DNA of 64,000 nucleotides. Origin: an uncultured virus (IMG/VR IMGVR_UViG_3300025502_001355). Lineage: Duplodnaviria; Heunggongvirae; Uroviricota; Caudoviricetes. Both the position numbers and the translations under genes were made by a program. The notes beneath the pieces were generated by a model. It saw nothing but the letters and a program-made list of their open reading frames with translations. It was not told the DNA's origin and made no database searches. The stretch lies in the IMG/VR virus record IMGVR_UViG_3300025502_001355. One strand, 5' to 3'. Below are positions 1 through 64,000 of this stretch, one piece after another. Positions within the stretch are counted from its first letter, which is position 1; the number at the start of each line of letters is the position of its first letter.

Positions 1-93
1 AAGCCAGATTATTTAGATTTAGATGGTGACGGTGACAAAAAAGAGCCAATGAAGAAAGCCGCCAAAGACAAAAAAGCAAAAGAAAACAAGTAG
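1..93 (+). CDS. 3' end of a probable prohead-core/head protein (partial)
   Basis: Frame 1 reads KPDYLDLDGDGDKKEPMKKAAKDKKAKENK*; DxDxDG+KKEPMKKA motif is typical of head-associated proteins in T4-like phages. Confidence 0.55.
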   Translation, partial: KPDYLDLDGDGDKKEPMKKAAKDKKAKENK

Positions 94-102
94 GCTAGTC
101 GA

Positions 103-2004
103 ATGCGTCTAAGGGAGTTTAAAGGACCAGAGAAAAAGGGTATAAATTGGGACAGGATAATAAAAGACAATCCAATTCTTAAAGATATACTAAAAAAAAT
201 TACGCCTGGCACTGTGGCAAAAATCCTTAACCCTAACAAGGTTATGCAACTTATCACCACAATATTTAGTTCCGGCCAATTAAACAAAGGTGAGCAAGCA
301 GAATTAGATAGAATAAAGGATTTGGCAAAGAGCTATGCAGATTTAGAAGATGCGTTTGGTACAGAGGTAGCTCCCAAAACTCTACCAAAGAGATCAAAAA
401 CAAAGATCGAACCAGGTGATACTCCGTTGCCACAAAGGCAAGCAGAGCCGAAGCCAGGTAAGATAGACGTTCCAGAGCCAGTTATACCTAAGGTTGAACC
501 ACAGCCTCTTATTAAACCAGGACTGCTACCAAAGAGATCAAAAACAAAGATCGAACCAGGTGATACTCCGTTGCCACAAAGGCAAACAACACCAACACCA
601 ACACCTGGTAAGATAGACGTTCCAGAGCCAGTTATACCTAAGGTTGAACCACAGCCTCTTATTAAACCAGGACTGCTACCAAAGAGATCAAAAACAAAGA
701 TCGACCCAGGTACTAACGCACCGCCGGTGCGTTCTCAGACGAAGACCTCACAATCAACAACAATAAAAGCACCAACAGTATCAATACCAAAAACAGGTGA
801 ACCAAGTATACGTAATCGTAATCGTAATCGTAATAAATTGACCCCGGTCCTAACACCAGTTGGTGACACGGATACGGGAGTTGATCTCTATGGATGGATG
901 GCTAATCGAGGTTCGTATTATGATTGGGATAAACCCGGAGTGCCTCTTAAAGAACAACAAAGTTACACCAAAGAACAGTATGCAGATCTCGTGCGCAAAT
1001 ACTCTAAACAATATGGTGTGCCAGAATCATTAGCTCTACATGTCCTTAATCGAGAAACAGGAATATACGACCCAAACAAAGCGGCCACGATTAAGAGCAG
1101 AGCGGGGGCAGTAGGACCCATGCAACTACTTCCCCGGTACGCAAAAGACTTTGGTATTAAAAAGCGAGATCTCACTAACCCAGTAAAAAACATTGAAGCA
1201 GGTGTTAGGTATCTTGCAAAGAACTATAATAGGTTTAGTGAGAATCCTCAGCATGCACTTATGGCATATAATTGGGGACCAACAGCAACAGCCAACTGGC
1301 TAGCAAAAGGCGGCAAAGGGAATATACCACAAGAAACACGTGATTACATTTACGGCAGTGAAGAAAAAGGTTGGGCTCCTTATAACGATGATTTTACCCA
1401 ACAGATCAATGCTTATTTAGGAACAAATGCACAATCATATCTAGAAAAACAGACACTCGCTCCACAGCTAGATACAAGAAAACTTGATCCGCAACAAATG
1501 GCAACTGGCGCCGCGCAAGGATTCGATACAATAGCACAGACTGCACAAGATTATGCTAAAAAAGGGTATGATTATGTTGCTCCTATAGCAAAAGATTTAG
1601 GTAAGGCAGCTGGCACCATTGGCAAAGAAGTATACAAAAAAGATATAGAGCCTGTGTTTAAAAAAACTTCAGATTATTTGAATAAAAAATGGCAAGACTT
1701 TAAAACGGACGCAATGGCAACAAGTGCCGGAACAGACACAGCCACTATTGCAGGAGCAGGCGATACAGGTGAGTTGCCAGATGTTATAGAACCACGTTCA
1801 CCAGCGCCTCGACCACAAACACAGGGTGGTCCTATTAGGGATAAAGCAAAAGAATCTGCGCCACCAGGCGACAAGTATGAGCGCATGGTTAAAGATATTA
1901 AAAAAGGCTATACCAAAGACGGCAAGTTAACCGACACAGAACGGGGTATAGCCTACGCTACAGCATGGAATTTGTACAATAAGCGTAAAGGCAAAAAGAG
2001 CTAA
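103..2004 (+). CDS. Lytic transglycosylase (SLT domain) protein with Pro-rich repeats, probably virion-associated
   Basis: Catalytic RET, AGAVGPMQL, NIEAGVRYL and ALMAYNWG motifs of the SLT/GH23 fold. Confidence 0.8.
   Translation: MRLREFKGPEKKGINWDRIIKDNPILKDILKKITPGTVAKILNPNKVMQLITTIFSSGQLNKGEQAELDRIKDLAKSYADLEDAFGTEVAPKTLPKRSKTKIEPGDTPLPQRQAEPKPGKIDVPEPVIPKVEPQPLIKPGLLPKRSKTKIEPGDTPLPQRQTTPTPTPGKIDVPEPVIPKVEPQPLIKPGLLPKRSKTKIDPGTNAPPVRSQTKTSQSTTIKAPTVSIPKTGEPSIRNRNRNRNKLTPVLTPVGDTDTGVDLYGWMANRGSYYDWDKPGVPLKEQQSYTKEQYADLVRKYSKQYGVPESLALHVLNRETGIYDPNKAATIKSRAGAVGPMQLLPRYAKDFGIKKRDLTNPVKNIEAGVRYLAKNYNRFSENPQHALMAYNWGPTATANWLAKGGKGNIPQETRDYIYGSEEKGWAPYNDDFTQQINAYLGTNAQSYLEKQTLAPQLDTRKLDPQQMATGAAQGFDTIAQTAQDYAKKGYDYVAPIAKDLGKAAGTIGKEVYKKDIEPVFKKTSDYLNKKWQDFKTDAMATSAGTDTATIAGAGDTGELPDVIEPRSPAPRPQTQGGPIRDKAKESAPPGDKYERMVKDIKKGYTKDGKLTDTERGIAYATAWNLYNKRKGKKS
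382..711 (+). repeat. Intragenic tandem repeat, about 2.3 copies with 144 and 150 bp periods
   Basis: CTACCAAAGAGATCAAAAACAAAGATCGA starts at 382, 526 and 676; encodes LPKRSKTKIEPG...PKVEPQPLIKPGL. Confidence 0.9.
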
Positions 2005-2027
2005 ATACACTATCCTAGGGGAAACAA

Positions 2028-2789
2028 ATGAAAGATTTAAACGATTTATTAAAATTATCTGGTATGACCCAGCTCAACGAAAGTGTTGAAGTTGAGGAAG
2101 CATACGCTAACGAACCAGATGAAGAGTATCAAACAGTTGACACTATTATACGTCAAGGTACAGACCTAAACAGAGAAAAGCGACAGCACCCAGTTGCTGG
2201 GTTTACAGGTGACAATCCGCTTGCTGAAGAAGAAAGCGATGAAGATGAAGTACGTGAACTTGTGCTTTTTATTGACAACGATAGTCAACTATACCAACAA
2301 CAAGGCGAGCCTATCATGCGTAACCTTTCACGCAAGTGGGACAAAGGCATTTATGATCATGACCTAGCACAAAAGCTATGGTACTACCTAGCAGTTAACG
2401 GTGCTAAGAAGTATGGACAAGAACATGGCACAGGCAACGGTCTAAAAATGTTTAGTCCTGCTGTGCGTAGAGCAGCCGCTAAAGAGATGGCTGACAACTG
2501 GATGGAAGAGCTAAAAGCTGGCAACAAGATGGATGAAGCTGAAGAAGATTTAGAAGCAATGTTGGCTGAAATCTTAATTGGTGAAGAATCTGATGAAGAA
2601 GTCAACAGCAGACCTACCAGAGGTTATGTTAGTAACAAACTAGAAAAGACAGTTGCTGACATGGAAAATAGGGCTGATGGCGGTGCACATGCAGGTTTTG
2701 AACCAGTGAGCATAACAGTCCCATCTCCAGTTAAAGGACAAGAAAACGATCCAGTAACAGCTAAATTTTACCAGCACAGAGACAAGTAA
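2028..2789 (+). CDS. Acidic hypothetical head-associated protein
   Basis: TAAATA at 2002 plus SD; N-terminal LLKLSGM and repeated LxE sites. Confidence 0.55.
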   Translation: MKDLNDLLKLSGMTQLNESVEVEEAYANEPDEEYQTVDTIIRQGTDLNREKRQHPVAGFTGDNPLAEEESDEDEVRELVLFIDNDSQLYQQQGEPIMRNLSRKWDKGIYDHDLAQKLWYYLAVNGAKKYGQEHGTGNGLKMFSPAVRRAAAKEMADNWMEELKAGNKMDEAEEDLEAMLAEILIGEESDEEVNSRPTRGYVSNKLEKTVADMENRADGGAHAGFEPVSITVPSPVKGQENDPVTAKFYQHRDK

Positions 2790-2794
2790 ACACA

Positions 2795-4210
2795 ATGAAA
2801 ACATTTAACGATTATCTAATAGCAGAAGAACACGCCAACGAAACCCCTAGCGTTGGTGATGTTTTTGAAATTGAAATGGCTCGTGACGAGACTTTAATTG
2901 AAACCACTGTAGTAGAAGTTTTAGAAGATGGTATTGTAATCAACGCAGATGACGCTGTTATGAAAATGTTTGAAGACGCTGGATACTTGCAAGAGTACAA
3001 TACTGGCATGCCAGCACCAAGCGGTGGTAGTAAGAGTGCCATGGGCAGTGCTTATAAAAAAGCAAACACCCAGCAGTCTAAGCCAGGCGAGTTGGCAGAA
3101 GGCAAGATGAAAGAATTACTTGGCGATATTAACGAACTCACACACGATGAGTTCAGCGGCAAGTACAACATGTCCAAAGACGAAGCAAGAGAAAAGTTTG
3201 ACATCAAAGATGAAGAAGAACTTGATGAAATGTCAGCCATGCGTCGATTGGCCGGTATGATGCAAGACAAAGAAAACATTAAGAATACACGTATTCCCGG
3301 TCATGACGAACGCAGAATACAAGTTGATCTAATAGACCTTACTGATGAAGAATTTGAAGCCAAGCATAAAATGTCAAAGGCAGAAGCAGGTGAAAGGTTC
3401 AACGAAGCAAGTGATGCTAGTGCAGAAGAGGAAGATGATTTCCATACTGAACTAGATGATCTTGTACATAAAACATTTGGACACAGCTCAGACGAAAAGA
3501 AAAAGAAAAAGAAAAGCAACAAACCATATGACTTGTACCACAAAACATTCTCTGATGCTATGCAACATGCTTATGCATACGCAATGGAAAATCTTGGTAT
3601 TGAGATTGATCCAAATGAGATTGATAACGAAGTTGCAATGGGTCCCCCAAAACCAGCCACTGGTAAAACAAACTCTTACCGCCTATTAGGAAAAGATGGA
3701 AAGAAGGCTATTCAAGTACAGGTTTACAACACAGGTAACTCGTACGAATTGAACATGTACAAAGAACAAATTAACGAAGCAGATGTTGATAAAGGGTACA
3801 TCAATATTGGTGGTGCTAGAGTAAAAGCTGATAAGGCTTCTATACTACAACATTTTAAGAAAACATTTCCTAATGTAACTAAAATTAAAAAAGATCCACA
3901 GCATGGTTGGGTTCCAGTTTTTGATAATGAGCTAGACGAAGCAGAATACCAAGGTCGTGAAGTTACACTTAACAAGCCAACACGTGGTGATGTTAAAAAG
4001 TCTAAGGTATATGTTAAAGATCCAAAGACAGGCAACGTAAAAAAAGTCAACTTTGGACACGGCGGTACAAGTGCTAAACGTGCCGGCCAAAAAACAATGA
4101 GTATTAAAAAGAGTGATCCAGCAAGAAGAAAGAGTTTTAGAGCAAGACACAATTGTGATAATCCGGGACCAAAGACCAAGGCTCGCTATTGGAGTTGTAG
4201 GGCTTGGTAG
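2795..4210 (+). CDS. Modular acidic head-associated protein with a basic C-terminal phage domain
   Basis: N-terminus MKTFNDYLIAE resembles the T4 capsid-targeting sequence; internal duplication LTxxEFxxKxxMSKxEAxExF; C-terminal KKVNFG...RKSFRARHNC...ARYWSCRAW. Confidence 0.6.
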   Translation: MKTFNDYLIAEEHANETPSVGDVFEIEMARDETLIETTVVEVLEDGIVINADDAVMKMFEDAGYLQEYNTGMPAPSGGSKSAMGSAYKKANTQQSKPGELAEGKMKELLGDINELTHDEFSGKYNMSKDEAREKFDIKDEEELDEMSAMRRLAGMMQDKENIKNTRIPGHDERRIQVDLIDLTDEEFEAKHKMSKAEAGERFNEASDASAEEEDDFHTELDDLVHKTFGHSSDEKKKKKKSNKPYDLYHKTFSDAMQHAYAYAMENLGIEIDPNEIDNEVAMGPPKPATGKTNSYRLLGKDGKKAIQVQVYNTGNSYELNMYKEQINEADVDKGYINIGGARVKADKASILQHFKKTFPNVTKIKKDPQHGWVPVFDNELDEAEYQGREVTLNKPTRGDVKKSKVYVKDPKTGNVKKVNFGHGGTSAKRAGQKTMSIKKSDPARRKSFRARHNCDNPGPKTKARYWSCRAW

Positions 4211-4271
4211 TGTAGTACATTTAGTAATATAAAATAATAATAATTACAGTAATTCAAAAGGAGCAATCAAG

Positions 4272-4754
4272 ATGCAACACAATGAGTATGACGTAGTCGT
4301 CATTAAAGTAGTTGATGGCGATACCGTAGACGTAGATATCGATTTAGGATTTGGCGTTTGTCTTAAGGACGAGCGTGTACGTATTATGGGTATTGATACC
4401 CCGGAGTCAAGAACAAGTGACCGAGTAGAGGACTTGTTTGGTGAAGCAGCCAAAGCAAGACTAAAAGAACTTATGAAACACGGTGGTAAACTTATTACCA
4501 CAGAAGACAAAAGTGGCGAGGATATGAAAGGCAAGTTTGGACGTATCCTAGGCGACTTCAAAGTAGAACACAACGGCGAAATGAAACGTGTAACTGAAAT
4601 CATGGAAGCAGAAGGACATTGTGTTCCTTACTTTGGCGGAAGCAAAGAAGATACACAAGCCGCACATGAAGTAAACAGAGTGCGTCTACTAGCAGAAGGC
4701 ATTGTTACTCAAGAAGCGTATGAAAAAGCAGTCAAACAAATGGAAAAGAAATAA
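4272..4754 (+). CDS. Thermonuclease (staphylococcal nuclease-like)
   Basis: VVDGDTVD, RVRIMGIDTPE and GKFGRILG motifs; SD AAGGAG. Confidence 0.85.
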   Translation: MQHNEYDVVVIKVVDGDTVDVDIDLGFGVCLKDERVRIMGIDTPESRTSDRVEDLFGEAAKARLKELMKHGGKLITTEDKSGEDMKGKFGRILGDFKVEHNGEMKRVTEIMEAEGHCVPYFGGSKEDTQAAHEVNRVRLLAEGIVTQEAYEKAVKQMEKK

Positions 4755-5370
4755 CTTAGAAATTGTAGTCTGTGGCGACAGTTTCTGTTCACGTGATGAG
4801 AATGCACCAGGCAAACACTTCAGTGAACAACTTGAAGGCACAGTAACCAACCTAGCACGTGGCGGGATATCCAATTCCGCCATTTTTATGCAACTACACA
4901 AAGCATTAACACTAGATCCAGATGTAATCATCTATTCTGTTACAGACCCTGCCAGGATGACAGTACCAGCAAAACCAAATTGGAATGCACAGTTTTCCAC
5001 GGGCGATCCACTAGCAAACATCAGATACAAAGTAGACGGACCAGAACCTTTTGTGAGCCATACTATCCCTTGTATAATGGGAGAAATGGATTTAGGCTTA
5101 GACCCTGCTGTAATTGACGCTGTTAAAAGTTATTTTAATGTATTGTATGATGCAATGTTGCAGGACTTTTTGGATAGAGAAATGTTTGCAGGGTACAAGA
5201 GTCGTGCCAAACAGCAAAACATACAGGTAATCAACCTTAACAATCAAGTCACTGAAGTGTACGATGAAGCAAGAGATCTAAACGACGATCCTGTGCCTGA
5301 AGTGTTTCACACTACCTACCCTACCCAAACGGTAGCCGCTGAGAAGATTATGAACTTGATCAACACATAA
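4720..5370 (+). CDS. SGNH/GDSL-like hydrolase (start uncertain)
   Basis: VCGDSF block I, NLARGGISN block II, C-terminal FH. Confidence 0.5.
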   Translation: MKKQSNKWKRNNLEIVVCGDSFCSRDENAPGKHFSEQLEGTVTNLARGGISNSAIFMQLHKALTLDPDVIIYSVTDPARMTVPAKPNWNAQFSTGDPLANIRYKVDGPEPFVSHTIPCIMGEMDLGLDPAVIDAVKSYFNVLYDAMLQDFLDREMFAGYKSRAKQQNIQVINLNNQVTEVYDEARDLNDDPVPEVFHTTYPTQTVAAEKIMNLINT

Positions 5371-5378
5371 ATAATAAT

Positions 5379-5570
5379 ATGACTATAGCAGAACTACAAC
5401 GGTTAGCAGGCATTACTGAGAAGAAGAAATCAAAGTCTTTCAGTAACATCAGTTATACTGCGGCCGAAAAAGCTAAAATAATGAAAAAAAGAAAAATTAA
5501 ACCAGGCACGCCTGAATGGTTTAAGTTGTGGTTTTCGAGACCCTATCTCACAGGCGAAAAACCTTACTAA
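5379..5570 (+). CDS. Small late protein
   Basis: TAAATA at 5368, 5 nt before ATG; ELQRLAGI motif; IKPGTPEWFKLWF. Confidence 0.65.
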   Translation: MTIAELQRLAGITEKKKSKSFSNISYTAAEKAKIMKKRKIKPGTPEWFKLWFSRPYLTGEKPY

Positions 5571-6094
5571 GCAACCTTTGCTTTTATACCTAAATACTGT
5601 TCCCACTTAGGGTCTTTGATTTCTACATGACTGTTGCGCCATGCTGATGCTAGTCCCCAATAGTCTGGTTTAAACGGTTTGCGTATCGGCTTTCTCAGTT
5701 TATCAGCCTTGCGACTATTGCAACTCTTACATGAAGTTACACAGTTCTCCCACGACGTTTTGCCATTTAGGCTACGTGGGATAACATGATCTATGGATAA
5801 ATCTTTGAAGTCAAACGTATCTGCACAGTACTGACACTGATATAAATCACGCAAATAAACATTTGTTCTACTGAAACGTACATAACGTTTAGGATTAAAG
5901 TATTCCTTGGTAACTGCTACACTAGGCACATTTAAGGTAAGTTTTTCGCTGTTTATGTGCCAATCAGGATAGGTTTCCAGCACTTGTATGCGGCCTAAGA
6001 ACATCAATTTAACTGAGTGGTGCCAATGTATTACAGACAGCGGCAGTACTGAAATGGGGGTGTAATCTTTGTTTAGTAGCAGAGTATCTGACAT
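5567..6094 (-). CDS. HNH endonuclease (McrA-like)
   Basis: RD..CQYC, SIDHVIPRS.NG, WENCVTSCKSCN; start taken at MSDTLLLN. Confidence 0.85.
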   Translation of the reverse strand: MSDTLLLNKDYTPISVLPLSVIHWHHSVKLMFLGRIQVLETYPDWHINSEKLTLNVPSVAVTKEYFNPKRYVRFSRTNVYLRDLYQCQYCADTFDFKDLSIDHVIPRSLNGKTSWENCVTSCKSCNSRKADKLRKPIRKPFKPDYWGLASAWRNSHVEIKDPKWEQYLGIKAKVA

Positions 6095-6122
6095 AAGTAC
6101 TGTATATAAAGTATATATCATT

Positions 6123-6770
6123 ATGTCAAACGAAGCAAACATTATTAAGTCTCCTTACCAGAAGGTAAGCTTCACAGAGGAGCAAATACAGGAATTCATG
6201 AAGTGTGCAGACCCAGACACCGGGCCGACCTTCTTTATGAGTAACTTCTTTAATATACAGCACCCCACAAGAGGTAAGATGCTGTATAAGCCATTTGAGT
6301 ACCAGGATAGACTGATCAACGCTTACCATACAAACCGATTCAGCATTAGTCTTATGCCCAGGCAGACTGGTAAAACAACCACTGCCGCTGGGTACCTGCT
6401 ATGGCGGGCCATGTTTAACCCAGATAGCACAATTCTTATTGCCGCACACAAGTACACAGGTGCGCAAGAGATTATGCAACGTGTTAGGTATGCATACGAA
6501 CTTTGCCCGGACTATATACGTGCTGGTGTTGTTAGTTACAACAAAGGCAGTATAGACTTTGAAAACGGATCACGTATTGTTTCACAAACAACCACCGAAA
6601 CAACTGGACGAGGTATGAGTATTACACTGCTATATTGTTTAGGTGGAGACACTATTGTTCGTATTCGAAACAAACAAACGTTGGCAGAAGAAGATATTAC
6701 ATTAAAGGATTTATGTATTAAACTTTATAGTCCAGATGAATATTCAGGTGATGAATTTGCATTCGTATAA
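6123..6770 (+). CDS. terL: Terminase large subunit N-terminal half fused to a split-intein N-fragment
   Basis: gp17-like YQ adenine motif, Walker A PRQTGKT, GRGMSITLLY, then intein block A CLGGDTIV. Confidence 0.92.
   Translation: MSNEANIIKSPYQKVSFTEEQIQEFMKCADPDTGPTFFMSNFFNIQHPTRGKMLYKPFEYQDRLINAYHTNRFSISLMPRQTGKTTTAAGYLLWRAMFNPDSTILIAAHKYTGAQEIMQRVRYAYELCPDYIRAGVVSYNKGSIDFENGSRIVSQTTTETTGRGMSITLLYCLGGDTIVRIRNKQTLAEEDITLKDLCIKLYSPDEYSGDEFAFV
6636..6767 (+). mobile_element. Split intein N-fragment (IntN, 44 aa)
   Basis: Cys1 interrupts Walker B LLY|CDE; CLGGDTIVRIR...ITLKDL matches the intein N-terminal motifs. Confidence 0.85.
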
Positions 6771-6773
6771 ATA
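6766..6773 (+). promoter_or_regulatory. T4-like late promoter TATAAATA for the endonuclease/TerL-C unit
   Basis: Exact TATAAATA overlapping the TerL-N stop codon, 4 nt before ATG 6778. Confidence 0.7.
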
Positions 6774-6777
6774 CAGT

Positions 6778-7671
6778 ATGAACAAACTAGAGCAATTTAA
6801 ACGTAGAAATCAAAAAAGAAACTCGCAACTATATTCAGATTACTTAACAGAAAATATAGATTATATACTTTGTCCAGTAAGTAACGAGCGATTAAGTATG
6901 ATAAAAACAACATACATTGAACGTGTACTAGAGATGACCGTAGCAGAATATGACAAATTGTTCCCTGGTGTTAGAGGTGTAACGCCCGCCCGCCGAAAAA
7001 ATATCAAAGATGGCTTAAAAGAAATAGATAAGACTAGTGGATTAACGAAGCACCAGCTGGCATGTGTTAAATCAAAACAGACATTATCCAGTCTGGATTC
7101 AGACGGTGTATCAGGATACGCCAAACTAGGCAAAAAGACCCGTGCTACTCATATGAACAATATAGACCAATTTGGCAGAAACGGTTATTCACAATTAGCA
7201 ACACATGCTATTGTAAAAGGCAATAACACTAAGGTTAAGAAAGGAATTATATTAGATCCTGCACTACGAAACGAATTTTACCGTTATAAGTCAATAGTAT
7301 TATATCTTACCGAAAAACAGCGATCAGCTATAACAACTGGATACAAAACAGGAGTTGCTGGAGTTGCTGGGGCCTACCATATAGACCATATATATTCTAT
7401 ACTACAAGGATATAAAGATAATGTTAGTCCATTATTGATAGGTAGTAAAAGTAATTTACAAATGTTGCCTTGGCATGATAATTTATCAAAACATGGTAAG
7501 TGTACTATAACCTTGGATACTTTATTCAACCGTGCTAGTTATAATATAGATAGATCAAAAAGTGAATTTGATGTTTTTTTAAATATGATTCGTTATGACA
7601 TAAAAGAATCTGCATTGGTTAGTGGTGCAATGCTAATAGAGAGGTTTAATGAAACAAACTTACGCACCTAA
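6778..7671 (+). CDS. Free-standing putative HNH homing endonuclease inside the fractured terL
   Basis: YHIDHIYS...SNLQMLPWHDNLSK HNH-type motif; located between the two intein halves. Confidence 0.72.
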   Translation: MNKLEQFKRRNQKRNSQLYSDYLTENIDYILCPVSNERLSMIKTTYIERVLEMTVAEYDKLFPGVRGVTPARRKNIKDGLKEIDKTSGLTKHQLACVKSKQTLSSLDSDGVSGYAKLGKKTRATHMNNIDQFGRNGYSQLATHAIVKGNNTKVKKGIILDPALRNEFYRYKSIVLYLTEKQRSAITTGYKTGVAGVAGAYHIDHIYSILQGYKDNVSPLLIGSKSNLQMLPWHDNLSKHGKCTITLDTLFNRASYNIDRSKSEFDVFLNMIRYDIKESALVSGAMLIERFNETNLRT

Positions 7672-7984
7672 TACAGAATACCAAATTTTTACACCCAACG
7701 GTTGGGAAGATTTTGAAGGCATTTTTGTAAATGAAACTGCAAATAAAGACTCTCGAAAAATAACATTTAATGATGAGTCGTTTATTATTGCTACCCTTGA
7801 GCATCGATTTTTTATCAGTAATACTGAAATTAAAGTAAAAGATATTGTACTAGGTGATAAATTAGATTCTGAAAATACTATTAAAATAGTAACAGCATTA
7901 GAAGATATGGTATTAGAAGACACATACGAAATATTTAATGCAGAGAATCATGTCATACTAGCAAATAAGATTAATTCTCATCAA
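7649..7984 (+). mobile_element. Split intein C-fragment (IntC, 112 aa, ends His-Gln)
   Basis: Block B ATLEHRF, block F TYEIFNAENH, block G NSHQ followed by +1 Cys. Confidence 0.87.
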
Positions 7985-9037
7985 TGCGACGAGTTCGCAT
8001 TTGTTCGACCCACCATTGCTAGAGAGTTTTGGACATCCATATCACCCACACTTAGTACTGGTGGTCAAGCAATCATTACATCAACACCAAACAGTGACGA
8101 AGATCAGTTTGCGTTTATATGGAAACAAGCCAACAAGAGTGTAGACGAGTATGGTAACCCAACCAAAAACGGGTTAGGTATTAATGGTTTCTATGCGTAC
8201 AAGTCAGACTGGTGGGAACATCCTGACAGGGATGACAAGTGGAAAGAAGAGGAAATGGGGCGTATCGGTGAAGAACGCTTCAGACGAGAACACGGATGTG
8301 AGTTCTTAATTTACGACGAAACACTGATTAACAGCACCACACTGATTGACATGGAAGGGAAAGGTCCCATAGAGAAACAAGGACAAGTGCGTTGGTATAA
8401 AAAACCTCAAAAAGGCAAAACATACGTAATTGGGTTGGATCCAAGTCTTGGCACAGGTGGTGATCCCGCGGCTATACAAGTATTTGAATTGCCTACAATG
8501 ATACAATGTGGCGAATGGCAACACAACAAAACACCAATACAAAGACAAATTGGTATCCTAAAGGAAATTTGTGACTACATTGCGGAAATGACACAAACAC
8601 CCAATAACATTTATTATAGTATAGAAAACAACACACTTGGCGAAGCAGGACTGGTAGTGATCAGTGATATGGGTGAAGAGAACATCAAAGGCACATTTTT
8701 AAGTCAGCCTGTTACCCCGGGTTCGTCTAGACTACACAGAAAAGGGTTTACTACTACAAATAGGTCTAAGCTAACAGTGTGTGCAAAGTTTAAAAGTTTG
8801 ATCGAAAGTAAGAAAATGATTATCAACAGTCAAAACTTAATTAGTGAACTTAAAACATTTGTGGCGCACGGTGCTAGTTTTAGCGCAAAACAAGGCGAAC
8901 GTGATGATTTGGTCATGGCCAGTTTATTGGCATTAAGAATGACACAGGCACTACAGAGTTTTGACAGTGAACTAGATAGTCACATGCGTGATGGTGCAGA
9001 TGATTTCCAAGCGCCGATGCCCTTTATAATGATATGA
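7649..9037 (+). CDS. terL: Split-intein C-fragment fused to terminase large subunit C-terminal half
   Basis: After SHQ comes CDEFAFV (Walker B), ITSTPN coupling motif, RNase H-like GLDPS and DDLVMA; SD AGAGAGG. Confidence 0.92.
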   Translation: MKQTYAPNTEYQIFTPNGWEDFEGIFVNETANKDSRKITFNDESFIIATLEHRFFISNTEIKVKDIVLGDKLDSENTIKIVTALEDMVLEDTYEIFNAENHVILANKINSHQCDEFAFVRPTIAREFWTSISPTLSTGGQAIITSTPNSDEDQFAFIWKQANKSVDEYGNPTKNGLGINGFYAYKSDWWEHPDRDDKWKEEEMGRIGEERFRREHGCEFLIYDETLINSTTLIDMEGKGPIEKQGQVRWYKKPQKGKTYVIGLDPSLGTGGDPAAIQVFELPTMIQCGEWQHNKTPIQRQIGILKEICDYIAEMTQTPNNIYYSIENNTLGEAGLVVISDMGEENIKGTFLSQPVTPGSSRLHRKGFTTTNRSKLTVCAKFKSLIESKKMIINSQNLISELKTFVAHGASFSAKQGERDDLVMASLLALRMTQALQSFDSELDSHMRDGADDFQAPMPFIMI

Positions 9038-9579
9038 AAATTACTCCGGTTGACAGTCAACATAATCTATTTCTAGTAGAAGACATTTATCCGCAAGATT
9101 TGATCGACCAAATTAGTCAAGTAGACTTTATGGAATATGATTGGGAGTTGCAAGAAGGGCAATTGGATTGGCCTAGACGAAAATTATTACCACCCCAAGA
9201 CAGCATATTGTTTGAATTGGATAAGCATCTCAATACCGTGCGTCTTGATATTGCAGATTCAATGAATGGACACTTTCCGGAATATGATTGCTGGAGTAGT
9301 TTTTGGCTTGATTACTCTCCATATACTTGTAAAATGCACACAGATGGTGACATACCAACAGCAATGCAGATATATCTATTAGATAATGCAGGGTCAGAAC
9401 ATGGTACAGTGTTTTATAACCCAGACAAAACAATACGTTATACGTTCCATTACAAGGTTAATACAGGTTACTTCATGTTGAATGGCTCAGACCAATATCA
9501 CGGAGTTCCTAACGTACTCCCTAAGGACCAATTGCGCCTAAGCAGTTACACCTACTTCGGCTCTTTTACGCATAAATAA
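9034..9579 (+). CDS. 2OG-Fe(II) oxygenase
   Basis: HTD...H...RLS facial triad pattern; NTGY motif. Confidence 0.7.
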   Translation: MKITPVDSQHNLFLVEDIYPQDLIDQISQVDFMEYDWELQEGQLDWPRRKLLPPQDSILFELDKHLNTVRLDIADSMNGHFPEYDCWSSFWLDYSPYTCKMHTDGDIPTAMQIYLLDNAGSEHGTVFYNPDKTIRYTFHYKVNTGYFMLNGSDQYHGVPNVLPKDQLRLSSYTYFGSFTHK

Positions 9580-9583
9580 TGTA

Positions 9584-11017
9584 ATGCGTGAATTAGACAA
9601 CATATCAGCTTCTTTATTTGAAAAAATCCGTGCTCGTTTTGACAACATTAGTCTTGGGAACAACAAGGCTAACCGTACTAGCGACCCCGAACTTGCAAGA
9701 TTTTTTAACTTTGACTACGTAGGAGAAGATGGAGAGAATTACGGAAATGTTACTATTAGTATCATTGATGAACAATCACTTAAAGTTTATTATGGTATGA
9801 ACATAACAGAAGAAATGTCCGATCTCGACACAAAAAAATGGTTTATGTTCTTAAAGGATTTGCGCATGTTTGCAAAAAGAAACATGTTAAACTTTGATGT
9901 CCGTGATATCAATCGTAGTAACCTTGATTTAAGAAATATAAAACAACAAAGTGTAGCAGATGGTACTTTGGACTCAGACGAGGTAGTATCAGAAGCAAAG
10001 TTGTATGGTGACAATAGAGACAAGCATACCAGTTATGCAAACTTAGGTGAGCATAAAATTATTATTAAACACGTAGAATCAATTGACCCAGACAAACATG
10101 GTGCTCGTGCCAGAAACATCAGCAAGGTTTTTATTGAAACACCAGTAGGAGAACGCTTCTTACTTGATCACAAAAACCTACATGGTGCTAGGGCATTAGC
10201 GAATCACCTAAATCGTGGTGGCGAAATTAACGATAGCGGTAGCGAAGTTATCGCTGAGATGGTTAAAGAGATGAGTGCTATGCGACACTTTGCTCGTAAC
10301 ATGAACAACAGAACATTTGAAGACACAGAAACAACACGCATGGTCGAAGCGGCACTTGCTCGCTATCAAGAAGTTAAAAAGAATTTGGAAAGTTTCAAAG
10401 GATCCAAAGGACACGGGATATTGTTATCCATGGCAGAAAACTATGCCAAACCAGAAGACGACGTCGATATAGATGATTTGCGTGAGCGTTTTGTTAAGAA
10501 AATATACGACGATAGATTCAATGACGCACTACCGTATGTACAACGTGCGTACACAAGTCAATTTGAAGACTGGGCAACAGACGTAACAGAAGAAACATTT
10601 GGTCCAGCCGCAACCGATAAACTTTTAGAACTGTTTGACGATCCAATCACAACTGGTGTAGACGGACAAGACGCCATGGCCGCAATACAAGGTATTAGTA
10701 TCGTGGATAACGATGATGTATCAGCTCAGTTACAAGAATTAAGCAAGCAAGGACCAGATGTAGATGCAAGACCAATGATTTCTGCCTGGCTAGCCCAAAA
10801 CGGTGAATCAGACCTAGCAGAAGAACTTGAAGCAATACTGCAATCACAAGCAATAAACACAACCGCTCCTGCACCACGCCCACAAGAACCAGACAATGAC
10901 ACATATGCGGCATCAACAATGCCAGCTGGTAATGGCGATCCAGTAATACCTAATGCCATGAACGAAGATGAAGATTTAGACATGATTCGTTGGTTAAGTG
11001 GTTTGGATAAAAAATAA
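9584..11017 (+). CDS. Hypothetical late (probably structural) protein
   Basis: TAAATA 5 nt before ATG; acidic; C-terminal MIRWLSGL motif. Confidence 0.6.
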   Translation: MRELDNISASLFEKIRARFDNISLGNNKANRTSDPELARFFNFDYVGEDGENYGNVTISIIDEQSLKVYYGMNITEEMSDLDTKKWFMFLKDLRMFAKRNMLNFDVRDINRSNLDLRNIKQQSVADGTLDSDEVVSEAKLYGDNRDKHTSYANLGEHKIIIKHVESIDPDKHGARARNISKVFIETPVGERFLLDHKNLHGARALANHLNRGGEINDSGSEVIAEMVKEMSAMRHFARNMNNRTFEDTETTRMVEAALARYQEVKKNLESFKGSKGHGILLSMAENYAKPEDDVDIDDLRERFVKKIYDDRFNDALPYVQRAYTSQFEDWATDVTEETFGPAATDKLLELFDDPITTGVDGQDAMAAIQGISIVDNDDVSAQLQELSKQGPDVDARPMISAWLAQNGESDLAEELEAILQSQAINTTAPAPRPQEPDNDTYAASTMPAGNGDPVIPNAMNEDEDLDMIRWLSGLDKK

Positions 11018-11028
11018 TAAATTTCTCT

Positions 11029-11056
11029 TTGACAAGATAAATAAAACTGTTATAAT
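11029..11056 (+). promoter_or_regulatory. Overlapping sigma70 and late promoters for ssb
   Basis: TTGACA-16-TATAAT with TGn extension; TAAATA at 11038. Confidence 0.65.
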
Positions 11057-11121
11057 ATTGCACAGTGCAGTGTTATATCTAGGCACATTTATTAAGGCAT
11101 TTTATTAAGGAGAAATACATT

Positions 11122-12123
11122 ATGGCAACATCATTGGCTGAAATCAGAGCAAAACTACAAGCGCAAGACACACGCAGTGCAGGCGGAGGAAGATCACCGG
11201 GCGACAACGCCATTTATCCGCATTGGAACATATCAGAAGGTTCCAGCACTAGAATTAGATTCCTACCAGACGGCAACTCAAACAACGACTTCTTTTGGGC
11301 AGAACGCCTAATGATTAGACTTCCATTTGCAGGAGTTAAAGGGCAAGCAGACAGCAAGCCTGTAATTGTACAAGTACCTTGTGTAGAAATGTACAAAGAA
11401 GCATGCCCCATTCTAGCAGAAGTACGTGGATGGTTTAAAGACGCAAGTTTGGAAGACATGGGTCGTAAGTACTGGAAGAAGAAAAGTTACTTGTTCCAAG
11501 GCTTTGTGCGAGAAAATGCTCTTGCTGATGACAAGGCTCCAGATAATCCTATTCGTAGGCTTGTGATTAGTCCGCAGATCTTTAACTTGATCAAATCGGC
11601 ACTAATGGATCCAGAACTAGAAAATCTTCCAACTGATATTACAGCAGGATTAGATTTTACAGTTACAAAAACCAGCAAAGGCGGCTATGCAGACTATAGC
11701 ACCAGCAAGTGGAGTAGACGTGAGTCAGCATTAACAGCAGACGAACAAGCGGCTATTGACACACACGGTTTGTTTAATCTTAGTGACTTCTTACCAAAAC
11801 AACCTGGCGAAGTTGAACTTAAAGTAATTAAAGAAATGTTTGAAGCCAGCGTTGACGGACAAGCATATGACGCAGAACGCTGGGGGCAGTATTATAGACC
11901 ACCAGGCATGATGGTAACAAATGCGGCACCAGCAACCAAGAGCGAAGAATCATCACCTTCTGTAGCACAACCTACGCCTAGTGCGGAGCCTGCTACACCC
12001 GCTCCTGTTGTTGAAGCCGCACCCGCTCCTGTTGCTGAAACTGTAACAGCAGAAGCACCAGCAAACGATTCGAGCAAACGTGCCGAAGACATATTGGCAA
12101 TGATTCGAAATCGTAGTAAGTAA
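11122..12123 (+). CDS. gp32: Single-stranded DNA-binding protein, T4 gp32-like
   Basis: IRFLPDG, C...CP, YWKKKSY and GGYADYSTSKW motifs; low-complexity tail. Confidence 0.85.
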   Translation: MATSLAEIRAKLQAQDTRSAGGGRSPGDNAIYPHWNISEGSSTRIRFLPDGNSNNDFFWAERLMIRLPFAGVKGQADSKPVIVQVPCVEMYKEACPILAEVRGWFKDASLEDMGRKYWKKKSYLFQGFVRENALADDKAPDNPIRRLVISPQIFNLIKSALMDPELENLPTDITAGLDFTVTKTSKGGYADYSTSKWSRRESALTADEQAAIDTHGLFNLSDFLPKQPGEVELKVIKEMFEASVDGQAYDAERWGQYYRPPGMMVTNAAPATKSEESSPSVAQPTPSAEPATPAPVVEAAPAPVAETVTAEAPANDSSKRAEDILAMIRNRSK

Positions 12124-12152
12124 TACTATTAATTATAATAGTACTTGTGTTA

Positions 12153-12191
12153 AATATGTTGGGGTGTTCTTTGCCCCAACATATTACTTTT
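12153..12191 (+). terminator. Hairpin terminator after ssb
   Basis: AATATGTTGGGG...CCCCAACATATT followed by a T-run. Confidence 0.6.
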
Positions 12192-12199
12192 TGTAAAAA

Positions 12200-13336
12200 A
12201 TGAATCCAGTTAAATCTATTACATTTGGTCTTGATCCTTCAGCACCACCTGCTTTCTTGTTGGATTGGGAACTAACTAAAAAATGCAATTTAGATTGTTC
12301 TTATTGCGGCATCGGCGAGTTTGGCGGACACGACAATAGCACACAGCACCCACCACTGGAAGAGTGCGTAAAGTCAATTGACTTTATGTATGCGTATGTG
12401 GACCTGTACATGCAGTACAGAAAAGAAAGTAATAGAAAAGTTGTATTAAATGTTTACGGTGGCGAAAGTTTAGTACATCCACAAATTCTAAGAATCTTAG
12501 AACTTGTCAGAGAAAAATATCAACAGTATAAAGATCGATGGGAACTAACTGTTACCTGTACAACAAATGGTATTGTAGGTACACGGATGTGGAGTAAGAT
12601 TATTCCACATATAGATGAGTTTATTGTAAGTTATCATCCAGAGAACATACCCAAGCAAAAAGAGCAGTATAAGAAAAACATCCTGCAACTGAAAAAGATA
12701 AACAAACGTTTCAAGTGTGTGATGCTAATGCACAACGATAAAGAAATGTTTGATGACGTAGAACGTATGGTACAGTATTGCAAGGACAATAACCTACCAT
12801 TCTTTCTTAAACGGCTAGACAACACAGAAGAACAATGGGCCTATACCGGCAAGCAGTTTCAAAAAATACAAGCAAACTTCACAAGTAACGAAGTTGAAGG
12901 ATCCGACGAAAAAGTATTAAGCATAGCAAAAGGTAGAGCTTGCTGTGGCGGACGTAAGATGTGTGTAAATGGCAACTATAAAGAAAACTTGCTGTATATT
13001 AACAAGCAAGGATTCAAAGACTGGAACTGTAGTGTTAATTGGTACTTTTTGTTTCTAAGACAGTATAACGGTAAAGTTTATTCTAGCACAAAAGATTGTT
13101 TAACGAATGTAACTACTAACCGTGTTGAGCCGTTGGGTAATATTGATAATTACCAGGTAATGTTAGACACACTTAGAAAACAACTAGAAACTAAAAGCAT
13201 GCCAGTAATCAAATGCGTAAAAAGCATTTGTGTTTGTGGATATTGTGCGCCAAAAGCTACTACAGAGTCTGAACTAAACGAACTTTTGAAATATAGAATA
13301 GACATTAATGTGTTAAAGTATGCTAAGTCAGATTGA
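12200..13336 (+). CDS. Radical SAM protein
   Basis: CNLDCSYC, YGGES, TTNG; Cys-rich C-terminus. Confidence 0.85.
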   Translation: MNPVKSITFGLDPSAPPAFLLDWELTKKCNLDCSYCGIGEFGGHDNSTQHPPLEECVKSIDFMYAYVDLYMQYRKESNRKVVLNVYGGESLVHPQILRILELVREKYQQYKDRWELTVTCTTNGIVGTRMWSKIIPHIDEFIVSYHPENIPKQKEQYKKNILQLKKINKRFKCVMLMHNDKEMFDDVERMVQYCKDNNLPFFLKRLDNTEEQWAYTGKQFQKIQANFTSNEVEGSDEKVLSIAKGRACCGGRKMCVNGNYKENLLYINKQGFKDWNCSVNWYFLFLRQYNGKVYSSTKDCLTNVTTNRVEPLGNIDNYQVMLDTLRKQLETKSMPVIKCVKSICVCGYCAPKATTESELNELLKYRIDINVLKYAKSD

Positions 13337-13916
13337 TACAATATTGTTTCCAGACTCATGCGAAGTATTGGAAGTTGCTCCAAGAAGATTTGTGTATCCT
13401 ATACACAAAAACGGATCAACTAGTCTACACAACTCCGGGTTTAGGAAACTAGAACTAGAAGAAATAAAACAACTGGACATGATTGAAGTATTTGTTCGTG
13501 ATCCTGTTGACCGTTATGTAAGTGGTGTAACCAAGTTTGTCGAAGACACTGAATTAGATGACTATACAGTTTTGCATTTTGTTGATAACTATCTGTTCCT
13601 CAATAATCACTATGCTCCACAATTTTATTGGCTACTTAATTTACAGCGTTTCACTGATGCTAAACTTATATTGCGTCCGCTGGATCAACTAAACACCATT
13701 ACCAAATTACACCACAATATAAGTGATAAGAATAAATTAGTAAGGGTAAGCAATAAAGTACAATTTTACCTAAAACTTGATCAAGTATTAGTTGGTGAAC
13801 TGTTAGGTAAAACTGTTACATTTAAACAGATAGTACAAACAATCAAACACCGTTATCCGGAAGTATACAAAGAAGTTATACAGAGATCAATAGACTTATG
13901 CAATGTCCTCGTTTAG
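13320..13916 (+). CDS. Sulfotransferase-like protein
   Basis: PIHKNGSTS (5'-PSB-like) and VRDPVDRYVSG (3'-PB-like). Confidence 0.65.
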   Translation: MLSQIDTILFPDSCEVLEVAPRRFVYPIHKNGSTSLHNSGFRKLELEEIKQLDMIEVFVRDPVDRYVSGVTKFVEDTELDDYTVLHFVDNYLFLNNHYAPQFYWLLNLQRFTDAKLILRPLDQLNTITKLHHNISDKNKLVRVSNKVQFYLKLDQVLVGELLGKTVTFKQIVQTIKHRYPEVYKEVIQRSIDLCNVLV

Positions 13917-14839
13917 ACCATTTTGTAAGATTTAATCCAGGCGGGACCGTAAGCCGTTGTGGTCACATGGTTGATCCACCTAAGTTTGCTGGTCTTGACG
14001 CAATGGAGCAGAGTGATTGGTTGTATAACTTACGAAACCAAGAATGGCCTGCGGAGTGTGTGCGGTGCTATGACACTGAGAGCGTTAACGGTAAAAGCAT
14101 TAGACAAAATGCTATAGAATTTGATCAACAGCAAGATAAACACAACTATCTCACAGTAGGTGGCATACTGGATAATGTGTGTAACAGTGCCTGTTTTACG
14201 TGTGATGCATCCTACAGCACAAAGATTGGTAGTTTAACCAACAAGATATATCCTGTAGTAGACAACAGCAACGCATACTGGAACTTACCACTTGATCGTG
14301 TGGTACACTTGGATATAAACGGTGGTGAACCAAGTGCAAGTAAGAATTACAAGAAGGTATTACAAAACTTACCGCCTAACTTAAAATCATTACGATTAAA
14401 CACAAATTGTAGTTTGGTCATAGAAGAACTTGAAGACATTGTAGCAAAGGGTATTGATGTAACTGTTACAGTGAGTTTGGATGGTATAGGAGATGTGCAT
14501 GATTATGTACGCTGGCCTATCAAATGGGATAAGTTTTATAGTAACCTAATGATATACAAAAGCATGAATGTTAAACTCAACACCTGGACAACAGTTAGCG
14601 CACTAAACATACGGGACTTTAAGAACATAATTAAGTTTGTTAAACAAAACAAGTTAGAACACAGTTATGCATTTTTAGAAAAGCCAGATGTACTGAGTGT
14701 TAAGTACAGAAACAAGTTTACCAGTGCATGTGCTGGACAGTTTGATTTAGTAGCAACCCAAAGAAACAATAACTTTGAATTAGAAGCATTTTTAGAAGAA
14801 CAAGATAAAGTTAGAGGGATTGATGAAGCCTTACGCTGA
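13898..14839 (+). CDS. Radical SAM protein with N-terminal twitch/SPASM-like Cys region
   Basis: CNSACFTC, NGGEP, SLDG, YVRWP. Confidence 0.85.
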   Translation: MQCPRLDHFVRFNPGGTVSRCGHMVDPPKFAGLDAMEQSDWLYNLRNQEWPAECVRCYDTESVNGKSIRQNAIEFDQQQDKHNYLTVGGILDNVCNSACFTCDASYSTKIGSLTNKIYPVVDNSNAYWNLPLDRVVHLDINGGEPSASKNYKKVLQNLPPNLKSLRLNTNCSLVIEELEDIVAKGIDVTVTVSLDGIGDVHDYVRWPIKWDKFYSNLMIYKSMNVKLNTWTTVSALNIRDFKNIIKFVKQNKLEHSYAFLEKPDVLSVKYRNKFTSACAGQFDLVATQRNNNFELEAFLEEQDKVRGIDEALR

Positions 14840-15368
14840 AATACCAGTAGACGTAACAGACATTGCCAATCAAATAGTTGATTATATATCAACCAACGAC
14901 AGTATAAGTTTATACGAAGGTAGTCCGTGGAAGTTTTTAGACACACGTGACCTGTTAGTCAGTTGCCCTGCACTACTCTATTTCTTTAAACAGCATAAAT
15001 TAGTAGTCAAGGATAGTGCAATAACATACATAACAGATAGCAATGATTTACCTATGCATGTAGATGAAAAGCCTGTTGTAGCAAAAATGAACTTTCCTGT
15101 GCTTAATGCCAAGGGCTGGACAAACAAATGGTTTACGGTAGACAATCTAGAAAACTATCCAAAGATTAAAAACCAATTTGGCAGTGAAGTATATGATTTA
15201 TCCACAGCGGCAGGAGTGTTGTTAGCAGAATATCGTGACATGCCCTATCCTATAGTGTTCAACAGCAGTATTGCCCACAGTGTCGAACAATACTCAGACA
15301 ATGCAAGGATACCAAGGATTGTAGCAAGTTTCACATTTCACAAGGAACCAATTGAATGGCTAGAATAG
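14820..15368 (+). CDS. Hypothetical protein, possible 2OG-Fe(II)/cupin fold
   Basis: PMHVD...AHSV...PR pattern. Confidence 0.5.
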   Translation: MMKPYAEIPVDVTDIANQIVDYISTNDSISLYEGSPWKFLDTRDLLVSCPALLYFFKQHKLVVKDSAITYITDSNDLPMHVDEKPVVAKMNFPVLNAKGWTNKWFTVDNLENYPKIKNQFGSEVYDLSTAAGVLLAEYRDMPYPIVFNSSIAHSVEQYSDNARIPRIVASFTFHKEPIEWLE

Positions 15369-15907
15369 CAATAACAGGACACAGTGCTGGCATTGGCCGA
15401 GCATTTGCAAAAATTTACAAAGAACAAGGACATGAAGTTGTTGGACTTAGTCGTCGTGATGGTAATAACATTAGAAACACAATGAAAATGTTAAAATATA
15501 TAGAGCCTTGCGACTTGTTTATTAATAATGCACAAGCTGGGTTTGCACAAACAGAACTATTGTTTGCTGTGTTTGGAGCATGGCAAGGAAAACTACACAA
15601 GAAGATCGTTAATATTAGTACACTTATGACAAGTGAACCAGTCAGTTGTTTGCCTGGGTTTGATATGTTAAAGTATCACGTGGAAAAAACAACACTAGAA
15701 GAAGCCATCCGCCAACTACGTGGACTGCATACTCTGCCTAAACTTTGCTTAGTCAAACCAGGAAAGGTAAACACACAAGGAGACAGTGGTGTAAACCCCG
15801 ATGCATGGGCTAAACGTATTGTTGACATATTAGATTCAGGTAATGATATGCAAGTAGAAGAAATTGCCATTGGAGAATATTGGGAATGGAACCCAAAGAT
15901 TACTTAA
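15356..15907 (+). CDS. Short-chain dehydrogenase/reductase
   Basis: ITGHSAGIG, INNA, YxxxK. Confidence 0.85.
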   Translation: MARIAITGHSAGIGRAFAKIYKEQGHEVVGLSRRDGNNIRNTMKMLKYIEPCDLFINNAQAGFAQTELLFAVFGAWQGKLHKKIVNISTLMTSEPVSCLPGFDMLKYHVEKTTLEEAIRQLRGLHTLPKLCLVKPGKVNTQGDSGVNPDAWAKRIVDILDSGNDMQVEEIAIGEYWEWNPKIT

Positions 15908-17037
15908 CTAATCGTAACTTTTGTCCTATCCCGTGGACTGGGTTAATGTATAACTTTGACGGTAATGTTAAAACCTGTATCAGATCCAGTGCGCCCATTG
16001 GCAATATACGTGAACAAGGTATAGAACAGATATTAAACGGCGAAAACAATCAAGCAACACGGGTCAACATGTTAAACAATAAGCCAGGTGAACGCTGTGA
16101 TCCTTGTTATGAACTAGAGCAAGGGGGAAATAAGTTTGATATTATTAGTGATAGAGTTTTTTACCTGCGCGAACTCAAGCAGGTGCCACTAGACACGTAC
16201 GATAAGGTAGATGCGCATAGATTAGAAAAAATAGATGTGCGTTGGACCAATCTCTGCAACTTTAGTTGTGTGTATTGTAACGCAGACTTTAGCAGTCAAT
16301 GGGCAAACGAGTTGGGTGTAAAAATAGACACACCCAACAAACAACAGCGAGACGACTTCAAAGCATATATCTTCAAACATGTGGATACACTAAAACATGT
16401 TTACATGGCTGGCGGCGAGCCCTTGTTAATGAAGGAAAATGAAGAACTACTAGAAAAACTATTATTAGTCAATCCAGATGTTAATTTGCGCATCAACACC
16501 AATTTAAGTCATACAAATACTCGTGTGTTTGATTTAGCGTGTAAGTTTAAGAACGTACACTGGACAGTTAGCGCAGAAACAATGGGCGACGAGTACGACT
16601 ATATACGACACGGGGGACAGTGGGCAACATTTTGTCGCAATCTAAGAAAAATAAAAGATTCGGATCATAAAATTACATTCAACATGTTGTATTTTGTACT
16701 TAATCCCTTCAGTGTATTTAAATTTGTGGACAAGTTTATGAACGATTGGAACTTCCACCCAAACGCTTTTGTAATTGGCCCATTATTGTTTCCTGACTAC
16801 CTAAATATTAGACATTTACCAGATAAGATGTTACAATTAGTCAAGCAAGAGTTAGAACAACGCATTGCAGAACATCCAGGATTTTTATTGGAAAATAGTT
16901 ATCAAAATTTGTTGCGTTATATCGAGCAACCAATTGAAAAGAATTTAGCAGGAACATTTGAACAGTTAGCAGTAATGGACGCCAGACGTGGTGTTGATAG
17001 TAGTAAAATATTCATAGATCTATATAAGGAAAAATAA
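15880..17037 (+). CDS. Radical SAM protein with N-terminal twitch/SPASM-like domain
   Basis: FCPIPW...C..C, CNFSCVYC, AGGEP. Confidence 0.85.
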   Translation: MGMEPKDYLTNRNFCPIPWTGLMYNFDGNVKTCIRSSAPIGNIREQGIEQILNGENNQATRVNMLNNKPGERCDPCYELEQGGNKFDIISDRVFYLRELKQVPLDTYDKVDAHRLEKIDVRWTNLCNFSCVYCNADFSSQWANELGVKIDTPNKQQRDDFKAYIFKHVDTLKHVYMAGGEPLLMKENEELLEKLLLVNPDVNLRINTNLSHTNTRVFDLACKFKNVHWTVSAETMGDEYDYIRHGGQWATFCRNLRKIKDSDHKITFNMLYFVLNPFSVFKFVDKFMNDWNFHPNAFVIGPLLFPDYLNIRHLPDKMLQLVKQELEQRIAEHPGFLLENSYQNLLRYIEQPIEKNLAGTFEQLAVMDARRGVDSSKIFIDLYKEK

Positions 17038-17039
17038 AC

Positions 17040-18131
17040 ATGGCAAAACCGTTTGATATAAGTAAATTTCGCAAGGGACTGACCAAGAGTATTGAAGGAA
17101 TCAGTTTTGGGTTCAATGATCCAACAGACTGGGTAAGCACAGGAAACTATGCATTAAACTATCTTATCTCAGGAGACTTTTACAAAGGTGTTCCACTAGG
17201 TAAAGTTACAGTGTTTGCCGGAGAGTCAGGCGCAGGTAAAAGTTATATCTGTTCAGGTAATATCATAAAGTCAGCACAAGAGCAGGGTATTTTTGTAGTG
17301 CTGATTGACTCAGAAAATGCACTAGACGAAGCATGGCTAAAAGCACTTAATGTAGACACATCAGAAGACAAACTGTTAAAACTTAACATGGCTATGATTG
17401 ATGATGTTGCTAAAACTGTTAGTGACTTTATGATAGAGTACAAAACACTAGCAGAGGAAGACAGACCCAAGGTGCTGTTTGTAATTGATAGTTTGGGTAT
17501 GTTGCTAACACCCACTGACGTAGCACAGTTTGAAAAAGGTGATATGAAAGGTGATATGGGTCGTAAGCCCAAGGCACTAACATCACTTGTACGTAACACA
17601 GTTAACATGATTGGTTCGCTCAATGTGGGACTTGTGGCAACTAACCACACATACGCAAGTCAGGACATGTTTGATCCAGATGATAAGATCAGCGGTGGAC
17701 AAGGCTTTATCTATGCAAGCAGTATTGTTGTTGCAATGAAGAAGATGAAACTTAAAGAAGATGAAGACGGTAACAAGATATCAGAAGTAAAAGGTATCAG
17801 AGCAGGCTGTAAGATAATGAAGACTCGTTACGCAAAACCATTTGAAGGCATACAAGTTAAAATACCGTATGAAACCGGTATGAACCCTTACAGCGGACTT
17901 GTGGATCTGTGTGAGAAAAAGAGTTTATTGGTGAGAGAAGGCAACAGCCTTAAATACACAACTTCATCAGGTGATGAAATCAAACAGTTCCGCAAGGCTT
18001 GGGAACGTAACGAAGGCGGGTCTTTAGACATCATTATGAATGACTGGGAAAATAAAGCCGCAGGCAAGGAAGTCGAAATTGTAGTAGAATCGGATGTTGA
18101 TAACTTAGGAGAAGAGAACTATGTCGATTGA
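17040..18131 (+). CDS. uvsX: RecA-like recombinase UvsX
   Basis: GESGAGKS, DSENA, VIDSLG, NHTY, SGG motifs. Confidence 0.92.
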   Translation: MAKPFDISKFRKGLTKSIEGISFGFNDPTDWVSTGNYALNYLISGDFYKGVPLGKVTVFAGESGAGKSYICSGNIIKSAQEQGIFVVLIDSENALDEAWLKALNVDTSEDKLLKLNMAMIDDVAKTVSDFMIEYKTLAEEDRPKVLFVIDSLGMLLTPTDVAQFEKGDMKGDMGRKPKALTSLVRNTVNMIGSLNVGLVATNHTYASQDMFDPDDKISGGQGFIYASSIVVAMKKMKLKEDEDGNKISEVKGIRAGCKIMKTRYAKPFEGIQVKIPYETGMNPYSGLVDLCEKKSLLVREGNSLKYTTSSGDEIKQFRKAWERNEGGSLDIIMNDWENKAAGKEVEIVVESDVDNLGEENYVD

Positions 18132-18339
18132 TGTAGAAGTCCTAGTAGAAGCGTATACCATACTAAAGCAATATATTCCAGCGAAGGAGCGGCAAGAAGC
18201 CGCAGATAACCTAGTAAGTATGTTAAACGATGCTATTAACGATAAGGAGTTTAGGGAGTTTGGTCTTGCTGATAATTATACTAGCTCAGCAGTAACTGAG
18301 TTTGTTGATGATGAAGATAACGATTATTACGAAGAATAA
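18121..18339 (+). CDS. Small acidic hypothetical protein
   Basis: Overlapping/coupled between uvsX and uvsY; SD upstream. Confidence 0.65.
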   Translation: MSIDVEVLVEAYTILKQYIPAKERQEAADNLVSMLNDAINDKEFREFGLADNYTSSAVTEFVDDEDNDYYEE

Positions 18340-18791
18340 TGTGGTATAATAAAGTTGTAGCAGACCTTGCCAAGATACCAGACTTTATACGCCATTACGA
18401 GAAAGAACTGGATGAAGCTAAAAAGGAAACCTATATCAGTGGCAGCCTTGAACGTGCCGCGGCAAACCTTCCAGGCATAACAGAGCACCGTTTTAATCAA
18501 TTGCAAGAGATTGAAGCAGTGCTAAACTTTTTGAATATTGAACTGCGCAAAATACGCAGGACATATTTTCAAAAATACTTAGAAGGATATCAACGAGCAT
18601 TAAGCAGTCGAGATGCAGAAAAGTATGTAGATGGCGAGGATGATGTTATACACTTTGAGACATTCATCAACGAAGTAGCACTATTGCGTAACAAATGGTT
18701 AGGGCTAATGAAAGGCCTAGAAAGCAAAAACTTCATGATAGGTCATGTGGTTAGATTGCGTACAGCAGGAATGGAAGACATAGTATTATGA
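18339..18791 (+). CDS. uvsY: Recombination mediator UvsY-like
   Basis: Helical, 150 aa, YLEGYQRALSSRDAEKYVDGE; near uvsX. Confidence 0.75.
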   Translation: MWYNKVVADLAKIPDFIRHYEKELDEAKKETYISGSLERAAANLPGITEHRFNQLQEIEAVLNFLNIELRKIRRTYFQKYLEGYQRALSSRDAEKYVDGEDDVIHFETFINEVALLRNKWLGLMKGLESKNFMIGHVVRLRTAGMEDIVL

Positions 18792-19552
18792 TAACATTTA
18801 AGAATGAATTTGAATCACACGAACACAGTTTAATCACACTAGATCAACTATACGAATACGATAGTTTCTTGGATAGCCTTACTACTATTGCAGATTTTGG
18901 ATGTGGCACAGGTAGGGATGTGCAATGGTGGGCAAACTTAATGACACGCGATGATCCCCCAAGACCACGTAACTATAAAGTGTATGCGTGTGACCGAGCA
19001 GTTGACAAGGTATTAGATGCCGAAGTGCGTGAATATGCAAATGTACACCCAGCAAATATTGATATTGACTCAGACGATCCACCGTTGAGCGTTGAAGTTG
19101 ACTTTATATGGAGTCACGACACGTTTCAATACGTAATTAATCCTATGCGTACACTGGCTGCCTGGAATCGGCAATTGGTAGTAAACGGTATGCTGATGAT
19201 GGTATTCCCACAGTCAACCTACACGAAATATGGGCATGAAGAAGTAATATACAGTGCTTCGCAAATGTACTACAATCACAATCTAATACACATGGTTTAC
19301 ATGTTAGCAGTGAACGGATTTGACTGCAAAGATGCATACATGAAAAAAGATGCAGATGATCCGTGGTTACACGTTGCAGTATATAAATCTTGTGAGCCGA
19401 TGGATCCAAAAACAACAACTTGGTTTGATCTCGCTGACAAAGATTTGATAAACAAGACTTTTGTAGAATGTTTAAACAAGCACAGTTACATAAGGCAAGA
19501 CAAGATACTTACCCAGTGGATCGACAAGGGACTTTACTTTAATAAACGATGA
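18788..19552 (+). CDS. SAM-dependent methyltransferase
   Basis: ADFGCGTG motif I; DFIWSHD. Confidence 0.75.
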   Translation: MITFKNEFESHEHSLITLDQLYEYDSFLDSLTTIADFGCGTGRDVQWWANLMTRDDPPRPRNYKVYACDRAVDKVLDAEVREYANVHPANIDIDSDDPPLSVEVDFIWSHDTFQYVINPMRTLAAWNRQLVVNGMLMMVFPQSTYTKYGHEEVIYSASQMYYNHNLIHMVYMLAVNGFDCKDAYMKKDADDPWLHVAVYKSCEPMDPKTTTWFDLADKDLINKTFVECLNKHSYIRQDKILTQWIDKGLYFNKR

Positions 19553-20292
19553 ACAAAGTTGTACTATGTACCGGTGGCTACGATCCTTTGCACAGTGGCC
19601 ACATAGCTTACTTTCGTGCCGCAAAAGAACTAGGCGACTACTTGGTAGTGGGCATAAACTCAGATGCTTGGCTTGAACGCAAAAAAGATCGTGCATTTAT
19701 GAATTGGAATGAACGTGCTACTATTGTAAAGAATTTAGAAATGGTAGACTATGTTGTTGAATTTGACGATGCAGACGGCAGTGCGAGAGATGCTATACAA
19801 ACAGTAAAACAAACTTGGGCAGGGCACGAGATTGTTGTTGCCAACGGTGGCGATCGTACAGCACAAAATGTTTTAGAAATGGATGTCGACGGTGTTACAT
19901 ACGAATGGGGTGTAGGCGGGACATACAAGATGAACAGCAGTAGTGACCTACTCACAGATTGGACAGCGTTCTGGGAAAAAACAGACAGTAGAACAGATCG
20001 CCCATGGGGACATTATGATGTGCTGTACAGTGTACCTGGAACCAAAGTAAAAACGCTTACAATAGAACCAGGACAAAGTCTAAGTCTCCAGCGTCACCGC
20101 AAGCGCACAGAGCTTTGGTTAATAGCACAAGGTCGTTGTTGTGTTGGGAATGTTGAGCTTAATACACACGATTACTATAAAATAAATCCAACAGTGTGGC
20201 ACCAATTACGCAATCCATACAACGAGCCTTGCGTACTTGTAGAAATACAGTACGGTAGCGAATGCGTAGAAGAAGATATAGATCGGCACTAA
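19549..20292 (+). CDS. Cytidylyltransferase-like domain fused to a mannose-6-phosphate isomerase-type cupin
   Basis: GGYDPLHSGH; RPWG...SLSLQRH...EIQYG...EEDI. Confidence 0.85.
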   Translation: MNKVVLCTGGYDPLHSGHIAYFRAAKELGDYLVVGINSDAWLERKKDRAFMNWNERATIVKNLEMVDYVVEFDDADGSARDAIQTVKQTWAGHEIVVANGGDRTAQNVLEMDVDGVTYEWGVGGTYKMNSSSDLLTDWTAFWEKTDSRTDRPWGHYDVLYSVPGTKVKTLTIEPGQSLSLQRHRKRTELWLIAQGRCCVGNVELNTHDYYKINPTVWHQLRNPYNEPCVLVEIQYGSECVEEDIDRH

Positions 20293-20302
20293 ATACACTA
20301 TT

Positions 20303-21649
20303 ATGCGAGCAAAAGAATTTATTATTGAAGCAAAAGGTGTGTTTGGCCGTAACCAAGGTGACCCTTTTGTACACGCAAACGGAGAAATAGCAGAGTTTGT
20401 AGACGTTGGTGCTTTTCCTGATTTACAAACACAAGGAAAACAGTACGACAGTCCTGAATCACGAGATAGTAGCATCTCTAATATTGAAAAAGAATATAAC
20501 ACAGTTATACAATGGGTTAATGCGCCTAACGCTACTAGTTTAGCATTTGCAGTTGCAAGAGTGCAAACTTCAGACGGCAAGGTTCTATTGTGGGGCAGGT
20601 ACTTTAAACAAGTATCGCCGGACATGATGGGTAAATGGAGCAACAAAGAAGTCCCTGCAGGATGGTCATTACAAACCAAAGGTGCAAAGAAAGTTGCTAG
20701 TGGATTAGATCCGCAAACACTAATAGGATCAGAACAACAGTTTAAAGGGCCAGGATCTGTAATCCAACAAGTTGCTAGATCCGGCGACGAAGTTTTAACA
20801 AATGCACTAGAGCAAACAGCACAAGGCAAACTTGCTGTATTCCCGGGAATGGTAGATCAATTAGAAACTATCAGAGACTACTTTGGTGAGATAATGGGAC
20901 CTGTTGCCATGATGGGCGGTATAGTTGGCGGCCAAGCAGATGAAGCAAAAGTTGCGTTAGCAGGCGGAACAGACTGGGCGAACATGCCTATCTTTTGGCC
21001 ACAAAGTAAAAATCATAATCTAGTAGACAGTGTATTTGTAGCGCCAGACGGTGTAGAAATTGGTGTAAGTAGCAAAGGTGGCAAAGGCGCTGCCGCAAGT
21101 GTAAAGAACTTATACGATAGTGTACAGAAAAACAAAGATAACGCAGAGCTTATGCGTACAGTAGCGTATGCTAGAAAAATAGTTACTGCTATTGCAGAAA
21201 ACACAGCAATGCAAGGACCGTTTGTATTGGGAGAAATGTTAGGTATAAGTACTCCTGCACTGCGTGACGAAGTAAACAGTTGTATAGAATCAGGTAAACG
21301 TGATTTTGACGGACTGAGTGAAGAAGCAACAAAGTTTGCAAGCACAATCAAGTCAGACCCCAGCAAGCCTGGTTTCAACACAGGATACGCTATACTAGCA
21401 GGATTAGCAAAAGCAGTTGCAGGCGTTGTCAACAGCAATCCAGAATTCACAAAAGGTGCGTTAGCACTCCTAAACACAGCCAGCATTGTTCAGCTATATA
21501 CAAAAGTCGGCAAGAAAGGCGATGATGTTGCAGTTACATCATACGAAGCAGTTTATCCGCCTAACTTTAAAGGCACTATACTATTAGACAACGGTAAAAC
21601 ATACTACGGCGGAGTTCCTAAGGGTAAGTTCGCTTTTAAATTCAATTAA
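20303..21649 (+). CDS. Late protein with capsid-targeting-like N-terminus, possible PD-(D/E)xK fold
   Basis: TAAATA at 20290; MRAKEFIIE; LVDS...EIGVSSK. Confidence 0.5.
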   Translation: MRAKEFIIEAKGVFGRNQGDPFVHANGEIAEFVDVGAFPDLQTQGKQYDSPESRDSSISNIEKEYNTVIQWVNAPNATSLAFAVARVQTSDGKVLLWGRYFKQVSPDMMGKWSNKEVPAGWSLQTKGAKKVASGLDPQTLIGSEQQFKGPGSVIQQVARSGDEVLTNALEQTAQGKLAVFPGMVDQLETIRDYFGEIMGPVAMMGGIVGGQADEAKVALAGGTDWANMPIFWPQSKNHNLVDSVFVAPDGVEIGVSSKGGKGAAASVKNLYDSVQKNKDNAELMRTVAYARKIVTAIAENTAMQGPFVLGEMLGISTPALRDEVNSCIESGKRDFDGLSEEATKFASTIKSDPSKPGFNTGYAILAGLAKAVAGVVNSNPEFTKGALALLNTASIVQLYTKVGKKGDDVAVTSYEAVYPPNFKGTILLDNGKTYYGGVPKGKFAFKFN

Positions 21650-21652
21650 TTT

Positions 21653-22534
21653 ATGAAAACAATGCCCACACTGGAAATTACAACCATGATTGGCTGTCCA
21701 CTCATGTGTAATTTTTGTCCACAAGAAAACTTACGAGACAAGTACGGTGAAGACACCAAGTACATGAGCTTGGATACATTTAAAACAGCACTTAGTAAAG
21801 TACCAAGCGACACACGTATAGACTTCAGTGGCATGGCAGAAGCCTGGGTTAACCCAGAAGCAACCAACATGTTGCGCTATGCACTAGAGTCCAATCATCG
21901 TGTTGCTATATACACAACACTGTATAACTGGACAACAGACACTGCTAACGAAGTATTAGAATTGTTGACATCACACAAACCGTTAGTAGACACGTTTAGT
22001 ATACACTTTCCAGATGAGTACGGTAACATGAAAGGCTGGAAGTATACCAAAGAGTGGGAAGATGTTTACAACATCATGACCGGTGGTGTCCAGAGTGCAG
22101 GCATTAAACTAGAAGCAATGACCATGAGCGATCATGGCAAGATACACGAAGATCTACAACACCTGGGTGTGCAGTTGTACAACTGGTTTGGACACGATCG
22201 TGCAGGTAGTTTAAACAAACAACAAGTAGAAACAGATCAAGAAATCAAGTTTGTTGAACGACACGAAACACCAATACGCTGTAGCAAGACGGTAAACTAC
22301 GATCAACATGTGCTTATGCCCAATGGCGATGTTGCAATATGTTGTATGGATTACGATCTAAAACATGTGATCGGCAACCTAAACAAGGACAGTTATTGGG
22401 ACTTGTTTACCGGGCCGGGCATGACCAATCTAATAAGAGAAAATACCAAAACTTGTTTCTCAGACAAGAGCTTGTGCAAAAGTTGCACAGACGCATTACC
22501 GGACAAACTTACCTATCTAGTTGACATAGTATAA
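21653..22534 (+). CDS. Radical SAM protein with C-terminal SPASM/twitch domain
   Basis: CPLMCNFC; PNGDVAICCMD...IGNL...CKSC. Confidence 0.85.
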   Translation: MKTMPTLEITTMIGCPLMCNFCPQENLRDKYGEDTKYMSLDTFKTALSKVPSDTRIDFSGMAEAWVNPEATNMLRYALESNHRVAIYTTLYNWTTDTANEVLELLTSHKPLVDTFSIHFPDEYGNMKGWKYTKEWEDVYNIMTGGVQSAGIKLEAMTMSDHGKIHEDLQHLGVQLYNWFGHDRAGSLNKQQVETDQEIKFVERHETPIRCSKTVNYDQHVLMPNGDVAICCMDYDLKHVIGNLNKDSYWDLFTGPGMTNLIRENTKTCFSDKSLCKSCTDALPDKLTYLVDIV

Positions 22535-22549
22535 GCAATCGCTTATAAT
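22521..22549 (+). promoter_or_regulatory. Sigma70 promoter, likely leaderless transcript
   Basis: TTGACA-17-TATAAT; ATG 6 nt downstream. Confidence 0.75.
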
Positions 22550-22555
22550 AGTGCT

Positions 22556-22825
22556 ATGACTGAAAAAGAACGAGAGATATTGGGTATCACCCAAGAAGAG
22601 TGTGCTGAGGTTATACAAGCAATCAGCAAGTGTGTGCGTTTCGGAATAGACAATAGTCATAAGTCTGGTGCCACACAACGTGAAAATTTAAGCATGGAAG
22701 TCGGCGACTTAGTTTGCATGATTGGCCTAATGGTAGAGTCTGGGTTGGTTAAAGAAGAAGATATTAACCGTGCCCATGGTGAAAAGATTGAAAAATTAAA
22801 AGTTTACAGCAATATTTTTAAATGA
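22556..22825 (+). CDS. MazG-like NTP pyrophosphohydrolase
   Basis: EECAEVIQAISK...EVGDL. Confidence 0.75.
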   Translation: MTEKEREILGITQEECAEVIQAISKCVRFGIDNSHKSGATQRENLSMEVGDLVCMIGLMVESGLVKEEDINRAHGEKIEKLKVYSNIFK

Positions 22826-23601
22826 TCACACGTATAATGATGATTGGTCCCGGGCGTTTAAATGATGCCTGTTGTGCGCTTAGTTTTGATGAGTTCTTAT
22901 CCCCTGGTATAGATCAAACTGTAATAGTCAGTCCGATAAGCAGTACTAATATTATAGACAAATTTGCACAGTTTCCTCACATTGATCAGACCAAACTGAT
23001 TTTCAAAAAAGACAGTGAATTTAATTTGCCTGGATGGGATGACCACTGGTACAAACAGCAAGGTCTAAAATTCAGTCTATTGGATAGCTTAGACTCGGAC
23101 ATTGTGATACAGGATTGCGATGTGTTCTATATCAAACCGTGGCAGTACATACAGAATGGACATCCTGTATTTAGAACAGAAGATGTGTGGAACGACCATC
23201 ACGCTGTGTACGAACAAGCAGTAATAAAACTAATCGGAGCAGGACGAACAAGCAACGAAAGTTATGTAACAGAATTTATGCCTTATCTTAAACAAGACTG
23301 GGTTGCACTTAAACAGAAACTAGGTGGTGATTGGAAAACAGCAATCGAAAGTGTTGGGCCGTTTGATGACACCAAATGGTTAAGCGAGTATGAGTTACTG
23401 GGAATTTACAAGAGTGTGTTTGATCCAGATAACTATCATTATATAAAAGATAAAATGCCTATAATACATCATATCAACGAGCTAGAAGGGTTGGATTGGG
23501 CAGAAGCAAATGTAGTAAAGTTTAAAGCAAGACCCCTTAAAGGGATGAACGAGGAAGATGCACACAGAATAGTAGATTATTTTAAGAGGATAACAGCATG
23601 A
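22822..23601 (+). CDS. Hypothetical protein, glycosyltransferase-like
   Basis: WYKQQ.LK, QDCD (DxD), LSEYELLG. Confidence 0.5.
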
Positions 23602-23924
23602 CATTTTTAGTAACAGAAGCCTGCGTAAAATGCAAATATACAGATTGTGTAAACGTCTGTCCAGTGGATTGTTTTTATGAAGGTCCAAACTTTTTAGTAA
23701 TCAATCCAGATGAGTGCATTGACTGTGCAGTGTGTGTTCCTGAGTGTCCTGTGGATGCAATTGTTGCTGATAACGAACTCGACGGTGCAGAACTTGATTA
23801 CTGGTTAAAAATAAACACAGAACTCAGTGAAAAGTGGCCTAACATTGACAAAGCAAAAGACCCACTCCCAGAAGCAGAAGAATACAAAGACATTAAGGAT
23901 AAAAGAGACCTAATAGAAAAGTAG
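23598..23924 (+). CDS. fdxA: Ferredoxin, FdxA (7Fe) type
   Basis: [18 protein letters not shown]...[13 protein letters not shown]. Confidence 0.92.
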
Positions 23925-23927
23925 TAG

Positions 23928-24461
23928 ATGACCAAAAAGAAAAACTCCAATGAGGCAAAAGGAAGGTACAGCTACGACAGTGAACTAGGTGGTAGTTTAG
24001 TTACTTTCCTGAACAAAAGCGTAACTCCTTATCCAACAGAAGCAGGCAGTCCCAAGTTTGAACTGGTTAAAGTAGAAGAACAAAAGGATTTGATGCTGAA
24101 CGTTGCTCGTATGCATGCAGAGCAGGAGTACAAACGCATTATGGATCTTGTTGCTGTACTGCAAGGACAAGCAGAAGAAATAAAGCGTAGACTATATGTT
24201 ACAGATGCAGTGCATGCCGCACACTATGAATTTCAACCATATCCTGGACAGATTTATAATTTAGTTTGGGACAACATCAAAGAACGAACTATACTAGAAA
24301 TAATGGACAAGGACCAGTGGACCAGTGGTATACCAGATAACTACGAGTATCTAGCTAGAGTTAAATGGTTAGGTGATTTTACTTGGATTGAAGTTGATGA
24401 TCAAGGTAACCTTAAAGGTTCTACCATACAAACTTCTGCTGGTAGTGACGAACAATCGTAG
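23928..24461 (+). CDS. Hypothetical protein (DUF2452-like)
   Basis: PYP...GSPKF; AHYEFQPYPGQIY.L; D.TW. Confidence 0.55.
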   Translation: MTKKKNSNEAKGRYSYDSELGGSLVTFLNKSVTPYPTEAGSPKFELVKVEEQKDLMLNVARMHAEQEYKRIMDLVAVLQGQAEEIKRRLYVTDAVHAAHYEFQPYPGQIYNLVWDNIKERTILEIMDKDQWTSGIPDNYEYLARVKWLGDFTWIEVDDQGNLKGSTIQTSAGSDEQS

Positions 24462-25374
24462 CAAGCTCAGTATTAAAATTAGCAACAGCATCCCAATTTA
24501 AATTCCTTAACTTACTATCGTCGATACTGTAGCGCACATCCTGCCCTTGTCTTGTTACTGATAAGTCAAGATGGCGGTCTGTGTCTTGTTCTTTGCCTTT
24601 AAAAAAGTCATTAATAATCTTACGTGCAACCACAATGTTTTGTTCTTCGTAGTTGCCTGCAATGTTGAAGATTTCGTTTTGCACACCACTTTCTATTAGA
24701 GTAGTTACTGCTTCAGCAGTGTCGCTAACGTGCAACCATGTGCGTGTTGGTGTACCAGCATCGTGCAGTGGAATAGTCCTGCCTAGTTGTAGGCTCTTGA
24801 TGCTTTTGGGTATAAATTTTTCTGTGTATTGTCCTACGCCGTAGTTGTTTGTAGGGCGTACAATAATGTAAGGCACGTTAAATGTTCTAGCCCATGCTAG
24901 TATTAACTGATCAGCGGCAGCTTTTGTGGCACTGTAAGGATTGCTGGGTTTCAGCAAATCTGTTTCCACATGACTACCTTCTACGATATCACCGTAAACC
25001 TCGTCAGTACTAAAGTGTAGCAGTGTAGGCATCTTAAACCGGTGTTTTTCTTTAATTAGGTTCAATAAATGATGCACTCCGTTAACATTACTGCGCAAAA
25101 ATACATCACTGCTTACTATGCTATTATCTACATGTGTTTCCGCGGCAGTATTAATAATATAGTCACAATCGTATAAAAAGTCTATATCGTTTATGTCTTT
25201 GCGTTCAAACACAAAGCGAGTATTTGTCTCGAGCTCTGCAAGTAAGTCTTCATTTGCGGCATACGTACCTTTGTCAATGCCACGCACATACCAACCTTTG
25301 CTTAGGCAGTGCTGTGCAACATGATATCCAATAAAGCCTAAACAGCCTGTAACATAAACAACTTTTGTACTCAT
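24421..25374 (-). CDS. rmlB: dTDP-glucose 4,6-dehydratase-like
   Basis: TGCLGFIG, AAETHVD, STDEVYG, PYSATK, NNYG. Confidence 0.85.
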   Translation of the reverse strand: MSTKVVYVTGCLGFIGYHVAQHCLSKGWYVRGIDKGTYAANEDLLAELETNTRFVFERKDINDIDFLYDCDYIINTAAETHVDNSIVSSDVFLRSNVNGVHHLLNLIKEKHRFKMPTLLHFSTDEVYGDIVEGSHVETDLLKPSNPYSATKAAADQLILAWARTFNVPYIIVRPTNNYGVGQYTEKFIPKSIKSLQLGRTIPLHDAGTPTRTWLHVSDTAEAVTTLIESGVQNEIFNIAGNYEEQNIVVARKIINDFFKGKEQDTDRHLDLSVTRQGQDVRYSIDDSKLRNLNWDAVANFNTELATIVRHYQQKFVW

Positions 25375-25853
25375 ATTTTTCTTCTTAAATTCAAGTATGC
25401 AGGTTCTGTACTAAACAAGAACTCCTGCCATATGTTTTCTAAATCTTCTACTGTGTTTGGTTTGTACAGTTTGATATTAGGCAATGCTGCCAACACCTGT
25501 TCGTCGTCGTGTGCCCAATGACTTATGCCATCGTGATTGTAATCGTAGTCACGTCCGCTACCAATTAACTTAACAGGGATACGTTCGTGATTAACATAGT
25601 TGCGCAACAACTCAAATGGTCTGTACAACAAGAAACTGCTCATGCTGTAGCACACAGGTATTACACCTTCGTTGGCCATCCCAACTGCTATACCAGCCAT
25701 GGTAAACTCTGCGGCTCCGACATTGTAAAAACGTTCTGGAAATGCCGCACGTACTTGATCCAATACACCAAATCCCAAATCAGCAGTAACAACACGCACA
25801 TGATCAGAGTCAACCATACTGCCTAACAACAAGTCTGCCGCTTCACGCCTCAT
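25371..25853 (-). CDS. Transketolase-like pyrimidine-binding subunit
   Basis: TADLG, NVGAAE, GISH, PAYL. Confidence 0.85.
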   Translation of the reverse strand: MRREAADLLLGSMVDSDHVRVVTADLGFGVLDQVRAAFPERFYNVGAAEFTMAGIAVGMANEGVIPVCYSMSSFLLYRPFELLRNYVNHERIPVKLIGSGRDYDYNHDGISHWAHDDEQVLAALPNIKLYKPNTVEDLENIWQEFLFSTEPAYLNLRRKI

Positions 25854-26463
25854 TGATCAACTCCTTGTAGTCCTGTTCTTTGAGAACGTAGTAATGTGTA
25901 AGTAAATCTTTAGCAAATGACCAATTGGGTAATTCACTTTGTCTTATTCTAATACGTGGCATAAAAGCTCTTAGTCTTTTAATCAGTGTTGCAGAGTCAA
26001 CAGGATCATATGCACCCATACCGTTTATGTTTGCATAAACTTCTATGTTGTTGACCTTGTTGTCTGTGATATAACGTAGACTTTCCCATATGCTGCCTTC
26101 GGCGGCTTCACCGTCGCTGATCATGCACCAAACACGCTTTTCAGGTGTTGCTAGTGCATGCCCAATGGCAATAGGGAGACCACTGCCGAGACTGCCTGTA
26201 CTACAGTACAAATGATTTTCAAGATCTCTACCCGGATGGATACCATGTTTATGCAACATGGCTACGGGATCAACTCCGTAGTATTTCTCGAGAACTACGT
26301 ACAGTGCAAGTCCGGCGTGGCCATTGCTCAGTATAAAAACTTCGTCGTTATTGCGATGATGATATATTTCTTCAATAATCGGCAACGCACTAAGCGTACT
26401 GCTCAGATGACTAAGTTTTTCTTGATAGGTGACGTCTAAGAGTCTACGTTCTAGTTCGTTCAT
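25843..26463 (-). CDS. Transketolase-like N-terminal TPP-binding subunit
   Basis: HLSS, LSNGH, TGSLGSG, SDGEAAEGSIWE. Confidence 0.85.
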   Translation of the reverse strand: MNELERRLLDVTYQEKLSHLSSTLSALPIIEEIYHHRNNDEVFILSNGHAGLALYVVLEKYYGVDPVAMLHKHGIHPGRDLENHLYCSTGSLGSGLPIAIGHALATPEKRVWCMISDGEAAEGSIWESLRYITDNKVNNIEVYANINGMGAYDPVDSATLIKRLRAFMPRIRIRQSELPNWSFAKDLLTHYYVLKEQDYKELINEA

Positions 26464-27170
26464 GCTTTGAATGCGTATAATTGATCATGTATAACTGGTT
26501 CCACTGTGTAGCCACAGTTTTCAAACACAGTCTTTAGTTGTTGTCTGTTCGTTTCCAGGTTACCTGGCCATTGATGACTTTCATTATTGGTCTGATGTAT
26601 TTCAATGAACCAAAAGTCAATCTTGTCTGCTACTGCTCCTACCGTTTCTTCTGTTAGTGCAATCACTTCTGATCCTTCAATGTCGCATTTAACAAAGTCA
26701 ACATGGTCAATTTCTAATGTTTCTAGCAAACCTGCAATGGTAATACCGGGTACAGTAATCTCATCCCCTTTGTGGCCTACTAAACTGTTGGTAGTTGAAT
26801 TTTCGTTAAGATAAAAACTAACATCTCCATTATAGTTATTGATTGCATATGGTCGCATTTCTATGTTGTGATGCTTTGCTGTAAGCTCTTGGGCAATCTT
26901 ATAGGTGCTAGGCACTGCTTCCACAGCAACAACACGGTCGCAACTGTCCGCGGCATATAAACTAAACAGTCCTATGTTAGCACCCAAGTCTAACACAGTC
27001 ATATCTTTTTTGTCTAGGAAAATAGGATCGTACATGCGTTCTTCGTTAATCTGTTTTAGTATGGTGTCTACATGGTTTTCTGGCTCGTCAAAATGTAATT
27101 TTGCTTCTGCAGATTCTGCAACCACGTTAATTTTGTTACCTTTGCTTGTTCTAAGTATTTTTGCTCTCAT
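26460..27170 (-). CDS. FkbM-family methyltransferase
   Basis: DLGANIG, KCDIEGSE. Confidence 0.85.
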   Translation of the reverse strand: MRAKILRTSKGNKINVVAESAEAKLHFDEPENHVDTILKQINEERMYDPIFLDKKDMTVLDLGANIGLFSLYAADSCDRVVAVEAVPSTYKIAQELTAKHHNIEMRPYAINNYNGDVSFYLNENSTTNSLVGHKGDEITVPGITIAGLLETLEIDHVDFVKCDIEGSEVIALTEETVGAVADKIDFWFIEIHQTNNESHQWPGNLETNRQQLKTVFENCGYTVEPVIHDQLYAFKA

Positions 27171-27999
27171 AATGTGCCTTGGTTAAAAAATATATTATAC
27201 CTTCTTCTAATGAATAGTTACATTCAAAACCTAACTGTTTTGATTTTGTTGTGTCGCACACCCACAGTTTACTTTCGAATGCTTTTCTAATTTCAAATAC
27301 TTCTGTTACTGGTGCTGTTTTCTTTGTTATTTTTTCGAATATTTGCAGTACTTCTTTGTTGCTTACCTGCACTCCGCTACCAAAGTTATAAATTTCACCT
27401 GGTGCAATGTTGTCCTGTGTTAGCATTTCTATACCACGACAAAAATCATGTATGTAGATAAAGTCATGATAGCCTTCGTACAGTGTCATAGGTTCATTGT
27501 ACTTGAATGCTCTCCACAAGTGTGGAAATAGTCTATGTGGTCTTTCTCCTGGACCATACACACTGTAAGGTCTTGCTATGTAAATTTTTAAATCGTGCGC
27601 CCTTGCCCAACCTTGGCACATGAGCGTAGCCGCGGCCTTTGTGCCTTGATAAAAGTCCACTGGCTTCAGCAGTGTGTCTTCTGCTGTTGCGTATTCTGTT
27701 GGGCCATATTCACTGCTACTGCCAATTTGTATCATACGACATTTAGCGTCTCTTACATATTCGAGTAACTTGTATGTGAGCAGTATGTTTGGTTCAAACA
27801 TTTTATTAGCATCGTATATCTCTGCCGCACAGTTTATTATAACATCTGGCTGGAAACTTTGCAACTGTGCTGTGAGTTGCCGATGTGCTGTGACGTCGTC
27901 AGTACGCACGTGTAGTATAACCGCATGTCCTCTTGTACGAAAGTAATCGGCTAGATTGAGTCCTACAAACCCAGTTGCGCCTGTGATGTAAACCTTCAT
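27151..27999 (-). CDS. NAD-dependent epimerase/dehydratase (NDP-sugar reductase-like)
   Basis: TGATGFVG, GSSSEYG, YQGTK, VYGPGE. Confidence 0.85.
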   Translation of the reverse strand: MKVYITGATGFVGLNLADYFRTRGHAVILHVRTDDVTAHRQLTAQLQSFQPDVIINCAAEIYDANKMFEPNILLTYKLLEYVRDAKCRMIQIGSSSEYGPTEYATAEDTLLKPVDFYQGTKAAATLMCQGWARAHDLKIYIARPYSVYGPGERPHRLFPHLWRAFKYNEPMTLYEGYHDFIYIHDFCRGIEMLTQDNIAPGEIYNFGSGVQVSNKEVLQIFEKITKKTAPVTEVFEIRKAFESKLWVCDTTKSKQLGFECNYSLEEGIIYFLTKAHYESKNT

Positions 28000-28640
28000 C
28001 TGATTATTTGTCTACCAACTCGCTCTGCTCTTTTGAGCCTAACGTTTTTGTAAGTGCCGGGCCAGTGTACTATCCAATCTCCTTGTGCCCATGCGCCTGA
28101 GTTGCCCATAATATCTTTGCTGGCATCACAGTAATCATAAATTTGTGGCTCGTAACTGTTCATGTACCTTTGCGGAACAATCTTAACAATGTCTTGGTAT
28201 TCTTCAATAGTGTCAATAACAACTTGTTGTTCAGCCCACTCTATTAATATGTAGTCTGGCTCTTTGTCTATTATCATTTGTAGCCAAGCTCTGCCTTGCT
28301 CTGTGTTGCGCACCAAGAAGTTTCCTGTGTTTATGTTTAGTCTGTCCACTGGCACTATTACATGGTAGTCGTTGTCTATCTTCTCATCGATGGGAATAGT
28401 GAGATTAGTAATCATAGCATCGCACTCTGAAAACAACAACCAATCAATATCAGGATGCAGTTTAAAAAGTTCTAGTGTATAATGTATTTTATTGAAGCCT
28501 GTGATCTTGCTGTACTTCATTTCGGTTAGTTCAAAGAACTTGTAACCGTAGCGTTCACAGTATTCTATTTTGGGTTCATTTGTTAGTTCAGCGAGGTCGC
28601 GATAGTTGTCATCATATAGCGTCGCTACGGCATGTGGCAT
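27996..28640 (-). CDS. Glycosyltransferase, GT34-like
   Basis: YCERYGY, WLLFSECDA, INTGNFLVRN, EQQ, GDWIVHWPG; SD AAGGA before MPHAV. Confidence 0.7.
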   Translation of the reverse strand: MPHAVATLYDDNYRDLAELTNEPKIEYCERYGYKFFELTEMKYSKITGFNKIHYTLELFKLHPDIDWLLFSECDAMITNLTIPIDEKIDNDYHVIVPVDRLNINTGNFLVRNTEQGRAWLQMIIDKEPDYILIEWAEQQVVIDTIEEYQDIVKIVPQRYMNSYEPQIYDYCDASKDIMGNSGAWAQGDWIVHWPGTYKNVRLKRAERVGRQIIR

Positions 28641-28692
28641 ATATTGTCCTTGAAAATCATTTGTAAGAATATTTATTATACTAAGTATTGCT

Positions 28693-29526
28693 ATGAAAAT
28701 ATACGACAGTTTCCCCTTTTTCAATGAGTTTGGGCTTCTTGAGCTCAGACTGCGTGAACTATATGATCATGTGGATTATTTTGTATTAGTAGAAGCCAAT
28801 AGAACATTCCAAGACAATCCCAAAGACCTGCTGTACTACAACAATAGAGAACGTTTTGCACAATGGGCAGATAAAATTATCTACTATCCTGTTACAGACA
28901 TGCCCAAAGACACAGATACATGGGGCAGGGAAAGACATCAGCGCAATGCTATATTAAACGGTGTGCGGGATGCAGACGACAATGATATAATCATAGTAAG
29001 CGATATAGATGAAATACCCAGAACAGAAACCATTGAGAAACTTAGAGCAAGTAGTGCAAGTATATGGCCATTCAGAATGCCCTTGTTTAACTTTAAGTTT
29101 AATTACATGCTAATTAACCAAGACAACTATGTTGTGTGGAGCAGTGCATGTAGGAAGAAACTGCTGGACAATCCAGAAGACTTTAGACGAGCAAGGCATC
29201 AACTACAAGGCTTTCCGTATAACCACAAAGATGACACTGTGGAAATGATTGAACATGCTGGGTGGCACTTTACGTATTTTGGCAACGAAGAGTTTGCTAA
29301 ACAAAAAATTGGTAGTTTTGCACACGACGAAACCAACGATCCGTGGATACTAGAACAGTTGAACGTTGAAGAAAGCATACGCAAAGGGCATGGCATAATA
29401 CAAACAGATGAACGCTACAAGTTTGCACCTGTTGCCCTAGATGATTACTTCCCAGAATCCATACGCAACAGCACCAGTGTTATCACAGGCGATTATCCTT
29501 CCGCACGTACATATCTTCCGCAGTAA
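28693..29526 (+). CDS. Glycosyltransferase, GT17-like
   Basis: YDSFPFFNE..LLELR, VSDIDEIP, AGWHFTY. Confidence 0.8.
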   Translation: MKIYDSFPFFNEFGLLELRLRELYDHVDYFVLVEANRTFQDNPKDLLYYNNRERFAQWADKIIYYPVTDMPKDTDTWGRERHQRNAILNGVRDADDNDIIIVSDIDEIPRTETIEKLRASSASIWPFRMPLFNFKFNYMLINQDNYVVWSSACRKKLLDNPEDFRRARHQLQGFPYNHKDDTVEMIEHAGWHFTYFGNEEFAKQKIGSFAHDETNDPWILEQLNVEESIRKGHGIIQTDERYKFAPVALDDYFPESIRNSTSVITGDYPSARTYLPQ

Positions 29527-29564
29527 CAAAAATTTAATATAATTGTAACGTTACTGTAACACTA
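29521..29564 (+). promoter_or_regulatory. Pho-box-like array upstream of pstS
   Basis: CAGTAAC, ATTTAAT, TTGTAAC, CTGTAAC at an exact 11-bp period (29521, 29532, 29543, 29554). Confidence 0.7.
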
Positions 29565-29606
29565 TTATGTTTAAATAATAGCGAGTAAACCAAGGAGGAT
29601 ATATCA

Positions 29607-30614
29607 ATGAAATTATTACTCGCTGTGTTAGTATTAGCATTTAGTTCATCAATCCATGCAAGAGATTACGTTAGTATTGCTGGATCTTCAACCGTATTTC
29701 CGTTCGCAACAATTGTGGCAGAACAACTAGGAAAAAATCCAAACTTAAAAACCCCAGTAGTAGAATCGGGTGGCTCTAGCGTTGGTAAGAAAGGCGTGTG
29801 TGATGGGATTGGCACACAGTTTATTGATATTGGCAATGCAAGCTCAAGAATGAAGGTGAAAGAACTTGCCTATTGCGATAAAAATAAAGTTACTGTTACT
29901 GAAATTAAAGTTGGGTATGATGGTATAGTATTAGCAAACTCAAAAGATGTACCACAACTTAAAATTTCATTAAGCGATCTTGGCAAGGCACTAACTGCCA
30001 AGGTTCCAGTAAATGGCAAGATGGTGGAGAATCCTTATAAGACATGGCAGGATGTTAATTCAGAACTTCCTGACATAGAAATACGTGTGTATGGCCCACC
30101 AACAACATCAGGCACAAGAGCAAGTTTTGCTGAGATTGTTAATGAAAAAGCATACTGTAAAAAAGACCCTGAAGTAAAAGCAATTGGGTATAAAGCAAAG
30201 AACTGTCGTGCAATGCGCACTGACGGAGCTTACATAGAGGCGGGCGAACAGGACAACCTGATTGTCCAAAAGCTGAATGAGGATTTAACTGCATTTGGTA
30301 TATTTGGGTTTTCGTATTTGGATCAGAACAGTGACACGGTACAGGGTGCAGAACTATCTGGTGTTATACCAACCTTTGATGCTATTGCTGAAGGCAAGTA
30401 TAAAGCATCACGTGCTCTTTACTTCTATGTCAAGCATGCACATGTTAATGTTGTTCCGGGTATTGTGGAATACATGACTGAGTGGACAAAGCACTGGAGT
30501 GATGATGGTATCCTTGCTGATTCTGGTATGATCCCAATGAGTAAAGCAGAACGTAAAGAAATGATGGATAGAATGAACAGTCTGCCAGTATTACAAGCAA
30601 GCGATTTAGAATAA
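29607..30614 (+). CDS. pstS: Phosphate ABC transporter periplasmic binding protein
   Basis: Signal peptide; AGSSTVFP, ESGGSSVG, NASSR, GYDGI, TSGTR, SRALYFY. Confidence 0.92.
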   Translation: MKLLLAVLVLAFSSSIHARDYVSIAGSSTVFPFATIVAEQLGKNPNLKTPVVESGGSSVGKKGVCDGIGTQFIDIGNASSRMKVKELAYCDKNKVTVTEIKVGYDGIVLANSKDVPQLKISLSDLGKALTAKVPVNGKMVENPYKTWQDVNSELPDIEIRVYGPPTTSGTRASFAEIVNEKAYCKKDPEVKAIGYKAKNCRAMRTDGAYIEAGEQDNLIVQKLNEDLTAFGIFGFSYLDQNSDTVQGAELSGVIPTFDAIAEGKYKASRALYFYVKHAHVNVVPGIVEYMTEWTKHWSDDGILADSGMIPMSKAERKEMMDRMNSLPVLQASDLE

Positions 30615-30629
30615 AGATATTAAAACGGA

Positions 30630-30647
30630 CTGTAACATTTTTGTCCA
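30630..30647 (+). promoter_or_regulatory. Second Pho-box-like pair upstream of the porin-like gene
   Basis: CTGTAAC-ATTT-TTGTCCA, 11-bp period; further TTGTAGA/CCGTAAC pair at 30708/30719. Confidence 0.45.
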
Positions 30648-30766
30648 AAAATAGTTAAGTGTGTTGTTTATTGGCAACACCCACCTATAAGTAATTGCTA
30701 GAGTTATTTGTAGAAATACCGTAACTGTAACATTTATACAACAAAATTTAAATTGGAGATATACAA

Positions 30767-31378
30767 ATGAAAAAAATCGTAGCAATAGTATCAGCAGTTG
30801 CACTTGCAACAATTATTGGATGTGGTAAAGAAGCAGAAGCCGCAGATGATAACTGGAATACATCTGAACACAACTACAACCTCAACAGTGGTAACTGGGG
30901 TGTAGAAGTTAGAACCATGGGCAACGATGATTACGATCACGTTGAAGGAAAGTACAAGTTATCTGACAGCTTAGAGCTTGCACTTCGTTATGCTGAAGAT
31001 GGTGTAGTCACAGAGATTCGTCCAAAGTTAACACACAAGATTCTTAAAGCAGGTCCATTGAGTCTTGCACACCGAATTGAGTATCGTTATTTTGAAGGCA
31101 CAAAAGACGACAGCGCAAGATACCGTGGTATTATCGGACTTAAGGCAGGTAGCGCATGGGTTAAACTGCAACCACGTTGGACATTTGGTGCTGGCAAGAC
31201 TGGTGACGCAAAAATTGATGATGTTAAATGGCAAGCTGGTTACGACTGGACATTAGATTCAGACGAAAACAGTTCAGTTAAACTTACACCATATGTTGAG
31301 TACTTAACAGCAGGTGAAGATGGTGACTGGGCTAAAACACACATGATTCTTGGCACTAGGTTAGCAGTTAAATTCTAA
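30767..31378 (+). CDS. Outer-membrane beta-barrel (porin-like) protein
   Basis: Signal peptide, alternating amphipathic strands (HRIEYRYF, LTPYVEY), C-terminal Phe (LGTRLAVKF). Confidence 0.7.
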   Translation: MKKIVAIVSAVALATIIGCGKEAEAADDNWNTSEHNYNLNSGNWGVEVRTMGNDDYDHVEGKYKLSDSLELALRYAEDGVVTEIRPKLTHKILKAGPLSLAHRIEYRYFEGTKDDSARYRGIIGLKAGSAWVKLQPRWTFGAGKTGDAKIDDVKWQAGYDWTLDSDENSSVKLTPYVEYLTAGEDGDWAKTHMILGTRLAVKF

Positions 31379-31407
31379 TTGACATTTAACAGTTAATTAA
31401 GTATAAT
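31379..31407 (+). promoter_or_regulatory. Consensus sigma70 promoter
   Basis: TTGACA-17-TATAAT. Confidence 0.75.
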
Positions 31408-31442
31408 AAAGGGGTGGTAATTGTTACTACCCCTTTTATTTT
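31408..31442 (+). terminator. Intrinsic terminator after the porin-like gene
   Basis: AAAGGGGTGGTAA-TTG-TTACTACCCCTTT plus T-rich tail. Confidence 0.7.
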
Positions 31443-31451
31443 GGAGTTTTT

Positions 31452-32183
31452 ATGCACTTTCATTTACACGGATACGGATACGTTGGTAGAGCTGTAGTAA
31501 ACAAGTTTGCTGAACGAGATAGTTTTACTATTTTTGATCCACTACACCCTGAACTAGAAACCTGCACAGACAAAGATCCAGATGGTGTTATTGTGTGCGT
31601 ACCTACACCAGAAAACGTAGAAGGCAGTTGCGATTTCTCAATAGTCAGCAGTGTAGTCAAACAGTACGACAGACAAATACCCATACTGGTCAAAAGCACA
31701 ATAGATCAAACTGGTCTGGATCAGCTGGTAGACTGGAACGTTACATTTAATCCAGAGTTCTTACGTGCTGAAACAGCAGATGCGGACTATGCTGGTCAAA
31801 CACACATCTATATAGGTGGCGGCAGTGTTGACTTTTGGGAGATGGTATTCTTCAGGCACTTTGCCAAGGCATACATTGTTAAAAGTGATATACCCACACT
31901 GGTACTGACCAAATACCTTAAAAATGCTTTCCTAGCAACCAAGGTTGCATTCTTTAATCAAGTGTATGATATATGCCAAAAGCAGGGTGTTAGGTTTGAA
32001 GATGTTAGAAAGTTCGTAACAGAAGATGCAAGGATTGGCGACAGCCACAGTTGGGTCACACAAGAACGTGGCTTTGGCGGAGCCTGCTTCCCTAAAGATA
32101 CCCAAGCATTAATATACGAGCATCCAGACGCAACTATAGTAGCAGAAGCTGTGCGGTACAACGAAACGTTAAAAAACACTTGA
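31452..32183 (+). CDS. ugd: UDP-glucose/GDP-mannose 6-dehydrogenase family, lacking the C-terminal domain
   Basis: GYGYVG, CVPTP, KSTI, NPEFLR, KYLKNAFLATK, GFGGACFPKD. Confidence 0.8.
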   Translation: MHFHLHGYGYVGRAVVNKFAERDSFTIFDPLHPELETCTDKDPDGVIVCVPTPENVEGSCDFSIVSSVVKQYDRQIPILVKSTIDQTGLDQLVDWNVTFNPEFLRAETADADYAGQTHIYIGGGSVDFWEMVFFRHFAKAYIVKSDIPTLVLTKYLKNAFLATKVAFFNQVYDICQKQGVRFEDVRKFVTEDARIGDSHSWVTQERGFGGACFPKDTQALIYEHPDATIVAEAVRYNETLKNT

Positions 32184-32208
32184 CAACGTGCCCTAAAGAG
32201 CCTATAAT
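32180..32208 (+). promoter_or_regulatory. Sigma70 early-type promoter
   Basis: TTGACA-17-TATAAT. Confidence 0.75.
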
Positions 32209-32239
32209 TAACATCTAATCAACTAAAAGAGGCACTAAT

Positions 32240-32398
32240 ATGTTTGAAAACATCGATGTACGCAAAGTAGCAAATGGTTATGTTGTTTCAGTTACTACAG
32301 AAGATGGTGAAACACACGAATATGTTTTTGACACACCTCGTAAAGTTATGACCTGTGTGAAGCGTTTTATTAATCCCAAGGTTTCAGCAAGCGACTAA
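32240..32398 (+). CDS. 52-aa hypothetical protein (absent from the ORF track)
   Basis: MFENIDVRKVANGYVVSVTTEDGETHEYVFDTPRKVMTCVKRFINPKVSASD; own promoter and GAGG SD. Confidence 0.7.
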   Translation: MFENIDVRKVANGYVVSVTTEDGETHEYVFDTPRKVMTCVKRFINPKVSASD

Positions 32399-32441
32399 TA
32401 CACACCGATAAATAGATTTATTCAAACAACACTGGAGTTAT

Positions 32442-33476
32442 ATGTCAAAGACAGTATTGATTACTGGCGGTGCGGGCTTTATTGCGCATCACGTAATAGA
32501 TAAGATCCTTCGAGAAACAGACTGGAATATTGTAAGTCTTGACAGACTAGATATTTCGGGTAACCTAAACCGTTTATGGGATGTACTACAGGAGCATGAT
32601 CCTAAAGAAGTAGCTCATCGCATGAGAGTTATCTTTCATGATCTCAAAGCAGAAGTCAACAGCCAAATTATACAGGACATTGGACACATAGATATTGTGC
32701 TACATCTTGCCGCGGGCAGTCATGTAGATCGCAGTATCACATACCCAATGGAATTTGTGCAAGACAATGTTGTTGGCACCGTAAACATGCTAGACTACGC
32801 AAGGAAACACTTGCCCGATCTTGAGCAGTTTGTTTACTTTAGCACAGATGAGATATACGGTATAGCACCTCCGGGTGTAGCATACAAAGAGTATGACAGG
32901 TATAACAGTACCAATCCATACAGTGCATCAAAAGCAGCCGCTGAAGAGTTTTGTGTAGCCTATGAGAATACTTACAAGATGCCAATCACTGTTACACACA
33001 CTATGAACGTGTTTGGTGAGCGACAACATCCTGAGAAGTTCATTCCAATGACCATACAGAACGTGCGTGACGGCAACAAGGTTGTAATTCATTCAGATCC
33101 TTCACGTACAGTTGCTGGCTCTAGAATGTACATTCATGCCAAGGACGTTGCTGATGGACTAATGCATATTCTTGGTCTTAAAGATTATGTACACACAGGA
33201 GACTATGGACATGCACACTGTCCTAAGTTCAACTTGGTAGGCACAGAAGAAGTTGACAACTTACAGTTGGCACAATGGATTGCTGAAGCAGTAGGTAAGC
33301 CACTCAACTACGAAATGACAGACTTCCACACAAGTCGTCCGGGACATGACATGCGTTATGCATTGGACGGTAGTTTGTTGGCATCACTGGGCTGGGAGCC
33401 AAAAATTAAACTAAGCGAACGTATAAAACAAGTGGTCCACTGGACGCTAGAAAACAACAGATGGTTGCGTAAATGA
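32442..33476 (+). CDS. rmlB: dTDP-glucose 4,6-dehydratase-like (second copy)
   Basis: TGGAGFI, AAGSHVDRS, STDEIYG, PYSASK, RPGHDMRY. Confidence 0.85.
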   Translation: MSKTVLITGGAGFIAHHVIDKILRETDWNIVSLDRLDISGNLNRLWDVLQEHDPKEVAHRMRVIFHDLKAEVNSQIIQDIGHIDIVLHLAAGSHVDRSITYPMEFVQDNVVGTVNMLDYARKHLPDLEQFVYFSTDEIYGIAPPGVAYKEYDRYNSTNPYSASKAAAEEFCVAYENTYKMPITVTHTMNVFGERQHPEKFIPMTIQNVRDGNKVVIHSDPSRTVAGSRMYIHAKDVADGLMHILGLKDYVHTGDYGHAHCPKFNLVGTEEVDNLQLAQWIAEAVGKPLNYEMTDFHTSRPGHDMRYALDGSLLASLGWEPKIKLSERIKQVVHWTLENNRWLRK

Positions 33477-34192
33477 TAAAACATTGTTTCGTAGTAACAA
33501 GTGCAGTAAATTCGAAGTTTGGTGTATATAGTCCGGCGGCTAGGCTACAGCAAACGATCACCACACTCAGCACTATTAAGAGTTGGGTCCCGGATGCAAA
33601 GATCATAGTAATGGAGTGTACCGGAACACCACTAACAGATTCCCAGAGTGACCTGTTAGAAGAACGTTCAGACTTACTGATTGATTACAGTGAGGACGCC
33701 GAAGTCCAAGCGATTTATCAAGGTACTGATAACTGGGATATTGTAAAAAACAGTACTGAGATATTGTGTTTTGGTAAAACACTCCGCCTATGTTTAGATG
33801 ACGGCGACTTTGACGGTTGTGATAGGATTCACAAAATGTCAGGTCGCTATATTCTAAATGGAAAGTTCAATGAGAGTTTGCCACTGTACGAAGAATATGC
33901 AGACAGGATTATCATTGGCGAAAAATACAAGAGTCAATTTCCGCCAGGGGTAACTGGAATTGATTTGCAGTACATGGCTAGGCTTTGGAGTTGGCCTGCT
34001 GACATTACAGAGCGTATTGTCAAGGTATACGAAGATAGTTTGAATTACATGGCACAAAGAGTAACAGATGGTGGGTATGCAGACATAGAGCATGTGTTGT
34101 ACAAGTTCTTGCCAGCTGACTTAGTCACCGAAATTCCCGTACTTGGTGTAGAAGGAAGTATAGCACCAAACGGACAACCTATACAAAACTAA
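33473..34192 (+). CDS. Hypothetical protein in glycan cluster
   Basis: Coupled ORF; R..QT..T..I and KMSGRY motifs. Confidence 0.55.
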   Translation: MIKHCFVVTSAVNSKFGVYSPAARLQQTITTLSTIKSWVPDAKIIVMECTGTPLTDSQSDLLEERSDLLIDYSEDAEVQAIYQGTDNWDIVKNSTEILCFGKTLRLCLDDGDFDGCDRIHKMSGRYILNGKFNESLPLYEEYADRIIIGEKYKSQFPPGVTGIDLQYMARLWSWPADITERIVKVYEDSLNYMAQRVTDGGYADIEHVLYKFLPADLVTEIPVLGVEGSIAPNGQPIQN

Positions 34193-34193
34193 A

Positions 34194-35405
34194 ATGCAAA
34201 ACTGCACACCACTCACAGAGTGTCTTGCATGTGGTAGTGACAACTTAGAGTTAACACTAGATCTGGGATTGCAACCACTAGCAAACAATTTTTTAAAGCA
34301 ACCTGGACAAAACGAACTGTATCCACTAGCAGTTAACAGATGCACTGATTGCTACCATCTACAGTTAACAGATGTGGTTGATCCAGAAATCATATACAAA
34401 GACTACGCATACGTAAGCGGCACTAGCCAAACCTATGTAGAATACATGCGTTGGTTTAGTGCGTGGACGCAGGAGTATGTGGGCAAAGCCCGTGGTAATG
34501 TGTTGGACATTGGTTGCAATGACGGTACACAATTAAGCATGTACAGCGCAACAGGCTACAGAACATTTGGTGTGGACCCAGCAGAAAACTTATATGCAAC
34601 CAACAGCAGTGTAGTAGACGATATGATTTGTGGTTTTTGGGATCAGCATGCAGTTGACCAGATCGGCAATAATAAATTTGATATTGTTGTAGCACAAAAT
34701 GCATTTGCACATAACCCCAATCCTGACGAATATTTAAAGTTGCTTAAGCCATTGATTAAAGACACCGGCTATGTGTTTATACAGACAAGTCAAAGTGAAA
34801 TGGTACAGAATGGCGAGTTTGACACAATCTATCACGAACATGTTAACTTTTACAACATCAACTCAATGCAAAAGTTGTGCGAACGTGCAGGTTTGTTTTT
34901 ATGCGATGTTGTAAAAACACCAGTGCATGGCAACAGTTATGTATTTGTTGTTAGTACTACCCAGTCCAGACCCCAGCACATACACAATCTTAAACAACTT
35001 GAAAAAGAACTGTATACCCCCGACATATACTCAGTGTGGGCTACTCGTGCTAAACAGATTGCTCAACAATATGATAAAGCAATTACTGATTTACAAGATC
35101 AAGGTTACACTGCCATCGGTTACGGTGCGGCTGCAAAAGGTAATACCTTTTTAAACTATGTCGAGACAACACTGGATGCAATCATTGACGACAATAAACT
35201 TAAACAAAACACATACAGTCCAGGCAAAGACATTGGTGTAGTCAGCATGACCAGTCTATTAGAAAACATCACAGATAATCACAAGGTTGTGTTTGTACCG
35301 CTTGCATGGAACTTCTTTGACGAGATCAAAGCAAGAATACTAACAAAAAGAAACAATCCGAACGACAAGTTTGTTAGATATTTTCCCGAGGTGAAAGTTG
35401 TATAA
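34194..35405 (+). CDS. NDP-sugar C-methyltransferase
   Basis: CLACGS..LDLG.QPLAN, DIGCNDG, FDTIYHEH, GYGAAAKGNT. Confidence 0.88.
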   Translation: MQNCTPLTECLACGSDNLELTLDLGLQPLANNFLKQPGQNELYPLAVNRCTDCYHLQLTDVVDPEIIYKDYAYVSGTSQTYVEYMRWFSAWTQEYVGKARGNVLDIGCNDGTQLSMYSATGYRTFGVDPAENLYATNSSVVDDMICGFWDQHAVDQIGNNKFDIVVAQNAFAHNPNPDEYLKLLKPLIKDTGYVFIQTSQSEMVQNGEFDTIYHEHVNFYNINSMQKLCERAGLFLCDVVKTPVHGNSYVFVVSTTQSRPQHIHNLKQLEKELYTPDIYSVWATRAKQIAQQYDKAITDLQDQGYTAIGYGAAAKGNTFLNYVETTLDAIIDDNKLKQNTYSPGKDIGVVSMTSLLENITDNHKVVFVPLAWNFFDEIKARILTKRNNPNDKFVRYFPEVKVV

Positions 35406-35745
35406 GTTTCCATTGATTGAACTGGTAGACAGATACACAATAGCACAGGTCAAACACAAGCGGACTGATGGCGCAAATCAAAAAGAACTAGATTTCTATA
35501 CAGCACAGTTGAAAGAATTTGACTTTGAAAAGATATCAGTCTGGTTAACTGCATTAGCAGATCTTCACAGTTCTATTTGGAACTTGGAAGATGACTTTAA
35601 AAAATGCAAGTTGGATAACGTTGACCTTGCAGAAATTGGACGCAGGGCGTTGGAGATAAGAGATTTCAACAACCTAAGAATACAAATGAAGAATCATATG
35701 GCCAAGTTGCTGGATGATCCAGTAAGGGAAATAAAAAATGGCTAA
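35398..35745 (+). CDS. Hypothetical helical protein
   Basis: ELVDRYTI...IWNLEDD...N..R..K. Confidence 0.55.
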   Translation: MYKFPLIELVDRYTIAQVKHKRTDGANQKELDFYTAQLKEFDFEKISVWLTALADLHSSIWNLEDDFKKCKLDNVDLAEIGRRALEIRDFNNLRIQMKNHMAKLLDDPVREIKNG

Positions 35746-36871
35746 TTATAAATTTGTATATAATGCTCTAGAAGTAGATATTGAACTGCCTGTTGATGAT
35801 TACCTAATGTTAGAATTTGACGTCCTGGACGTCAGCAGGATTGCTGATTTTATTTCGAGACTATCTGCTAGTATTAGTAACATACCTACATTAACAGCCG
35901 ACACATTGATAATACTCAATGCCATGGCATGGAGTGTGGATGAAAACGTCGGATGGGTAGCCCCGTTAAATTCATTGGCTGAATGCATACCCAACAAAAT
36001 TATAGTAATTAACGGAAAACTAAGTAATGTATCTCGCAATATTCCAGAACTAAAGTTTGGGTTGTACAGAATATGTCAGTTCTCGCAGTTCTCGAATCTA
36101 ATATTCGACAAGCAGTCTATAGAATCTGGGCGAGATGTTGCACAAGACATAAACTACCCTAGAGACAAAAAACTCTATTGGGCCAGCACCAAAGACATCC
36201 TGTGGAGAAGATATATGCTTGCAGGTCTGTACAAAAACAACATTATCGAAGATAGTCTTGTTAATTACAAGTGCATAGAATCAGCCATACCTCATGATAT
36301 TACACAGTACAATGACGAAGAAAACCTAGATGAATACACGAATGTAAAAACCATAGCACACAAGGTTGAAAATAGAGAGCATATCATTGACGACTGTGTT
36401 TTTATGCAACATCGTGTACCGTTACCTCCGCTAGATTCAACTGATCAGGTTGAAAAGACAGATCCCGCATTTTATCTCAGAGCTTTTGTTGGACTAACCG
36501 TTGAAACATTTTACGAGTGTCCTGGGATATTCTTTAGCGAGAAAGTTTTTAATAGTATCGCATACAAACAAATATTCTTTTATGTAGGCGGACATAACGC
36601 TGTTAAGTACTTACGAGATAAAGGATACAACACATTTGATCATGTATTCGACACCAGTTATGATGACATAGAACACCCATGGCAAAGACTGCTCGCGGCT
36701 CGCCGAAGCCTAATAGAATTTTTAAACAAACCACTAGAAGAAATTGCTGAAATCTACAATGATTGCAAACCACTTATAGAACAAAATTTTGAACTCTATA
36801 GGAACGACGACTTCGGCAAAAATCTTCATCAATCTATAGATCACTTTTTAAACAATGAAAAAACCGCTTGA
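35738..36871 (+). CDS. Hypothetical protein, paralog of 38861-40033
   Basis: VET...FFSEKVF...LR..GY.TF...D.SYD.IE motif. Confidence 0.55.
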   Translation: MANYKFVYNALEVDIELPVDDYLMLEFDVLDVSRIADFISRLSASISNIPTLTADTLIILNAMAWSVDENVGWVAPLNSLAECIPNKIIVINGKLSNVSRNIPELKFGLYRICQFSQFSNLIFDKQSIESGRDVAQDINYPRDKKLYWASTKDILWRRYMLAGLYKNNIIEDSLVNYKCIESAIPHDITQYNDEENLDEYTNVKTIAHKVENREHIIDDCVFMQHRVPLPPLDSTDQVEKTDPAFYLRAFVGLTVETFYECPGIFFSEKVFNSIAYKQIFFYVGGHNAVKYLRDKGYNTFDHVFDTSYDDIEHPWQRLLAARRSLIEFLNKPLEEIAEIYNDCKPLIEQNFELYRNDDFGKNLHQSIDHFLNNEKTA

Positions 36872-37751
36872 GTACCCTGAAACACGCATACTGGTAAGAC
36901 GCAGAGCCGCACTAGGTGATGCTATTATGGCCACCGGTGTTATACGTGAGTTGCGTAAACGTTTCCCACGCTCAACCGTTGACATGGCCACAGAGTTCTT
37001 GGATGTGTTTAACAACAATCCTCATCTAAGTCATTTATATCATACCAATGCAATGCCTGACCCCAGTACGTATGACATGTATATTGATCTAGATGATGCA
37101 TACGAATTAGCTAAAGACATGCACTACGTTGATTGTTACTTCTATCGTGCATTTGGCAATGACATAAGCAACATTGAAAACATGCAACCCGAACTGTATC
37201 CTACCCAAAAAGACCACACTGTGGTTGAGCAGTTCGTGACAGACAATGAACTAGACAAGTACATCTGCATACACATAAGACAGTGGCACTGGGCAATGAA
37301 AAACATGGCTTGGGAAACTTGGTATGCAGTATTTGAAAAGTTGTTTACTGAACGTGTAGACTTTAAAATTGTATGTGTTGGCAGTGAGCAGGATGGCACG
37401 GTTGATCACCCATTGTTTGTGGATGCAAGAGGGAAACTAAATCTACAGCAAACCAAACTGTTGATGGATGGTGCTGATTGTTTTGTAGGCATTGACAGTG
37501 GGCCATATCACATAGCGTCTGCAAGTAAAACCAAAATGGTCAGTCTGCACACACACTTGCTGCCGGAGCGTGTAGCACCCAGGGATAAAGAAGTAACCGC
37601 AATCAAAAGTGAAATTGATTGTGTTGGTTGTAATGAACTACAACCCAAACCAGTAAGACAAATCAATTGCATACACGGACCCGAAGACTTCCGTTGTAGC
37701 CGTCTGTTTGATGCAGACAAAATAGCAAAAGCAGTATTGGAATATCTATGA
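36855..37751 (+). CDS. Glycosyltransferase family 9 (heptosyltransferase-like)
   Basis: ALGDAIMAT, FVGIDSGPYHIA. Confidence 0.85.
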   Translation: MKKPLEYPETRILVRRRAALGDAIMATGVIRELRKRFPRSTVDMATEFLDVFNNNPHLSHLYHTNAMPDPSTYDMYIDLDDAYELAKDMHYVDCYFYRAFGNDISNIENMQPELYPTQKDHTVVEQFVTDNELDKYICIHIRQWHWAMKNMAWETWYAVFEKLFTERVDFKIVCVGSEQDGTVDHPLFVDARGKLNLQQTKLLMDGADCFVGIDSGPYHIASASKTKMVSLHTHLLPERVAPRDKEVTAIKSEIDCVGCNELQPKPVRQINCIHGPEDFRCSRLFDADKIAKAVLEYL

Positions 37752-38503
37752 GCAAAGTATATAAACATTCGGGAACATTCGGTGATTTGATCTACAGTTT
37801 GTTTGCTGTGGAACGCATGGGTGGAGGCACTATTGCTATTGCACTCAACAATATAGAAAACTGTGTAAGTGATTACGCATACAAACCTGAAGAAGTAGAT
37901 GAAGCACACCGAGGTCGCTTTACACAAGCAGATTTTGACATGCTGAAACCGTTGTTGTTGGCACAGCCGTACATTGATGATGTGATAGTATGGGACGGTA
38001 CTCACGATGTTGATTTAGACAAGTTCCGCGGTGTGCTGTTTAGAGGGTTCGAAGGCAACTACGTGCAGGCCATGTGTATCACACACAAGATAGAATTTAA
38101 AGTAGAGGATTACGACAAAACTTGGTTAACAGCCGCATCCAACAAGGTAGCACCTGTTGTGGTCAATCGCACCATGCGTTATAGAGATTTACAACGTGGT
38201 GATGCTATGTGGCAAAAAATGTATCACGATGGCAAGATGGGAGAAAACGCTATTTTTCTAGGCAACGAACATGAACACGAAGATTTTGTTAACGTGGTTG
38301 GACCTATACAGCACTACGAAGTAAAAGATATGCTAGAGATGGCCGCTGTAATTGAAGGTGCTGATCTATTTGTGGGCAATCAAAGTGTAGCTTACAGTTT
38401 AGCAATGGGCTTAGGCAAGACCGCAGTGTTGGAGACTATGAAAATCAAACCATTACAAAACAACGAATGCTTTTTTCCACGTAACAACATAACATACTTT
38501 TGA
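37748..38503 (+). CDS. GT9-like glycosyltransferase
   Basis: HSGTFGDLIYSL, ADLFVGNQS. Confidence 0.6.
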   Translation: MSKVYKHSGTFGDLIYSLFAVERMGGGTIAIALNNIENCVSDYAYKPEEVDEAHRGRFTQADFDMLKPLLLAQPYIDDVIVWDGTHDVDLDKFRGVLFRGFEGNYVQAMCITHKIEFKVEDYDKTWLTAASNKVAPVVVNRTMRYRDLQRGDAMWQKMYHDGKMGENAIFLGNEHEHEDFVNVVGPIQHYEVKDMLEMAAVIEGADLFVGNQSVAYSLAMGLGKTAVLETMKIKPLQNNECFFPRNNITYF

Positions 38504-38504
38504 T

Positions 38505-38864
38505 ATGGCTAGACTAGAAGGCTTTGTGCAAAAAGGTTGGGGACATGAACTCATATGGGCTACCAACGACAAGTACTGTGGTAAACTAATGAAATTTAAT
38601 CAAGGAGCAAGGTTCAGTATGCATTTCCATAGTGAAAAAGATGAGACATGGTATGTATGGGACGGTGAGTATACCGTTAAGTATATTGACACCAAAGACG
38701 CTTCAGAGAAAGAAATAAAACTAAAGCCTGGCGACACTTGGCGCAACGTGCCTTTGCTCCCACACCAAATTATCTGTGATGTTGCAGGTACCATAATAGA
38801 AGTCAGCACACCTGACTCTGTAGAGGATAATTACAGGGTTCGCCCTGGTGATAGTCAAAAATGA
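38505..38864 (+). CDS. Cupin (sugar isomerase-like)
   Basis: KGWGHE, SMHFH..KDET, EVST. Confidence 0.75.
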   Translation: MARLEGFVQKGWGHELIWATNDKYCGKLMKFNQGARFSMHFHSEKDETWYVWDGEYTVKYIDTKDASEKEIKLKPGDTWRNVPLLPHQIICDVAGTIIEVSTPDSVEDNYRVRPGDSQK

Positions 38865-40033
38865 TATTTGTATTTGACACCTACGAACGTGGGGGTGTCT
38901 ACTTACCAAACTTAGTTACAGACAACACTATTGAATTTAGAAGCGAGCAATGGTGGGACCTTGCTATCTCCCCGCCGTACAGTTACGAATTTAGATTCCT
39001 GCGATATCTTTGGAAACACAATATCAAGTACCGTGTTGAACATGTACGTGATGTAACCGAACAGTGTGTATATCCTGTAAATCTAAATTACTTTGACCCA
39101 AGTATAGATTATATTGCATTGGTAAGTGACCGTGCTAAAGAATTGGCACGACAAGGCTTATGCACTATATGGTTCTATTACAGCGAAGGCGACAACATTG
39201 ATTGGCATATTGATCGGTGTATACGTGAGCAACTAACAAAACATAACATACCGTATCAACAGTTCAAGTTTACTATTGCTAATGCCCTAGTAGAGGGCGA
39301 GTTTTATTCTTATTTTCCAGACGACGAACTCTACTACAAGTACTTGCATGCAGATGGTGGCTATGTGATGCAAGTTAACACAGATATTAGAAGCAAAAAG
39401 TTTACTTGTCTTAACCGTGTGGACAAACCATTTAGAAGATTGTTTGCCGCAACACTAGTCGAACATGGGCTTGTTGATGACGCATACTTTAGTTACACAG
39501 ACCGCAAGTACCAAGTTGAATACGAAACAAGGGACAGTGATACTGGTAATTGGGATACTTGGGACCATACCGTATTAGAAAGATTTACTCCACCATATCG
39601 TTGTGATGATTTACAAGACTACGAACACAACTCACACAAACTAATAGATACACGTTTCTTTCAGGAGGCATATTATAATGTGATTGTTGAAACACACATC
39701 AATAACTTGTTCTTAACTGAGAAAACATTCAAGCCCATACTAAACCTACAACCATTTGTTATTGTTGGAGCATCGGGTAGTTTACAATTACTACATGAGT
39801 TGGGCTATAAGACGTTTGGGGATTATATAGACGAAAGTTATGACAGCATAGAAGATCCGGAACAACGTCTAAAACAATGTTTACATACTGTAGAACAAAT
39901 CAGCCGCATGAGCCACTCGGAACACATGGTTGATCAGCATGACATGCGTAAAATTCTCCTTCACAATCAACAGCATTTCCTATCTGATAAGTCCGCTAAG
40001 TTGTTGAATTTACTTAATAAAATAAACGGTTGA
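38861..40033 (+). CDS. Hypothetical protein, paralog of 35738-36871
   Basis: VETH...FLTEKTFKPI...LGYKTF...DESYD motif. Confidence 0.6.
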   Translation: MIFVFDTYERGGVYLPNLVTDNTIEFRSEQWWDLAISPPYSYEFRFLRYLWKHNIKYRVEHVRDVTEQCVYPVNLNYFDPSIDYIALVSDRAKELARQGLCTIWFYYSEGDNIDWHIDRCIREQLTKHNIPYQQFKFTIANALVEGEFYSYFPDDELYYKYLHADGGYVMQVNTDIRSKKFTCLNRVDKPFRRLFAATLVEHGLVDDAYFSYTDRKYQVEYETRDSDTGNWDTWDHTVLERFTPPYRCDDLQDYEHNSHKLIDTRFFQEAYYNVIVETHINNLFLTEKTFKPILNLQPFVIVGASGSLQLLHELGYKTFGDYIDESYDSIEDPEQRLKQCLHTVEQISRMSHSEHMVDQHDMRKILLHNQQHFLSDKSAKLLNLLNKING

Positions 40034-40058
40034 CGGTTTGTCCAAAATAGCCTATAAT
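40030..40058 (+). promoter_or_regulatory. Early sigma70-type promoter
   Basis: TTGACG-17-TATAAT; spacer contains GTCCAAAAT. Confidence 0.75.
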
Positions 40059-40103
40059 AGCACTTGTAGTACAGTTATTAATAATACTAATAAGGAGCTA
40101 AAA

Positions 40104-40433
40104 ATGGACGATACTACTAACAACAGAAGCGCAGGACAGTTTGCTTGGGCGGCACGTATGAACGCAGTCGGTACTAGCAATATGCACAAGCAAAATTATT
40201 CACAAGCACAACAATTAAAAGCTGAACAGATGCGTCTTGCACTTGAATTAATTTATTATCACAAGCAAGTTCACAAAACATTTCGTAAAACTAAAATAGC
40301 AATTAAAGTAGAAAACGCTAGGGTAGCGGATAAAAAAATGTTAGCTGAACTTGATGCACATTGGAAAGCGGAAGGTATTACTACTCAAAAGACACCGCAA
40401 GGCATCATATACAGCATTAAAAAAGAAAAGTAA
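40104..40433 (+). CDS. Early hypothetical protein
   Basis: SD TAAGGAGC before ATG 40104. Confidence 0.7.
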   Translation: MDDTTNNRSAGQFAWAARMNAVGTSNMHKQNYSQAQQLKAEQMRLALELIYYHKQVHKTFRKTKIAIKVENARVADKKMLAELDAHWKAEGITTQKTPQGIIYSIKKEK

Positions 40434-40474
40434 GCACACGTAACTAGCTGATTGTAAACAACTTATAATTTTGG

Positions 40475-40503
40475 TTGACTTGTTGTCCAAAATCGTCTAT
40501 AAT
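40475..40503 (+). promoter_or_regulatory. Early sigma70-type promoter
   Basis: TTGACT-17-TATAAT; spacer contains GTCCAAAAT. Confidence 0.75.
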
Positions 40504-40538
40504 ACGTAAGTATATTAACTAGTAAGGAGCTAAACAAA

Positions 40539-40772
40539 ATGACTGATAACGCATTCGAACTTATGGTAGAGCAAGACGTTGATACAGTTCTTGATACAGT
40601 AGTTAAAGACGAGTTCTACTGGAGAAACTGGTACAACGGTACAATGTTTATTAATGGTATGACAATGGATGCAATGAAAAGTGTACTGATCCAACTACGT
40701 GCAGTATACGGCAACGTGGAAATGAACAGATGCGGTGACACTGACGAATACGCATTTGACTTTTGTGAATAA
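40539..40772 (+). CDS. Early hypothetical protein
   Basis: SD TAAGGAGC; follows the promoter. Confidence 0.7.
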   Translation: MTDNAFELMVEQDVDTVLDTVVKDEFYWRNWYNGTMFINGMTMDAMKSVLIQLRAVYGNVEMNRCGDTDEYAFDFCE

Positions 40773-40785
40773 TAAGGAGATTAAA

Positions 40786-41079
40786 ATGGAACAACAATTA
40801 GAAATCCTAAAGCAAAAAATGATTCAAGACTACAACAGTCGTTGCGATAATGTAGACATGCAGAAAGAGTTTGCTGACGGTATTGAGATCCGTGAAGGCA
40901 AGAAGTATTACAAAGTTACCAGCCACCGCTGTGTTCACAGTTTTATTGTTAAGCAGGACGGTGTAAAGTTTCGCAAGGGTGACATACTTAAAGCCGCATG
41001 TTATGCCGCACCAGCAACCAACTTTGCACGTGGTAACATATTAGAAGATTTTGAAATTAGATGGACAGGAGCGTTATAA
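40786..41079 (+). CDS. Early hypothetical protein
   Basis: SD TAAGGAG; KKYYKV...VHSFI...GDILKAA...APA...RGNI. Confidence 0.7.
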   Translation: MEQQLEILKQKMIQDYNSRCDNVDMQKEFADGIEIREGKKYYKVTSHRCVHSFIVKQDGVKFRKGDILKAACYAAPATNFARGNILEDFEIRWTGAL

Positions 41080-41246
41080 TGAAAATTAAGTTTGATGAAG
41101 AATCTATGCCAGACGAACTTTATAATTCGCTACTACAACATTTTGTAAATGAAGCAGTTGGTTTAGGTGTAGAAGTTAATAAGTTTACCCAATTTAACGA
41201 TTGGGTAGTTGAGTGTGATGTGGATGTGAGGGAAATGGTACATTAA
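41079..41246 (+). CDS. Small early hypothetical protein
   Basis: TAATG overlap with the previous gene; SD AGGAGC. Confidence 0.6.
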   Translation: MKIKFDEESMPDELYNSLLQHFVNEAVGLGVEVNKFTQFNDWVVECDVDVREMVH

Positions 41247-41251
41247 AAAGG

Positions 41252-41280
41252 TTGACAGAAGGACCAAACGAGTCTATAAT
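41252..41280 (+). promoter_or_regulatory. Early sigma70-type promoter
   Basis: TTGACA-17-TATAAT; spacer contains GACCAAA. Confidence 0.8.
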
Positions 41281-41334
41281 ACACATATAATAAGAAAACA
41301 ACTGTTAATTTTATAATTTTCAAAGGAGCAATAT

Positions 41335-42372
41335 ATGTCTACAGCGTATATAAAAATTAAAAACGGTTCATATCGCAATATGGATGTCAGTGGAAAGACC
41401 TTCCAACTAGTAAAACAGTTCCAACCTGGCACCAACGGTGGATTCGTAACAGTAGAAAATGGTAACCAGTTTCCTGGGTGCCCAGAAAAACTTCGTATTA
41501 AATTAAGCAGTGTGGCTGACTACGAGTTCACAACTGACTCAGACACAGCAGTACAGCAATTGGTTACACAGGCTGAAGCAGATCCAAATGCTAATGTAGG
41601 TGACGCAGAACGTATTGAACAGATTGCTCAGCGTTTTCAAATACTAGAGGACATGACCAAAGCCGCAACACAAAACGAGATTACAGCAATGATCGTTAGC
41701 GGCCCTCCAGGAGTTGGTAAGAGTTACGGTGTGGAGAAAGAGATTGAAAAGGCTACACTGTTTGATCAGATTGCAGGACGCAGGCTACGAGCAGAAGTGG
41801 TTAAAGGTGCCGCAACACCAATTGGCTTATACCAAACACTTTACAAGTATTCGGATAAGAACTGTTTGGTTGTGTTTGATGACTGTGACTCAATCCTACT
41901 GGATGACGTTTCTCTTAACTTGCTCAAGGGTGCGTTGGACTCAGGTAAGAAACGCAAGATAAGTTGGTTAGCAGAATCCAGAGTATTGCGTAGCGAAGGC
42001 ATACCCGACTCGTTCTATTTCAAAGGCAGTGTGATTTTTATCACCAATTTGAAGTTTGACAAGGTACGCTCACAGAAACTACGTGATCACTTGGATGCAT
42101 TGCAGTCACGATGTCACTACTTGGATCTTACACTGGACAGTATGCGTGATAAAATATTGCGTATCAAACAGATTGCTAAGAGTGGTGCATTGTTTGCTGA
42201 GATGGATATTGAACAATGTGGACAAGATGATATTATTGAGTTTATGGATACTAACAAGAGCAGATTACGTGAAATGAGTTTGCGTATGGCGATTAAGATT
42301 GCACAATTATACAAGAGCTTCCCGGGTAACTGGAAAGCAATGACAGAGTCAACTTGTATGAAGAGTGCTTAA
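41335..42372 (+). CDS. AAA+ family ATPase
   Basis: GPPGVGKS, VVFDDCD, IFITN, ALQSR. Confidence 0.85.
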   Translation: MSTAYIKIKNGSYRNMDVSGKTFQLVKQFQPGTNGGFVTVENGNQFPGCPEKLRIKLSSVADYEFTTDSDTAVQQLVTQAEADPNANVGDAERIEQIAQRFQILEDMTKAATQNEITAMIVSGPPGVGKSYGVEKEIEKATLFDQIAGRRLRAEVVKGAATPIGLYQTLYKYSDKNCLVVFDDCDSILLDDVSLNLLKGALDSGKKRKISWLAESRVLRSEGIPDSFYFKGSVIFITNLKFDKVRSQKLRDHLDALQSRCHYLDLTLDSMRDKILRIKQIAKSGALFAEMDIEQCGQDDIIEFMDTNKSRLREMSLRMAIKIAQLYKSFPGNWKAMTESTCMKSA

Positions 42373-42381
42373 CGAGCAGTA

Positions 42382-42459
42382 AACCGACATTTTTGTTAGC
42401 TCCTTTTATGTCGGTTCCCTTGGGCCTATCGGATGTAATAATCCGGTAGGTCTTTTTTT
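42382..42459 (+). ncRNA. Candidate 3'UTR-derived antisense sRNA (anti-RBS stem-loop plus terminator)
   Basis: 9-bp stem AACCGACAT/ATGTCGGTT with a 17-nt loop containing TTAGCTCCTT, the reverse complement of AAGGAGCTAA at 40092 and 40524. Confidence 0.45.
42423..42459 (+). terminator. Intrinsic terminator ending the early island
   Basis: GGCCTATCGGAT-GTAATA-ATCCGGTAGGTC followed by T7. Confidence 0.85.
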
Positions 42460-42495
42460 GACTTCTTCTAATACTAGTGTATACTTATATCTAAC

Positions 42496-43653
42496 ATGCA
42501 AAAATTTACCTACGTTGAAGATTACTTAGAAATTATAAATGGTGACAGGGATCCGGTAACCAACAAGTACTACGGTATGTTCGGGAAGATAGAGCCCATA
42601 ATCAGTTTGGCTAGGTATGATGTTAGAGTAATTAACAGCATGGCCACAAGTGTCCGCGGGGGACAAGGGTTAACAGACAAGCAGGCCGAACTGGCTTGCA
42701 AACTGATTTTAAAATACAAACGACAATTGGAGGCAAAAAGAGTAGACGTTGCTCCTGTTGAAAATCCCCAGTACAGAAAGCCTTTGCGTACAATTGATCG
42801 CAGACGAATGATGTGGCTAGAGCAAGACCAAATAGTACTACAGTTTTCTTTTGAACCTAAGATTGTTGACATGGTTAGAGATGCTACTAAGATCAGTTGC
42901 GGTAGTTGGCGTTTTCATAATGAAGAAACCAAACAGTGGCGCATAGCACTAACAGAGCCCAACTTAGCCGCTACAATGTTTATTGCGAGGCATCATGATT
43001 TTGAAATTGACTCACAACTGTTTGATATTGAGAAAAAGATAACGCAGACTAAACCACAACACGTACAGTTGGATGTTGTGGACACTCAGTTGGTTATTCG
43101 TAATGCCCCTGCATCGCTGTTAGAATTTGTGACCAAGAAAGCAGGAGACATAACTATCAACAACTTAATAAAAGTTATCGATCTGGCTGGTGTGTGCTAT
43201 TTCTTAGTGAGTCAGCAAGTTGAAGACTTGTTCTTGAAAAAGTTTGAAAGCACACGCTTGTTTAACCTACTAAAAGGTAATCATGTAAACTACAACCCAG
43301 ATGCCAACAAAGAAGTGCTGGATGCACTATTTGTCTATGCACAGGTTACAGAAAGATTACCAGTTTATGTATACGAACCAGACCTTAGTAACAGACTACG
43401 CGATAAGTTTGTGTTAGGTTATTTTAACGAAGATGAGGTATTATTTGCACCACGTAACAATGAACCTATCGACACAACAGACAAAAAGGTTGTGTACTTT
43501 ACCAAATATCGTTCACACTGGCCACAGGATATTCCTTTGTTAGTAACCAGTGCTGGCATGATGCATGGTGCAGAAAAAACTTTATTGTTGCAACGTGCAG
43601 AAAAGGTTGTGTTCTTTGCTACAGAAGTGTACAATACATACAAAGGAAAATAG
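42496..43653 (+). CDS. Hypothetical protein
   Basis: 385-aa ORF preceded by TTGACT-16-TATACT. Confidence 0.65.
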   Translation: MQKFTYVEDYLEIINGDRDPVTNKYYGMFGKIEPIISLARYDVRVINSMATSVRGGQGLTDKQAELACKLILKYKRQLEAKRVDVAPVENPQYRKPLRTIDRRRMMWLEQDQIVLQFSFEPKIVDMVRDATKISCGSWRFHNEETKQWRIALTEPNLAATMFIARHHDFEIDSQLFDIEKKITQTKPQHVQLDVVDTQLVIRNAPASLLEFVTKKAGDITINNLIKVIDLAGVCYFLVSQQVEDLFLKKFESTRLFNLLKGNHVNYNPDANKEVLDALFVYAQVTERLPVYVYEPDLSNRLRDKFVLGYFNEDEVLFAPRNNEPIDTTDKKVVYFTKYRSHWPQDIPLLVTSAGMMHGAEKTLLLQRAEKVVFFATEVYNTYKGK

Positions 43654-43654
43654 A

Positions 43655-45109
43655 TTGAAAGCCAAGTTAATAATTAAAGATGAAGTTAATGTAAAGATCG
43701 AAGGACTAGAACTTGGTACCAGGACGGCATTGGTGCGCAAGTATAAGTTTGATGTTCCTGGCGCACGTTATCAACCAGCAGTCAGACTAGGACGCTGGGA
43801 TGGTAAAGTGCCATTCTTTAATCTTGGCGGTAGCACCTACATTAATATATTACCAGAGATACTTCCGTATCTAGATGAACAAGGTTACGATCTTGAAGTA
43901 GAAGACCTCAGAGACTACAGAACTAACTTTGACTTTACAGAAGTAAATGAACAAAGTTACTCACACAAAGTATGGCCCAAGAATCATCCCAAGGTTGGTG
44001 AACCAATAGAACTCAGGGACTACCAAGTTGAATTGATTAACGGCTTCTTAAAGAACCCCCAGTGCGTACAAGAAGTAGCAACAGGCGCAGGTAAAACTAT
44101 TATGACTGCGGCACTTGCTGACAAGGTTGGTGAGTACGGCCGCACTATTATTATCGTGCCCAACAAGAGCTTGGTTACACAGACAGAAGAAGACTTTGTT
44201 AACTTGGACCTGGACGTTGGTGTTTACTATGGCGATAGAAAAGAGTTTGGTCGGCTGCACACAATATGTACTTGGCAAAGCCTCAACAACATGCTTAAAC
44301 AAACTAGGAACGCAGAAGCAGATATTACTATAGGCGAGTTCTTAGAAGGTGTTGTTGGTGTTATTGTTGATGAAGTACACGGTGCTAAAGCAGACGCACT
44401 TAAAACACTGCTGAGTGGACCTATGGGATGTATCCCAATCCGTTGGGGACTAACCGGCACAATACCCAAAGAGCAGTTTGAATTCATGAGTATATTCTGC
44501 AACTTGGGACCTGTTATTGGACAACTAAGCGCACGTGAACTACAGGAAGCAGGACACCTGGCTATGTGCCATGTTAATGTTGTACAGTTAGTCGACCATA
44601 CTGAATACACCAACTACCAAAGTGAGTTAAAGTATCTGCTGGAGAACAGCGATCGTTTAGACTACATTTCAGAAATGATAAGTAAAATTACAGACACAGG
44701 TAATACACTTATTCTAGTAGACAGAATAAACTCAGGCAAAGAACTACACTCACGCTTGCCCGGTAGTGTATTTGTGTCAGGTGCAACCAAAGCATTGGAG
44801 CGAAAAGAACATTATGACGAAGTGGCAGAGGCAGAAGGTAAGATCATCATCGCCACCTATGGCGTTGCTAGTGTTGGCATTAACATTCCCCGTATTTTTA
44901 ATCTGGTTCTCATTGAGCCTGGTAAAAGTTTTGTACGGGTTATCCAGTCAATTGGTAGGGGTATTCGTAAAGCCCAAGACAAAGACTTCGTACAGATCTG
45001 GGACATAACCAGTACCTGCAAGTTCGCAAAAAGACACCTGACTAAACGTAAAGCATTTTATCGAGATGCAAACTATCCGTTTGCCGTGGAGAAAACAGAA
45101 TGGCAATAA
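43655..45109 (+). CDS. uvsW: SF2 helicase UvsW-like (TTG start inferred)
   Basis: WDGK, LRDYQ, ATGAGKT, DEVH, GLTGT, QSIGRGIR. Confidence 0.9.
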   Translation: MKAKLIIKDEVNVKIEGLELGTRTALVRKYKFDVPGARYQPAVRLGRWDGKVPFFNLGGSTYINILPEILPYLDEQGYDLEVEDLRDYRTNFDFTEVNEQSYSHKVWPKNHPKVGEPIELRDYQVELINGFLKNPQCVQEVATGAGKTIMTAALADKVGEYGRTIIIVPNKSLVTQTEEDFVNLDLDVGVYYGDRKEFGRLHTICTWQSLNNMLKQTRNAEADITIGEFLEGVVGVIVDEVHGAKADALKTLLSGPMGCIPIRWGLTGTIPKEQFEFMSIFCNLGPVIGQLSARELQEAGHLAMCHVNVVQLVDHTEYTNYQSELKYLLENSDRLDYISEMISKITDTGNTLILVDRINSGKELHSRLPGSVFVSGATKALERKEHYDEVAEAEGKIIIATYGVASVGINIPRIFNLVLIEPGKSFVRVIQSIGRGIRKAQDKDFVQIWDITSTCKFAKRHLTKRKAFYRDANYPFAVEKTEWQ

Positions 45110-45915
45110 GAAAAAAACTAATGATCACAGGGTGCAGTTTCAGTGCGCCCAGTACAGACCCTGCACTACTAGGAACCAGCTGGGGTGAAAAACTAGCGGC
45201 CAAGCTGGATTGGGATTTGGTACACCTGGCACGTCAAGGCATGAGCAATGGCGGCATACGTGTAATGGTAGATGAGATACTACGCCAAAAGCCAGACTTT
45301 GCTATAGTAGCACCCACGTTCGCTGACAGGATGGAAATACCAGGAGGTGCCGCCCCTTATGTAGCACCTAAGAATGAAAACAAAGGGTGGAACAGTGACC
45401 TACAGCAACACCTGCAAACTGATCACGGCACAGGTTATGATCCAGCGGCAGGAGTTAACAATATCAACTGGGGTAACAACAACTACAGAATGATATCAGA
45501 AACTATTTTTAGTTTAGCAGAAAACTATGATCATCATTACCGTAGTCAGCAGTTAGACAAGAATACAAACCAGGCAGTAAGACAATACATTAACTTCATG
45601 TACGACAGTAACTGGAAACTACAACAAGACAGGTGGATCATACGTGATGGCATCATGCAGTTACACTATTACAAGATCCCTTTCTTGTTGGTGGCATGTA
45701 ATATATGGACCAGTGACATGGTTAGAGATCACTTTCCTACTTCGATACCAGATCAACACTTTACACTCAAGTTTGAAGACACGCCAGCGTATGCAACCAA
45801 TGAATATCCGTTCTCGGGTGAAGACCCAGGATACCATGGTGCAGAACAAAGTCAAGAATATCTAGCAGATAGGTATGCGGACATTATAAGGAACAGGTTT
45901 ACCATAAATGACTGA
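45100..45915 (+). CDS. SGNH-like hypothetical protein
   Basis: ITGCSFS, LARQGMSN, C-terminal YH. Confidence 0.5.
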   Translation: MAIRKKLMITGCSFSAPSTDPALLGTSWGEKLAAKLDWDLVHLARQGMSNGGIRVMVDEILRQKPDFAIVAPTFADRMEIPGGAAPYVAPKNENKGWNSDLQQHLQTDHGTGYDPAAGVNNINWGNNNYRMISETIFSLAENYDHHYRSQQLDKNTNQAVRQYINFMYDSNWKLQQDRWIIRDGIMQLHYYKIPFLLVACNIWTSDMVRDHFPTSIPDQHFTLKFEDTPAYATNEYPFSGEDPGYHGAEQSQEYLADRYADIIRNRFTIND

Positions 45916-46903
45916 CAATACGTTGACACAATCGTCAGACGACTTTGATTGGTTCAAAAACAACGGTATTTACATGCCAATGATCAATGATACTGGACGT
46001 AATATTGCATACAAAGCCGCGATAGAACGTGTAGCACCAGGCAGTGTCATGTGTGACATAGGTACAGGCACAGGACTGTTAAGTATTCTAGCCGCCAAGG
46101 CCGGAGCAAAGAAAGTTTACAGCATCGAAATGGATCCAGGTCGAGCAGAGTATGCCAGAGACATGATCAGTAAACTTGGTATTACAAACATACAGGTAAT
46201 TAACAAAAACTTCTTACGTTGTAACAGATTGGATATTCCAGACGACATAGATTATTTTATTTCAGAGACCATTGGCAATCCTATCTTTAACGAGAATATT
46301 GTTGACCTGTCCAAGCATGCTAAACAGTGGGGCGGAACTTTTATTCCAGGAAAGATTGAAGTAACAGCAGAGATTTACAAGAACCATCCTATACTACCTT
46401 TAGTCTACGCCGAGTCAGAAGCCTTTGAATTTCAACCTGACATTGAGATCGACCACGCATACGAAAAAACAATTAACCACTCATTCCAGGAAAAACATCC
46501 CGCGGATAGTACACTATACAGATTCAACATGATAAACAATCTGTTTCAGCAATTGCCTCACTTTAAAGCAGATGGTATTGATTTAAAGTTTGATTGTGAA
46601 TACCAACATGAGCCATTTGTGGTTGACCTTAACGATGCCAATACCAGTGTTGATCATGTTGCCTTTACTATACCAAAGGAAAACTTACCATCCTTTTGTA
46701 AATATGAGAATTTTGTTATAATAGTAAAATGGCGAGCAAGAATGATAGATGATATTTACATGAGTGTCGAAGACACTATATGGGGCAGTCCTGCAAAAAC
46801 AGTCCTAATTAGGGTGAGAAACAAAAACTTCCCCAAACAACCCCACGCCGATATAAAAATATGGTACGACCATAGCTTTCAGAACTGGAGATTAACTTAC
46901 TAA
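45908..46903 (+). CDS. PRMT-like SAM-dependent methyltransferase
   Basis: MIND..RN.AY..AI, DIGTGTGLLS, AGAKKVYSIE, ISETIG....NE. Confidence 0.75.
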   Translation: MTDNTLTQSSDDFDWFKNNGIYMPMINDTGRNIAYKAAIERVAPGSVMCDIGTGTGLLSILAAKAGAKKVYSIEMDPGRAEYARDMISKLGITNIQVINKNFLRCNRLDIPDDIDYFISETIGNPIFNENIVDLSKHAKQWGGTFIPGKIEVTAEIYKNHPILPLVYAESEAFEFQPDIEIDHAYEKTINHSFQEKHPADSTLYRFNMINNLFQQLPHFKADGIDLKFDCEYQHEPFVVDLNDANTSVDHVAFTIPKENLPSFCKYENFVIIVKWRARMIDDIYMSVEDTIWGSPAKTVLIRVRNKNFPKQPHADIKIWYDHSFQNWRLTY

Positions 46904-47406
46904 TGAGAATACTAACACTTGATAATGTAGCATATGAACTAAATGAGATACCTGACGAAGTAGACGATATGCGTTTTGCGGTGCTAGACAATAGCGACCC
47001 TCGTAATCCTGATTACTTTTACATTCCTTTGATCTTCCTTGAATCATTTAATAGCCCGGCACTGGTATTGCGTATAGGTGACGCCCAGATTAAAATGCCT
47101 GTGGATTGGCATGTACTGATCGGAGAAGCGGACGTAGGAGACCTAGAAGTAGTTCCGTTGACAAGTATTAATGATAGAGGATTCAACACTTATATTTTTA
47201 ATCCGTTAACCGATTACAGACCAAGTTTTGCTCCTATAGAAATAGCTGACATATACCAAGATGTAAAATGGTATTTCCCTAAATTACGTCCGGGACAATT
47301 ACTTGCTATACCCTTAGATACTAATGTAAAAAAGCCAAGGTGTGCATATTTTGTTAAAGATATCTCAAGACAGAGTGAAATCGTTGACTACTCCAAGTGC
47401 TGGTAG
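46903..47406 (+). CDS. Hypothetical beta-rich protein
   Basis: TAATG-coupled 167-aa ORF. Confidence 0.65.
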   Translation: MRILTLDNVAYELNEIPDEVDDMRFAVLDNSDPRNPDYFYIPLIFLESFNSPALVLRIGDAQIKMPVDWHVLIGEADVGDLEVVPLTSINDRGFNTYIFNPLTDYRPSFAPIEIADIYQDVKWYFPKLRPGQLLAIPLDTNVKKPRCAYFVKDISRQSEIVDYSKCW

Positions 47407-47947
47407 AGCACTACTGCTGGTAGCACATCCAGATGATTGCATTATATTTGGATATCCGTTCCTGCATATTCATCCCGAATTCAAATGGGATATAATATAC
47501 CTAACCTACTTTGACAAGGATGACAGAGCACGGGAAGTAAGATCATTTTGGCGCAAGCACAACATTGATACGTATTTCCTGGGCAACCGTGATGACTACA
47601 GTTATGTAGAGCGTGGCGAGTTGGGATTCGATGGCAAAGAAGCAAAAGCAAAGATACAGTACCTGGCACGTGGCTATAGACTAATACTGACACATAATGA
47701 AGATGGTGATTATGGACACCTACACCACAAGTTTGTGCATGAGTGTGTTAAAGACATTGACATACCGCAAATTTATTTTGCTAGTACGTTCAACACCAAC
47801 TACGAATGTACATCGCCTGACTATGGGCTAGAAGATCTACCCCTGCATCGTGAAGTCATTGAGGGCTTCCAGGATAGGCTAACTGGTAGATACATAGTTA
47901 CAGAACCTGCAAGGAAATACATAGATGGATCCAAAAGATCAAATTGA
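47342..47947 (+). CDS. PIG-L/LmbE-family deacetylase (start uncertain)
   Basis: VAHPDD and THNEDGDYGHLHH. Confidence 0.8.
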   Translation: MHILLKISQDRVKSLTTPSAGRALLLVAHPDDCIIFGYPFLHIHPEFKWDIIYLTYFDKDDRAREVRSFWRKHNIDTYFLGNRDDYSYVERGELGFDGKEAKAKIQYLARGYRLILTHNEDGDYGHLHHKFVHECVKDIDIPQIYFASTFNTNYECTSPDYGLEDLPLHREVIEGFQDRLTGRYIVTEPARKYIDGSKRSN

Positions 47948-48221
47948 ATGGGAAACAGTAGAAACAGGCACCAAGTACATTTACGAAAACGACACATATG
48001 GTAATATTTGGGGTAGGCCTGTTGGCAAATCACACAGTGAAAGAGTATTAATAGGAACATACCCAGTTGACAACTGGATACAAGAATCACACTATTGGCA
48101 TAAAATTGTAACTGCCGCAAAGGGCAATCCCGCCTTGCAAGAAGCACTAGAACGTGCTAAAGTACTGTATGAACTTAGTAAGAAAGACGACGACGGACCA
48201 ACAATGCATCATCCAGTATGA
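47925..48221 (+). CDS. Hypothetical protein
   Basis: Coupled ORF; YIYE...NPALQEALERAKVLYEL. Confidence 0.6.
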   Translation: MDPKDQIEWETVETGTKYIYENDTYGNIWGRPVGKSHSERVLIGTYPVDNWIQESHYWHKIVTAAKGNPALQEALERAKVLYELSKKDDDGPTMHHPV

Positions 48222-48679
48222 ATAAACTAGACATATTTTATGAAATGAAACAGTTTGATCAGAAGAACAGATCATTCTATAGCGAACTCACCGATGAGGA
48301 ACGCAAAAAGTTCAGCAACTTCTTAATGATCCGTTGGGGCAGTGCAGTAGGCGGCAGTGCTGAATTGCAGGGATACTATCTGATGAGTTGCAATGAACGA
48401 TTAAACAAAAATTGGTTTGATTTAAGCAAGTACCCAGAACTGCAATGGTTGTTGGCAACAACTGTAAGTCCAGGTATGGGCACACACAGGCATGAATGGA
48501 TCAAACAAAAGAAACGTGTTAACAACAACAAGGTGGTTAAGTTCTTGCGCAACTTTTATCCAGACTACACAGATGAAGACTTGCAAACACTAGCAGAAAT
48601 TAGCGACAAGAAAGAACTTAAAGAACTAGCAAAGTTGAACGGCTGGGAAGACAAGAAGATCAGAGACGCACTCAAGTGA
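48218..48679 (+). CDS. Clamp loader small subunit (gp62)-like
   Basis: FSNFLMIRWGS, N...N, LQW.L, HEWIK pattern; size and replication context. Confidence 0.5.
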   Translation: MNKLDIFYEMKQFDQKNRSFYSELTDEERKKFSNFLMIRWGSAVGGSAELQGYYLMSCNERLNKNWFDLSKYPELQWLLATTVSPGMGTHRHEWIKQKKRVNNNKVVKFLRNFYPDYTDEDLQTLAEISDKKELKELAKLNGWEDKKIRDALK

Positions 48680-49404
48680 TTACTGAACTAGTTACTAACG
48701 GATGCAGTTACATGGCGTCATATACTCAAGGCAACGGTCATATTGATCTGGCAAAGAGATTTAACTTAACACCGCATGACATTAGCATAACAGGAAGTGC
48801 TAATAGTCGGATCATTAGAACAACACTCAAACACAGTCACGAAACACCGCACAAGACTCTATATGTAATAGGGTTTACTTTTATAAGCAGGGAAGAACTA
48901 CCCATTTGCCACTACACAGATAGACATACCAAACAAGAAGTATGGGAAGGTGCTTGGACCAACCCACAAAATCAACATTTTGGTAAGAATAGATGGGTAG
49001 CAGAATGGAACGACTGGGAAACCAAACAGTGGATCTTGTTTAGAGAACGGTATGAAAAACTATCTCTAGTAGATAGAGTAGAAAATTTAATGTACCAAAT
49101 GTTAGCAATGATCGATAGTTTGACACATCGAGGACATAACTGTATAATATATCAACAAGCAGACATTTGGTGGCCCGATACATTGATAAAAGCACCTAAT
49201 AGAATAAAATTACTAAAAGGTAATAAAAACATAGTAAATGATTTTACATGGTGTGCTGTACGCGAGCAACACAGAGCAGGAGTGCCATACATGTCCGACG
49301 AAGAACACATAGAAGCAGAAATGCGACACCGTGAGGCAGGCGCACACGAATGGATAAACAACTACTTGGAAACACATATAAGGAAACATGAGTTACACCT
49401 GTAA
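48676..49404 (+). CDS. SGNH-like hypothetical protein
   Basis: TNGCSY, GSANSRIIRTT, C-terminal H. Confidence 0.5.
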   Translation: MITELVTNGCSYMASYTQGNGHIDLAKRFNLTPHDISITGSANSRIIRTTLKHSHETPHKTLYVIGFTFISREELPICHYTDRHTKQEVWEGAWTNPQNQHFGKNRWVAEWNDWETKQWILFRERYEKLSLVDRVENLMYQMLAMIDSLTHRGHNCIIYQQADIWWPDTLIKAPNRIKLLKGNKNIVNDFTWCAVREQHRAGVPYMSDEEHIEAEMRHREAGAHEWINNYLETHIRKHELHL

Positions 49405-50068
49405 GTACTGTAGTAAGAGTTATCGCAAGGAATCAACACTTGCGGCACATCTCTGTGAGCCCAAGCGACGATGGCAACAGGAAAAAGAAACAGGTGTGCA
49501 GTTTGGACTTAGAGCTTACTTGCAGTTTTTCGAAACAACACAGGGCAGTGCAAAAAACAAAAGTTATGCAGACTTTATAACCAGTCCATACTACAAGGCA
49601 TTTGTAAAATTTGGCAGGCATTGTGTTAACATCAAATGCCTCAACATACAAAATTACACAACTTGGTTATTGAAAAATAACAAGAAACTAGACTACTGGA
49701 CAAAAGATGTTTTTTATGATGAATGGATGCGTGAATACTTAAAGAAGGAGGCAGTACAGGATGCTCTTGAACGTGCTCTTAAAACCATGGAAGATTATGC
49801 AAGCAACGGTTCGGGACTTGCGGGGTTCCAAGACTATTTTCGGTATGGTAATGCTAATAGGATTTGCCATCATATCAGTACCGGGCGCATTAGTCCTTGG
49901 ATTGTGTTTAATTGTGTTTCCGGTGTGGATTGGTTATCTACTCTTGGGGATGATCAAATTAGTGTTATCCTCCCCTGGATTGATCCAGACTACTGGAATA
50001 GAAAGTTTATTGACTACATGGGTGATGTAGAGTGGACTAAACACTTGTTAGCGGAAGCAGGATTATGA
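49388..50068 (+). CDS. Hypothetical protein with N-terminal zinc-finger-like motif
   Basis: CKYC...HLC; GRISPW. Confidence 0.6.
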   Translation: MSYTCKYCSKSYRKESTLAAHLCEPKRRWQQEKETGVQFGLRAYLQFFETTQGSAKNKSYADFITSPYYKAFVKFGRHCVNIKCLNIQNYTTWLLKNNKKLDYWTKDVFYDEWMREYLKKEAVQDALERALKTMEDYASNGSGLAGFQDYFRYGNANRICHHISTGRISPWIVFNCVSGVDWLSTLGDDQISVILPWIDPDYWNRKFIDYMGDVEWTKHLLAEAGL

Positions 50069-50643
50069 AGTTTACCAGTGATATTGATATCGATGTAGGT
50101 GATAGAGTAAAAGCTCTGAAGTATTTTAAACAAACTCCAGCTAGTATATTGCGTAACACCGGTCTTGTTAAACATAACACAGGTGTATACTTTACTGATA
50201 TTCCAGTTGATCCATTTACGGGCTTTGCTACAATCGACCATGACTCTGCAGAAGATCGTGGGTACATTAAATTAGACATTCTCAATGTAGGATTGTATTC
50301 ACAGATAAAAAACGAAGCACACTTGGATCGATTGATGGCACAGGAACCAGTTTGGGAAAGTTTATATGATCCAGATTTTTGTAGTAAACTTATACACATA
50401 GGAAATCACTACAGCACTCTTGTGCAGATGCCAGAAAAGATCAACGCAATTGAAAAGTTGGCAATGTTCTTGGCTGTTATGCGTCCTGCAAAACGCCACC
50501 TAATAGGCAAGCCCTGGGCTGGAGTTGAAAAAACTGTGTGGGAAAAGCCGACTGATGATAGTTATTACTTTAAGAAAGCACACGCAGTAAGTTATGCGCA
50601 CTTGGTTGCTGTAAATATTAACTTAATTTCCGGACAAGAGTAA
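50065..50643 (+). CDS. dnaE: Minimal DNA polymerase III alpha (C-family)-like core
   Basis: SDIDID, HNTGVY, IKLDIL, RP and FKKAHAVSYA match DnaE motifs in order. Confidence 0.75.
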   Translation: MKFTSDIDIDVGDRVKALKYFKQTPASILRNTGLVKHNTGVYFTDIPVDPFTGFATIDHDSAEDRGYIKLDILNVGLYSQIKNEAHLDRLMAQEPVWESLYDPDFCSKLIHIGNHYSTLVQMPEKINAIEKLAMFLAVMRPAKRHLIGKPWAGVEKTVWEKPTDDSYYFKKAHAVSYAHLVAVNINLISGQE

Positions 50644-50995
50644 TACTTCTTCGTTTTGTGCGTTTTGCCGATATCGAATTTAAACTAATCTGCGGACCAA
50701 ATTTTATTTCTACGCCTTTACTGTTCATAGTTTTTACAACAACTCTGAATGGCTGCCATTCTGCTTTTAAAAATACGTTTATAGGGATAAGTCGATTACT
50801 TTCCCACCACCATGTATCAGCTAATTTTAAGAATATTTGCTTTTCTTCAACGCTTTTCAAGGCACCATAATCGTATATTGTAGTGACTATGTCATCTACA
50901 TTCTGAATTATCCCTATATATTCGTTATTACCATATATTAAGTAGGTTAGGAAGGGATAATCTGTTAATAGTTTCTCGTAGTCTATGTCAACCAT
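50618..50995 (-). CDS. Hypothetical protein
   Basis: YPFLT...EYIGII...WWWESNRLIPINVFL; minus-strand TAAATA at 51035-51040. Confidence 0.65.
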   Translation of the reverse strand: MVDIDYEKLLTDYPFLTYLIYGNNEYIGIIQNVDDIVTTIYDYGALKSVEEKQIFLKLADTWWWESNRLIPINVFLKAEWQPFRVVVKTMNSKGVEIKFGPQISLNSISAKRTKRRSITLVRKLS

Positions 50996-51016
50996 ATAAG
51001 TTCAATAAATACATTA

Positions 51017-51511
51017 ATGTATGAAATCCAAAGTTATTTATATGATAATATTATCCGGGTCCAAATTCTGGACCAGGGAATCTTTTTGCCACCAAGGAAA
51101 CATGTCGTGTTCAGCCAGCCAATAAAAGTATACCAGGGTATTGATAACCCACTACAGATTGTTGTTAGAAACCAACAACAGAAAGCCGTTGATCTAACCG
51201 GCAACACCATGCAATTGGACATCCAAGATCCATTCGAAAAGGGTGCTGTAGAAAGTTTGGCTGTTACGATCGATAATGCCGCAACTGGCTTGTGCAGTGT
51301 AACTATTCCTAAAGCAACCACAGTAGCACTAAAGCAGAGAATGTATCTGCTTACACTTAAACTAACAAACAGCACAACTAATATTGACAGACCTCTGTAC
51401 GTGGATGATAACTTTGGCGCACAATTAAAGATGGAAGTATTGCCGGGATGGTACGAAAGCGATCCGCTTAACTTTGCCGCTAATGCTGTGATAGATTCGG
51501 GACAAATATAA
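51017..51511 (+). CDS. Probable structural (baseplate/tail-associated) protein
   Basis: TAAATA 5 nt before ATG; beta-rich with VDLTG motif. Confidence 0.5.
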   Translation: MYEIQSYLYDNIIRVQILDQGIFLPPRKHVVFSQPIKVYQGIDNPLQIVVRNQQQKAVDLTGNTMQLDIQDPFEKGAVESLAVTIDNAATGLCSVTIPKATTVALKQRMYLLTLKLTNSTTNIDRPLYVDDNFGAQLKMEVLPGWYESDPLNFAANAVIDSGQI

Positions 51512-51996
51512 TGACAACCAGTAACGTAACACTAACTACACACTTATTGGCCAAGCGAGGCAATACATCAGTAAGCTCAACTTATACAGGCCTAGTAGGC
51601 GAGCTTGTTGTTGACACAGACCTAAATGCAGTAAGGGTGCAAGACGGAGCCACAGCAGGTGGATTCCTAATAGGCAATGACGTACCACAAACGGTATTGT
51701 CCTCAAACGTGACACTGGCCAATGCAGATCGCGGCAAGCATTTTTATGCTGACGGTACTGTTAGGAGTATTACCATTCCGTTTAATGCAAACCTAGCATT
51801 GCCAATTGGCACAGAGATGCAGATAATTGCAAACGCTGCCGGAGTTGTTAGAGTTGAGCCAATGGCTTCTAACGTTGGGTTATTCCTAGCAGGCAATAGC
51901 ACAAGTGTTGCAAGAGTAGTTGGAAACTATGGTGTTGCTACAGTGTTGAAAGTGGACACCAACACCTGGTACATCAACGGTACCGGAATTACCTAA
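51511..51996 (+). CDS. Short tail-fibre-like protein with Mtd/hyaluronidase-type N-terminal domain
   Basis: KRGNT...YTG..GELVVDTD...RVQDGATAGG. Confidence 0.65.
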   Translation: MTTSNVTLTTHLLAKRGNTSVSSTYTGLVGELVVDTDLNAVRVQDGATAGGFLIGNDVPQTVLSSNVTLANADRGKHFYADGTVRSITIPFNANLALPIGTEMQIIANAAGVVRVEPMASNVGLFLAGNSTSVARVVGNYGVATVLKVDTNTWYINGTGIT

Positions 51997-52001
51997 ACAA
52001 T

Positions 52002-52703
52002 ATGACAGAATTAATCTTTACACTTGTGGTAACACATATTACCATTGCCTGCGTAACCTTGTTTTTACACCGCAGTCAAGCACATAAATCAGTAACCTTT
52101 CATCCTGTAGTAAGTCATATGATGCGGTTTTGGCTCTGGCTAACCACAGGCATGGTCACTAAGCAGTGGGTAGCAGTACACCGTAAACATCACAGGCACA
52201 CAGACATAGAAGGCGATCCGCACAGCCCTGTAATATGCGGATTGCACAAAGTATTGTTTGATGGTGCGCGACTCTATCATCAAGCCAGCAAAAACTTTGC
52301 CATGGTTGAAGCATATGGCGCAGGCACACCTGACGATTGGGTGGAACGCAGGGTATATACCAAACACAGTCGTATAGGTATTCTTTTGATGCTAGCTATC
52401 GACCTTGCTTTGTTTGGACCATGGGGATTGGCAGTATGGGCGATCCAAATGATATGGATTCCGTTCTGGGCCGCTGGTGTAATCAATGGACTAGGTCACT
52501 ACTATGGCTATCGTAACTTTGATACTAAAGATCAAAGCAACAACATTGTTCCATGGGGTATATTAATTGGCGGCGAAGAGCTACACAACAATCACCATCA
52601 AAACCCAGCCAGTGCTAAACTTAGCGCACGAATGTTTGAGTTTGATATTGGGTGGATGTACATCAAGATTTTTAGCCTATTGGGCTTGGCAACTGTACGA
52701 TAA
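52002..52703 (+). CDS. Membrane fatty acid desaturase (delta-9/DesA-like)
   Basis: His boxes HRSQAH, HRKHH and GEELHNNHH; TM segments. Confidence 0.9.
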   Translation: MTELIFTLVVTHITIACVTLFLHRSQAHKSVTFHPVVSHMMRFWLWLTTGMVTKQWVAVHRKHHRHTDIEGDPHSPVICGLHKVLFDGARLYHQASKNFAMVEAYGAGTPDDWVERRVYTKHSRIGILLMLAIDLALFGPWGLAVWAIQMIWIPFWAAGVINGLGHYYGYRNFDTKDQSNNIVPWGILIGGEELHNNHHQNPASAKLSARMFEFDIGWMYIKIFSLLGLATVR

Positions 52704-52714
52704 TCCTGTATAAT
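52686..52714 (+). promoter_or_regulatory. Sigma70 promoter, likely leaderless primase mRNA
   Basis: TTGGCA-17-TATAAT; ATG 6 nt downstream. Confidence 0.6.
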
Positions 52715-52720
52715 AACTGA

Positions 52721-53752
52721 ATGTTAGATACTATTCAGCAAGCCTTGTTGCAACTAATTCCTGCGGACAATCGAAAAAGCCAGCAAACAGGATGGATATC
52801 ATTTAACGCAGTGTGCTGTACACACAATGGTGAAACCCCAGATCGTAAAGGCAGGGGAGGAGTCAAAACCGATTCCAAAGGTGGAATATCTTATCATTGT
52901 TTTAACTGTGGCTTTACCACAGGATTCACACCAGGTTGGCATTTAGGTTTTAAATTTAGAAAACTGTTATCTTGGTTGGGTGCCGAGGACTTAACAATAA
53001 GGCATTTGGTTATAAGTGCTGTTAGGTTGAAAGAACTTGTAGCACCTGAAGAACTTGAAAAAACCAAAATAGAAGAAATCAAGTTTGAGCCCAGAAAGAT
53101 GCCCGCTGGCGCAGTAAGTTTAACGTCCTGGATGACAAGAATGATCGAAGATGATACCTGTTTGATTCCTCCCCATCTTACACAAGGCGTACAGTACTTG
53201 GCCAACAGGGCAATCAATACCAGCAAGTATGAGTTTTATTTTTCTGACACCAAAGCATACAATTATAATCGTAGAATAATAGTACCGTACTACCATGAAG
53301 GCAAACTGGTAGGAAGCAGTGCAAGAGCATTAGAAGACACAGTGACACCCAAGTACTGGAGTGATCATCCTTCGGACTATGTGTTTAATTTAGACAAGCA
53401 ATACAAAGATTCAAAGTTTGTTGTTGTGGTAGAAGGACCGTTTGATGCAATGAGCGTTAACGGTGTTAGCATACAGGGCAGTGAAGCAAGTGACACACAA
53501 GTTGAATTAATTGATAGGCTACAACGTGAAGTAATAGTTGTACCAGACACAGACCGTGCAGGAAAAAAGCTAGTGGATCGTGCAATCGAAGCAGGATGGA
53601 CAGTGAGTTTTCCTGTATGGCAAGAGACTTGTAAAGATCTAAACGAAGCAACAGTAAAGTATGGTAAGTTGTTTGTGTTAAAAAGCATACTAGAAGCAAG
53701 AGAAACAAGTAGATTGAAAATTGAATTAAAGAAGAAGAGACTGTACAGGTAA
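52721..53752 (+). CDS. gp61: DNA primase, gp61/DnaG-like
   Basis: Zn finger CC...YHCFNC; TOPRIM VEGPFDA and PDTD. Confidence 0.88.
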   Translation: MLDTIQQALLQLIPADNRKSQQTGWISFNAVCCTHNGETPDRKGRGGVKTDSKGGISYHCFNCGFTTGFTPGWHLGFKFRKLLSWLGAEDLTIRHLVISAVRLKELVAPEELEKTKIEEIKFEPRKMPAGAVSLTSWMTRMIEDDTCLIPPHLTQGVQYLANRAINTSKYEFYFSDTKAYNYNRRIIVPYYHEGKLVGSSARALEDTVTPKYWSDHPSDYVFNLDKQYKDSKFVVVVEGPFDAMSVNGVSIQGSEASDTQVELIDRLQREVIVVPDTDRAGKKLVDRAIEAGWTVSFPVWQETCKDLNEATVKYGKLFVLKSILEARETSRLKIELKKKRLYR

Positions 53753-54882
53753 TGGATCCCAAAAAGAAATTTTATTTGTTTAAGCAATCTAAAACTTTCT
53801 GCGCTGTACCGTGGAATCATGTTAAGGTAGAGGTAGATGGCAGAATTGTTACATGTGTGAATGGACAGCACGAACTGGGACGTCTAGGTAATAACTCTAT
53901 CCAAGACATTGTTAACGATTGGCCTGCACAGCATGTGCGAAATAATACTTATAAAGAATTGCCTAATTATAACTGTAGAACATGTAGTCTACAGGAAAGC
54001 GATACAGGATATAAGTTCTTACGTGACTTATATAATCCTATGTTTAAAGATGTAGATGTAGATTATTCTGACAATACAGCATTTCAATTGAATGCTATTG
54101 ATTTGCATTGGAGTAGTACTTGCAACTTGAAGTGTGTTACATGTTGGGCTAAACAAAGTAGCGCAATTGCACAAGAACAAGGTAAACCAATTCAGCATAC
54201 GCCAGATGAACAGGCTGATACAATCATTGATTTAATAGTAAGTAGACAACATCACATGAAAGAAATATATCTCAGTGGTGGCGAGCCTACACTTATTAAA
54301 CACAACGTACGATTGCTGAAACAACTGGACAAGTCAATTGACTGCACTTTTAGAGTAAACACAAACATGATGTTTGAACAGAACAATCCTGTGATCACAG
54401 AACTGTTAAAGTTTAAAAATGTGTTAATAACCATAAGTGCTGACACAACAGGTAGTAGATTTGAATATATCAGGCGTGACGCAAATTGGCACAAGTTCCT
54501 AAACAATCTACAATTCCTTAAGAGCACACATTTCGACATTAGGGTCAATTCTGTATTTTTTGTAGCCAGCGCACTTTACTTAACAGACACACAACAGTTC
54601 TTTAATAACGGATACGGTATAACTGATTTCACGATCAATCAGGTTACTATGGGACACACAAACATACAATGCCGTAATTTGTCGCAGGATCTTAAAGACA
54701 AGTGTGCAGAAAAAATAATTAACCACAAAAATAATTTTCCTTGCAATCAAAACTTAATTGGACAGTTGGATAATTGCTTAGGAGAATTACAAAATTCAAA
54801 AGAAGAAGATTACGAACCATTCTTTGAATCGTTCGCAGATAAAATAAGTGCGAACTGGCGAGATATTTTTACAGAACTATGA
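53752..54882 (+). CDS. Radical SAM protein with N-terminal twitch/SPASM-like domain
   Basis: FCAVPW, CNLKCVTC, SGGEP; paralog of 15880-17037. Confidence 0.85.
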   Translation: MDPKKKFYLFKQSKTFCAVPWNHVKVEVDGRIVTCVNGQHELGRLGNNSIQDIVNDWPAQHVRNNTYKELPNYNCRTCSLQESDTGYKFLRDLYNPMFKDVDVDYSDNTAFQLNAIDLHWSSTCNLKCVTCWAKQSSAIAQEQGKPIQHTPDEQADTIIDLIVSRQHHMKEIYLSGGEPTLIKHNVRLLKQLDKSIDCTFRVNTNMMFEQNNPVITELLKFKNVLITISADTTGSRFEYIRRDANWHKFLNNLQFLKSTHFDIRVNSVFFVASALYLTDTQQFFNNGYGITDFTINQVTMGHTNIQCRNLSQDLKDKCAEKIINHKNNFPCNQNLIGQLDNCLGELQNSKEEDYEPFFESFADKISANWRDIFTEL

Positions 54883-55529
54883 ATGCATTACTATTAGGAT
54901 GTGGGTCCAAGTGGGGACTAACTGTACAACAGCAACTACTAGCCAAAGGCTGGACAGTGTGTAGTTTATCAAGTACAAAACTAGCAGAACAAGATAATCT
55001 ATATCAACATATTATCGATTGGAACACAGTTAATCAAGGCACTATAGAGAAGTTCTTGAGATTGTTACCAACTATCGACTTTATACTGTTTAACCAAAAC
55101 GGGTCAGCATTAAGCTATGACAACTTTAATCAAGAAGTTCCTGTAATTGATACATGGAGACTAGAAAAGAATTGGACACAACAGTATTTTGTTAGCGTAA
55201 TACTACCATATCACATAATTAAAACTGTATCATTGAATAAAAACTCCAGAGTGGCTTGGATGTTGTCTGCATTTGTGTACCAGCACACAAACATTAACCA
55301 TGCAGACTATATTGGTAATAAGTATCAGAACTATTTGATAATGAAGAACTTTAGTAGAACAGGCGATGCTTGTTTTTGCGGAATAAATCCAATGGAACTT
55401 GACCAAAATCAAACCAGCACAGGCGTGTTCGTTGATACAATATTAGGTATGGACACAAACGAACTTAACAGCAATGTAATCTATCTTGACGGAAATAAAG
55501 ATATTAATTTTCAAAATTTTAGTGTATAA
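54879..55529 (+). CDS. Divergent SDR-like Rossmann-fold protein
   Basis: LLGCGSKWG, LFNQN, YIGNK. Confidence 0.55.
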   Translation: MNALLLGCGSKWGLTVQQQLLAKGWTVCSLSSTKLAEQDNLYQHIIDWNTVNQGTIEKFLRLLPTIDFILFNQNGSALSYDNFNQEVPVIDTWRLEKNWTQQYFVSVILPYHIIKTVSLNKNSRVAWMLSAFVYQHTNINHADYIGNKYQNYLIMKNFSRTGDACFCGINPMELDQNQTSTGVFVDTILGMDTNELNSNVIYLDGNKDINFQNFSV

Positions 55530-55537
55530 TTAACTAT

Positions 55538-56944
55538 ATGAAAGAATATTCAGCAGAAATACAAAAATTGTTTTTAGAAATGATGATGCAGGACGCAGAA
55601 ACATTTGTGCGTGTGCAGAACATTTTCAATGAAGAGAACTTTGATCGAAGTCTGCGTGAAGCGGCTAAGTTTATAAGGGAGCATAGTAGTGAATATAAAA
55701 CTATGCCCACAAAGGAACAGATACTGGCCCAAACAGGAGTTGATCTTAAAGAAGTGCCCGACGTTGGTGAAGGACACTATGATTGGTTCATGGTAGAGTT
55801 TGAAGGCTTTAGTCGCAGGCACGAACTCGAACGTGCTATCCTCAAAGCCGCGGACATGATTGAGAATGGCGAGTATGATCCAGTTGAAAAACTGATCAAA
55901 GACGCAGTGCAGATCAGTCTTACCAAGGACATGGGTACAGACTACTTCGAAGATCCTAGAGCAAGGCTTATGAAGATCAAGGATAACAACGGACAAGTCA
56001 GCACAGGCTGGCCTACTATGGATAGACGCTTGTTTGGTGGTATGAACAGAGGCGAGCTAAACATTTTTGCAGGTGGCAGTGGTAGTGGTAAAAGTTTGTT
56101 CATGCAGAACATTGCTATCAACTGGATAAGTCAAGGACTTAACGGTGTGTTTTTAACACTGGAACTTAGTGAAGAACTGTGTGCTATGCGTATGGATGCA
56201 ATGGTTGCTAATGTTGCAACCAAAGAAATATTCAAGGACCTTGACACACTCGAAATGAAGATACGTATGGTAGGCAAGAAATCAGGTAACTTGCGTATCA
56301 AGTACATGCCAGCACAGAGCAATGTTAATCAGATTAGAGCATACTTAAAAGAACTAGAAGTACAGACAGGAAAAAAAGCAGACTTTATTATGGTGGATTA
56401 CTTAGACTTGGTTATGCCAGTTAGTGCTAAAGTATCACCAAGTGATTTGTTTGTTAAAGACAAGTATGTAAGTGAAGAGTTGCGTAACCTAGCAAAAGAG
56501 TTTGAAATATTAATGATTACAGCATCGCAGTTGAATCGTAGTGCTGTTGAAGAAATTGAATTTGACCACAGCCACATATCGGGTGGTATCAGTAAGATCA
56601 ACACAGCAGATAATGTGTTTGGTATTTTTACAAGTCGTGCAATGCGTGAACGTGGTAGGTATCAGATACAGTTGATGAAAACTAGAAGCAGTAGTGGTGT
56701 AGGACAAAAAGTTGACCTAGAGTTTAACTTAGAGAGCTTGCGTATTACAGACCCAGGTGAAGAAGGACAAAGTGAAAGTGGTGGATTTGGTGGACAAAAG
56801 CCATCAGCTATCATGGATCAAATAAAAAGCACCAGCAGTGTTACAACAATTAGTCAGCCACAAGAATCTGCCAAGATAAATGCTGGTGTAGACAGCACAA
56901 AACTAAAACAAATGTTAGCTGGACTTAAAAGTAAGGCAGGCTAA
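55538..56944 (+). CDS. gp41: Replicative helicase, gp41/DnaB-like
   Basis: GGSGSGKS, LELSE, VDYLDL, TASQLNR, KTR. Confidence 0.92.
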   Translation: MKEYSAEIQKLFLEMMMQDAETFVRVQNIFNEENFDRSLREAAKFIREHSSEYKTMPTKEQILAQTGVDLKEVPDVGEGHYDWFMVEFEGFSRRHELERAILKAADMIENGEYDPVEKLIKDAVQISLTKDMGTDYFEDPRARLMKIKDNNGQVSTGWPTMDRRLFGGMNRGELNIFAGGSGSGKSLFMQNIAINWISQGLNGVFLTLELSEELCAMRMDAMVANVATKEIFKDLDTLEMKIRMVGKKSGNLRIKYMPAQSNVNQIRAYLKELEVQTGKKADFIMVDYLDLVMPVSAKVSPSDLFVKDKYVSEELRNLAKEFEILMITASQLNRSAVEEIEFDHSHISGGISKINTADNVFGIFTSRAMRERGRYQIQLMKTRSSSGVGQKVDLEFNLESLRITDPGEEGQSESGGFGGQKPSAIMDQIKSTSSVTTISQPQESAKINAGVDSTKLKQMLAGLKSKAG

Positions 56945-56984
56945 TTAAACTGTAGCCCACATAAATACTACAAACTTGGAGTAA

Positions 56985-57236
56985 ATGTTGCAAAAGAAAA
57001 CTCGTAGCATCTTGTCAGAGCTTGCAGAAATGCCTGTTACACGTGATCGTGCTAACTTGATAGAAAGTCGTGCAGGCCACGTGATACAAGGTGCTATAAA
57101 TTTAATTAATTATATAAAAGAAAACTACGAGCCTGAGAAAGCATTGGAACTAGAACGCCGACTATTGAATAGTATTCGGGGACAGGATGCTAGTAAGTTT
57201 ACTCGCGGAATACGGAGACTTAAGAATGAAGATTAA
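56985..57236 (+). CDS. Small late hypothetical protein
   Basis: TAAATA at 56962 plus GGAG SD. Confidence 0.65.
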   Translation: MLQKKTRSILSELAEMPVTRDRANLIESRAGHVIQGAINLINYIKENYEPEKALELERRLLNSIRGQDASKFTRGIRRLKNED

Positions 57237-57861
57237 AGAAATAACTGAAGGAATAATGGACGTAATTCGCAATAGAGTTGCCGCTGGTTCGGGATCGGAT
57301 TTTACCAAGTGGTCCAATTACAGAGGGATCGCACCCCCGGCAGATCCCGAGGCAGACGATACTGATACAGCCACAGATACAACCACAGATACAACCACAG
57401 ATACAACCACAGATACACCGCAACCTGACCAACCACAAGACACACAGCAACCTGGCCCAACATCCGATCCAATTGATACAGAAATGGAAAAGGTTAATGC
57501 TAACATCAAACGCAAAGTTGATTACTTGGTCAAGCAAGGTGTACTACAAAGTGGCAGAATTACTGACGCAGAACGGCAGTATATTGATAGCGTAGACGTT
57601 TATGTTGATCCTAACAAGTTTGCTAATACAGACCCTAGTGAAGTTTATATCAAAGCAACTCCGCCACATGTAAGCAACTACAGTGCCAGTGTGACAATGC
57701 CGTTATCCAAGTGGATGGAAGCACTAGGGCGAGACGGAACAGGACTCAGAGGGAATGTAGGATTTAACCTTACACCTGCAGGATGGTGGAGTGACGATTA
57801 CAAAGCATACGTCAATCCTAATGGCAGCTTAGACGAGTTAATTACCAGTTACCAAAAATGA
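57226..57861 (+). CDS. Hypothetical head-associated protein with Thr/Asp repeat
   Basis: MKIKEITE N-terminus; TTTD repeats. Confidence 0.55.
   Translation: MKIKEITEGIMDVIRNRVAAGSGSDFTKWSNYRGIAPPADPEADDTDTATDTTTDTTTDTTTDTPQPDQPQDTQQPGPTSDPIDTEMEKVNANIKRKVDYLVKQGVLQSGRITDAERQYIDSVDVYVDPNKFANTDPSEVYIKATPPHVSNYSASVTMPLSKWMEALGRDGTGLRGNVGFNLTPAGWWSDDYKAYVNPNGSLDELITSYQK
57361..57420 (+). repeat. 12-bp tandem repeat ACAGATACAACC, 5 imperfect copies
   Basis: Read directly from the sequence; in frame. Confidence 0.9.
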
Positions 57862-59705
57862 TAATACTCGAAGGCGGAAATATATTTAAAGGTGCAGACA
57901 AGCAACCTTTAACACAACGTATCAAACGTGAGGATATTCCTGCCACTGTAGCCTGGCTTGAAAAAGTTTCCGGACTACCATTCCCCACAAACACTTGGTT
58001 GGGAAGTACAGGCAAAAAAGACACATCAGGTGACCTTGACTTACAGGTAGATGCCAACACCACAGACAAAGACACACTGGTACAAATACTATTAGCCGCA
58101 GGTGTTGCTAAAACAGACATCAAAAAGTCCGGTGATAGTGTACACGTTAAAGCACCTATAGCAGGCAACTCTGCTAACGGATTTGCACAAGCAGATTTGA
58201 TGTTTACAGATGACCCAGCCTGGCAATCCTTTGCTATGGCAGGCAGTGGTGAAGGCAGTGTACTACCAGGTATGGCAAGACACATTATACTAAGCAGTAT
58301 TGTTGCTGAACTACAGCCTAATCTAAAGTGGAGTTATAAAAACGGATTGGTTTTTAGAGATACCAACCAACCTTATGAGAACGGCAAGAGTCCGGCTACA
58401 CTAAGCAAGGTAACTGGCATTCCTGTAGCAAAACTCAGCTCAGCAGATGATATAGTTGCCGCTATTAAAGGGTCAAGCAATTACGAACAACTGATTGGCA
58501 GAGCAAGAGAAACATTAGAAAAGTCAGATATACAGTTACCAGAGTCTGCACCACTGCCGGGCACAGGTGCTTGGTTCAACAGCATGGCAGAAAGTAGCAA
58601 GTTTGGTTTTGTAAAAAGCCTAACAGAAAACACAAAAGGTCGTACTCCGCATCCAGAGGATGCTATATTCTCAGGCAGTGCCGCGGCAAAACAACAGTTA
58701 GCAGGACTTAATGCACTAGTAGCAAATCCTAACAATTTAACTATCAAGTGGGACGGGTTCCCTGCACTTATATTTGGTAGAGATCCTGCAGACGGTAAAC
58801 TTGCAGTAATGGACAAGTATATGTGGAACAAAGGCGTACTAGCCAAGAATGTAGATGAGTGGAAGCAGTACGACAGCACCAAAGCATCGGGCGGGTTGCG
58901 TGGTGACTTATACGACAAACTAGCACAGATTTGGCCAGGGTTGGATGCGGCTACGAAGAGTCCTGGGTTTTATTGGGGAGACTTGCTATATTCTGGTAAG
59001 TTAGACCCGCAGGGTGGATCATACAATTTTAAACCAAATACCGTTGAGTATCGTATACCGGTTAACAGTAATCTAGGAAAAATAGTAGGTAATAGTATAG
59101 GTGGTATAGTAGTACATCAAAAGTTCTCAGAGCTAGGTGGTGCCAGTACTCAATGGGACGGTAAAGGCCTTGAAAATGTTCCAGGTGGTGTAGCAGTGTT
59201 AACACCAAGTGCAGGACTACGCTTCGAGTTAAAACAGCCTGTACAGTTAGCTAAACGTGCCACTGCCACAATACAACAGCATGGTACAGCAGTAGATGCA
59301 TTGTTGGCACAAATACCTGCAAGTACAATACAGCAGATACAACGTTACTTTAATCAATTTGTAACAGGGCAAACAAAACAACCACTTTACACATGGTTGG
59401 AAAGTAACACCAGTGCCAAACAATATCAAAATTTAGTAGGTGATGATTATAGTGGGTTATTATTTGCTAAAGATGCACAAGGTAAGACCGTTGCTAGTCC
59501 AGGATACAACGGAATTAATACCATATTCAGTGCTATATTGCAGTACAAACAAAATCTACATGATCAGTTAGATTCACAAATCCAAGGATTTGGACAATTT
59601 GTAAACAATAAACCTGCAGGCGAAGGTTTTGTTTTCCCCACCCCACAAGGACTAGTTAAAGTAGTCGATCGCGCCGGCTTCAGCGCCGCAAATTTTGCCA
59701 AGTAA
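57858..59705 (+). CDS. Fusion of a pol-beta-like nucleotidyltransferase and an ATP-dependent ligase-fold domain
   Basis: LGS...SGDLD...QAD; TIKWDG, WGD, EGFV, LVKVV. Confidence 0.6.
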   Translation: MIILEGGNIFKGADKQPLTQRIKREDIPATVAWLEKVSGLPFPTNTWLGSTGKKDTSGDLDLQVDANTTDKDTLVQILLAAGVAKTDIKKSGDSVHVKAPIAGNSANGFAQADLMFTDDPAWQSFAMAGSGEGSVLPGMARHIILSSIVAELQPNLKWSYKNGLVFRDTNQPYENGKSPATLSKVTGIPVAKLSSADDIVAAIKGSSNYEQLIGRARETLEKSDIQLPESAPLPGTGAWFNSMAESSKFGFVKSLTENTKGRTPHPEDAIFSGSAAAKQQLAGLNALVANPNNLTIKWDGFPALIFGRDPADGKLAVMDKYMWNKGVLAKNVDEWKQYDSTKASGGLRGDLYDKLAQIWPGLDAATKSPGFYWGDLLYSGKLDPQGGSYNFKPNTVEYRIPVNSNLGKIVGNSIGGIVVHQKFSELGGASTQWDGKGLENVPGGVAVLTPSAGLRFELKQPVQLAKRATATIQQHGTAVDALLAQIPASTIQQIQRYFNQFVTGQTKQPLYTWLESNTSAKQYQNLVGDDYSGLLFAKDAQGKTVASPGYNGINTIFSAILQYKQNLHDQLDSQIQGFGQFVNNKPAGEGFVFPTPQGLVKVVDRAGFSAANFAK

Positions 59706-59775
59706 CTCTTAATTTTTTTTAAATCTGTATAAATATTAGCATGCGATATTTCGCACTAATATTAGGAGAATTAAA

Positions 59776-60207
59776 ATGGCAGGATTAACAAAAGTACACG
59801 GTGATAGTCAAGTTGTAGTTAACGTTGGCGATTCGCTAGTTCAAAACGCAAACTCAGTAATCATCAACACTGGTATTGCATCACCAATTGACGCATACAA
59901 CATTCAGTTTGTGGCTGGTAACATCGCAGGCGAATTACGTCGCGGTACAAACGGAACAGCAGGTGCTGTTGAAACAGTATTGAACGCAATTAGTAACAAC
60001 GCAACCGTGGTAGCATATCAGGTTGACCTTGGCGCTACAGTCGCTAACTCACAAGTTAGTGTTGTTCTAGAGCGTAGTTCATGGGAAAGCGCACTCGCAA
60101 TGCAGACTGCATTACGTGCGGACTTGGCAGCAAACATTGGTGCTAACGGTCCTATGACCACAACCACAATGGATGTTCGTAAAGTTGGTATTAGACTAGC
60201 TAGTTAA
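59776..60207 (+). CDS. Probable virion structural protein, paralog 1
   Basis: TATAAATA at 59728, AGGAG SD; Ala/Gly/Thr/Val-rich. Confidence 0.65.
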   Translation: MAGLTKVHGDSQVVVNVGDSLVQNANSVIINTGIASPIDAYNIQFVAGNIAGELRRGTNGTAGAVETVLNAISNNATVVAYQVDLGATVANSQVSVVLERSSWESALAMQTALRADLAANIGANGPMTTTTMDVRKVGIRLAS

Positions 60208-60231
60208 TTAACTTAACTAACAGCAGTAAAC

Positions 60232-60260
60232 AAAAAGCAGACTTCGGTCTGCTTTTTTTT
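60232..60260 (+). terminator. Intrinsic terminator with C(UUCG)G loop
   Basis: AAAAAGCAGAC-TTCG-GTCTGC-T8. Confidence 0.92.
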
Positions 60261-60304
60261 GGCTTATTAATAAATACTTGCATATACTATTTAGGAGATT
60301 TAAA

Positions 60305-60649
60305 ATGGCAGGTTTAACAAGAGCAAATCCTACAGCAACTACGCTAGGATATGAAGTAATCGGTAAAGAAGCACAGTTTTTTACAATTGACTATATTAAC
60401 GCAATTAATGGTTCAGCTGGACCAGAAGGCGCACAACAAGCAGTTTTAGAAACAATCATGGGTACAGCTACAATTCTTGCCGCTGGTACATTGGGTAACT
60501 CAAACACAGAACAGACTTTCATGACCGAAGGTGGTGCCGCAGTTGTAGTTGGTACATTACAAGCGGCAATCAGAGCATTAGGTACTGTTGACGGTGTTAA
60601 CTTAGCTTCAGCAACTGTAACAGCAAAAGACTTTTACATCGCTTTGTAA
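60305..60649 (+). CDS. Probable virion structural protein, paralog 2
   Basis: TAAATA at 60271, AGGAG SD; LQAAIRALGT. Confidence 0.65.
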   Translation: MAGLTRANPTATTLGYEVIGKEAQFFTIDYINAINGSAGPEGAQQAVLETIMGTATILAAGTLGNSNTEQTFMTEGGAAVVVGTLQAAIRALGTVDGVNLASATVTAKDFYIAL

Positions 60650-60672
60650 TAATAGTAATTAAGAGTAACAAG

Positions 60673-60696
60673 AAAGGTGCTCCGGCACCTTTTTTT
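60673..60696 (+). terminator. Intrinsic terminator
   Basis: AAAGGTGC-TCCG-GCACC-T7. Confidence 0.88.
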
Positions 60697-60725
60697 GTGG
60701 CTAAATATTGGTGGAGATATACACT

Positions 60726-61073
60726 ATGGCAGGAATATCAAGAAGTTCGGGCTACGAATTTGCAGGATCAACAGACACACTATACCGTTTTGGCGGAAGT
60801 GTACGTTTCTTTAAGATTGACACGGGCGTTGATCTACGGTTCGAAGACGATGGGTCTGATGAAGCGTATGAAGCAATACTGCAAGCCATTCCGGGTTTAC
60901 TAGCAGTTAGTTCAGTTGGTGCAACCGGAACCGTGCATGTATGTGTTGAAGCACACAGTTGCTTGGATGCTGTGCCTTTGCAACAACAAATACAGGCCAT
61001 CGGAACATCGAAAGGTGCGGTAAACCTTGGAACAACTACAGTAACTGAAGGAACAAGTTTTACTGTATCCTAG
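60726..61073 (+). CDS. Probable virion structural protein, paralog 3
   Basis: TAAATA at 60702, GGAG SD; LQQQIQAIGT. Confidence 0.6.
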   Translation: MAGISRSSGYEFAGSTDTLYRFGGSVRFFKIDTGVDLRFEDDGSDEAYEAILQAIPGLLAVSSVGATGTVHVCVEAHSCLDAVPLQQQIQAIGTSKGAVNLGTTTVTEGTSFTVS

Positions 61074-61091
61074 ACTGTTATAAATATCTGT

Positions 61092-61517
61092 ATGCAGTAC
61101 TATACGGGATTTACACTAGTCGACATAACTAATACCGGAGTAACACGTAGTCGTACCGGCAACGATCACGTGCGTAACCAACAGCGTAACTGGGAAACAC
61201 TGATCCAAGTTCTCAGTCTGAGAACCCAACCACTTGAGATCAACGGTCCGATTGACAGTAGTTATGAACTGTCAGGCGATAGTATCTTTGGAGAAATGTA
61301 TAGGGGATTGCACACTGTTTGGTATTTTAGTTTTGGCGTGGAAGCACACAGCGTTTTTACTAAAGGAAAAGACACTGTTGGGCGGTTGTACGATGACTTT
61401 GCAGAAGTACCAATCATACAAGGACTAGATGAAACAGCAAGGTTTATGTTGCCTATATTTTACCCACATGGTGCTATTAAAAACATACACTTTATTGATC
61501 AACGTATAACACTATAA
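61092..61517 (+). CDS. Late hypothetical protein
   Basis: TATAAATA 5 nt before ATG; TLVDITNTG...QQRNWET. Confidence 0.65.
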   Translation: MQYYTGFTLVDITNTGVTRSRTGNDHVRNQQRNWETLIQVLSLRTQPLEINGPIDSSYELSGDSIFGEMYRGLHTVWYFSFGVEAHSVFTKGKDTVGRLYDDFAEVPIIQGLDETARFMLPIFYPHGAIKNIHFIDQRITL

Positions 61518-61602
61518 ATAGTATATTAACGGCATTCATTGGCACACTCTCACGGCAAGTAACAGAACCCTGTAGTATTGTAGAGCACGATCAAATTTGA
61601 AA

Positions 61603-61890
61603 ATGGAAACAGAAATGGCAGAGAGTGAAAGAAAAGACCTTGAAGCGCACGTTGATTTATGCGCTGAAAGGTACAAAACGTTGCACAAAAAACTAGACAA
61701 TGTTGAAGCAAGACTCAATGGTGTCGAAGAGCATATTATATATGTACGGGCAAAATTGTCCGAATTCAAATCCCTGGGTCAATTAGCAAGCAATGAATCC
61801 AATAAAACACTGATTGGTGTAATGACTGCTGTGGGTGCGGCACTGCTCGCAGGTTTAATTGCCACTGTTGTTCAACTAACCATAAAATAA
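61603..61890 (+). CDS. Coiled-coil protein with C-terminal TM helix
   Basis: LEAHVDLCAERY, heptad pattern, hydrophobic C-terminus. Confidence 0.6.
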   Translation: METEMAESERKDLEAHVDLCAERYKTLHKKLDNVEARLNGVEEHIIYVRAKLSEFKSLGQLASNESNKTLIGVMTAVGAALLAGLIATVVQLTIK

Positions 61891-61892
61891 TA

Positions 61893-62114
61893 ATGAAGAT
61901 AATAGAACTAGTAAATAAAGTTAGCCTGCCTATTACAAATGAAGAATCAGATGTACTAGGTCAATTTCAGGAAAAGCCTGTAATTAGAAAAGCTGAACTG
62001 AACGAACGAGAACAAGAATTAGCAAACTCACTTGTTAATAAAGACATATTACTAAGACAAACAAATGAAGAAGGCAAGATTATCTACAAAGCAAGAAAAG
62101 GCATTATTAACTGA
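61893..62114 (+). CDS. Small hypothetical protein
   Basis: MKIIEL N-terminus; LNEREQ..ANSLVNKDIL. Confidence 0.6.
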   Translation: MKIIELVNKVSLPITNEESDVLGQFQEKPVIRKAELNEREQELANSLVNKDILLRQTNEEGKIIYKARKGIIN

Positions 62115-62598
62115 CATAGTACTCAACATGGGAGTTGCGTACATCAAACGATTCACAAACAAAGAGCTTAATAAATTTAAAAACAAACCTGTAGTTATTC
62201 CGGTTGGTAATTACAGGTTTTTTATTGGTCCGTACGAAGTCAAAGGTATACACAAAGACTGTTGGGAAGTAACCAGAGACGGGCAGTATATACACAACTT
62301 CTTATCAAAACTAAACGCAATGCTGTATTGTATCGGTTGCACACGAGATCAATATCAGCAATCTTGTGAAATTAAAAAATGGGACAGCAGATTGGGTAAT
62401 TTAACCACTGATTTGGTATATTATGCAAGACACATTAAGATAGAGCAGGGTCGGGGAGACATTGATAAGAAAGAAATGTTTACCAACAGATACATTGACG
62501 CCAAACTACAGCAGGAACATGCCATAATCAATTTACAGAAAACAATTAACTCGGCTAAATACAATAACTTTAGGAATATGAACAATGAAACTATCTGA
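62065..62598 (+). CDS. Hypothetical protein (start uncertain)
   Basis: Fills the gap, overlapping its neighbours. Confidence 0.5.
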   Translation: MKKARLSTKQEKALLTDIVLNMGVAYIKRFTNKELNKFKNKPVVIPVGNYRFFIGPYEVKGIHKDCWEVTRDGQYIHNFLSKLNAMLYCIGCTRDQYQQSCEIKKWDSRLGNLTTDLVYYARHIKIEQGRGDIDKKEMFTNRYIDAKLQQEHAIINLQKTINSAKYNNFRNMNNETI

Positions 62599-63268
62599 AA
62601 TGAACACTAAACCGTCAGCAACTAAGATTAATAAAGTTATGGAAAGCCGTTTTGGCAAAAAGATTAACTACAGCAAACTAGACTTTAGTAAGGCATACGG
62701 TCTTGCTAATGCTCTGACAGAAAGCCTTGACAAGATTAAAAACAGTCATGGTATACACAAAGCAGAAACAAATCCAAAATACATGCACTTGTTGATGGTA
62801 CGTGAAGGAATTCACAAATGGATGGTTGAGAACAAACAACAACTAATTCAAGAAAGTGAAATGGGTCGTAGCCAGGCTATACTAGCCGCTAAAGATATGG
62901 TTGACAGCGTACAAGACATGCTTGAAGATGTTAGCGAAATGGCTAACGAGCAGATGCCAGCACTACTTGACACAATACGTGATCAAATTGGCATGACTGA
63001 AGCAGAAAACTTCAAAGGCAGTGTTGGCGGTATACTAGAAACTCTTCAAGCCGCAATCAGTTCATCACGTGAACAGATGGATATGGCAGCTCGTGCATTG
63101 GCAGGTGAGCAAACAGACCAACCAATGGACATGGCAATGGGCAGTCCAGAAGCAGACATGGCTCCTCCAGTTGATGCCGGCGAAGTTGATGTTGAAGTTG
63201 GTGATGAGTTTGATGCTACAGAACCAGCTGTGGGTGCAGATGAAGTTGGTCGCGAAAAGCGAGACTAG
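62585..63268 (+). CDS. Acidic helical late protein (scaffold-like)
   Basis: TAAATA at 62556; MKLSEM; acidic tail ending GREKR. Confidence 0.55.
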   Translation: MKLSEMNTKPSATKINKVMESRFGKKINYSKLDFSKAYGLANALTESLDKIKNSHGIHKAETNPKYMHLLMVREGIHKWMVENKQQLIQESEMGRSQAILAAKDMVDSVQDMLEDVSEMANEQMPALLDTIRDQIGMTEAENFKGSVGGILETLQAAISSSREQMDMAARALAGEQTDQPMDMAMGSPEADMAPPVDAGEVDVEVGDEFDATEPAVGADEVGREKRD

Positions 63269-63271
63269 TAA

Positions 63272-63733
63272 ATGAAAGTCAATGATATTGTTGTTGAGAA
63301 CGTCATCGACGACATGCTTGAAGATGATGCAACGGATCACGAAAACGGTGCATTATTAACTATCTTATCTTATCTACAAAACAGAGCGGCTGACACCCAC
63401 AAACAGCCACGCATACGTGCTGATAGCTTAATTAATCTTGTGCAGGCCGCTGGTTTCCCACAGTTTAATTATCAAACGCTACTAAACATTTCGAAGAACA
63501 ACGAAAATGCTAAAAGCCTAATTAAAGATGTCAAGGACGTAACAGTTAAAAGTAAAGACAACAAGGTTACATTGGGGCAAGGTGGCGAACTAGTAAAGTA
63601 CGTGTATATTAACCCAGTAAATGATGAAGATTTGGATCTTGATACAGAACAAGATACTGCTCCTAAAACAGCGCCTGAGAAGAAAGTTGATTCGATGGCC
63701 AAACGTGCCGCAAAAGCTCGACCTAATCTATAA
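63272..63733 (+). CDS. Hypothetical late protein
   Basis: MKVNDIVVE; C-terminal VDSMAKRAA. Confidence 0.6.
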   Translation: MKVNDIVVENVIDDMLEDDATDHENGALLTILSYLQNRAADTHKQPRIRADSLINLVQAAGFPQFNYQTLLNISKNNENAKSLIKDVKDVTVKSKDNKVTLGQGGELVKYVYINPVNDEDLDLDTEQDTAPKTAPEKKVDSMAKRAAKARPNL

Positions 63734-63801
63734 TACTGTACTTAAATAAATTTGACATGTATGCACATGATAGTGTAGTATAATACTCTTGACTGTATAT
63801 T

Positions 63802-64000
63802 ATGAAAATATTATTCTACCATTCTGAAGATAAACTATTCCATGACGTTGTACATCCTAATGACAGCGTTTTTGTGAAATCAACTAGTCTTTACCTTAAG
63901 ACATATATAGAAATTAAAAAACCACAAATAGCCAAGAAGTTGGAATGGGCGATCCCACAACAAGTTAAGTTATCTGACGATGAGCTAGTAAGTCTGATCC
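63802..64000 (+). CDS. 5' part of a CDS running off the window
   Basis: Open frame MKILFYHSEDK...LYLKTYIE...; promoter-like elements upstream. Confidence 0.5.
   Translation, partial: MKILFYHSEDKLFHDVVHPNDSVFVKSTSLYLKTYIEIKKPQIAKKLEWAIPQQVKLSDDELVSLI

Follow-up and report, generated by a model that had tools for sequence, protein, structure and literature searches.

A homing endonuclease can limit its own expression by binding an operator that resembles the site it cuts. The operator of I-TevI, from the td intron of phage T4, is identical to the homing site at 15 of 20 positions and overlaps a late promoter (PMC2988022). Autorepression through such a mimic is described as proven for I-TevI and proposed for two further enzymes, all of them intron-encoded in T4; for the free-standing endonucleases of T4, control was stated to be unknown in 2009 (PMC2790892). 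A second related system is the fractured gene, in which a host gene is interrupted by a split intein and a free-standing endonuclease (Dassa et al., 2009; PMC2677866). Hairpins at the 5′ end are described for these loci, and the word “operator” is absent from the main text of that paper. A third is I-Bth0305I, a Vsr-like (EDxHD) enzyme that cuts only the uninterrupted allele, adjoining the insertion site; the main text of its description likewise mentions an operator zero times (PMC3239194). The Walker B motif of the terminase large subunit (TerL) has been recorded as an intein site in mycobacteriophages (PMC5050341). Among titles and the beginnings of abstracts, with mostly open-access coverage, we found none describing an operator in a split-intein endonuclease locus.

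The window analysed here, a stretch of 64,000 nucleotides from an uncultured virus, carries such a locus on its + strand. The terL gene is split inside Walker B, between LLY and CDEFAF, by an atypically split intein, and a 297-aa ORF lies between the halves. The N-extein (6123-6635), which encodes the N-terminal ATPase part and ends in ITLLY immediately before the Walker B acids, matches Pfam Terminase_6N (E 2.3e-9) and a PHROG terminase (E 3.7e-52). It is followed by IntN (6636-6770), whose Cys1 starts at 6636 and which, judged by the IntN ends of relatives, has 44 residues (38 in the closest relative), the last 10 derived from a frameshift. The free-standing endonuclease ORF (6778-7671) comprises a putative DNA-binding module at aa 1-146 (6778-7215), common to HNH-type and PD-(D/E)xK-type relatives, and an HNH-like nuclease region at aa 160-239 (7255-7494). 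It overlaps the next ORF (7649-9037), which begins with an IntC of 112 residues ending in SHQ (7649-7984) and continues into the C-extein (7985-9037), the rest of the ATPase and the RNase H-like nuclease (Pfam Terminase_6C, E 7e-6; PHROG, E 9.9e-78). A profile of 15 IntC sequences matches CatC (PDB 6dsl) over nearly its full length (E 1.5e-11) and the gp41-1 intein (E 3.5e-8). The residues expected for trans-splicing, namely Cys1, the terminal His-Gln and the +1 Cys at 7985, are all present. Other regulatory features were also examined: a sigma-70 scan gave 9 sites against 12.1 in shuffles, folds upstream of the endonuclease start were weak (-4.9 and -7.0 kcal/mol, without a shuffle control), and no gp55-like gene was named among the 51 window ORFs scanned, of 67 listed beyond position 9000. 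RNA run X24 held small related pieces only, with zero cover on 6649-8039.

Compared with the described systems, the locus belongs to the fractured-gene class as set out in PMC2677866: host-N-IntN, endonuclease and IntC-host-C follow one another on one strand, TATAAATA stands upstream of the endonuclease, the endonuclease stop overlaps the start of IntC, and an atypically split terminase is among the cases reported there. The terminase IntC in supplement file 1 of that study resembles the P-loop-site inteins of two of our loci (L072, L074) and holds no CDEF string; that case appears to represent a different insertion site. With I-TevI the locus shares a look-alike of the homing site placed across the TATAAATA-type late promoter of the endonuclease itself, the copying of only part of the site, and modular binding and nuclease domains. 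The two differ in several ways. First, the endonuclease gene here stands free within a split intein, whereas I-TevI resides in a group I intron. Second, the nuclease is C-terminal and HNH-like or PD-(D/E)xK-like, whereas that of I-TevI is N-terminal and GIY-YIG. Third, the copy here usually supplies the upstream stop codon, the endonuclease ATG follows the promoter by 1-5 nt in most loci, and the operator is a candidate predicted from sequence. Membership of the I-TevI family itself was rejected: none of 40 endonuclease family members has a GIY-YIG Pfam match, an Rfam search of positions 6000-9200 (E up to 1) was empty, and the flanks are intein halves. I-Bth0305I offers a parallel in its N-terminal DNA-binding region and C-terminal nuclease, but its specificity is described as lying in a central pseudo-palindrome (PMC3239194), whereas the copy here is asymmetric, and no sequence match between the two was shown.

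The intein itself is built like the Cat consensus intein (PDB 6dsl), with a short IntN and a long IntC. It differs from Cat-type TerL inteins in lying in Walker B and in ending in Gln in HNH-type loci. Atypically split TerL inteins include AceL-TerL and GOS-TerL, and those that have been characterised presumably sit at a CEF site, the one indication being that the CatC chain ends in ACE.

The feature of interest is a short repeat of the insertion site. As the initial annotation had pointed out, DEFAFV is encoded twice, at 6750-6767 and at 7988-8005, directly after the +1 Cys (C-extein start, 7985-8005); 13 of the 18 bases are identical and all five differences fall at third codon positions. 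By sequence comparison the upstream copy repeats the part of the intein-free insertion site that lies in the C-extein, which makes it a homing-site mimic and candidate operator that lacks the N-extein part. The T4-type late promoter consensus TATAAATA at 6766-6773, a promoter by consensus, shares the last two bases of the copy and contains the TAA stop of the upstream ORF; as also noted before, it runs on from the copy and ends 4 nt short of the endonuclease start codon (ATG, 6778). A match at all 12 non-wobble positions has a probability of about 5e-8 per position given the composition of the window; on both strands of the 64 kb it occurs at 6750 and 7988 only, and 15 places reach at least 10 of 12. 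None of the six other xATAAATA-ATG sites in the window carries a copy (best 8 of 12). The allele is real: contigs in runs X13, X17 and X22 match with zero to two differences across the site (X13 is a possible source of the window DNA).

Related loci carry the same arrangement. An exact scan of IMG/VR for motif plus promoter gave 27 matches, every one with IntN upstream and a member of the endonuclease family downstream, and the copy was untranslated in 23 of them. Loci were then gathered through the endonuclease protein rather than the motif (66 + 41 loci), which avoids selection on the motif, the ORF having 126 relatives among 1333 candidates. Five loci in which no TerL-N was found were dropped (L084 and L138, truncated; L090 and L115, with a copy; L121, without one), and the remaining 102 formed 52 clusters at 90% N-domain identity. 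With a copy called present at 10 or more of the 12 non-wobble positions, each of the 41 clusters that have a TATAAATA-type promoter near the IntN stop carries it, and none of the 11 others does (best 8); the clusters are related, so this split does not amount to 52 independent events. The retention of the copy in homologous fractured loci, a check proposed with the initial annotation, thus extends to 41 of 52 clusters, all of them promoter-bearing. The overlap is fixed in register: counted from the first base of the copy, the distance to the promoter start is 16, 17 or 18 nt in 34, 4 and 3 clusters. At least three promoter-less lineages (L096, L072/L074, L080) are nested on the tree among promoter-bearing ones and have lost or degraded both features; since many lineages lack both, promoter and copy are not essential. 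A TATAAATA-like site that is not accompanied by a copy occurs in two divergent members of the family, L121, with no adjoining TerL-N, and L563, where the site apparently lies inside the ORF. A search for a copy in either orientation upstream of L121, L559 and L580 gave at best 7-9 matching positions, which is unconvincing.

What is conserved is the DNA of the copy and not the peptide. In 36 of the 41 promoter-bearing clusters the copy is untranslated, lying in frame +1 with an overlapping TGA in 28, in frame +2 in six and in frame 0 in two; it thereby supplies the IntN stop in 28 of 41. Changes in these 36 untranslated copies were counted by parsimony on a tree built from IntN and the N-domain, at a median pairwise N-domain identity of 58%. 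There were 10 changes at the six first-position sites, none at the six second-position sites and 30 at the five third-position sites, compared with 46 at the three spacer bases behind the promoter in the same clusters. Of the 23 changes at two-fold sites three were transversions, as were three of the seven at the four-fold Ala site. Part of the conservation is forced, since the TGA stop dictates GA in 28 of the 36 copies and the promoter dictates the last T in 32; GT is also retained in four untranslated clusters with a shifted promoter. Homing endonucleases are described as tolerating change at wobble positions (PMC3159444), and a protein reading positions that are fixed by a conserved protein motif would impose just such a codon-like pattern on untranslated DNA. 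Refreshing of the copy by gene conversion from its own C-extein was rejected, the wobble identity between the two being 0.476, against 0.473 +/- 0.029 in permutations (n = 34).

The copy also depends on the endonuclease. An IntC-anchored search (80 of 143 loci taken) recovered natural losses. Three split loci without an endonuclease (L526, L532/L534, L535) have no copy and have lost the promoter, and both terL halves are kept. Nor is there a copy in three unsplit inteins (L506, L539, L564), of which two appear to have been re-fused; their break region gives at best 8, 8 and 9 of 12. At L528 an unrelated ORF replaces the endonuclease; the promoter is retained, and through decay the copy matches at 9 of 12 positions, the changed ones including two that are invariant in the 36 untranslated copies. 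Two partial endonuclease deletions still carry it (L504, 10 of 12; L548, 12 of 12), as expected if these deletions are recent. The type of nuclease makes no difference: the 36 untranslated clusters comprise 25 with an HNH-type enzyme, 10 with a PD-type enzyme and one unassigned. On the tree the C-terminal domain has been exchanged between the two types about nine times, together with IntC (66 rows combine HNH with an IntC ending in SHQ, 16 combine PD with TKN). The protein of the closest relative, L005, is 87% identical to the window endonuclease over aa 1-146 and shows no similarity beyond. Because the copy persists across nuclease types that share only this N-terminal region, the region is likely the reader of the copy.

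The labels given to the nuclease and DNA-binding parts of the endonuclease are tentative. Pfam gave no meaningful family for the protein or its 40 relatives, and no HNH match; the endonuclease VII PHROG matched at E 0.0011. D203, H204, N226 and N235 are invariant in all 40 aligned relatives. The predicted structure (pLDDT 90.4) found no Foldseek match at E up to 0.001 and nothing at Z of 5 or more with VIA-align, whose list was dominated by long helices; the best structural match, a weak one, was the phage HNH nuclease 5h0o (Z 4.2, rmsd 3.4, 70 aligned), and the HNH label is plausible but weak. The L005 protein also lacks a Pfam match, and we take its nuclease to be of the PD-(D/E)xK type from its motif. 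The N-terminal region has ROS/MucR-like look-alikes at 0.85, which makes a DNA-binding identity of that kind a lead only.

Taken with I-TevI as the model, these observations make it probable that the copy, of 17-18 bp, serves as an operator for autorepression and is bound by the N-terminal domain that the family shares. With that domain the endonuclease would recognise the downstream, C-extein part of an intein-free terL site and cut intein-free alleles, which would spread the IntN-endonuclease-IntC cassette. Targets of that kind are common: at least 120 intein-free YCDEFAFV alleles were found, and the first 80 examined were all TerL. They also occur in runs X13 and X17, since contigs there join 6493 to 7988 with 145 letters between, exactly the 142 remaining N-extein bases plus the Cys codon. 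The pattern of change suggests that the enzyme reads the first and second codon positions, which the Walker B protein sequence fixes, and it would be for this reason that an untranslated binding site looks like a recoded DEFAFV. Bound at its own late promoter, the protein would keep RNA polymerase off and limit its own production, by analogy with I-TevI; the copy would escape cutting, as it lacks the N-extein part. The TGA that ends IntN is, in most relatives, likewise provided by the opening bases of the site. The proposal of a homing-site mimic serving as operator, one of three made in the initial annotation, is supported by every comparative test run; taken together, the three are partly supported. 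New here is the mimic pattern across a large family of free-standing split-intein endonucleases, with dozens of natural variants, losses and swaps, which suggests a recurrent solution to endonuclease self-control. It means that the target of an uncharacterised endonuclease can be predicted from the DNA before its gene, and it offers a small testable system made up of a 17-bp site, a domain of 150 residues that has no clear relative of solved structure, and a single base predicted to act as determinant.

Binding of the copy by the endonuclease might instead serve another output, such as setting the expression of IntC-TerL-C, activating the promoter or acting as a decoy. The same conservation pattern would be expected, and one transcript could carry both genes, given that IntC starts within the 3′ end of the endonuclease and that no terminator-like site was found between them on the + strand. 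Against this, overlap with a polymerase recognition element is the geometry of repression (as described in PMC2988022), and in split loci without the endonuclease both terL halves remain although promoter and copy are gone, so TerL-C needs no such control. We consider an output of this sort unlikely.

A quite different possibility starts from terL itself: the sequence could be a cis-element read by some other factor, of the phage or of its host, and copied close to where it once stood when the intein moved it away. Synonymous constraint at the Walker B Glu codon speaks for this. Among the matches listed, the codon is GAG in 113 of 117 distinct intein-free sequences, and the excess holds after dereplication (94 of 96 at 90%; 17 of 18 at 75% of the flank, again among the matches listed). 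For comparison, GAG stands in 63 of 112 at the Glu-Phe pair just downstream, in 48 of 78 cyanophage-like LDEF terminases, in 12 of 14 close-kin LDEF alleles and in 21 of 35 other DEF triplets. Sampling bias was tested, and the four GAA rows of the listed scan equal the first four rows of a GAA-only scan. The G is present in 30 of 36 untranslated copies and in 9 of 28 of the carriers' own C-exteins (17 of 45 over all clusters), so that at this codon the copy is closer to the intein-free alleles than to its own gene; the window itself is reversed, with GAA in the copy and GAG in the C-extein. Three results count against a terL cis-element. Carriers without a copy do not keep the G in the C-extein (5 of 11), the copy vanishes along with the endonuclease or its promoter, and only a weak consensus hairpin (-1.1 kcal/mol) is predicted in intein-free alleles, which also makes RNA structure a poor cause of the GAG excess. 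This alternative is therefore very improbable. Under the operator reading, the Glu-codon G may be either a preferred contact from which carriers drift or an escape allele. A context bias towards GAG exists as well.

Marginally less credible again is that the copy is a relic only, a functionless leftover of the site cut when the endonuclease invaded and split the intein. The model of Dassa et al. expects the 5′ end of an invader to supply the IntN stop (PMC2677866), as the copy does in 28 of 41 clusters, and the persistence of the copy in the two recent endonuclease deletions would fit too. But conservation is position-specific at a divergence where the adjacent spacer is saturated, the copy decays once the endonuclease is replaced in L528, and the break regions of the three unsplit inteins hold no such sequence. 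As sole explanation a relic is largely refuted: the absence of second-position changes against 46 in the spacer, together with unsplit inteins lacking the copy, leaves this earlier suggestion as a possible account of where the copy came from.

The feature that first drew attention to the locus, the DEFAFV tail on IntN, had also been read as a selected extein mimic that gates splicing or complements Walker B. The tail is present in the window, and the copy is in frame in four more of the 41 clusters, with about three origins on the tree. It is no regular part of IntN, however. The closest relative, L005, equals the window plus one extra base at 6737/6738 in the alignment, and the extra base, an A, is also present in related contigs of runs X13 and X17. 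Loss of this one base takes the usual TGA out of frame, so that IntN of the window strain reads through the copy, and the peptide tail of this strain is a frameshift accident. L005 and L004 keep the DNA copy, and their IntN stops at a TGA that begins one base ahead of the copy and takes in the first two bases of the copy; even the window's own cluster includes a locus with an untranslated copy (L073, on the L005 contig). Twelve of the 36 untranslated copies would not read DEFAFV, one copy holds an in-frame TAG, seven copies among relatives read DKFAFV, two of the five translated copies read DEFGFV, and the IntN tails of relatives vary freely in length and sequence. As homologous loci retain the DNA and not the peptide, peptide mimicry was rejected and we give it almost no credence; the peptide that prompted the finding is irrelevant.

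Just as remote is a role in RNA or recombination, with the direct repeats, 1238 nt apart, acting as take-off and landing sites for ribosome bypass (bypass cassettes in T4-like phages are described as travelling with a homing endonuclease; bioRxiv 10.1101/2022.08.31.505936) or as substrate for precise deletion of the endonuclease: the copy lies past the stop and out of frame in most loci, which contradicts bypass, after either event IntN would still interrupt Walker B and IntC would be gone, whereas the observed endonuclease losses keep IntC, the wobble identity of the repeats is no higher than in random pairs, and the Rfam search was empty.

The autorepression operator may be part of something larger. 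In a wider and doubtful reading, which we hold with far less confidence than the operator itself, operator, promoter, stop codon and N-terminal binding domain would form one portable cassette that split the intein, takes interchangeable nuclease domains and has come to control the C-half of the terminase in the late phase, and the copy would read out the specificity of the enzyme down to the Glu-codon G, which intein-free alleles retain and the genes of carriers have moved away from, implying self-avoidance or a synonymous-site arms race between phages. A bias to GGT at Gly -8 was rejected as a specific signal because carriers share it (36 of 40). Between copy and own target, covariation at non-wobble positions did not reach significance (P 0.085); L064 and L085 are suggestive cases, and four clusters with DEFAYV targets keep a DEFAFV copy.

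Across the loci that carry the split intein at the Walker B site of terL, an HNH-type nuclease domain in the free-standing endonuclease was paired with a Gln-terminal IntC in 66 rows and a PD-type domain with an Asn-terminal TKN IntC in 16 (both nuclease labels are tentative, the second being based on a PD-(D/E)xK motif). The nuclease domain and IntC have thus been exchanged together, as a single block. IntN and the endonuclease N-domain can be near-identical despite the swap, as in a comparison of carriers L053 and L094.

Other loci have lost, replaced or uncoupled parts of this arrangement. In L539/L541/L542 the endonuclease has been lost and the intein looks re-fused at the IntN-IntC junction, where a short inverted duplication joins the two parts in frame; the IntN resembles that of L061. 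In L528, the promoter is retained, but the gene downstream of it is no longer the endonuclease: its place is taken by an ORF of roughly 140 codons that is unrelated to it. The terL halves may be uncoupled in L121, L559 and L580, which encode the endonuclease and IntC-TerL-C, because no TerL-N was found in the upstream DNA examined (2.6 kb for L559 and L580).

TerL is also split by inteins at further sites. A second split intein lies at FRREYG|CEF in L004 (4100-4140) and is present too in L038, L046, L081 and L087: an xATAAATA sequence overlaps its IntN stop, and between that stop and another ORF lies a 25-nt stretch that is similar among these loci, possibly another operator or a hairpin. At the P-loop site, six loci (L072, L074, L085, L099, L130 and L136) hold more atypically split inteins, some of them missing the intervening ORF, and TerL appears to be in four pieces in L074 and L085.

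Codon usage around the Walker B insertion site was also compared. Among the matches listed, 113 of 117 intein-free alleles (L141-L260) encode the Walker B Glu by GAG, versus 9 of 28 carriers' C-exteins. The Gly eight codons upstream of the site is encoded by GGT in 93 of 96 intein-free alleles (again among the matches listed) and 36 of 40 carriers, a greater share than at other Gly codons.

Elsewhere in the window, a second, conventional HNH endonuclease gene (5567-6106, minus strand; Pfam HNH_5, E = 3.4e-16) is oriented divergently from terL. A long run of metabolic genes (12200-40030) encodes a nucleotide-sugar epimerase, UDP-glucose dehydrogenase, heptose kinase, methyltransferase and cysteine dioxygenase, and includes Cys-rich ORFs that we take to be radical-SAM-like.

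Follow-up and report, generated by a model that had tools for sequence, protein, structure and literature searches.

The icaR mRNA of Staphylococcus aureus carries in its 3'UTR a motif that pairs with its own Shine-Dalgarno (SD) sequence, blocks initiation and yields an RNase III substrate, as described by Ruiz de los Mozos et al. 2013 (PMC3868564), who call their case 'a singular example'. For Bacillus subtilis, the preprint of Gill et al. 2025 (PMC12697547) describes anti-SD-like (aSD-like) 8-mers that bind the RBS from a distance of hundreds of nt on its downstream side, accelerate decay and prevent initiation, and it describes aSD-like sequences as depleted from natural genes. Few long-range self-interactions of bacterial mRNAs are documented; the same preprint (PMC12697547) cites three papers on the subject, including that on icaR. 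Candidate UTR-derived ncRNAs of phages have also been described (PMC10914365). The element presented here is a hairpin with an anti-SD loop, found in a window of 64,000 nucleotides (the whole stretch of DNA that was analysed) from an uncultured virus (IMG/VR record IMGVR_UViG_3300025502_001355).

As in icaR, to judge from the published description of that system, a pyrimidine-rich 3'UTR anti-SD complements the mRNA's own SD region, here over 8 nt for the SD of an ATPase gene and over 10 and 10+5 nt for two upstream SDs. The two elements differ in that they show no sequence relationship, that the phage anti-SD is displayed in a conserved hairpin loop near the terminator in the short 3'UTR of an early operon, and that it may have several SD partners on nested co-terminal transcripts. 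The support for icaR is experimental as published, whereas that for the phage element is comparative: natural co-variation takes the place of compensatory changes, with few tree-controlled counts (3/3; ~4/6). By analogy, the element may function like icaR, yet in an unrelated, loop-displayed and phage-borne form. The B. subtilis work, as the preprint presents it, indicates that RBS pairing at such distances works in vivo; the sequences used there were synthetic inserts, whereas the phage element is conserved, structured and co-evolving with the SD (PMC12697547). A full-text literature search returned no published description of the phage element.

Translational control of phage early genes is known mostly through proteins, and in T4 the RegB nuclease does the job of an early-to-middle translational switch. 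SD-masking sRNAs include S. aureus RNAIII and RsaE with their C-rich loops and the prophage sRNA DicF. Like 3'UTR-derived and loop-seed sRNAs, the element has an SD-complementary seed that is single-stranded beside a terminator hairpin; unlike the 3'UTR-derived ones, it has as its conserved partner the operon's own first gene and not an unlinked target set. The c4 antisense RNA of P1 and P7 is said to have been described by Citron and Schuster in 1992 and is reportedly a processed 77-base RNA that controls temperate-phage immunity. It shares with the element that it is a same-operon phage RNA, that its loops are complementary to the target RBS region and that loop and target differ together between relatives. 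However, c4 lies upstream of its target, whereas the element stands at the 3' end of an early operon in large phages that are apparently lytic, and the two show no sequence likeness.

The features of the locus, all on the + strand, were as follows.

40030..40058, + strand: sigma-70-type promoter TTGACG-17-TATAAT, 11/12, before the 109-aa gene; outermost start of the predicted nested early transcripts
40092..40101, + strand: SD region AAGGAGCTAA of the 109-aa gene, whose ATG is at 40104; exactly complementary to loop bases 42396-42405 over 10 nt
40475..40503, + strand: sigma-70-type promoter, 11/12, before the 77-aa gene
40524..40541, + strand: SD-to-ATG region AAGGAGCTAAACAAAATG of the 77-aa gene; complementary to 42388-42405 at 16/18 nt
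41252..41280, + strand: consensus sigma-70 promoter TTGACA-17-TATAAT, 12/12, of the ATPase gene; predicted 5'UTR ~48 nt
41322..41329, + strand: ATPase SD region AAAGGAGC; 8-nt complement of loop bases 42399-42406 (GCTCCTTT)
41335..42372, + strand: gene of an AAA-type ATPase, 345 aa, phrog_1250 (stop 42370-42372)
42382..42416, + strand: 3'UTR hairpin, from the fold, covariance model R1 and stem covariation in 14 sequences
42382-42390, + strand: hairpin 5' arm, AACCGACAT
42391-42407, + strand: hairpin loop TTTTGTTAGCTCCTTTT, 17 nt, carrying the anti-SD TTAGCTCCTTTT
42408-42416, + strand: hairpin 3' arm, ATGTCGGTT
42422..42460, + strand: intrinsic terminator, from the fold and a terminator search; 13-pair stem-loop 42422-42453 plus T run
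42458..42498, + strand: promoter TTGACT-16-TATACT (42458-42485) and ATG 42496 of the next gene

The original prediction had placed a perfect 9-bp stem with a 17-nt loop behind the ATPase stop, followed by an intrinsic terminator, and all of its coordinates were correct. The stem at 42382-42416 is free of mismatches in the window sequence. The terminator is a second hairpin, distinct from the anti-SD hairpin; 6 of its 13 pairs are G-C and TTTTTTT follows, as in intrinsic (Rho-independent) terminators. RNA folding of 42370-42470 gave exactly these two hairpins at -32.2 kcal/mol (z = -4.46), a value equalled by 0/200 shuffles, and covariance model R1 had a single match in the 64-kb window, the hairpin at 42382-42416, with 56.7 bits. 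An Rfam scan of 39500-43500 (E <= 1) gave sub-threshold hits only, to SdsR_RyeB (22.9/38 bits) and PhrS (16.1/37 bits). Membership in SdsR_RyeB (RF00111) was rejected because 22.9 bits (E = 0.69) fall short of the gathering score of 38; the weak full-length alignment to 42373-42459 reflects the hairpin-plus-terminator shape.

The 345-aa ATPase gave a strong score to phrog_1250, and AAA Pfam models matched weakly, below their cut-offs. Upstream of the hairpin there are four near-consensus or consensus sigma-70 promoters (40030, 40475, 41051 and 41252), and no terminator-like site was present on the + strand from 40030 to 42422. Transcription of the five genes between 40104 and 42372 therefore probably yields a nested set of mRNAs that all end at the same point, and by prediction the anti-SD motif lies in the 3'UTR of the SD's own transcript. 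SDs of the GGAGC type were present in 4/5 genes between the 40030 promoter and the terminator versus 1/82 other crude gene calls (hand-computed Fisher test ~1e-5, post hoc). The -35 of the promoter at 42458-42485 overlaps the terminator T run, and the ATG of the next gene (42496) lies only 10 nt past the -10 and has no SD. From this arrangement the mRNA of the next gene is predicted to be leaderless or nearly so; it marks the boundary of the unit and stands outside the proposed pairing.

All complementarities named in the original prediction were confirmed at their positions. The reverse complement of 42388-42405 is AAGGAGCTAACAAAAATG, which is identical in 16/18 nt at 40524-40541; AAGGAGCTAA occurs exactly at both 40092 and 40524; the ATPase RBS holds the 8-nt match AAAGGAGC at 41322-41329; and the RBS of the thermonuclease (SNase) gene near 4256 holds AAAAGGAGC. 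Taken by themselves, the RBS matches in the window are no more than expected by chance, and the pattern is carried by comparative data. The 10-mer with <=1 mismatch occurred at 4 sites versus 4.25 +/- 2.22 in shuffles, and 10-nt complements between an RBS and a site within 4 kb downstream were found for 5/87 crude gene calls, the 109-aa and 77-aa genes included. No general complementarity between RBSs and 3' ends was seen in the window, where downstream match lengths resembled the upstream control except for two early genes. Among ~128,000 positions, the best non-self duplex site of the loop was the RBS at 40517-40540 (-17.7 kcal/mol), with runner-up sites close behind (-17.3 and -16.7 kcal/mol).

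Relatives were collected from viral and metagenome collections as 80 + 80 loci (the best 80 of at least 600 and the best 80 of at least 595 candidate stretches), with ATPase identities of 60-92%. The element was defined by a stem of >= 6 bp, a loop containing T[AGT]GCTCC and a T run no more than 80 nt away. In the set of 81 loci formed by the window and 80 relatives it was present downstream of the ATPase gene in 64, exactly once in each and just ahead of the terminator of the unit; no second such hairpin was found anywhere on the same strand of these 64 loci. The 64 elements carry 41 distinct inner stems. As a control, the remaining 174 places in these 509 kb where the motif occurs were inspected; only 3 had a stem plus T run, and all 3 were the ATPase RBS read from the opposite strand. 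Under these criteria 17/81 loci had no element: L029 has a weaker T run, L072 has lost the loop by deletion, several have a short downstream stretch, and in the remaining ones the element is truly absent.

Stem covariation in related phages, proposed as a check in the original prediction, was found. In the clade of the window (14 distinct sequences; L215, whose hairpin is identical to that of the window, was left out of the alignment), 6/9 stem pairs had changed on both sides, 90.5% of cells were paired versus 23-49% when the partners were slid, and the covariation score was reached by 0/500 shuffles. The loop of the same 14 sequences is invariant at 16/17 positions and variable at one. On these comparative grounds the hairpin is considered a selected RNA structure with a selected loop. 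The covariance model built from this clade was narrow; it gave full-length matches only to the window, L215 and L217, a partial one to L223 and loop-only matches to a few others. A covarying stem with a conserved loop would also be typical of a hairpin recognised by a protein, and a place before the terminator would suit a stabiliser. The hairpin could accordingly be an element that binds a protein, directs processing or stabilises the 3' end (for example as a site for RNase III or an RNA chaperone, or as a block to exonucleases) and whose anti-SD likeness is incidental. This explanation, which also has in its favour that the 5' half of the loop is conserved in the clade of the window without matching the ATPase SD, is considered improbable; it leaves unexplained that changes in the loop are accompanied, in several lineages, by matching changes around the SD 1-3.5 kb upstream.

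On the minus strand the window reads AAAAGGAGCTAACAAAAATG, a textbook RBS plus ATG, and the hairpin could in principle be a minus-strand gene start (SD, ATG and a 13-codon ORF), the remnant of one or a chance match. This type of RBS is common in unrelated phage contigs: of 80 matches taken for a 15-nt loop pattern in viral contigs, 58 were outside hairpins, many of them plain opposite-strand RBSs of unrelated phages, and 13 had a stem plus T run, 11 of which were the element of the ATPase unit. The ATG, however, comes from the stem, and among the 14 sequences of the clade alignment only the window has it; relatives with other stems lack it, and the ORF comprises just 13 codons. A minus-strand gene start was therefore rejected, as was chance, which is excluded by conservation and co-variation; together these explanations are given next to no weight.

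Loop and RBS also co-evolve in the relatives, another check proposed at the outset, and the partner is the SD of the ATPase gene. The loop and the ATPase SD region change together as TTGGCTCC/GGAGCCAA, CTAGCTCC/GGAGCTAG, TTAGCTCC/GGAGCTAA and TTGCTCC/GGAGCAA. Among the pairs of loop and RBS were GGTTGGCTCCT with AGGAGCCAACC, TCTAGCTCCTA with TAGGAGCTAGA, GTTAGCTCCT with AGGAGCTAAC, TTTAGCTCC with GGAGCTAAA and ATTGCTCC with GGAGCAA(A), and complements of 9-11 nt occurred with differing sequences (AGGAGCCAACC, TAGGAGCTAGA, AGGAGCTAAC, GGAGCTAAA and AAGGAGCCA). In an unbiased test, <=3 kb of downstream sequence was searched for the longest perfect reverse-complement match to the 20 nt preceding the ATPase start; in most loci this match fell in the hairpin loop. 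The triplets before GCTCC and after GGAGC were TTG/CAA in 21, CTA/TAG in 9 and TTA/TAA in 6 of the 63 loci with the element and a GAGC-type RBS, and mismatching combinations came mostly from the clade of the window. The 53 unique pairs had complements of 7-11 nt; their mean longest complement was 8.66 nt, versus 7.24 +/- 0.19 nt when loop and RBS partners were permuted, a procedure that ignores relatedness, and 0/10,000 permutations reached the observed value.

Relatedness was taken into account by contrasts on the ATPase tree. At the position adjoining GCUCC, 3/3 contrasts went in the same direction; at the third position about 4.3 of 6 were the same, 0.4 opposite and 1.3 unchanged. With 158 ATPases the contrasts (same/opposite/unchanged) were 3/0/0 and 3.6/0.6/1.8. 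The direction was consistent, but with n=3 and n=6 the contrasts are underpowered (sign-test medians p = 0.25 and 0.125-0.375). In 103 loci, the successive positions adjoining the core were complementary in 83, 76, 72 and 54. In-register transition mismatches were G-U rather than A-C in 71 versus 37 cases overall and in 36 versus 4 cases at positions 2-4. This excess of G-U fits pairing at the RNA level and argues against an incidental likeness in a protein-binding or stability element, although the U/G-rich composition of the loop confounds the comparison.

Short inverted repeats of 9-11 bp around a segment of 1.1-3.5 kb would co-vary too if they were kept identical by recombination, and the position of one arm between promoter and start codon resembles that in some invertible promoters or genes. 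The match could thus act at the DNA level, as an invertible switch or recombination site flanking the ATPase segment. However, the ATPase was flipped relative to its promoter in 0/77 loci, one arm always lies in the loop of a covarying-stem hairpin that immediately precedes an intrinsic terminator, some pairs need G-U wobble to be complementary (for example L013, L018 and L079), and in the window no recombinase gene adjoins. DNA inversion was consequently rejected as highly improbable.

The same promoter arrangement was seen in the relatives: in 73/77 of those with enough upstream sequence a promoter of >=10/12 was present within 120 nt upstream of the ATPase start. The near-consensus promoters of these relatives lie 27-54 nt before the ATPase start, giving 5'UTRs of ~21-48 nt. 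In four loci (L022, L030, L073 and L080) 1-3 genes are inserted after the ATPase; even there the hairpin keeps its place ahead of the terminator, and the complementarity is retained. In about half of the tree, what follows the terminator is a gene unrelated to the 385-aa gene of the window, and hence the element belongs to the ATPase unit and not to the downstream gene.

We consider it probable that the 3'UTR loop with its anti-SD pairs with SDs carried by the very early mRNAs of which it is a part, and which would share this 3' end, and brakes their translation in a manner resembling icaR. The hairpin shows the anti-SD (..YURGCUCC..) in its loop, only a few bases ahead of the terminator closing the early ATPase unit. 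Once the 3' end has been transcribed, the loop would base-pair with the SD region of its own mRNA, close to the 5' end, over 8 bp for the ATPase SD and, on the longer transcripts from 40030 and 40475, over 10 bp for the 109-aa gene and 10+5 bp for the 77-aa gene. The predicted duplexes amount to -13.0 kcal/mol for the ATPase SD and -14.7 kcal/mol for that of the 109-aa gene. By masking the SD, the duplex would deny access to the 30S subunit and limit further initiation, and it might also form a site for a double-strand RNase, the net effect being a built-in brake on the early proteins. Judged from sequence comparison, the pairing would be expected to form in vivo. We infer that it represses rather than stabilises and is chiefly intramolecular; the loop could pair with SDs of other molecules as well. 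Ordinary folding cannot evaluate the pairing of loop and SD since the duplex forms a pseudoknot with the stem, and folding of the predicted 5'UTRs gave no consistent geometry with the SD in a loop (kissing).

The loop of the window has UUAG ahead of CUCC, a YUNR sequence motif for which a U-turn fold is predicted. Y-U-N-G precedes CUCC in 53/63 loci, and in the other 10 the Y position is occupied by A. YUNR motifs are described as favouring fast RNA-RNA pairing (PMC6562991), and by analogy the motif ahead of CUCC fits a U-turn that would speed antisense pairing; it also speaks for action of the hairpin on other molecules.

Such action in trans was the core of the original prediction. According to it, the hairpin and terminator (~80 nt) are a stable 3'UTR-derived sRNA, cut from the mRNA or outliving it, which acts on early mRNAs of the GGAGC class (ATPase, 77-aa, 109-aa and SNase genes) and shuts early translation as it accumulates; the early-gene timer proposed with it is conjectural. 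A conserved single-stranded seed, a short spacer and an intrinsic terminator with a U tail fit this architecture, and GGAGC is the commonest SD type in these early regions (62/121 other GGAG-type gene starts before the hairpin, with 7 GGAG-type RBSs downstream of it). In the window, the candidate targets belong to the promoter cluster of the hairpin itself.

Throughout the clade of the window the match between loop and ATPase SD is just 7-9 nt long. All four bases (A, T, C, G) occur after GGAGC, yet the loop remains invariant, and its 5' half must therefore be conserved for a reason beyond pairing with the ATPase SD. In the subclade of the window, the SDs of the two upstream early genes offer the loop 9-10 nt of complementarity. 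L215 (92%) and L217 (86%), the two closest relatives with upstream genes on their contigs, have a loop identical to that of the window; the 77-aa gene homologues of both keep AAGGAGCTA, as does the 109-aa homologue of L217, and the spacers have diverged. Across the window, L215 and L217, the predicted duplexes were -16.2 to -17.7 kcal/mol for the 77-aa gene, -14.2 to -14.7 kcal/mol for the 109-aa gene and -12.1 to -13.0 kcal/mol for the ATPase gene; in all three phages the upstream genes are better predicted targets than the ATPase. A fourth member, L002, has the same loop and ATPase SD, and its contig begins ~110 nt before the ATPase. Over 14 nt the reverse complement of the window loop is identical to the ATPase RBS of the distant relative L049. 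The loop thus looks, from sequence, like the partner of an older AAGGAGCTAACAAAATG-type RBS, which in the window stands on the 77-aa gene (16/18 nt) and the 109-aa gene (10 nt).

Invariance of the whole 17-nt loop throughout the clade exceeds what the ATPase SD needs and thereby speaks for action in trans, as do the better upstream targets. On the other hand, the two upstream genes have no terminator of their own and probably share the 3' end of the hairpin, so that pairing with their SDs could also be in cis and the match needs no action in trans. Within the subclade the loop is invariant, which leaves no co-variation to read against the RBSs of the 77-aa and 109-aa genes, and throughout the family the co-varying partner is the ATPase's own SD. 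The original prediction is partly supported: the hairpin as a conserved RNA structure, its anti-SD loop and the co-evolution with an RBS stood. A regulon of upstream early genes as the conserved partner found no support; the match of AAGGAGCTA on the two upstream genes is specific to the window, L215 and L217.

Further sites were sought in longer contigs. Five contigs of 50-300 kb held the 9-mer GGAGCCAAC 19 times versus 2 times for the reversed control; 5 of the 19 sites were ATPase RBSs, 5 were hairpins and 9 were others. One of these 9, in L211, 38 kb away, was a promoter-plus-RBS site with the full 9-mer, as an sRNA acting in trans would have it; the other 8/9 were not at RBSs. Ten contigs of the clade of the window had 2 extra sites with the extended complement, both inside coding sequence (0/2 at RBSs), and the extended complement was at no further RBS of the other clade members in these ten contigs. 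RNA data were available as assembled contigs only, which cannot show ends, strand or level: 12 of the 16 runs listed were RNA libraries (one flagged as probably DNA), covering 5-12% of sampled words. The four RNA-library runs that were examined contained contigs of relatives with 88-99% identity. One of 254 nt spans the terminator into the next gene and one of 272 nt ends in the hairpin-terminator region; as ends of assemblies, these are uninformative on RNA ends. Taken together, action mainly in trans as an sRNA is regarded as possible but rather unlikely.

The loop could also have two jobs, in that it would limit the translation burst of each early transcript in cis and, as a stable sRNA left after decay of the mRNA, silence GGAGC-class early messages in trans. 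The burst in cis would be limited because the pairing can form only after the 3' end has been made, and the leaderless downstream gene and the largely SD-less late genes would be spared. If this reading, which we regard as doubtful, were true, it would amount to an RNA-only early-to-middle translational switch in large lytic phages. If pairing within the early transcripts holds, the element would be a natural and widespread example of mRNA self-interaction, present on >100 contigs and backed by co-evolution. An anti-SD loop ahead of a terminator would also be a compact, portable design for limiting translation per transcript, and as the promoters are of the host-type sigma-70 kind, the unit could be cloned in E. 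coli for a direct test.

The element belongs to a clade of uncultured large phages that are apparently lytic. A megablast search with 41300-43700 gave no match to a cultured phage. All cultured relatives of the ATPase had identities of <60%, the best being ~40% (PA5oct, VAP7 and LPCS28), and the element was absent from these three. In PA5oct a hairpin 20 nt past the stop holds an 8-nt complement of the RBS, which chance could give. The IMG/VR contig G001 was identical to the window over the stretch tested.

In the window, strong SDs (Shine-Dalgarno sequences) of the form AAGGAGC were found only in the early cluster, which is rich in promoters, and at the SNase-like gene at 4272. Over the whole window, GGAG-type SDs preceded only about 25 of the 87 crude gene calls, and many of the 87 had no recognisable SD.

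The region 3' of the AAA-type ATPase gene, where the anti-SD hairpin is located, was compared with loci from other contigs and phages (L numbers). In the closest relatives of the window, L215 and L217, an additional gene overlapped the ATPase stop codon (TAATATG) and separated the ATPase from the hairpin, which was found about 575 nt farther down; the window has no such gene after the ATPase. Compared with its sister locus L066, L072 retained both halves of the hairpin stem, while the loop was absent. L043 carried CGCTCCG 5' of its terminator, complementary to its own ribosome-binding site (RBS) CGGAGCG and not within a hairpin, and nothing like this CGCTCCG was found in its sister L054. The L066/L072 and L043/L054 comparisons are cases of natural loss. 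The further features of these loci were as follows.

Features in the window and in the compared loci
Window 42458-42498: promoter and start region of the 385-aa gene, with homologues in relatives L002-L074
Immediately 3' of the ATPase stop: CAATGTCAATAAGT-loop hairpin (L003, L022, L034, L039, L074, L014)
About position 4000 of each locus: GGTTTGTTAGCTCCTTTC-loop hairpin, intergenic, 3' of a stop codon (L096, L125, L164)
20 nt past the stop of the ATPase homologue: hairpin AAGTAGCA/TGCTACTT (L082, Pseudomonas phage PA5oct)

The second conserved hairpin, with loop CAATGTCAATAAGT, had stems that differed among these loci; L014 has it with an insertion. L022 and L034 had both hairpins, with the anti-SD hairpin farther downstream; it was not seen within the locus sequence examined of L003, L039, L074 and L014.

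The 385-aa gene downstream of the terminator had no Pfam or PHROG match. The -35 element of its promoter overlapped the T run of the terminator. The ATG followed the end of the -10 hexamer by 5-7 nt in 27 of 34 homologues and by 10 nt in the window, and an SD-like motif was found in none of the 34. The gene looks to be transcribed as a leaderless mRNA.

L096, L125 and L164 belong to an unrelated, G+C-rich phage group. Their 11-15-bp hairpin had a loop almost identical to that of the anti-SD hairpin, and the RBS GAAAGGAG(C) occurred 2.8 kb upstream in two of the three. This group may represent an independent instance of the anti-SD design, or chance. The 3' arm of the PA5oct hairpin was complementary to 8 nt of the RBS region of the ATPase homologue (GGAGTAGCAT), a match that, by its length, is too short to be distinguished from chance. 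In PA5oct, an annotated ncRNA, based on RNA-seq, is located 2 kb upstream.
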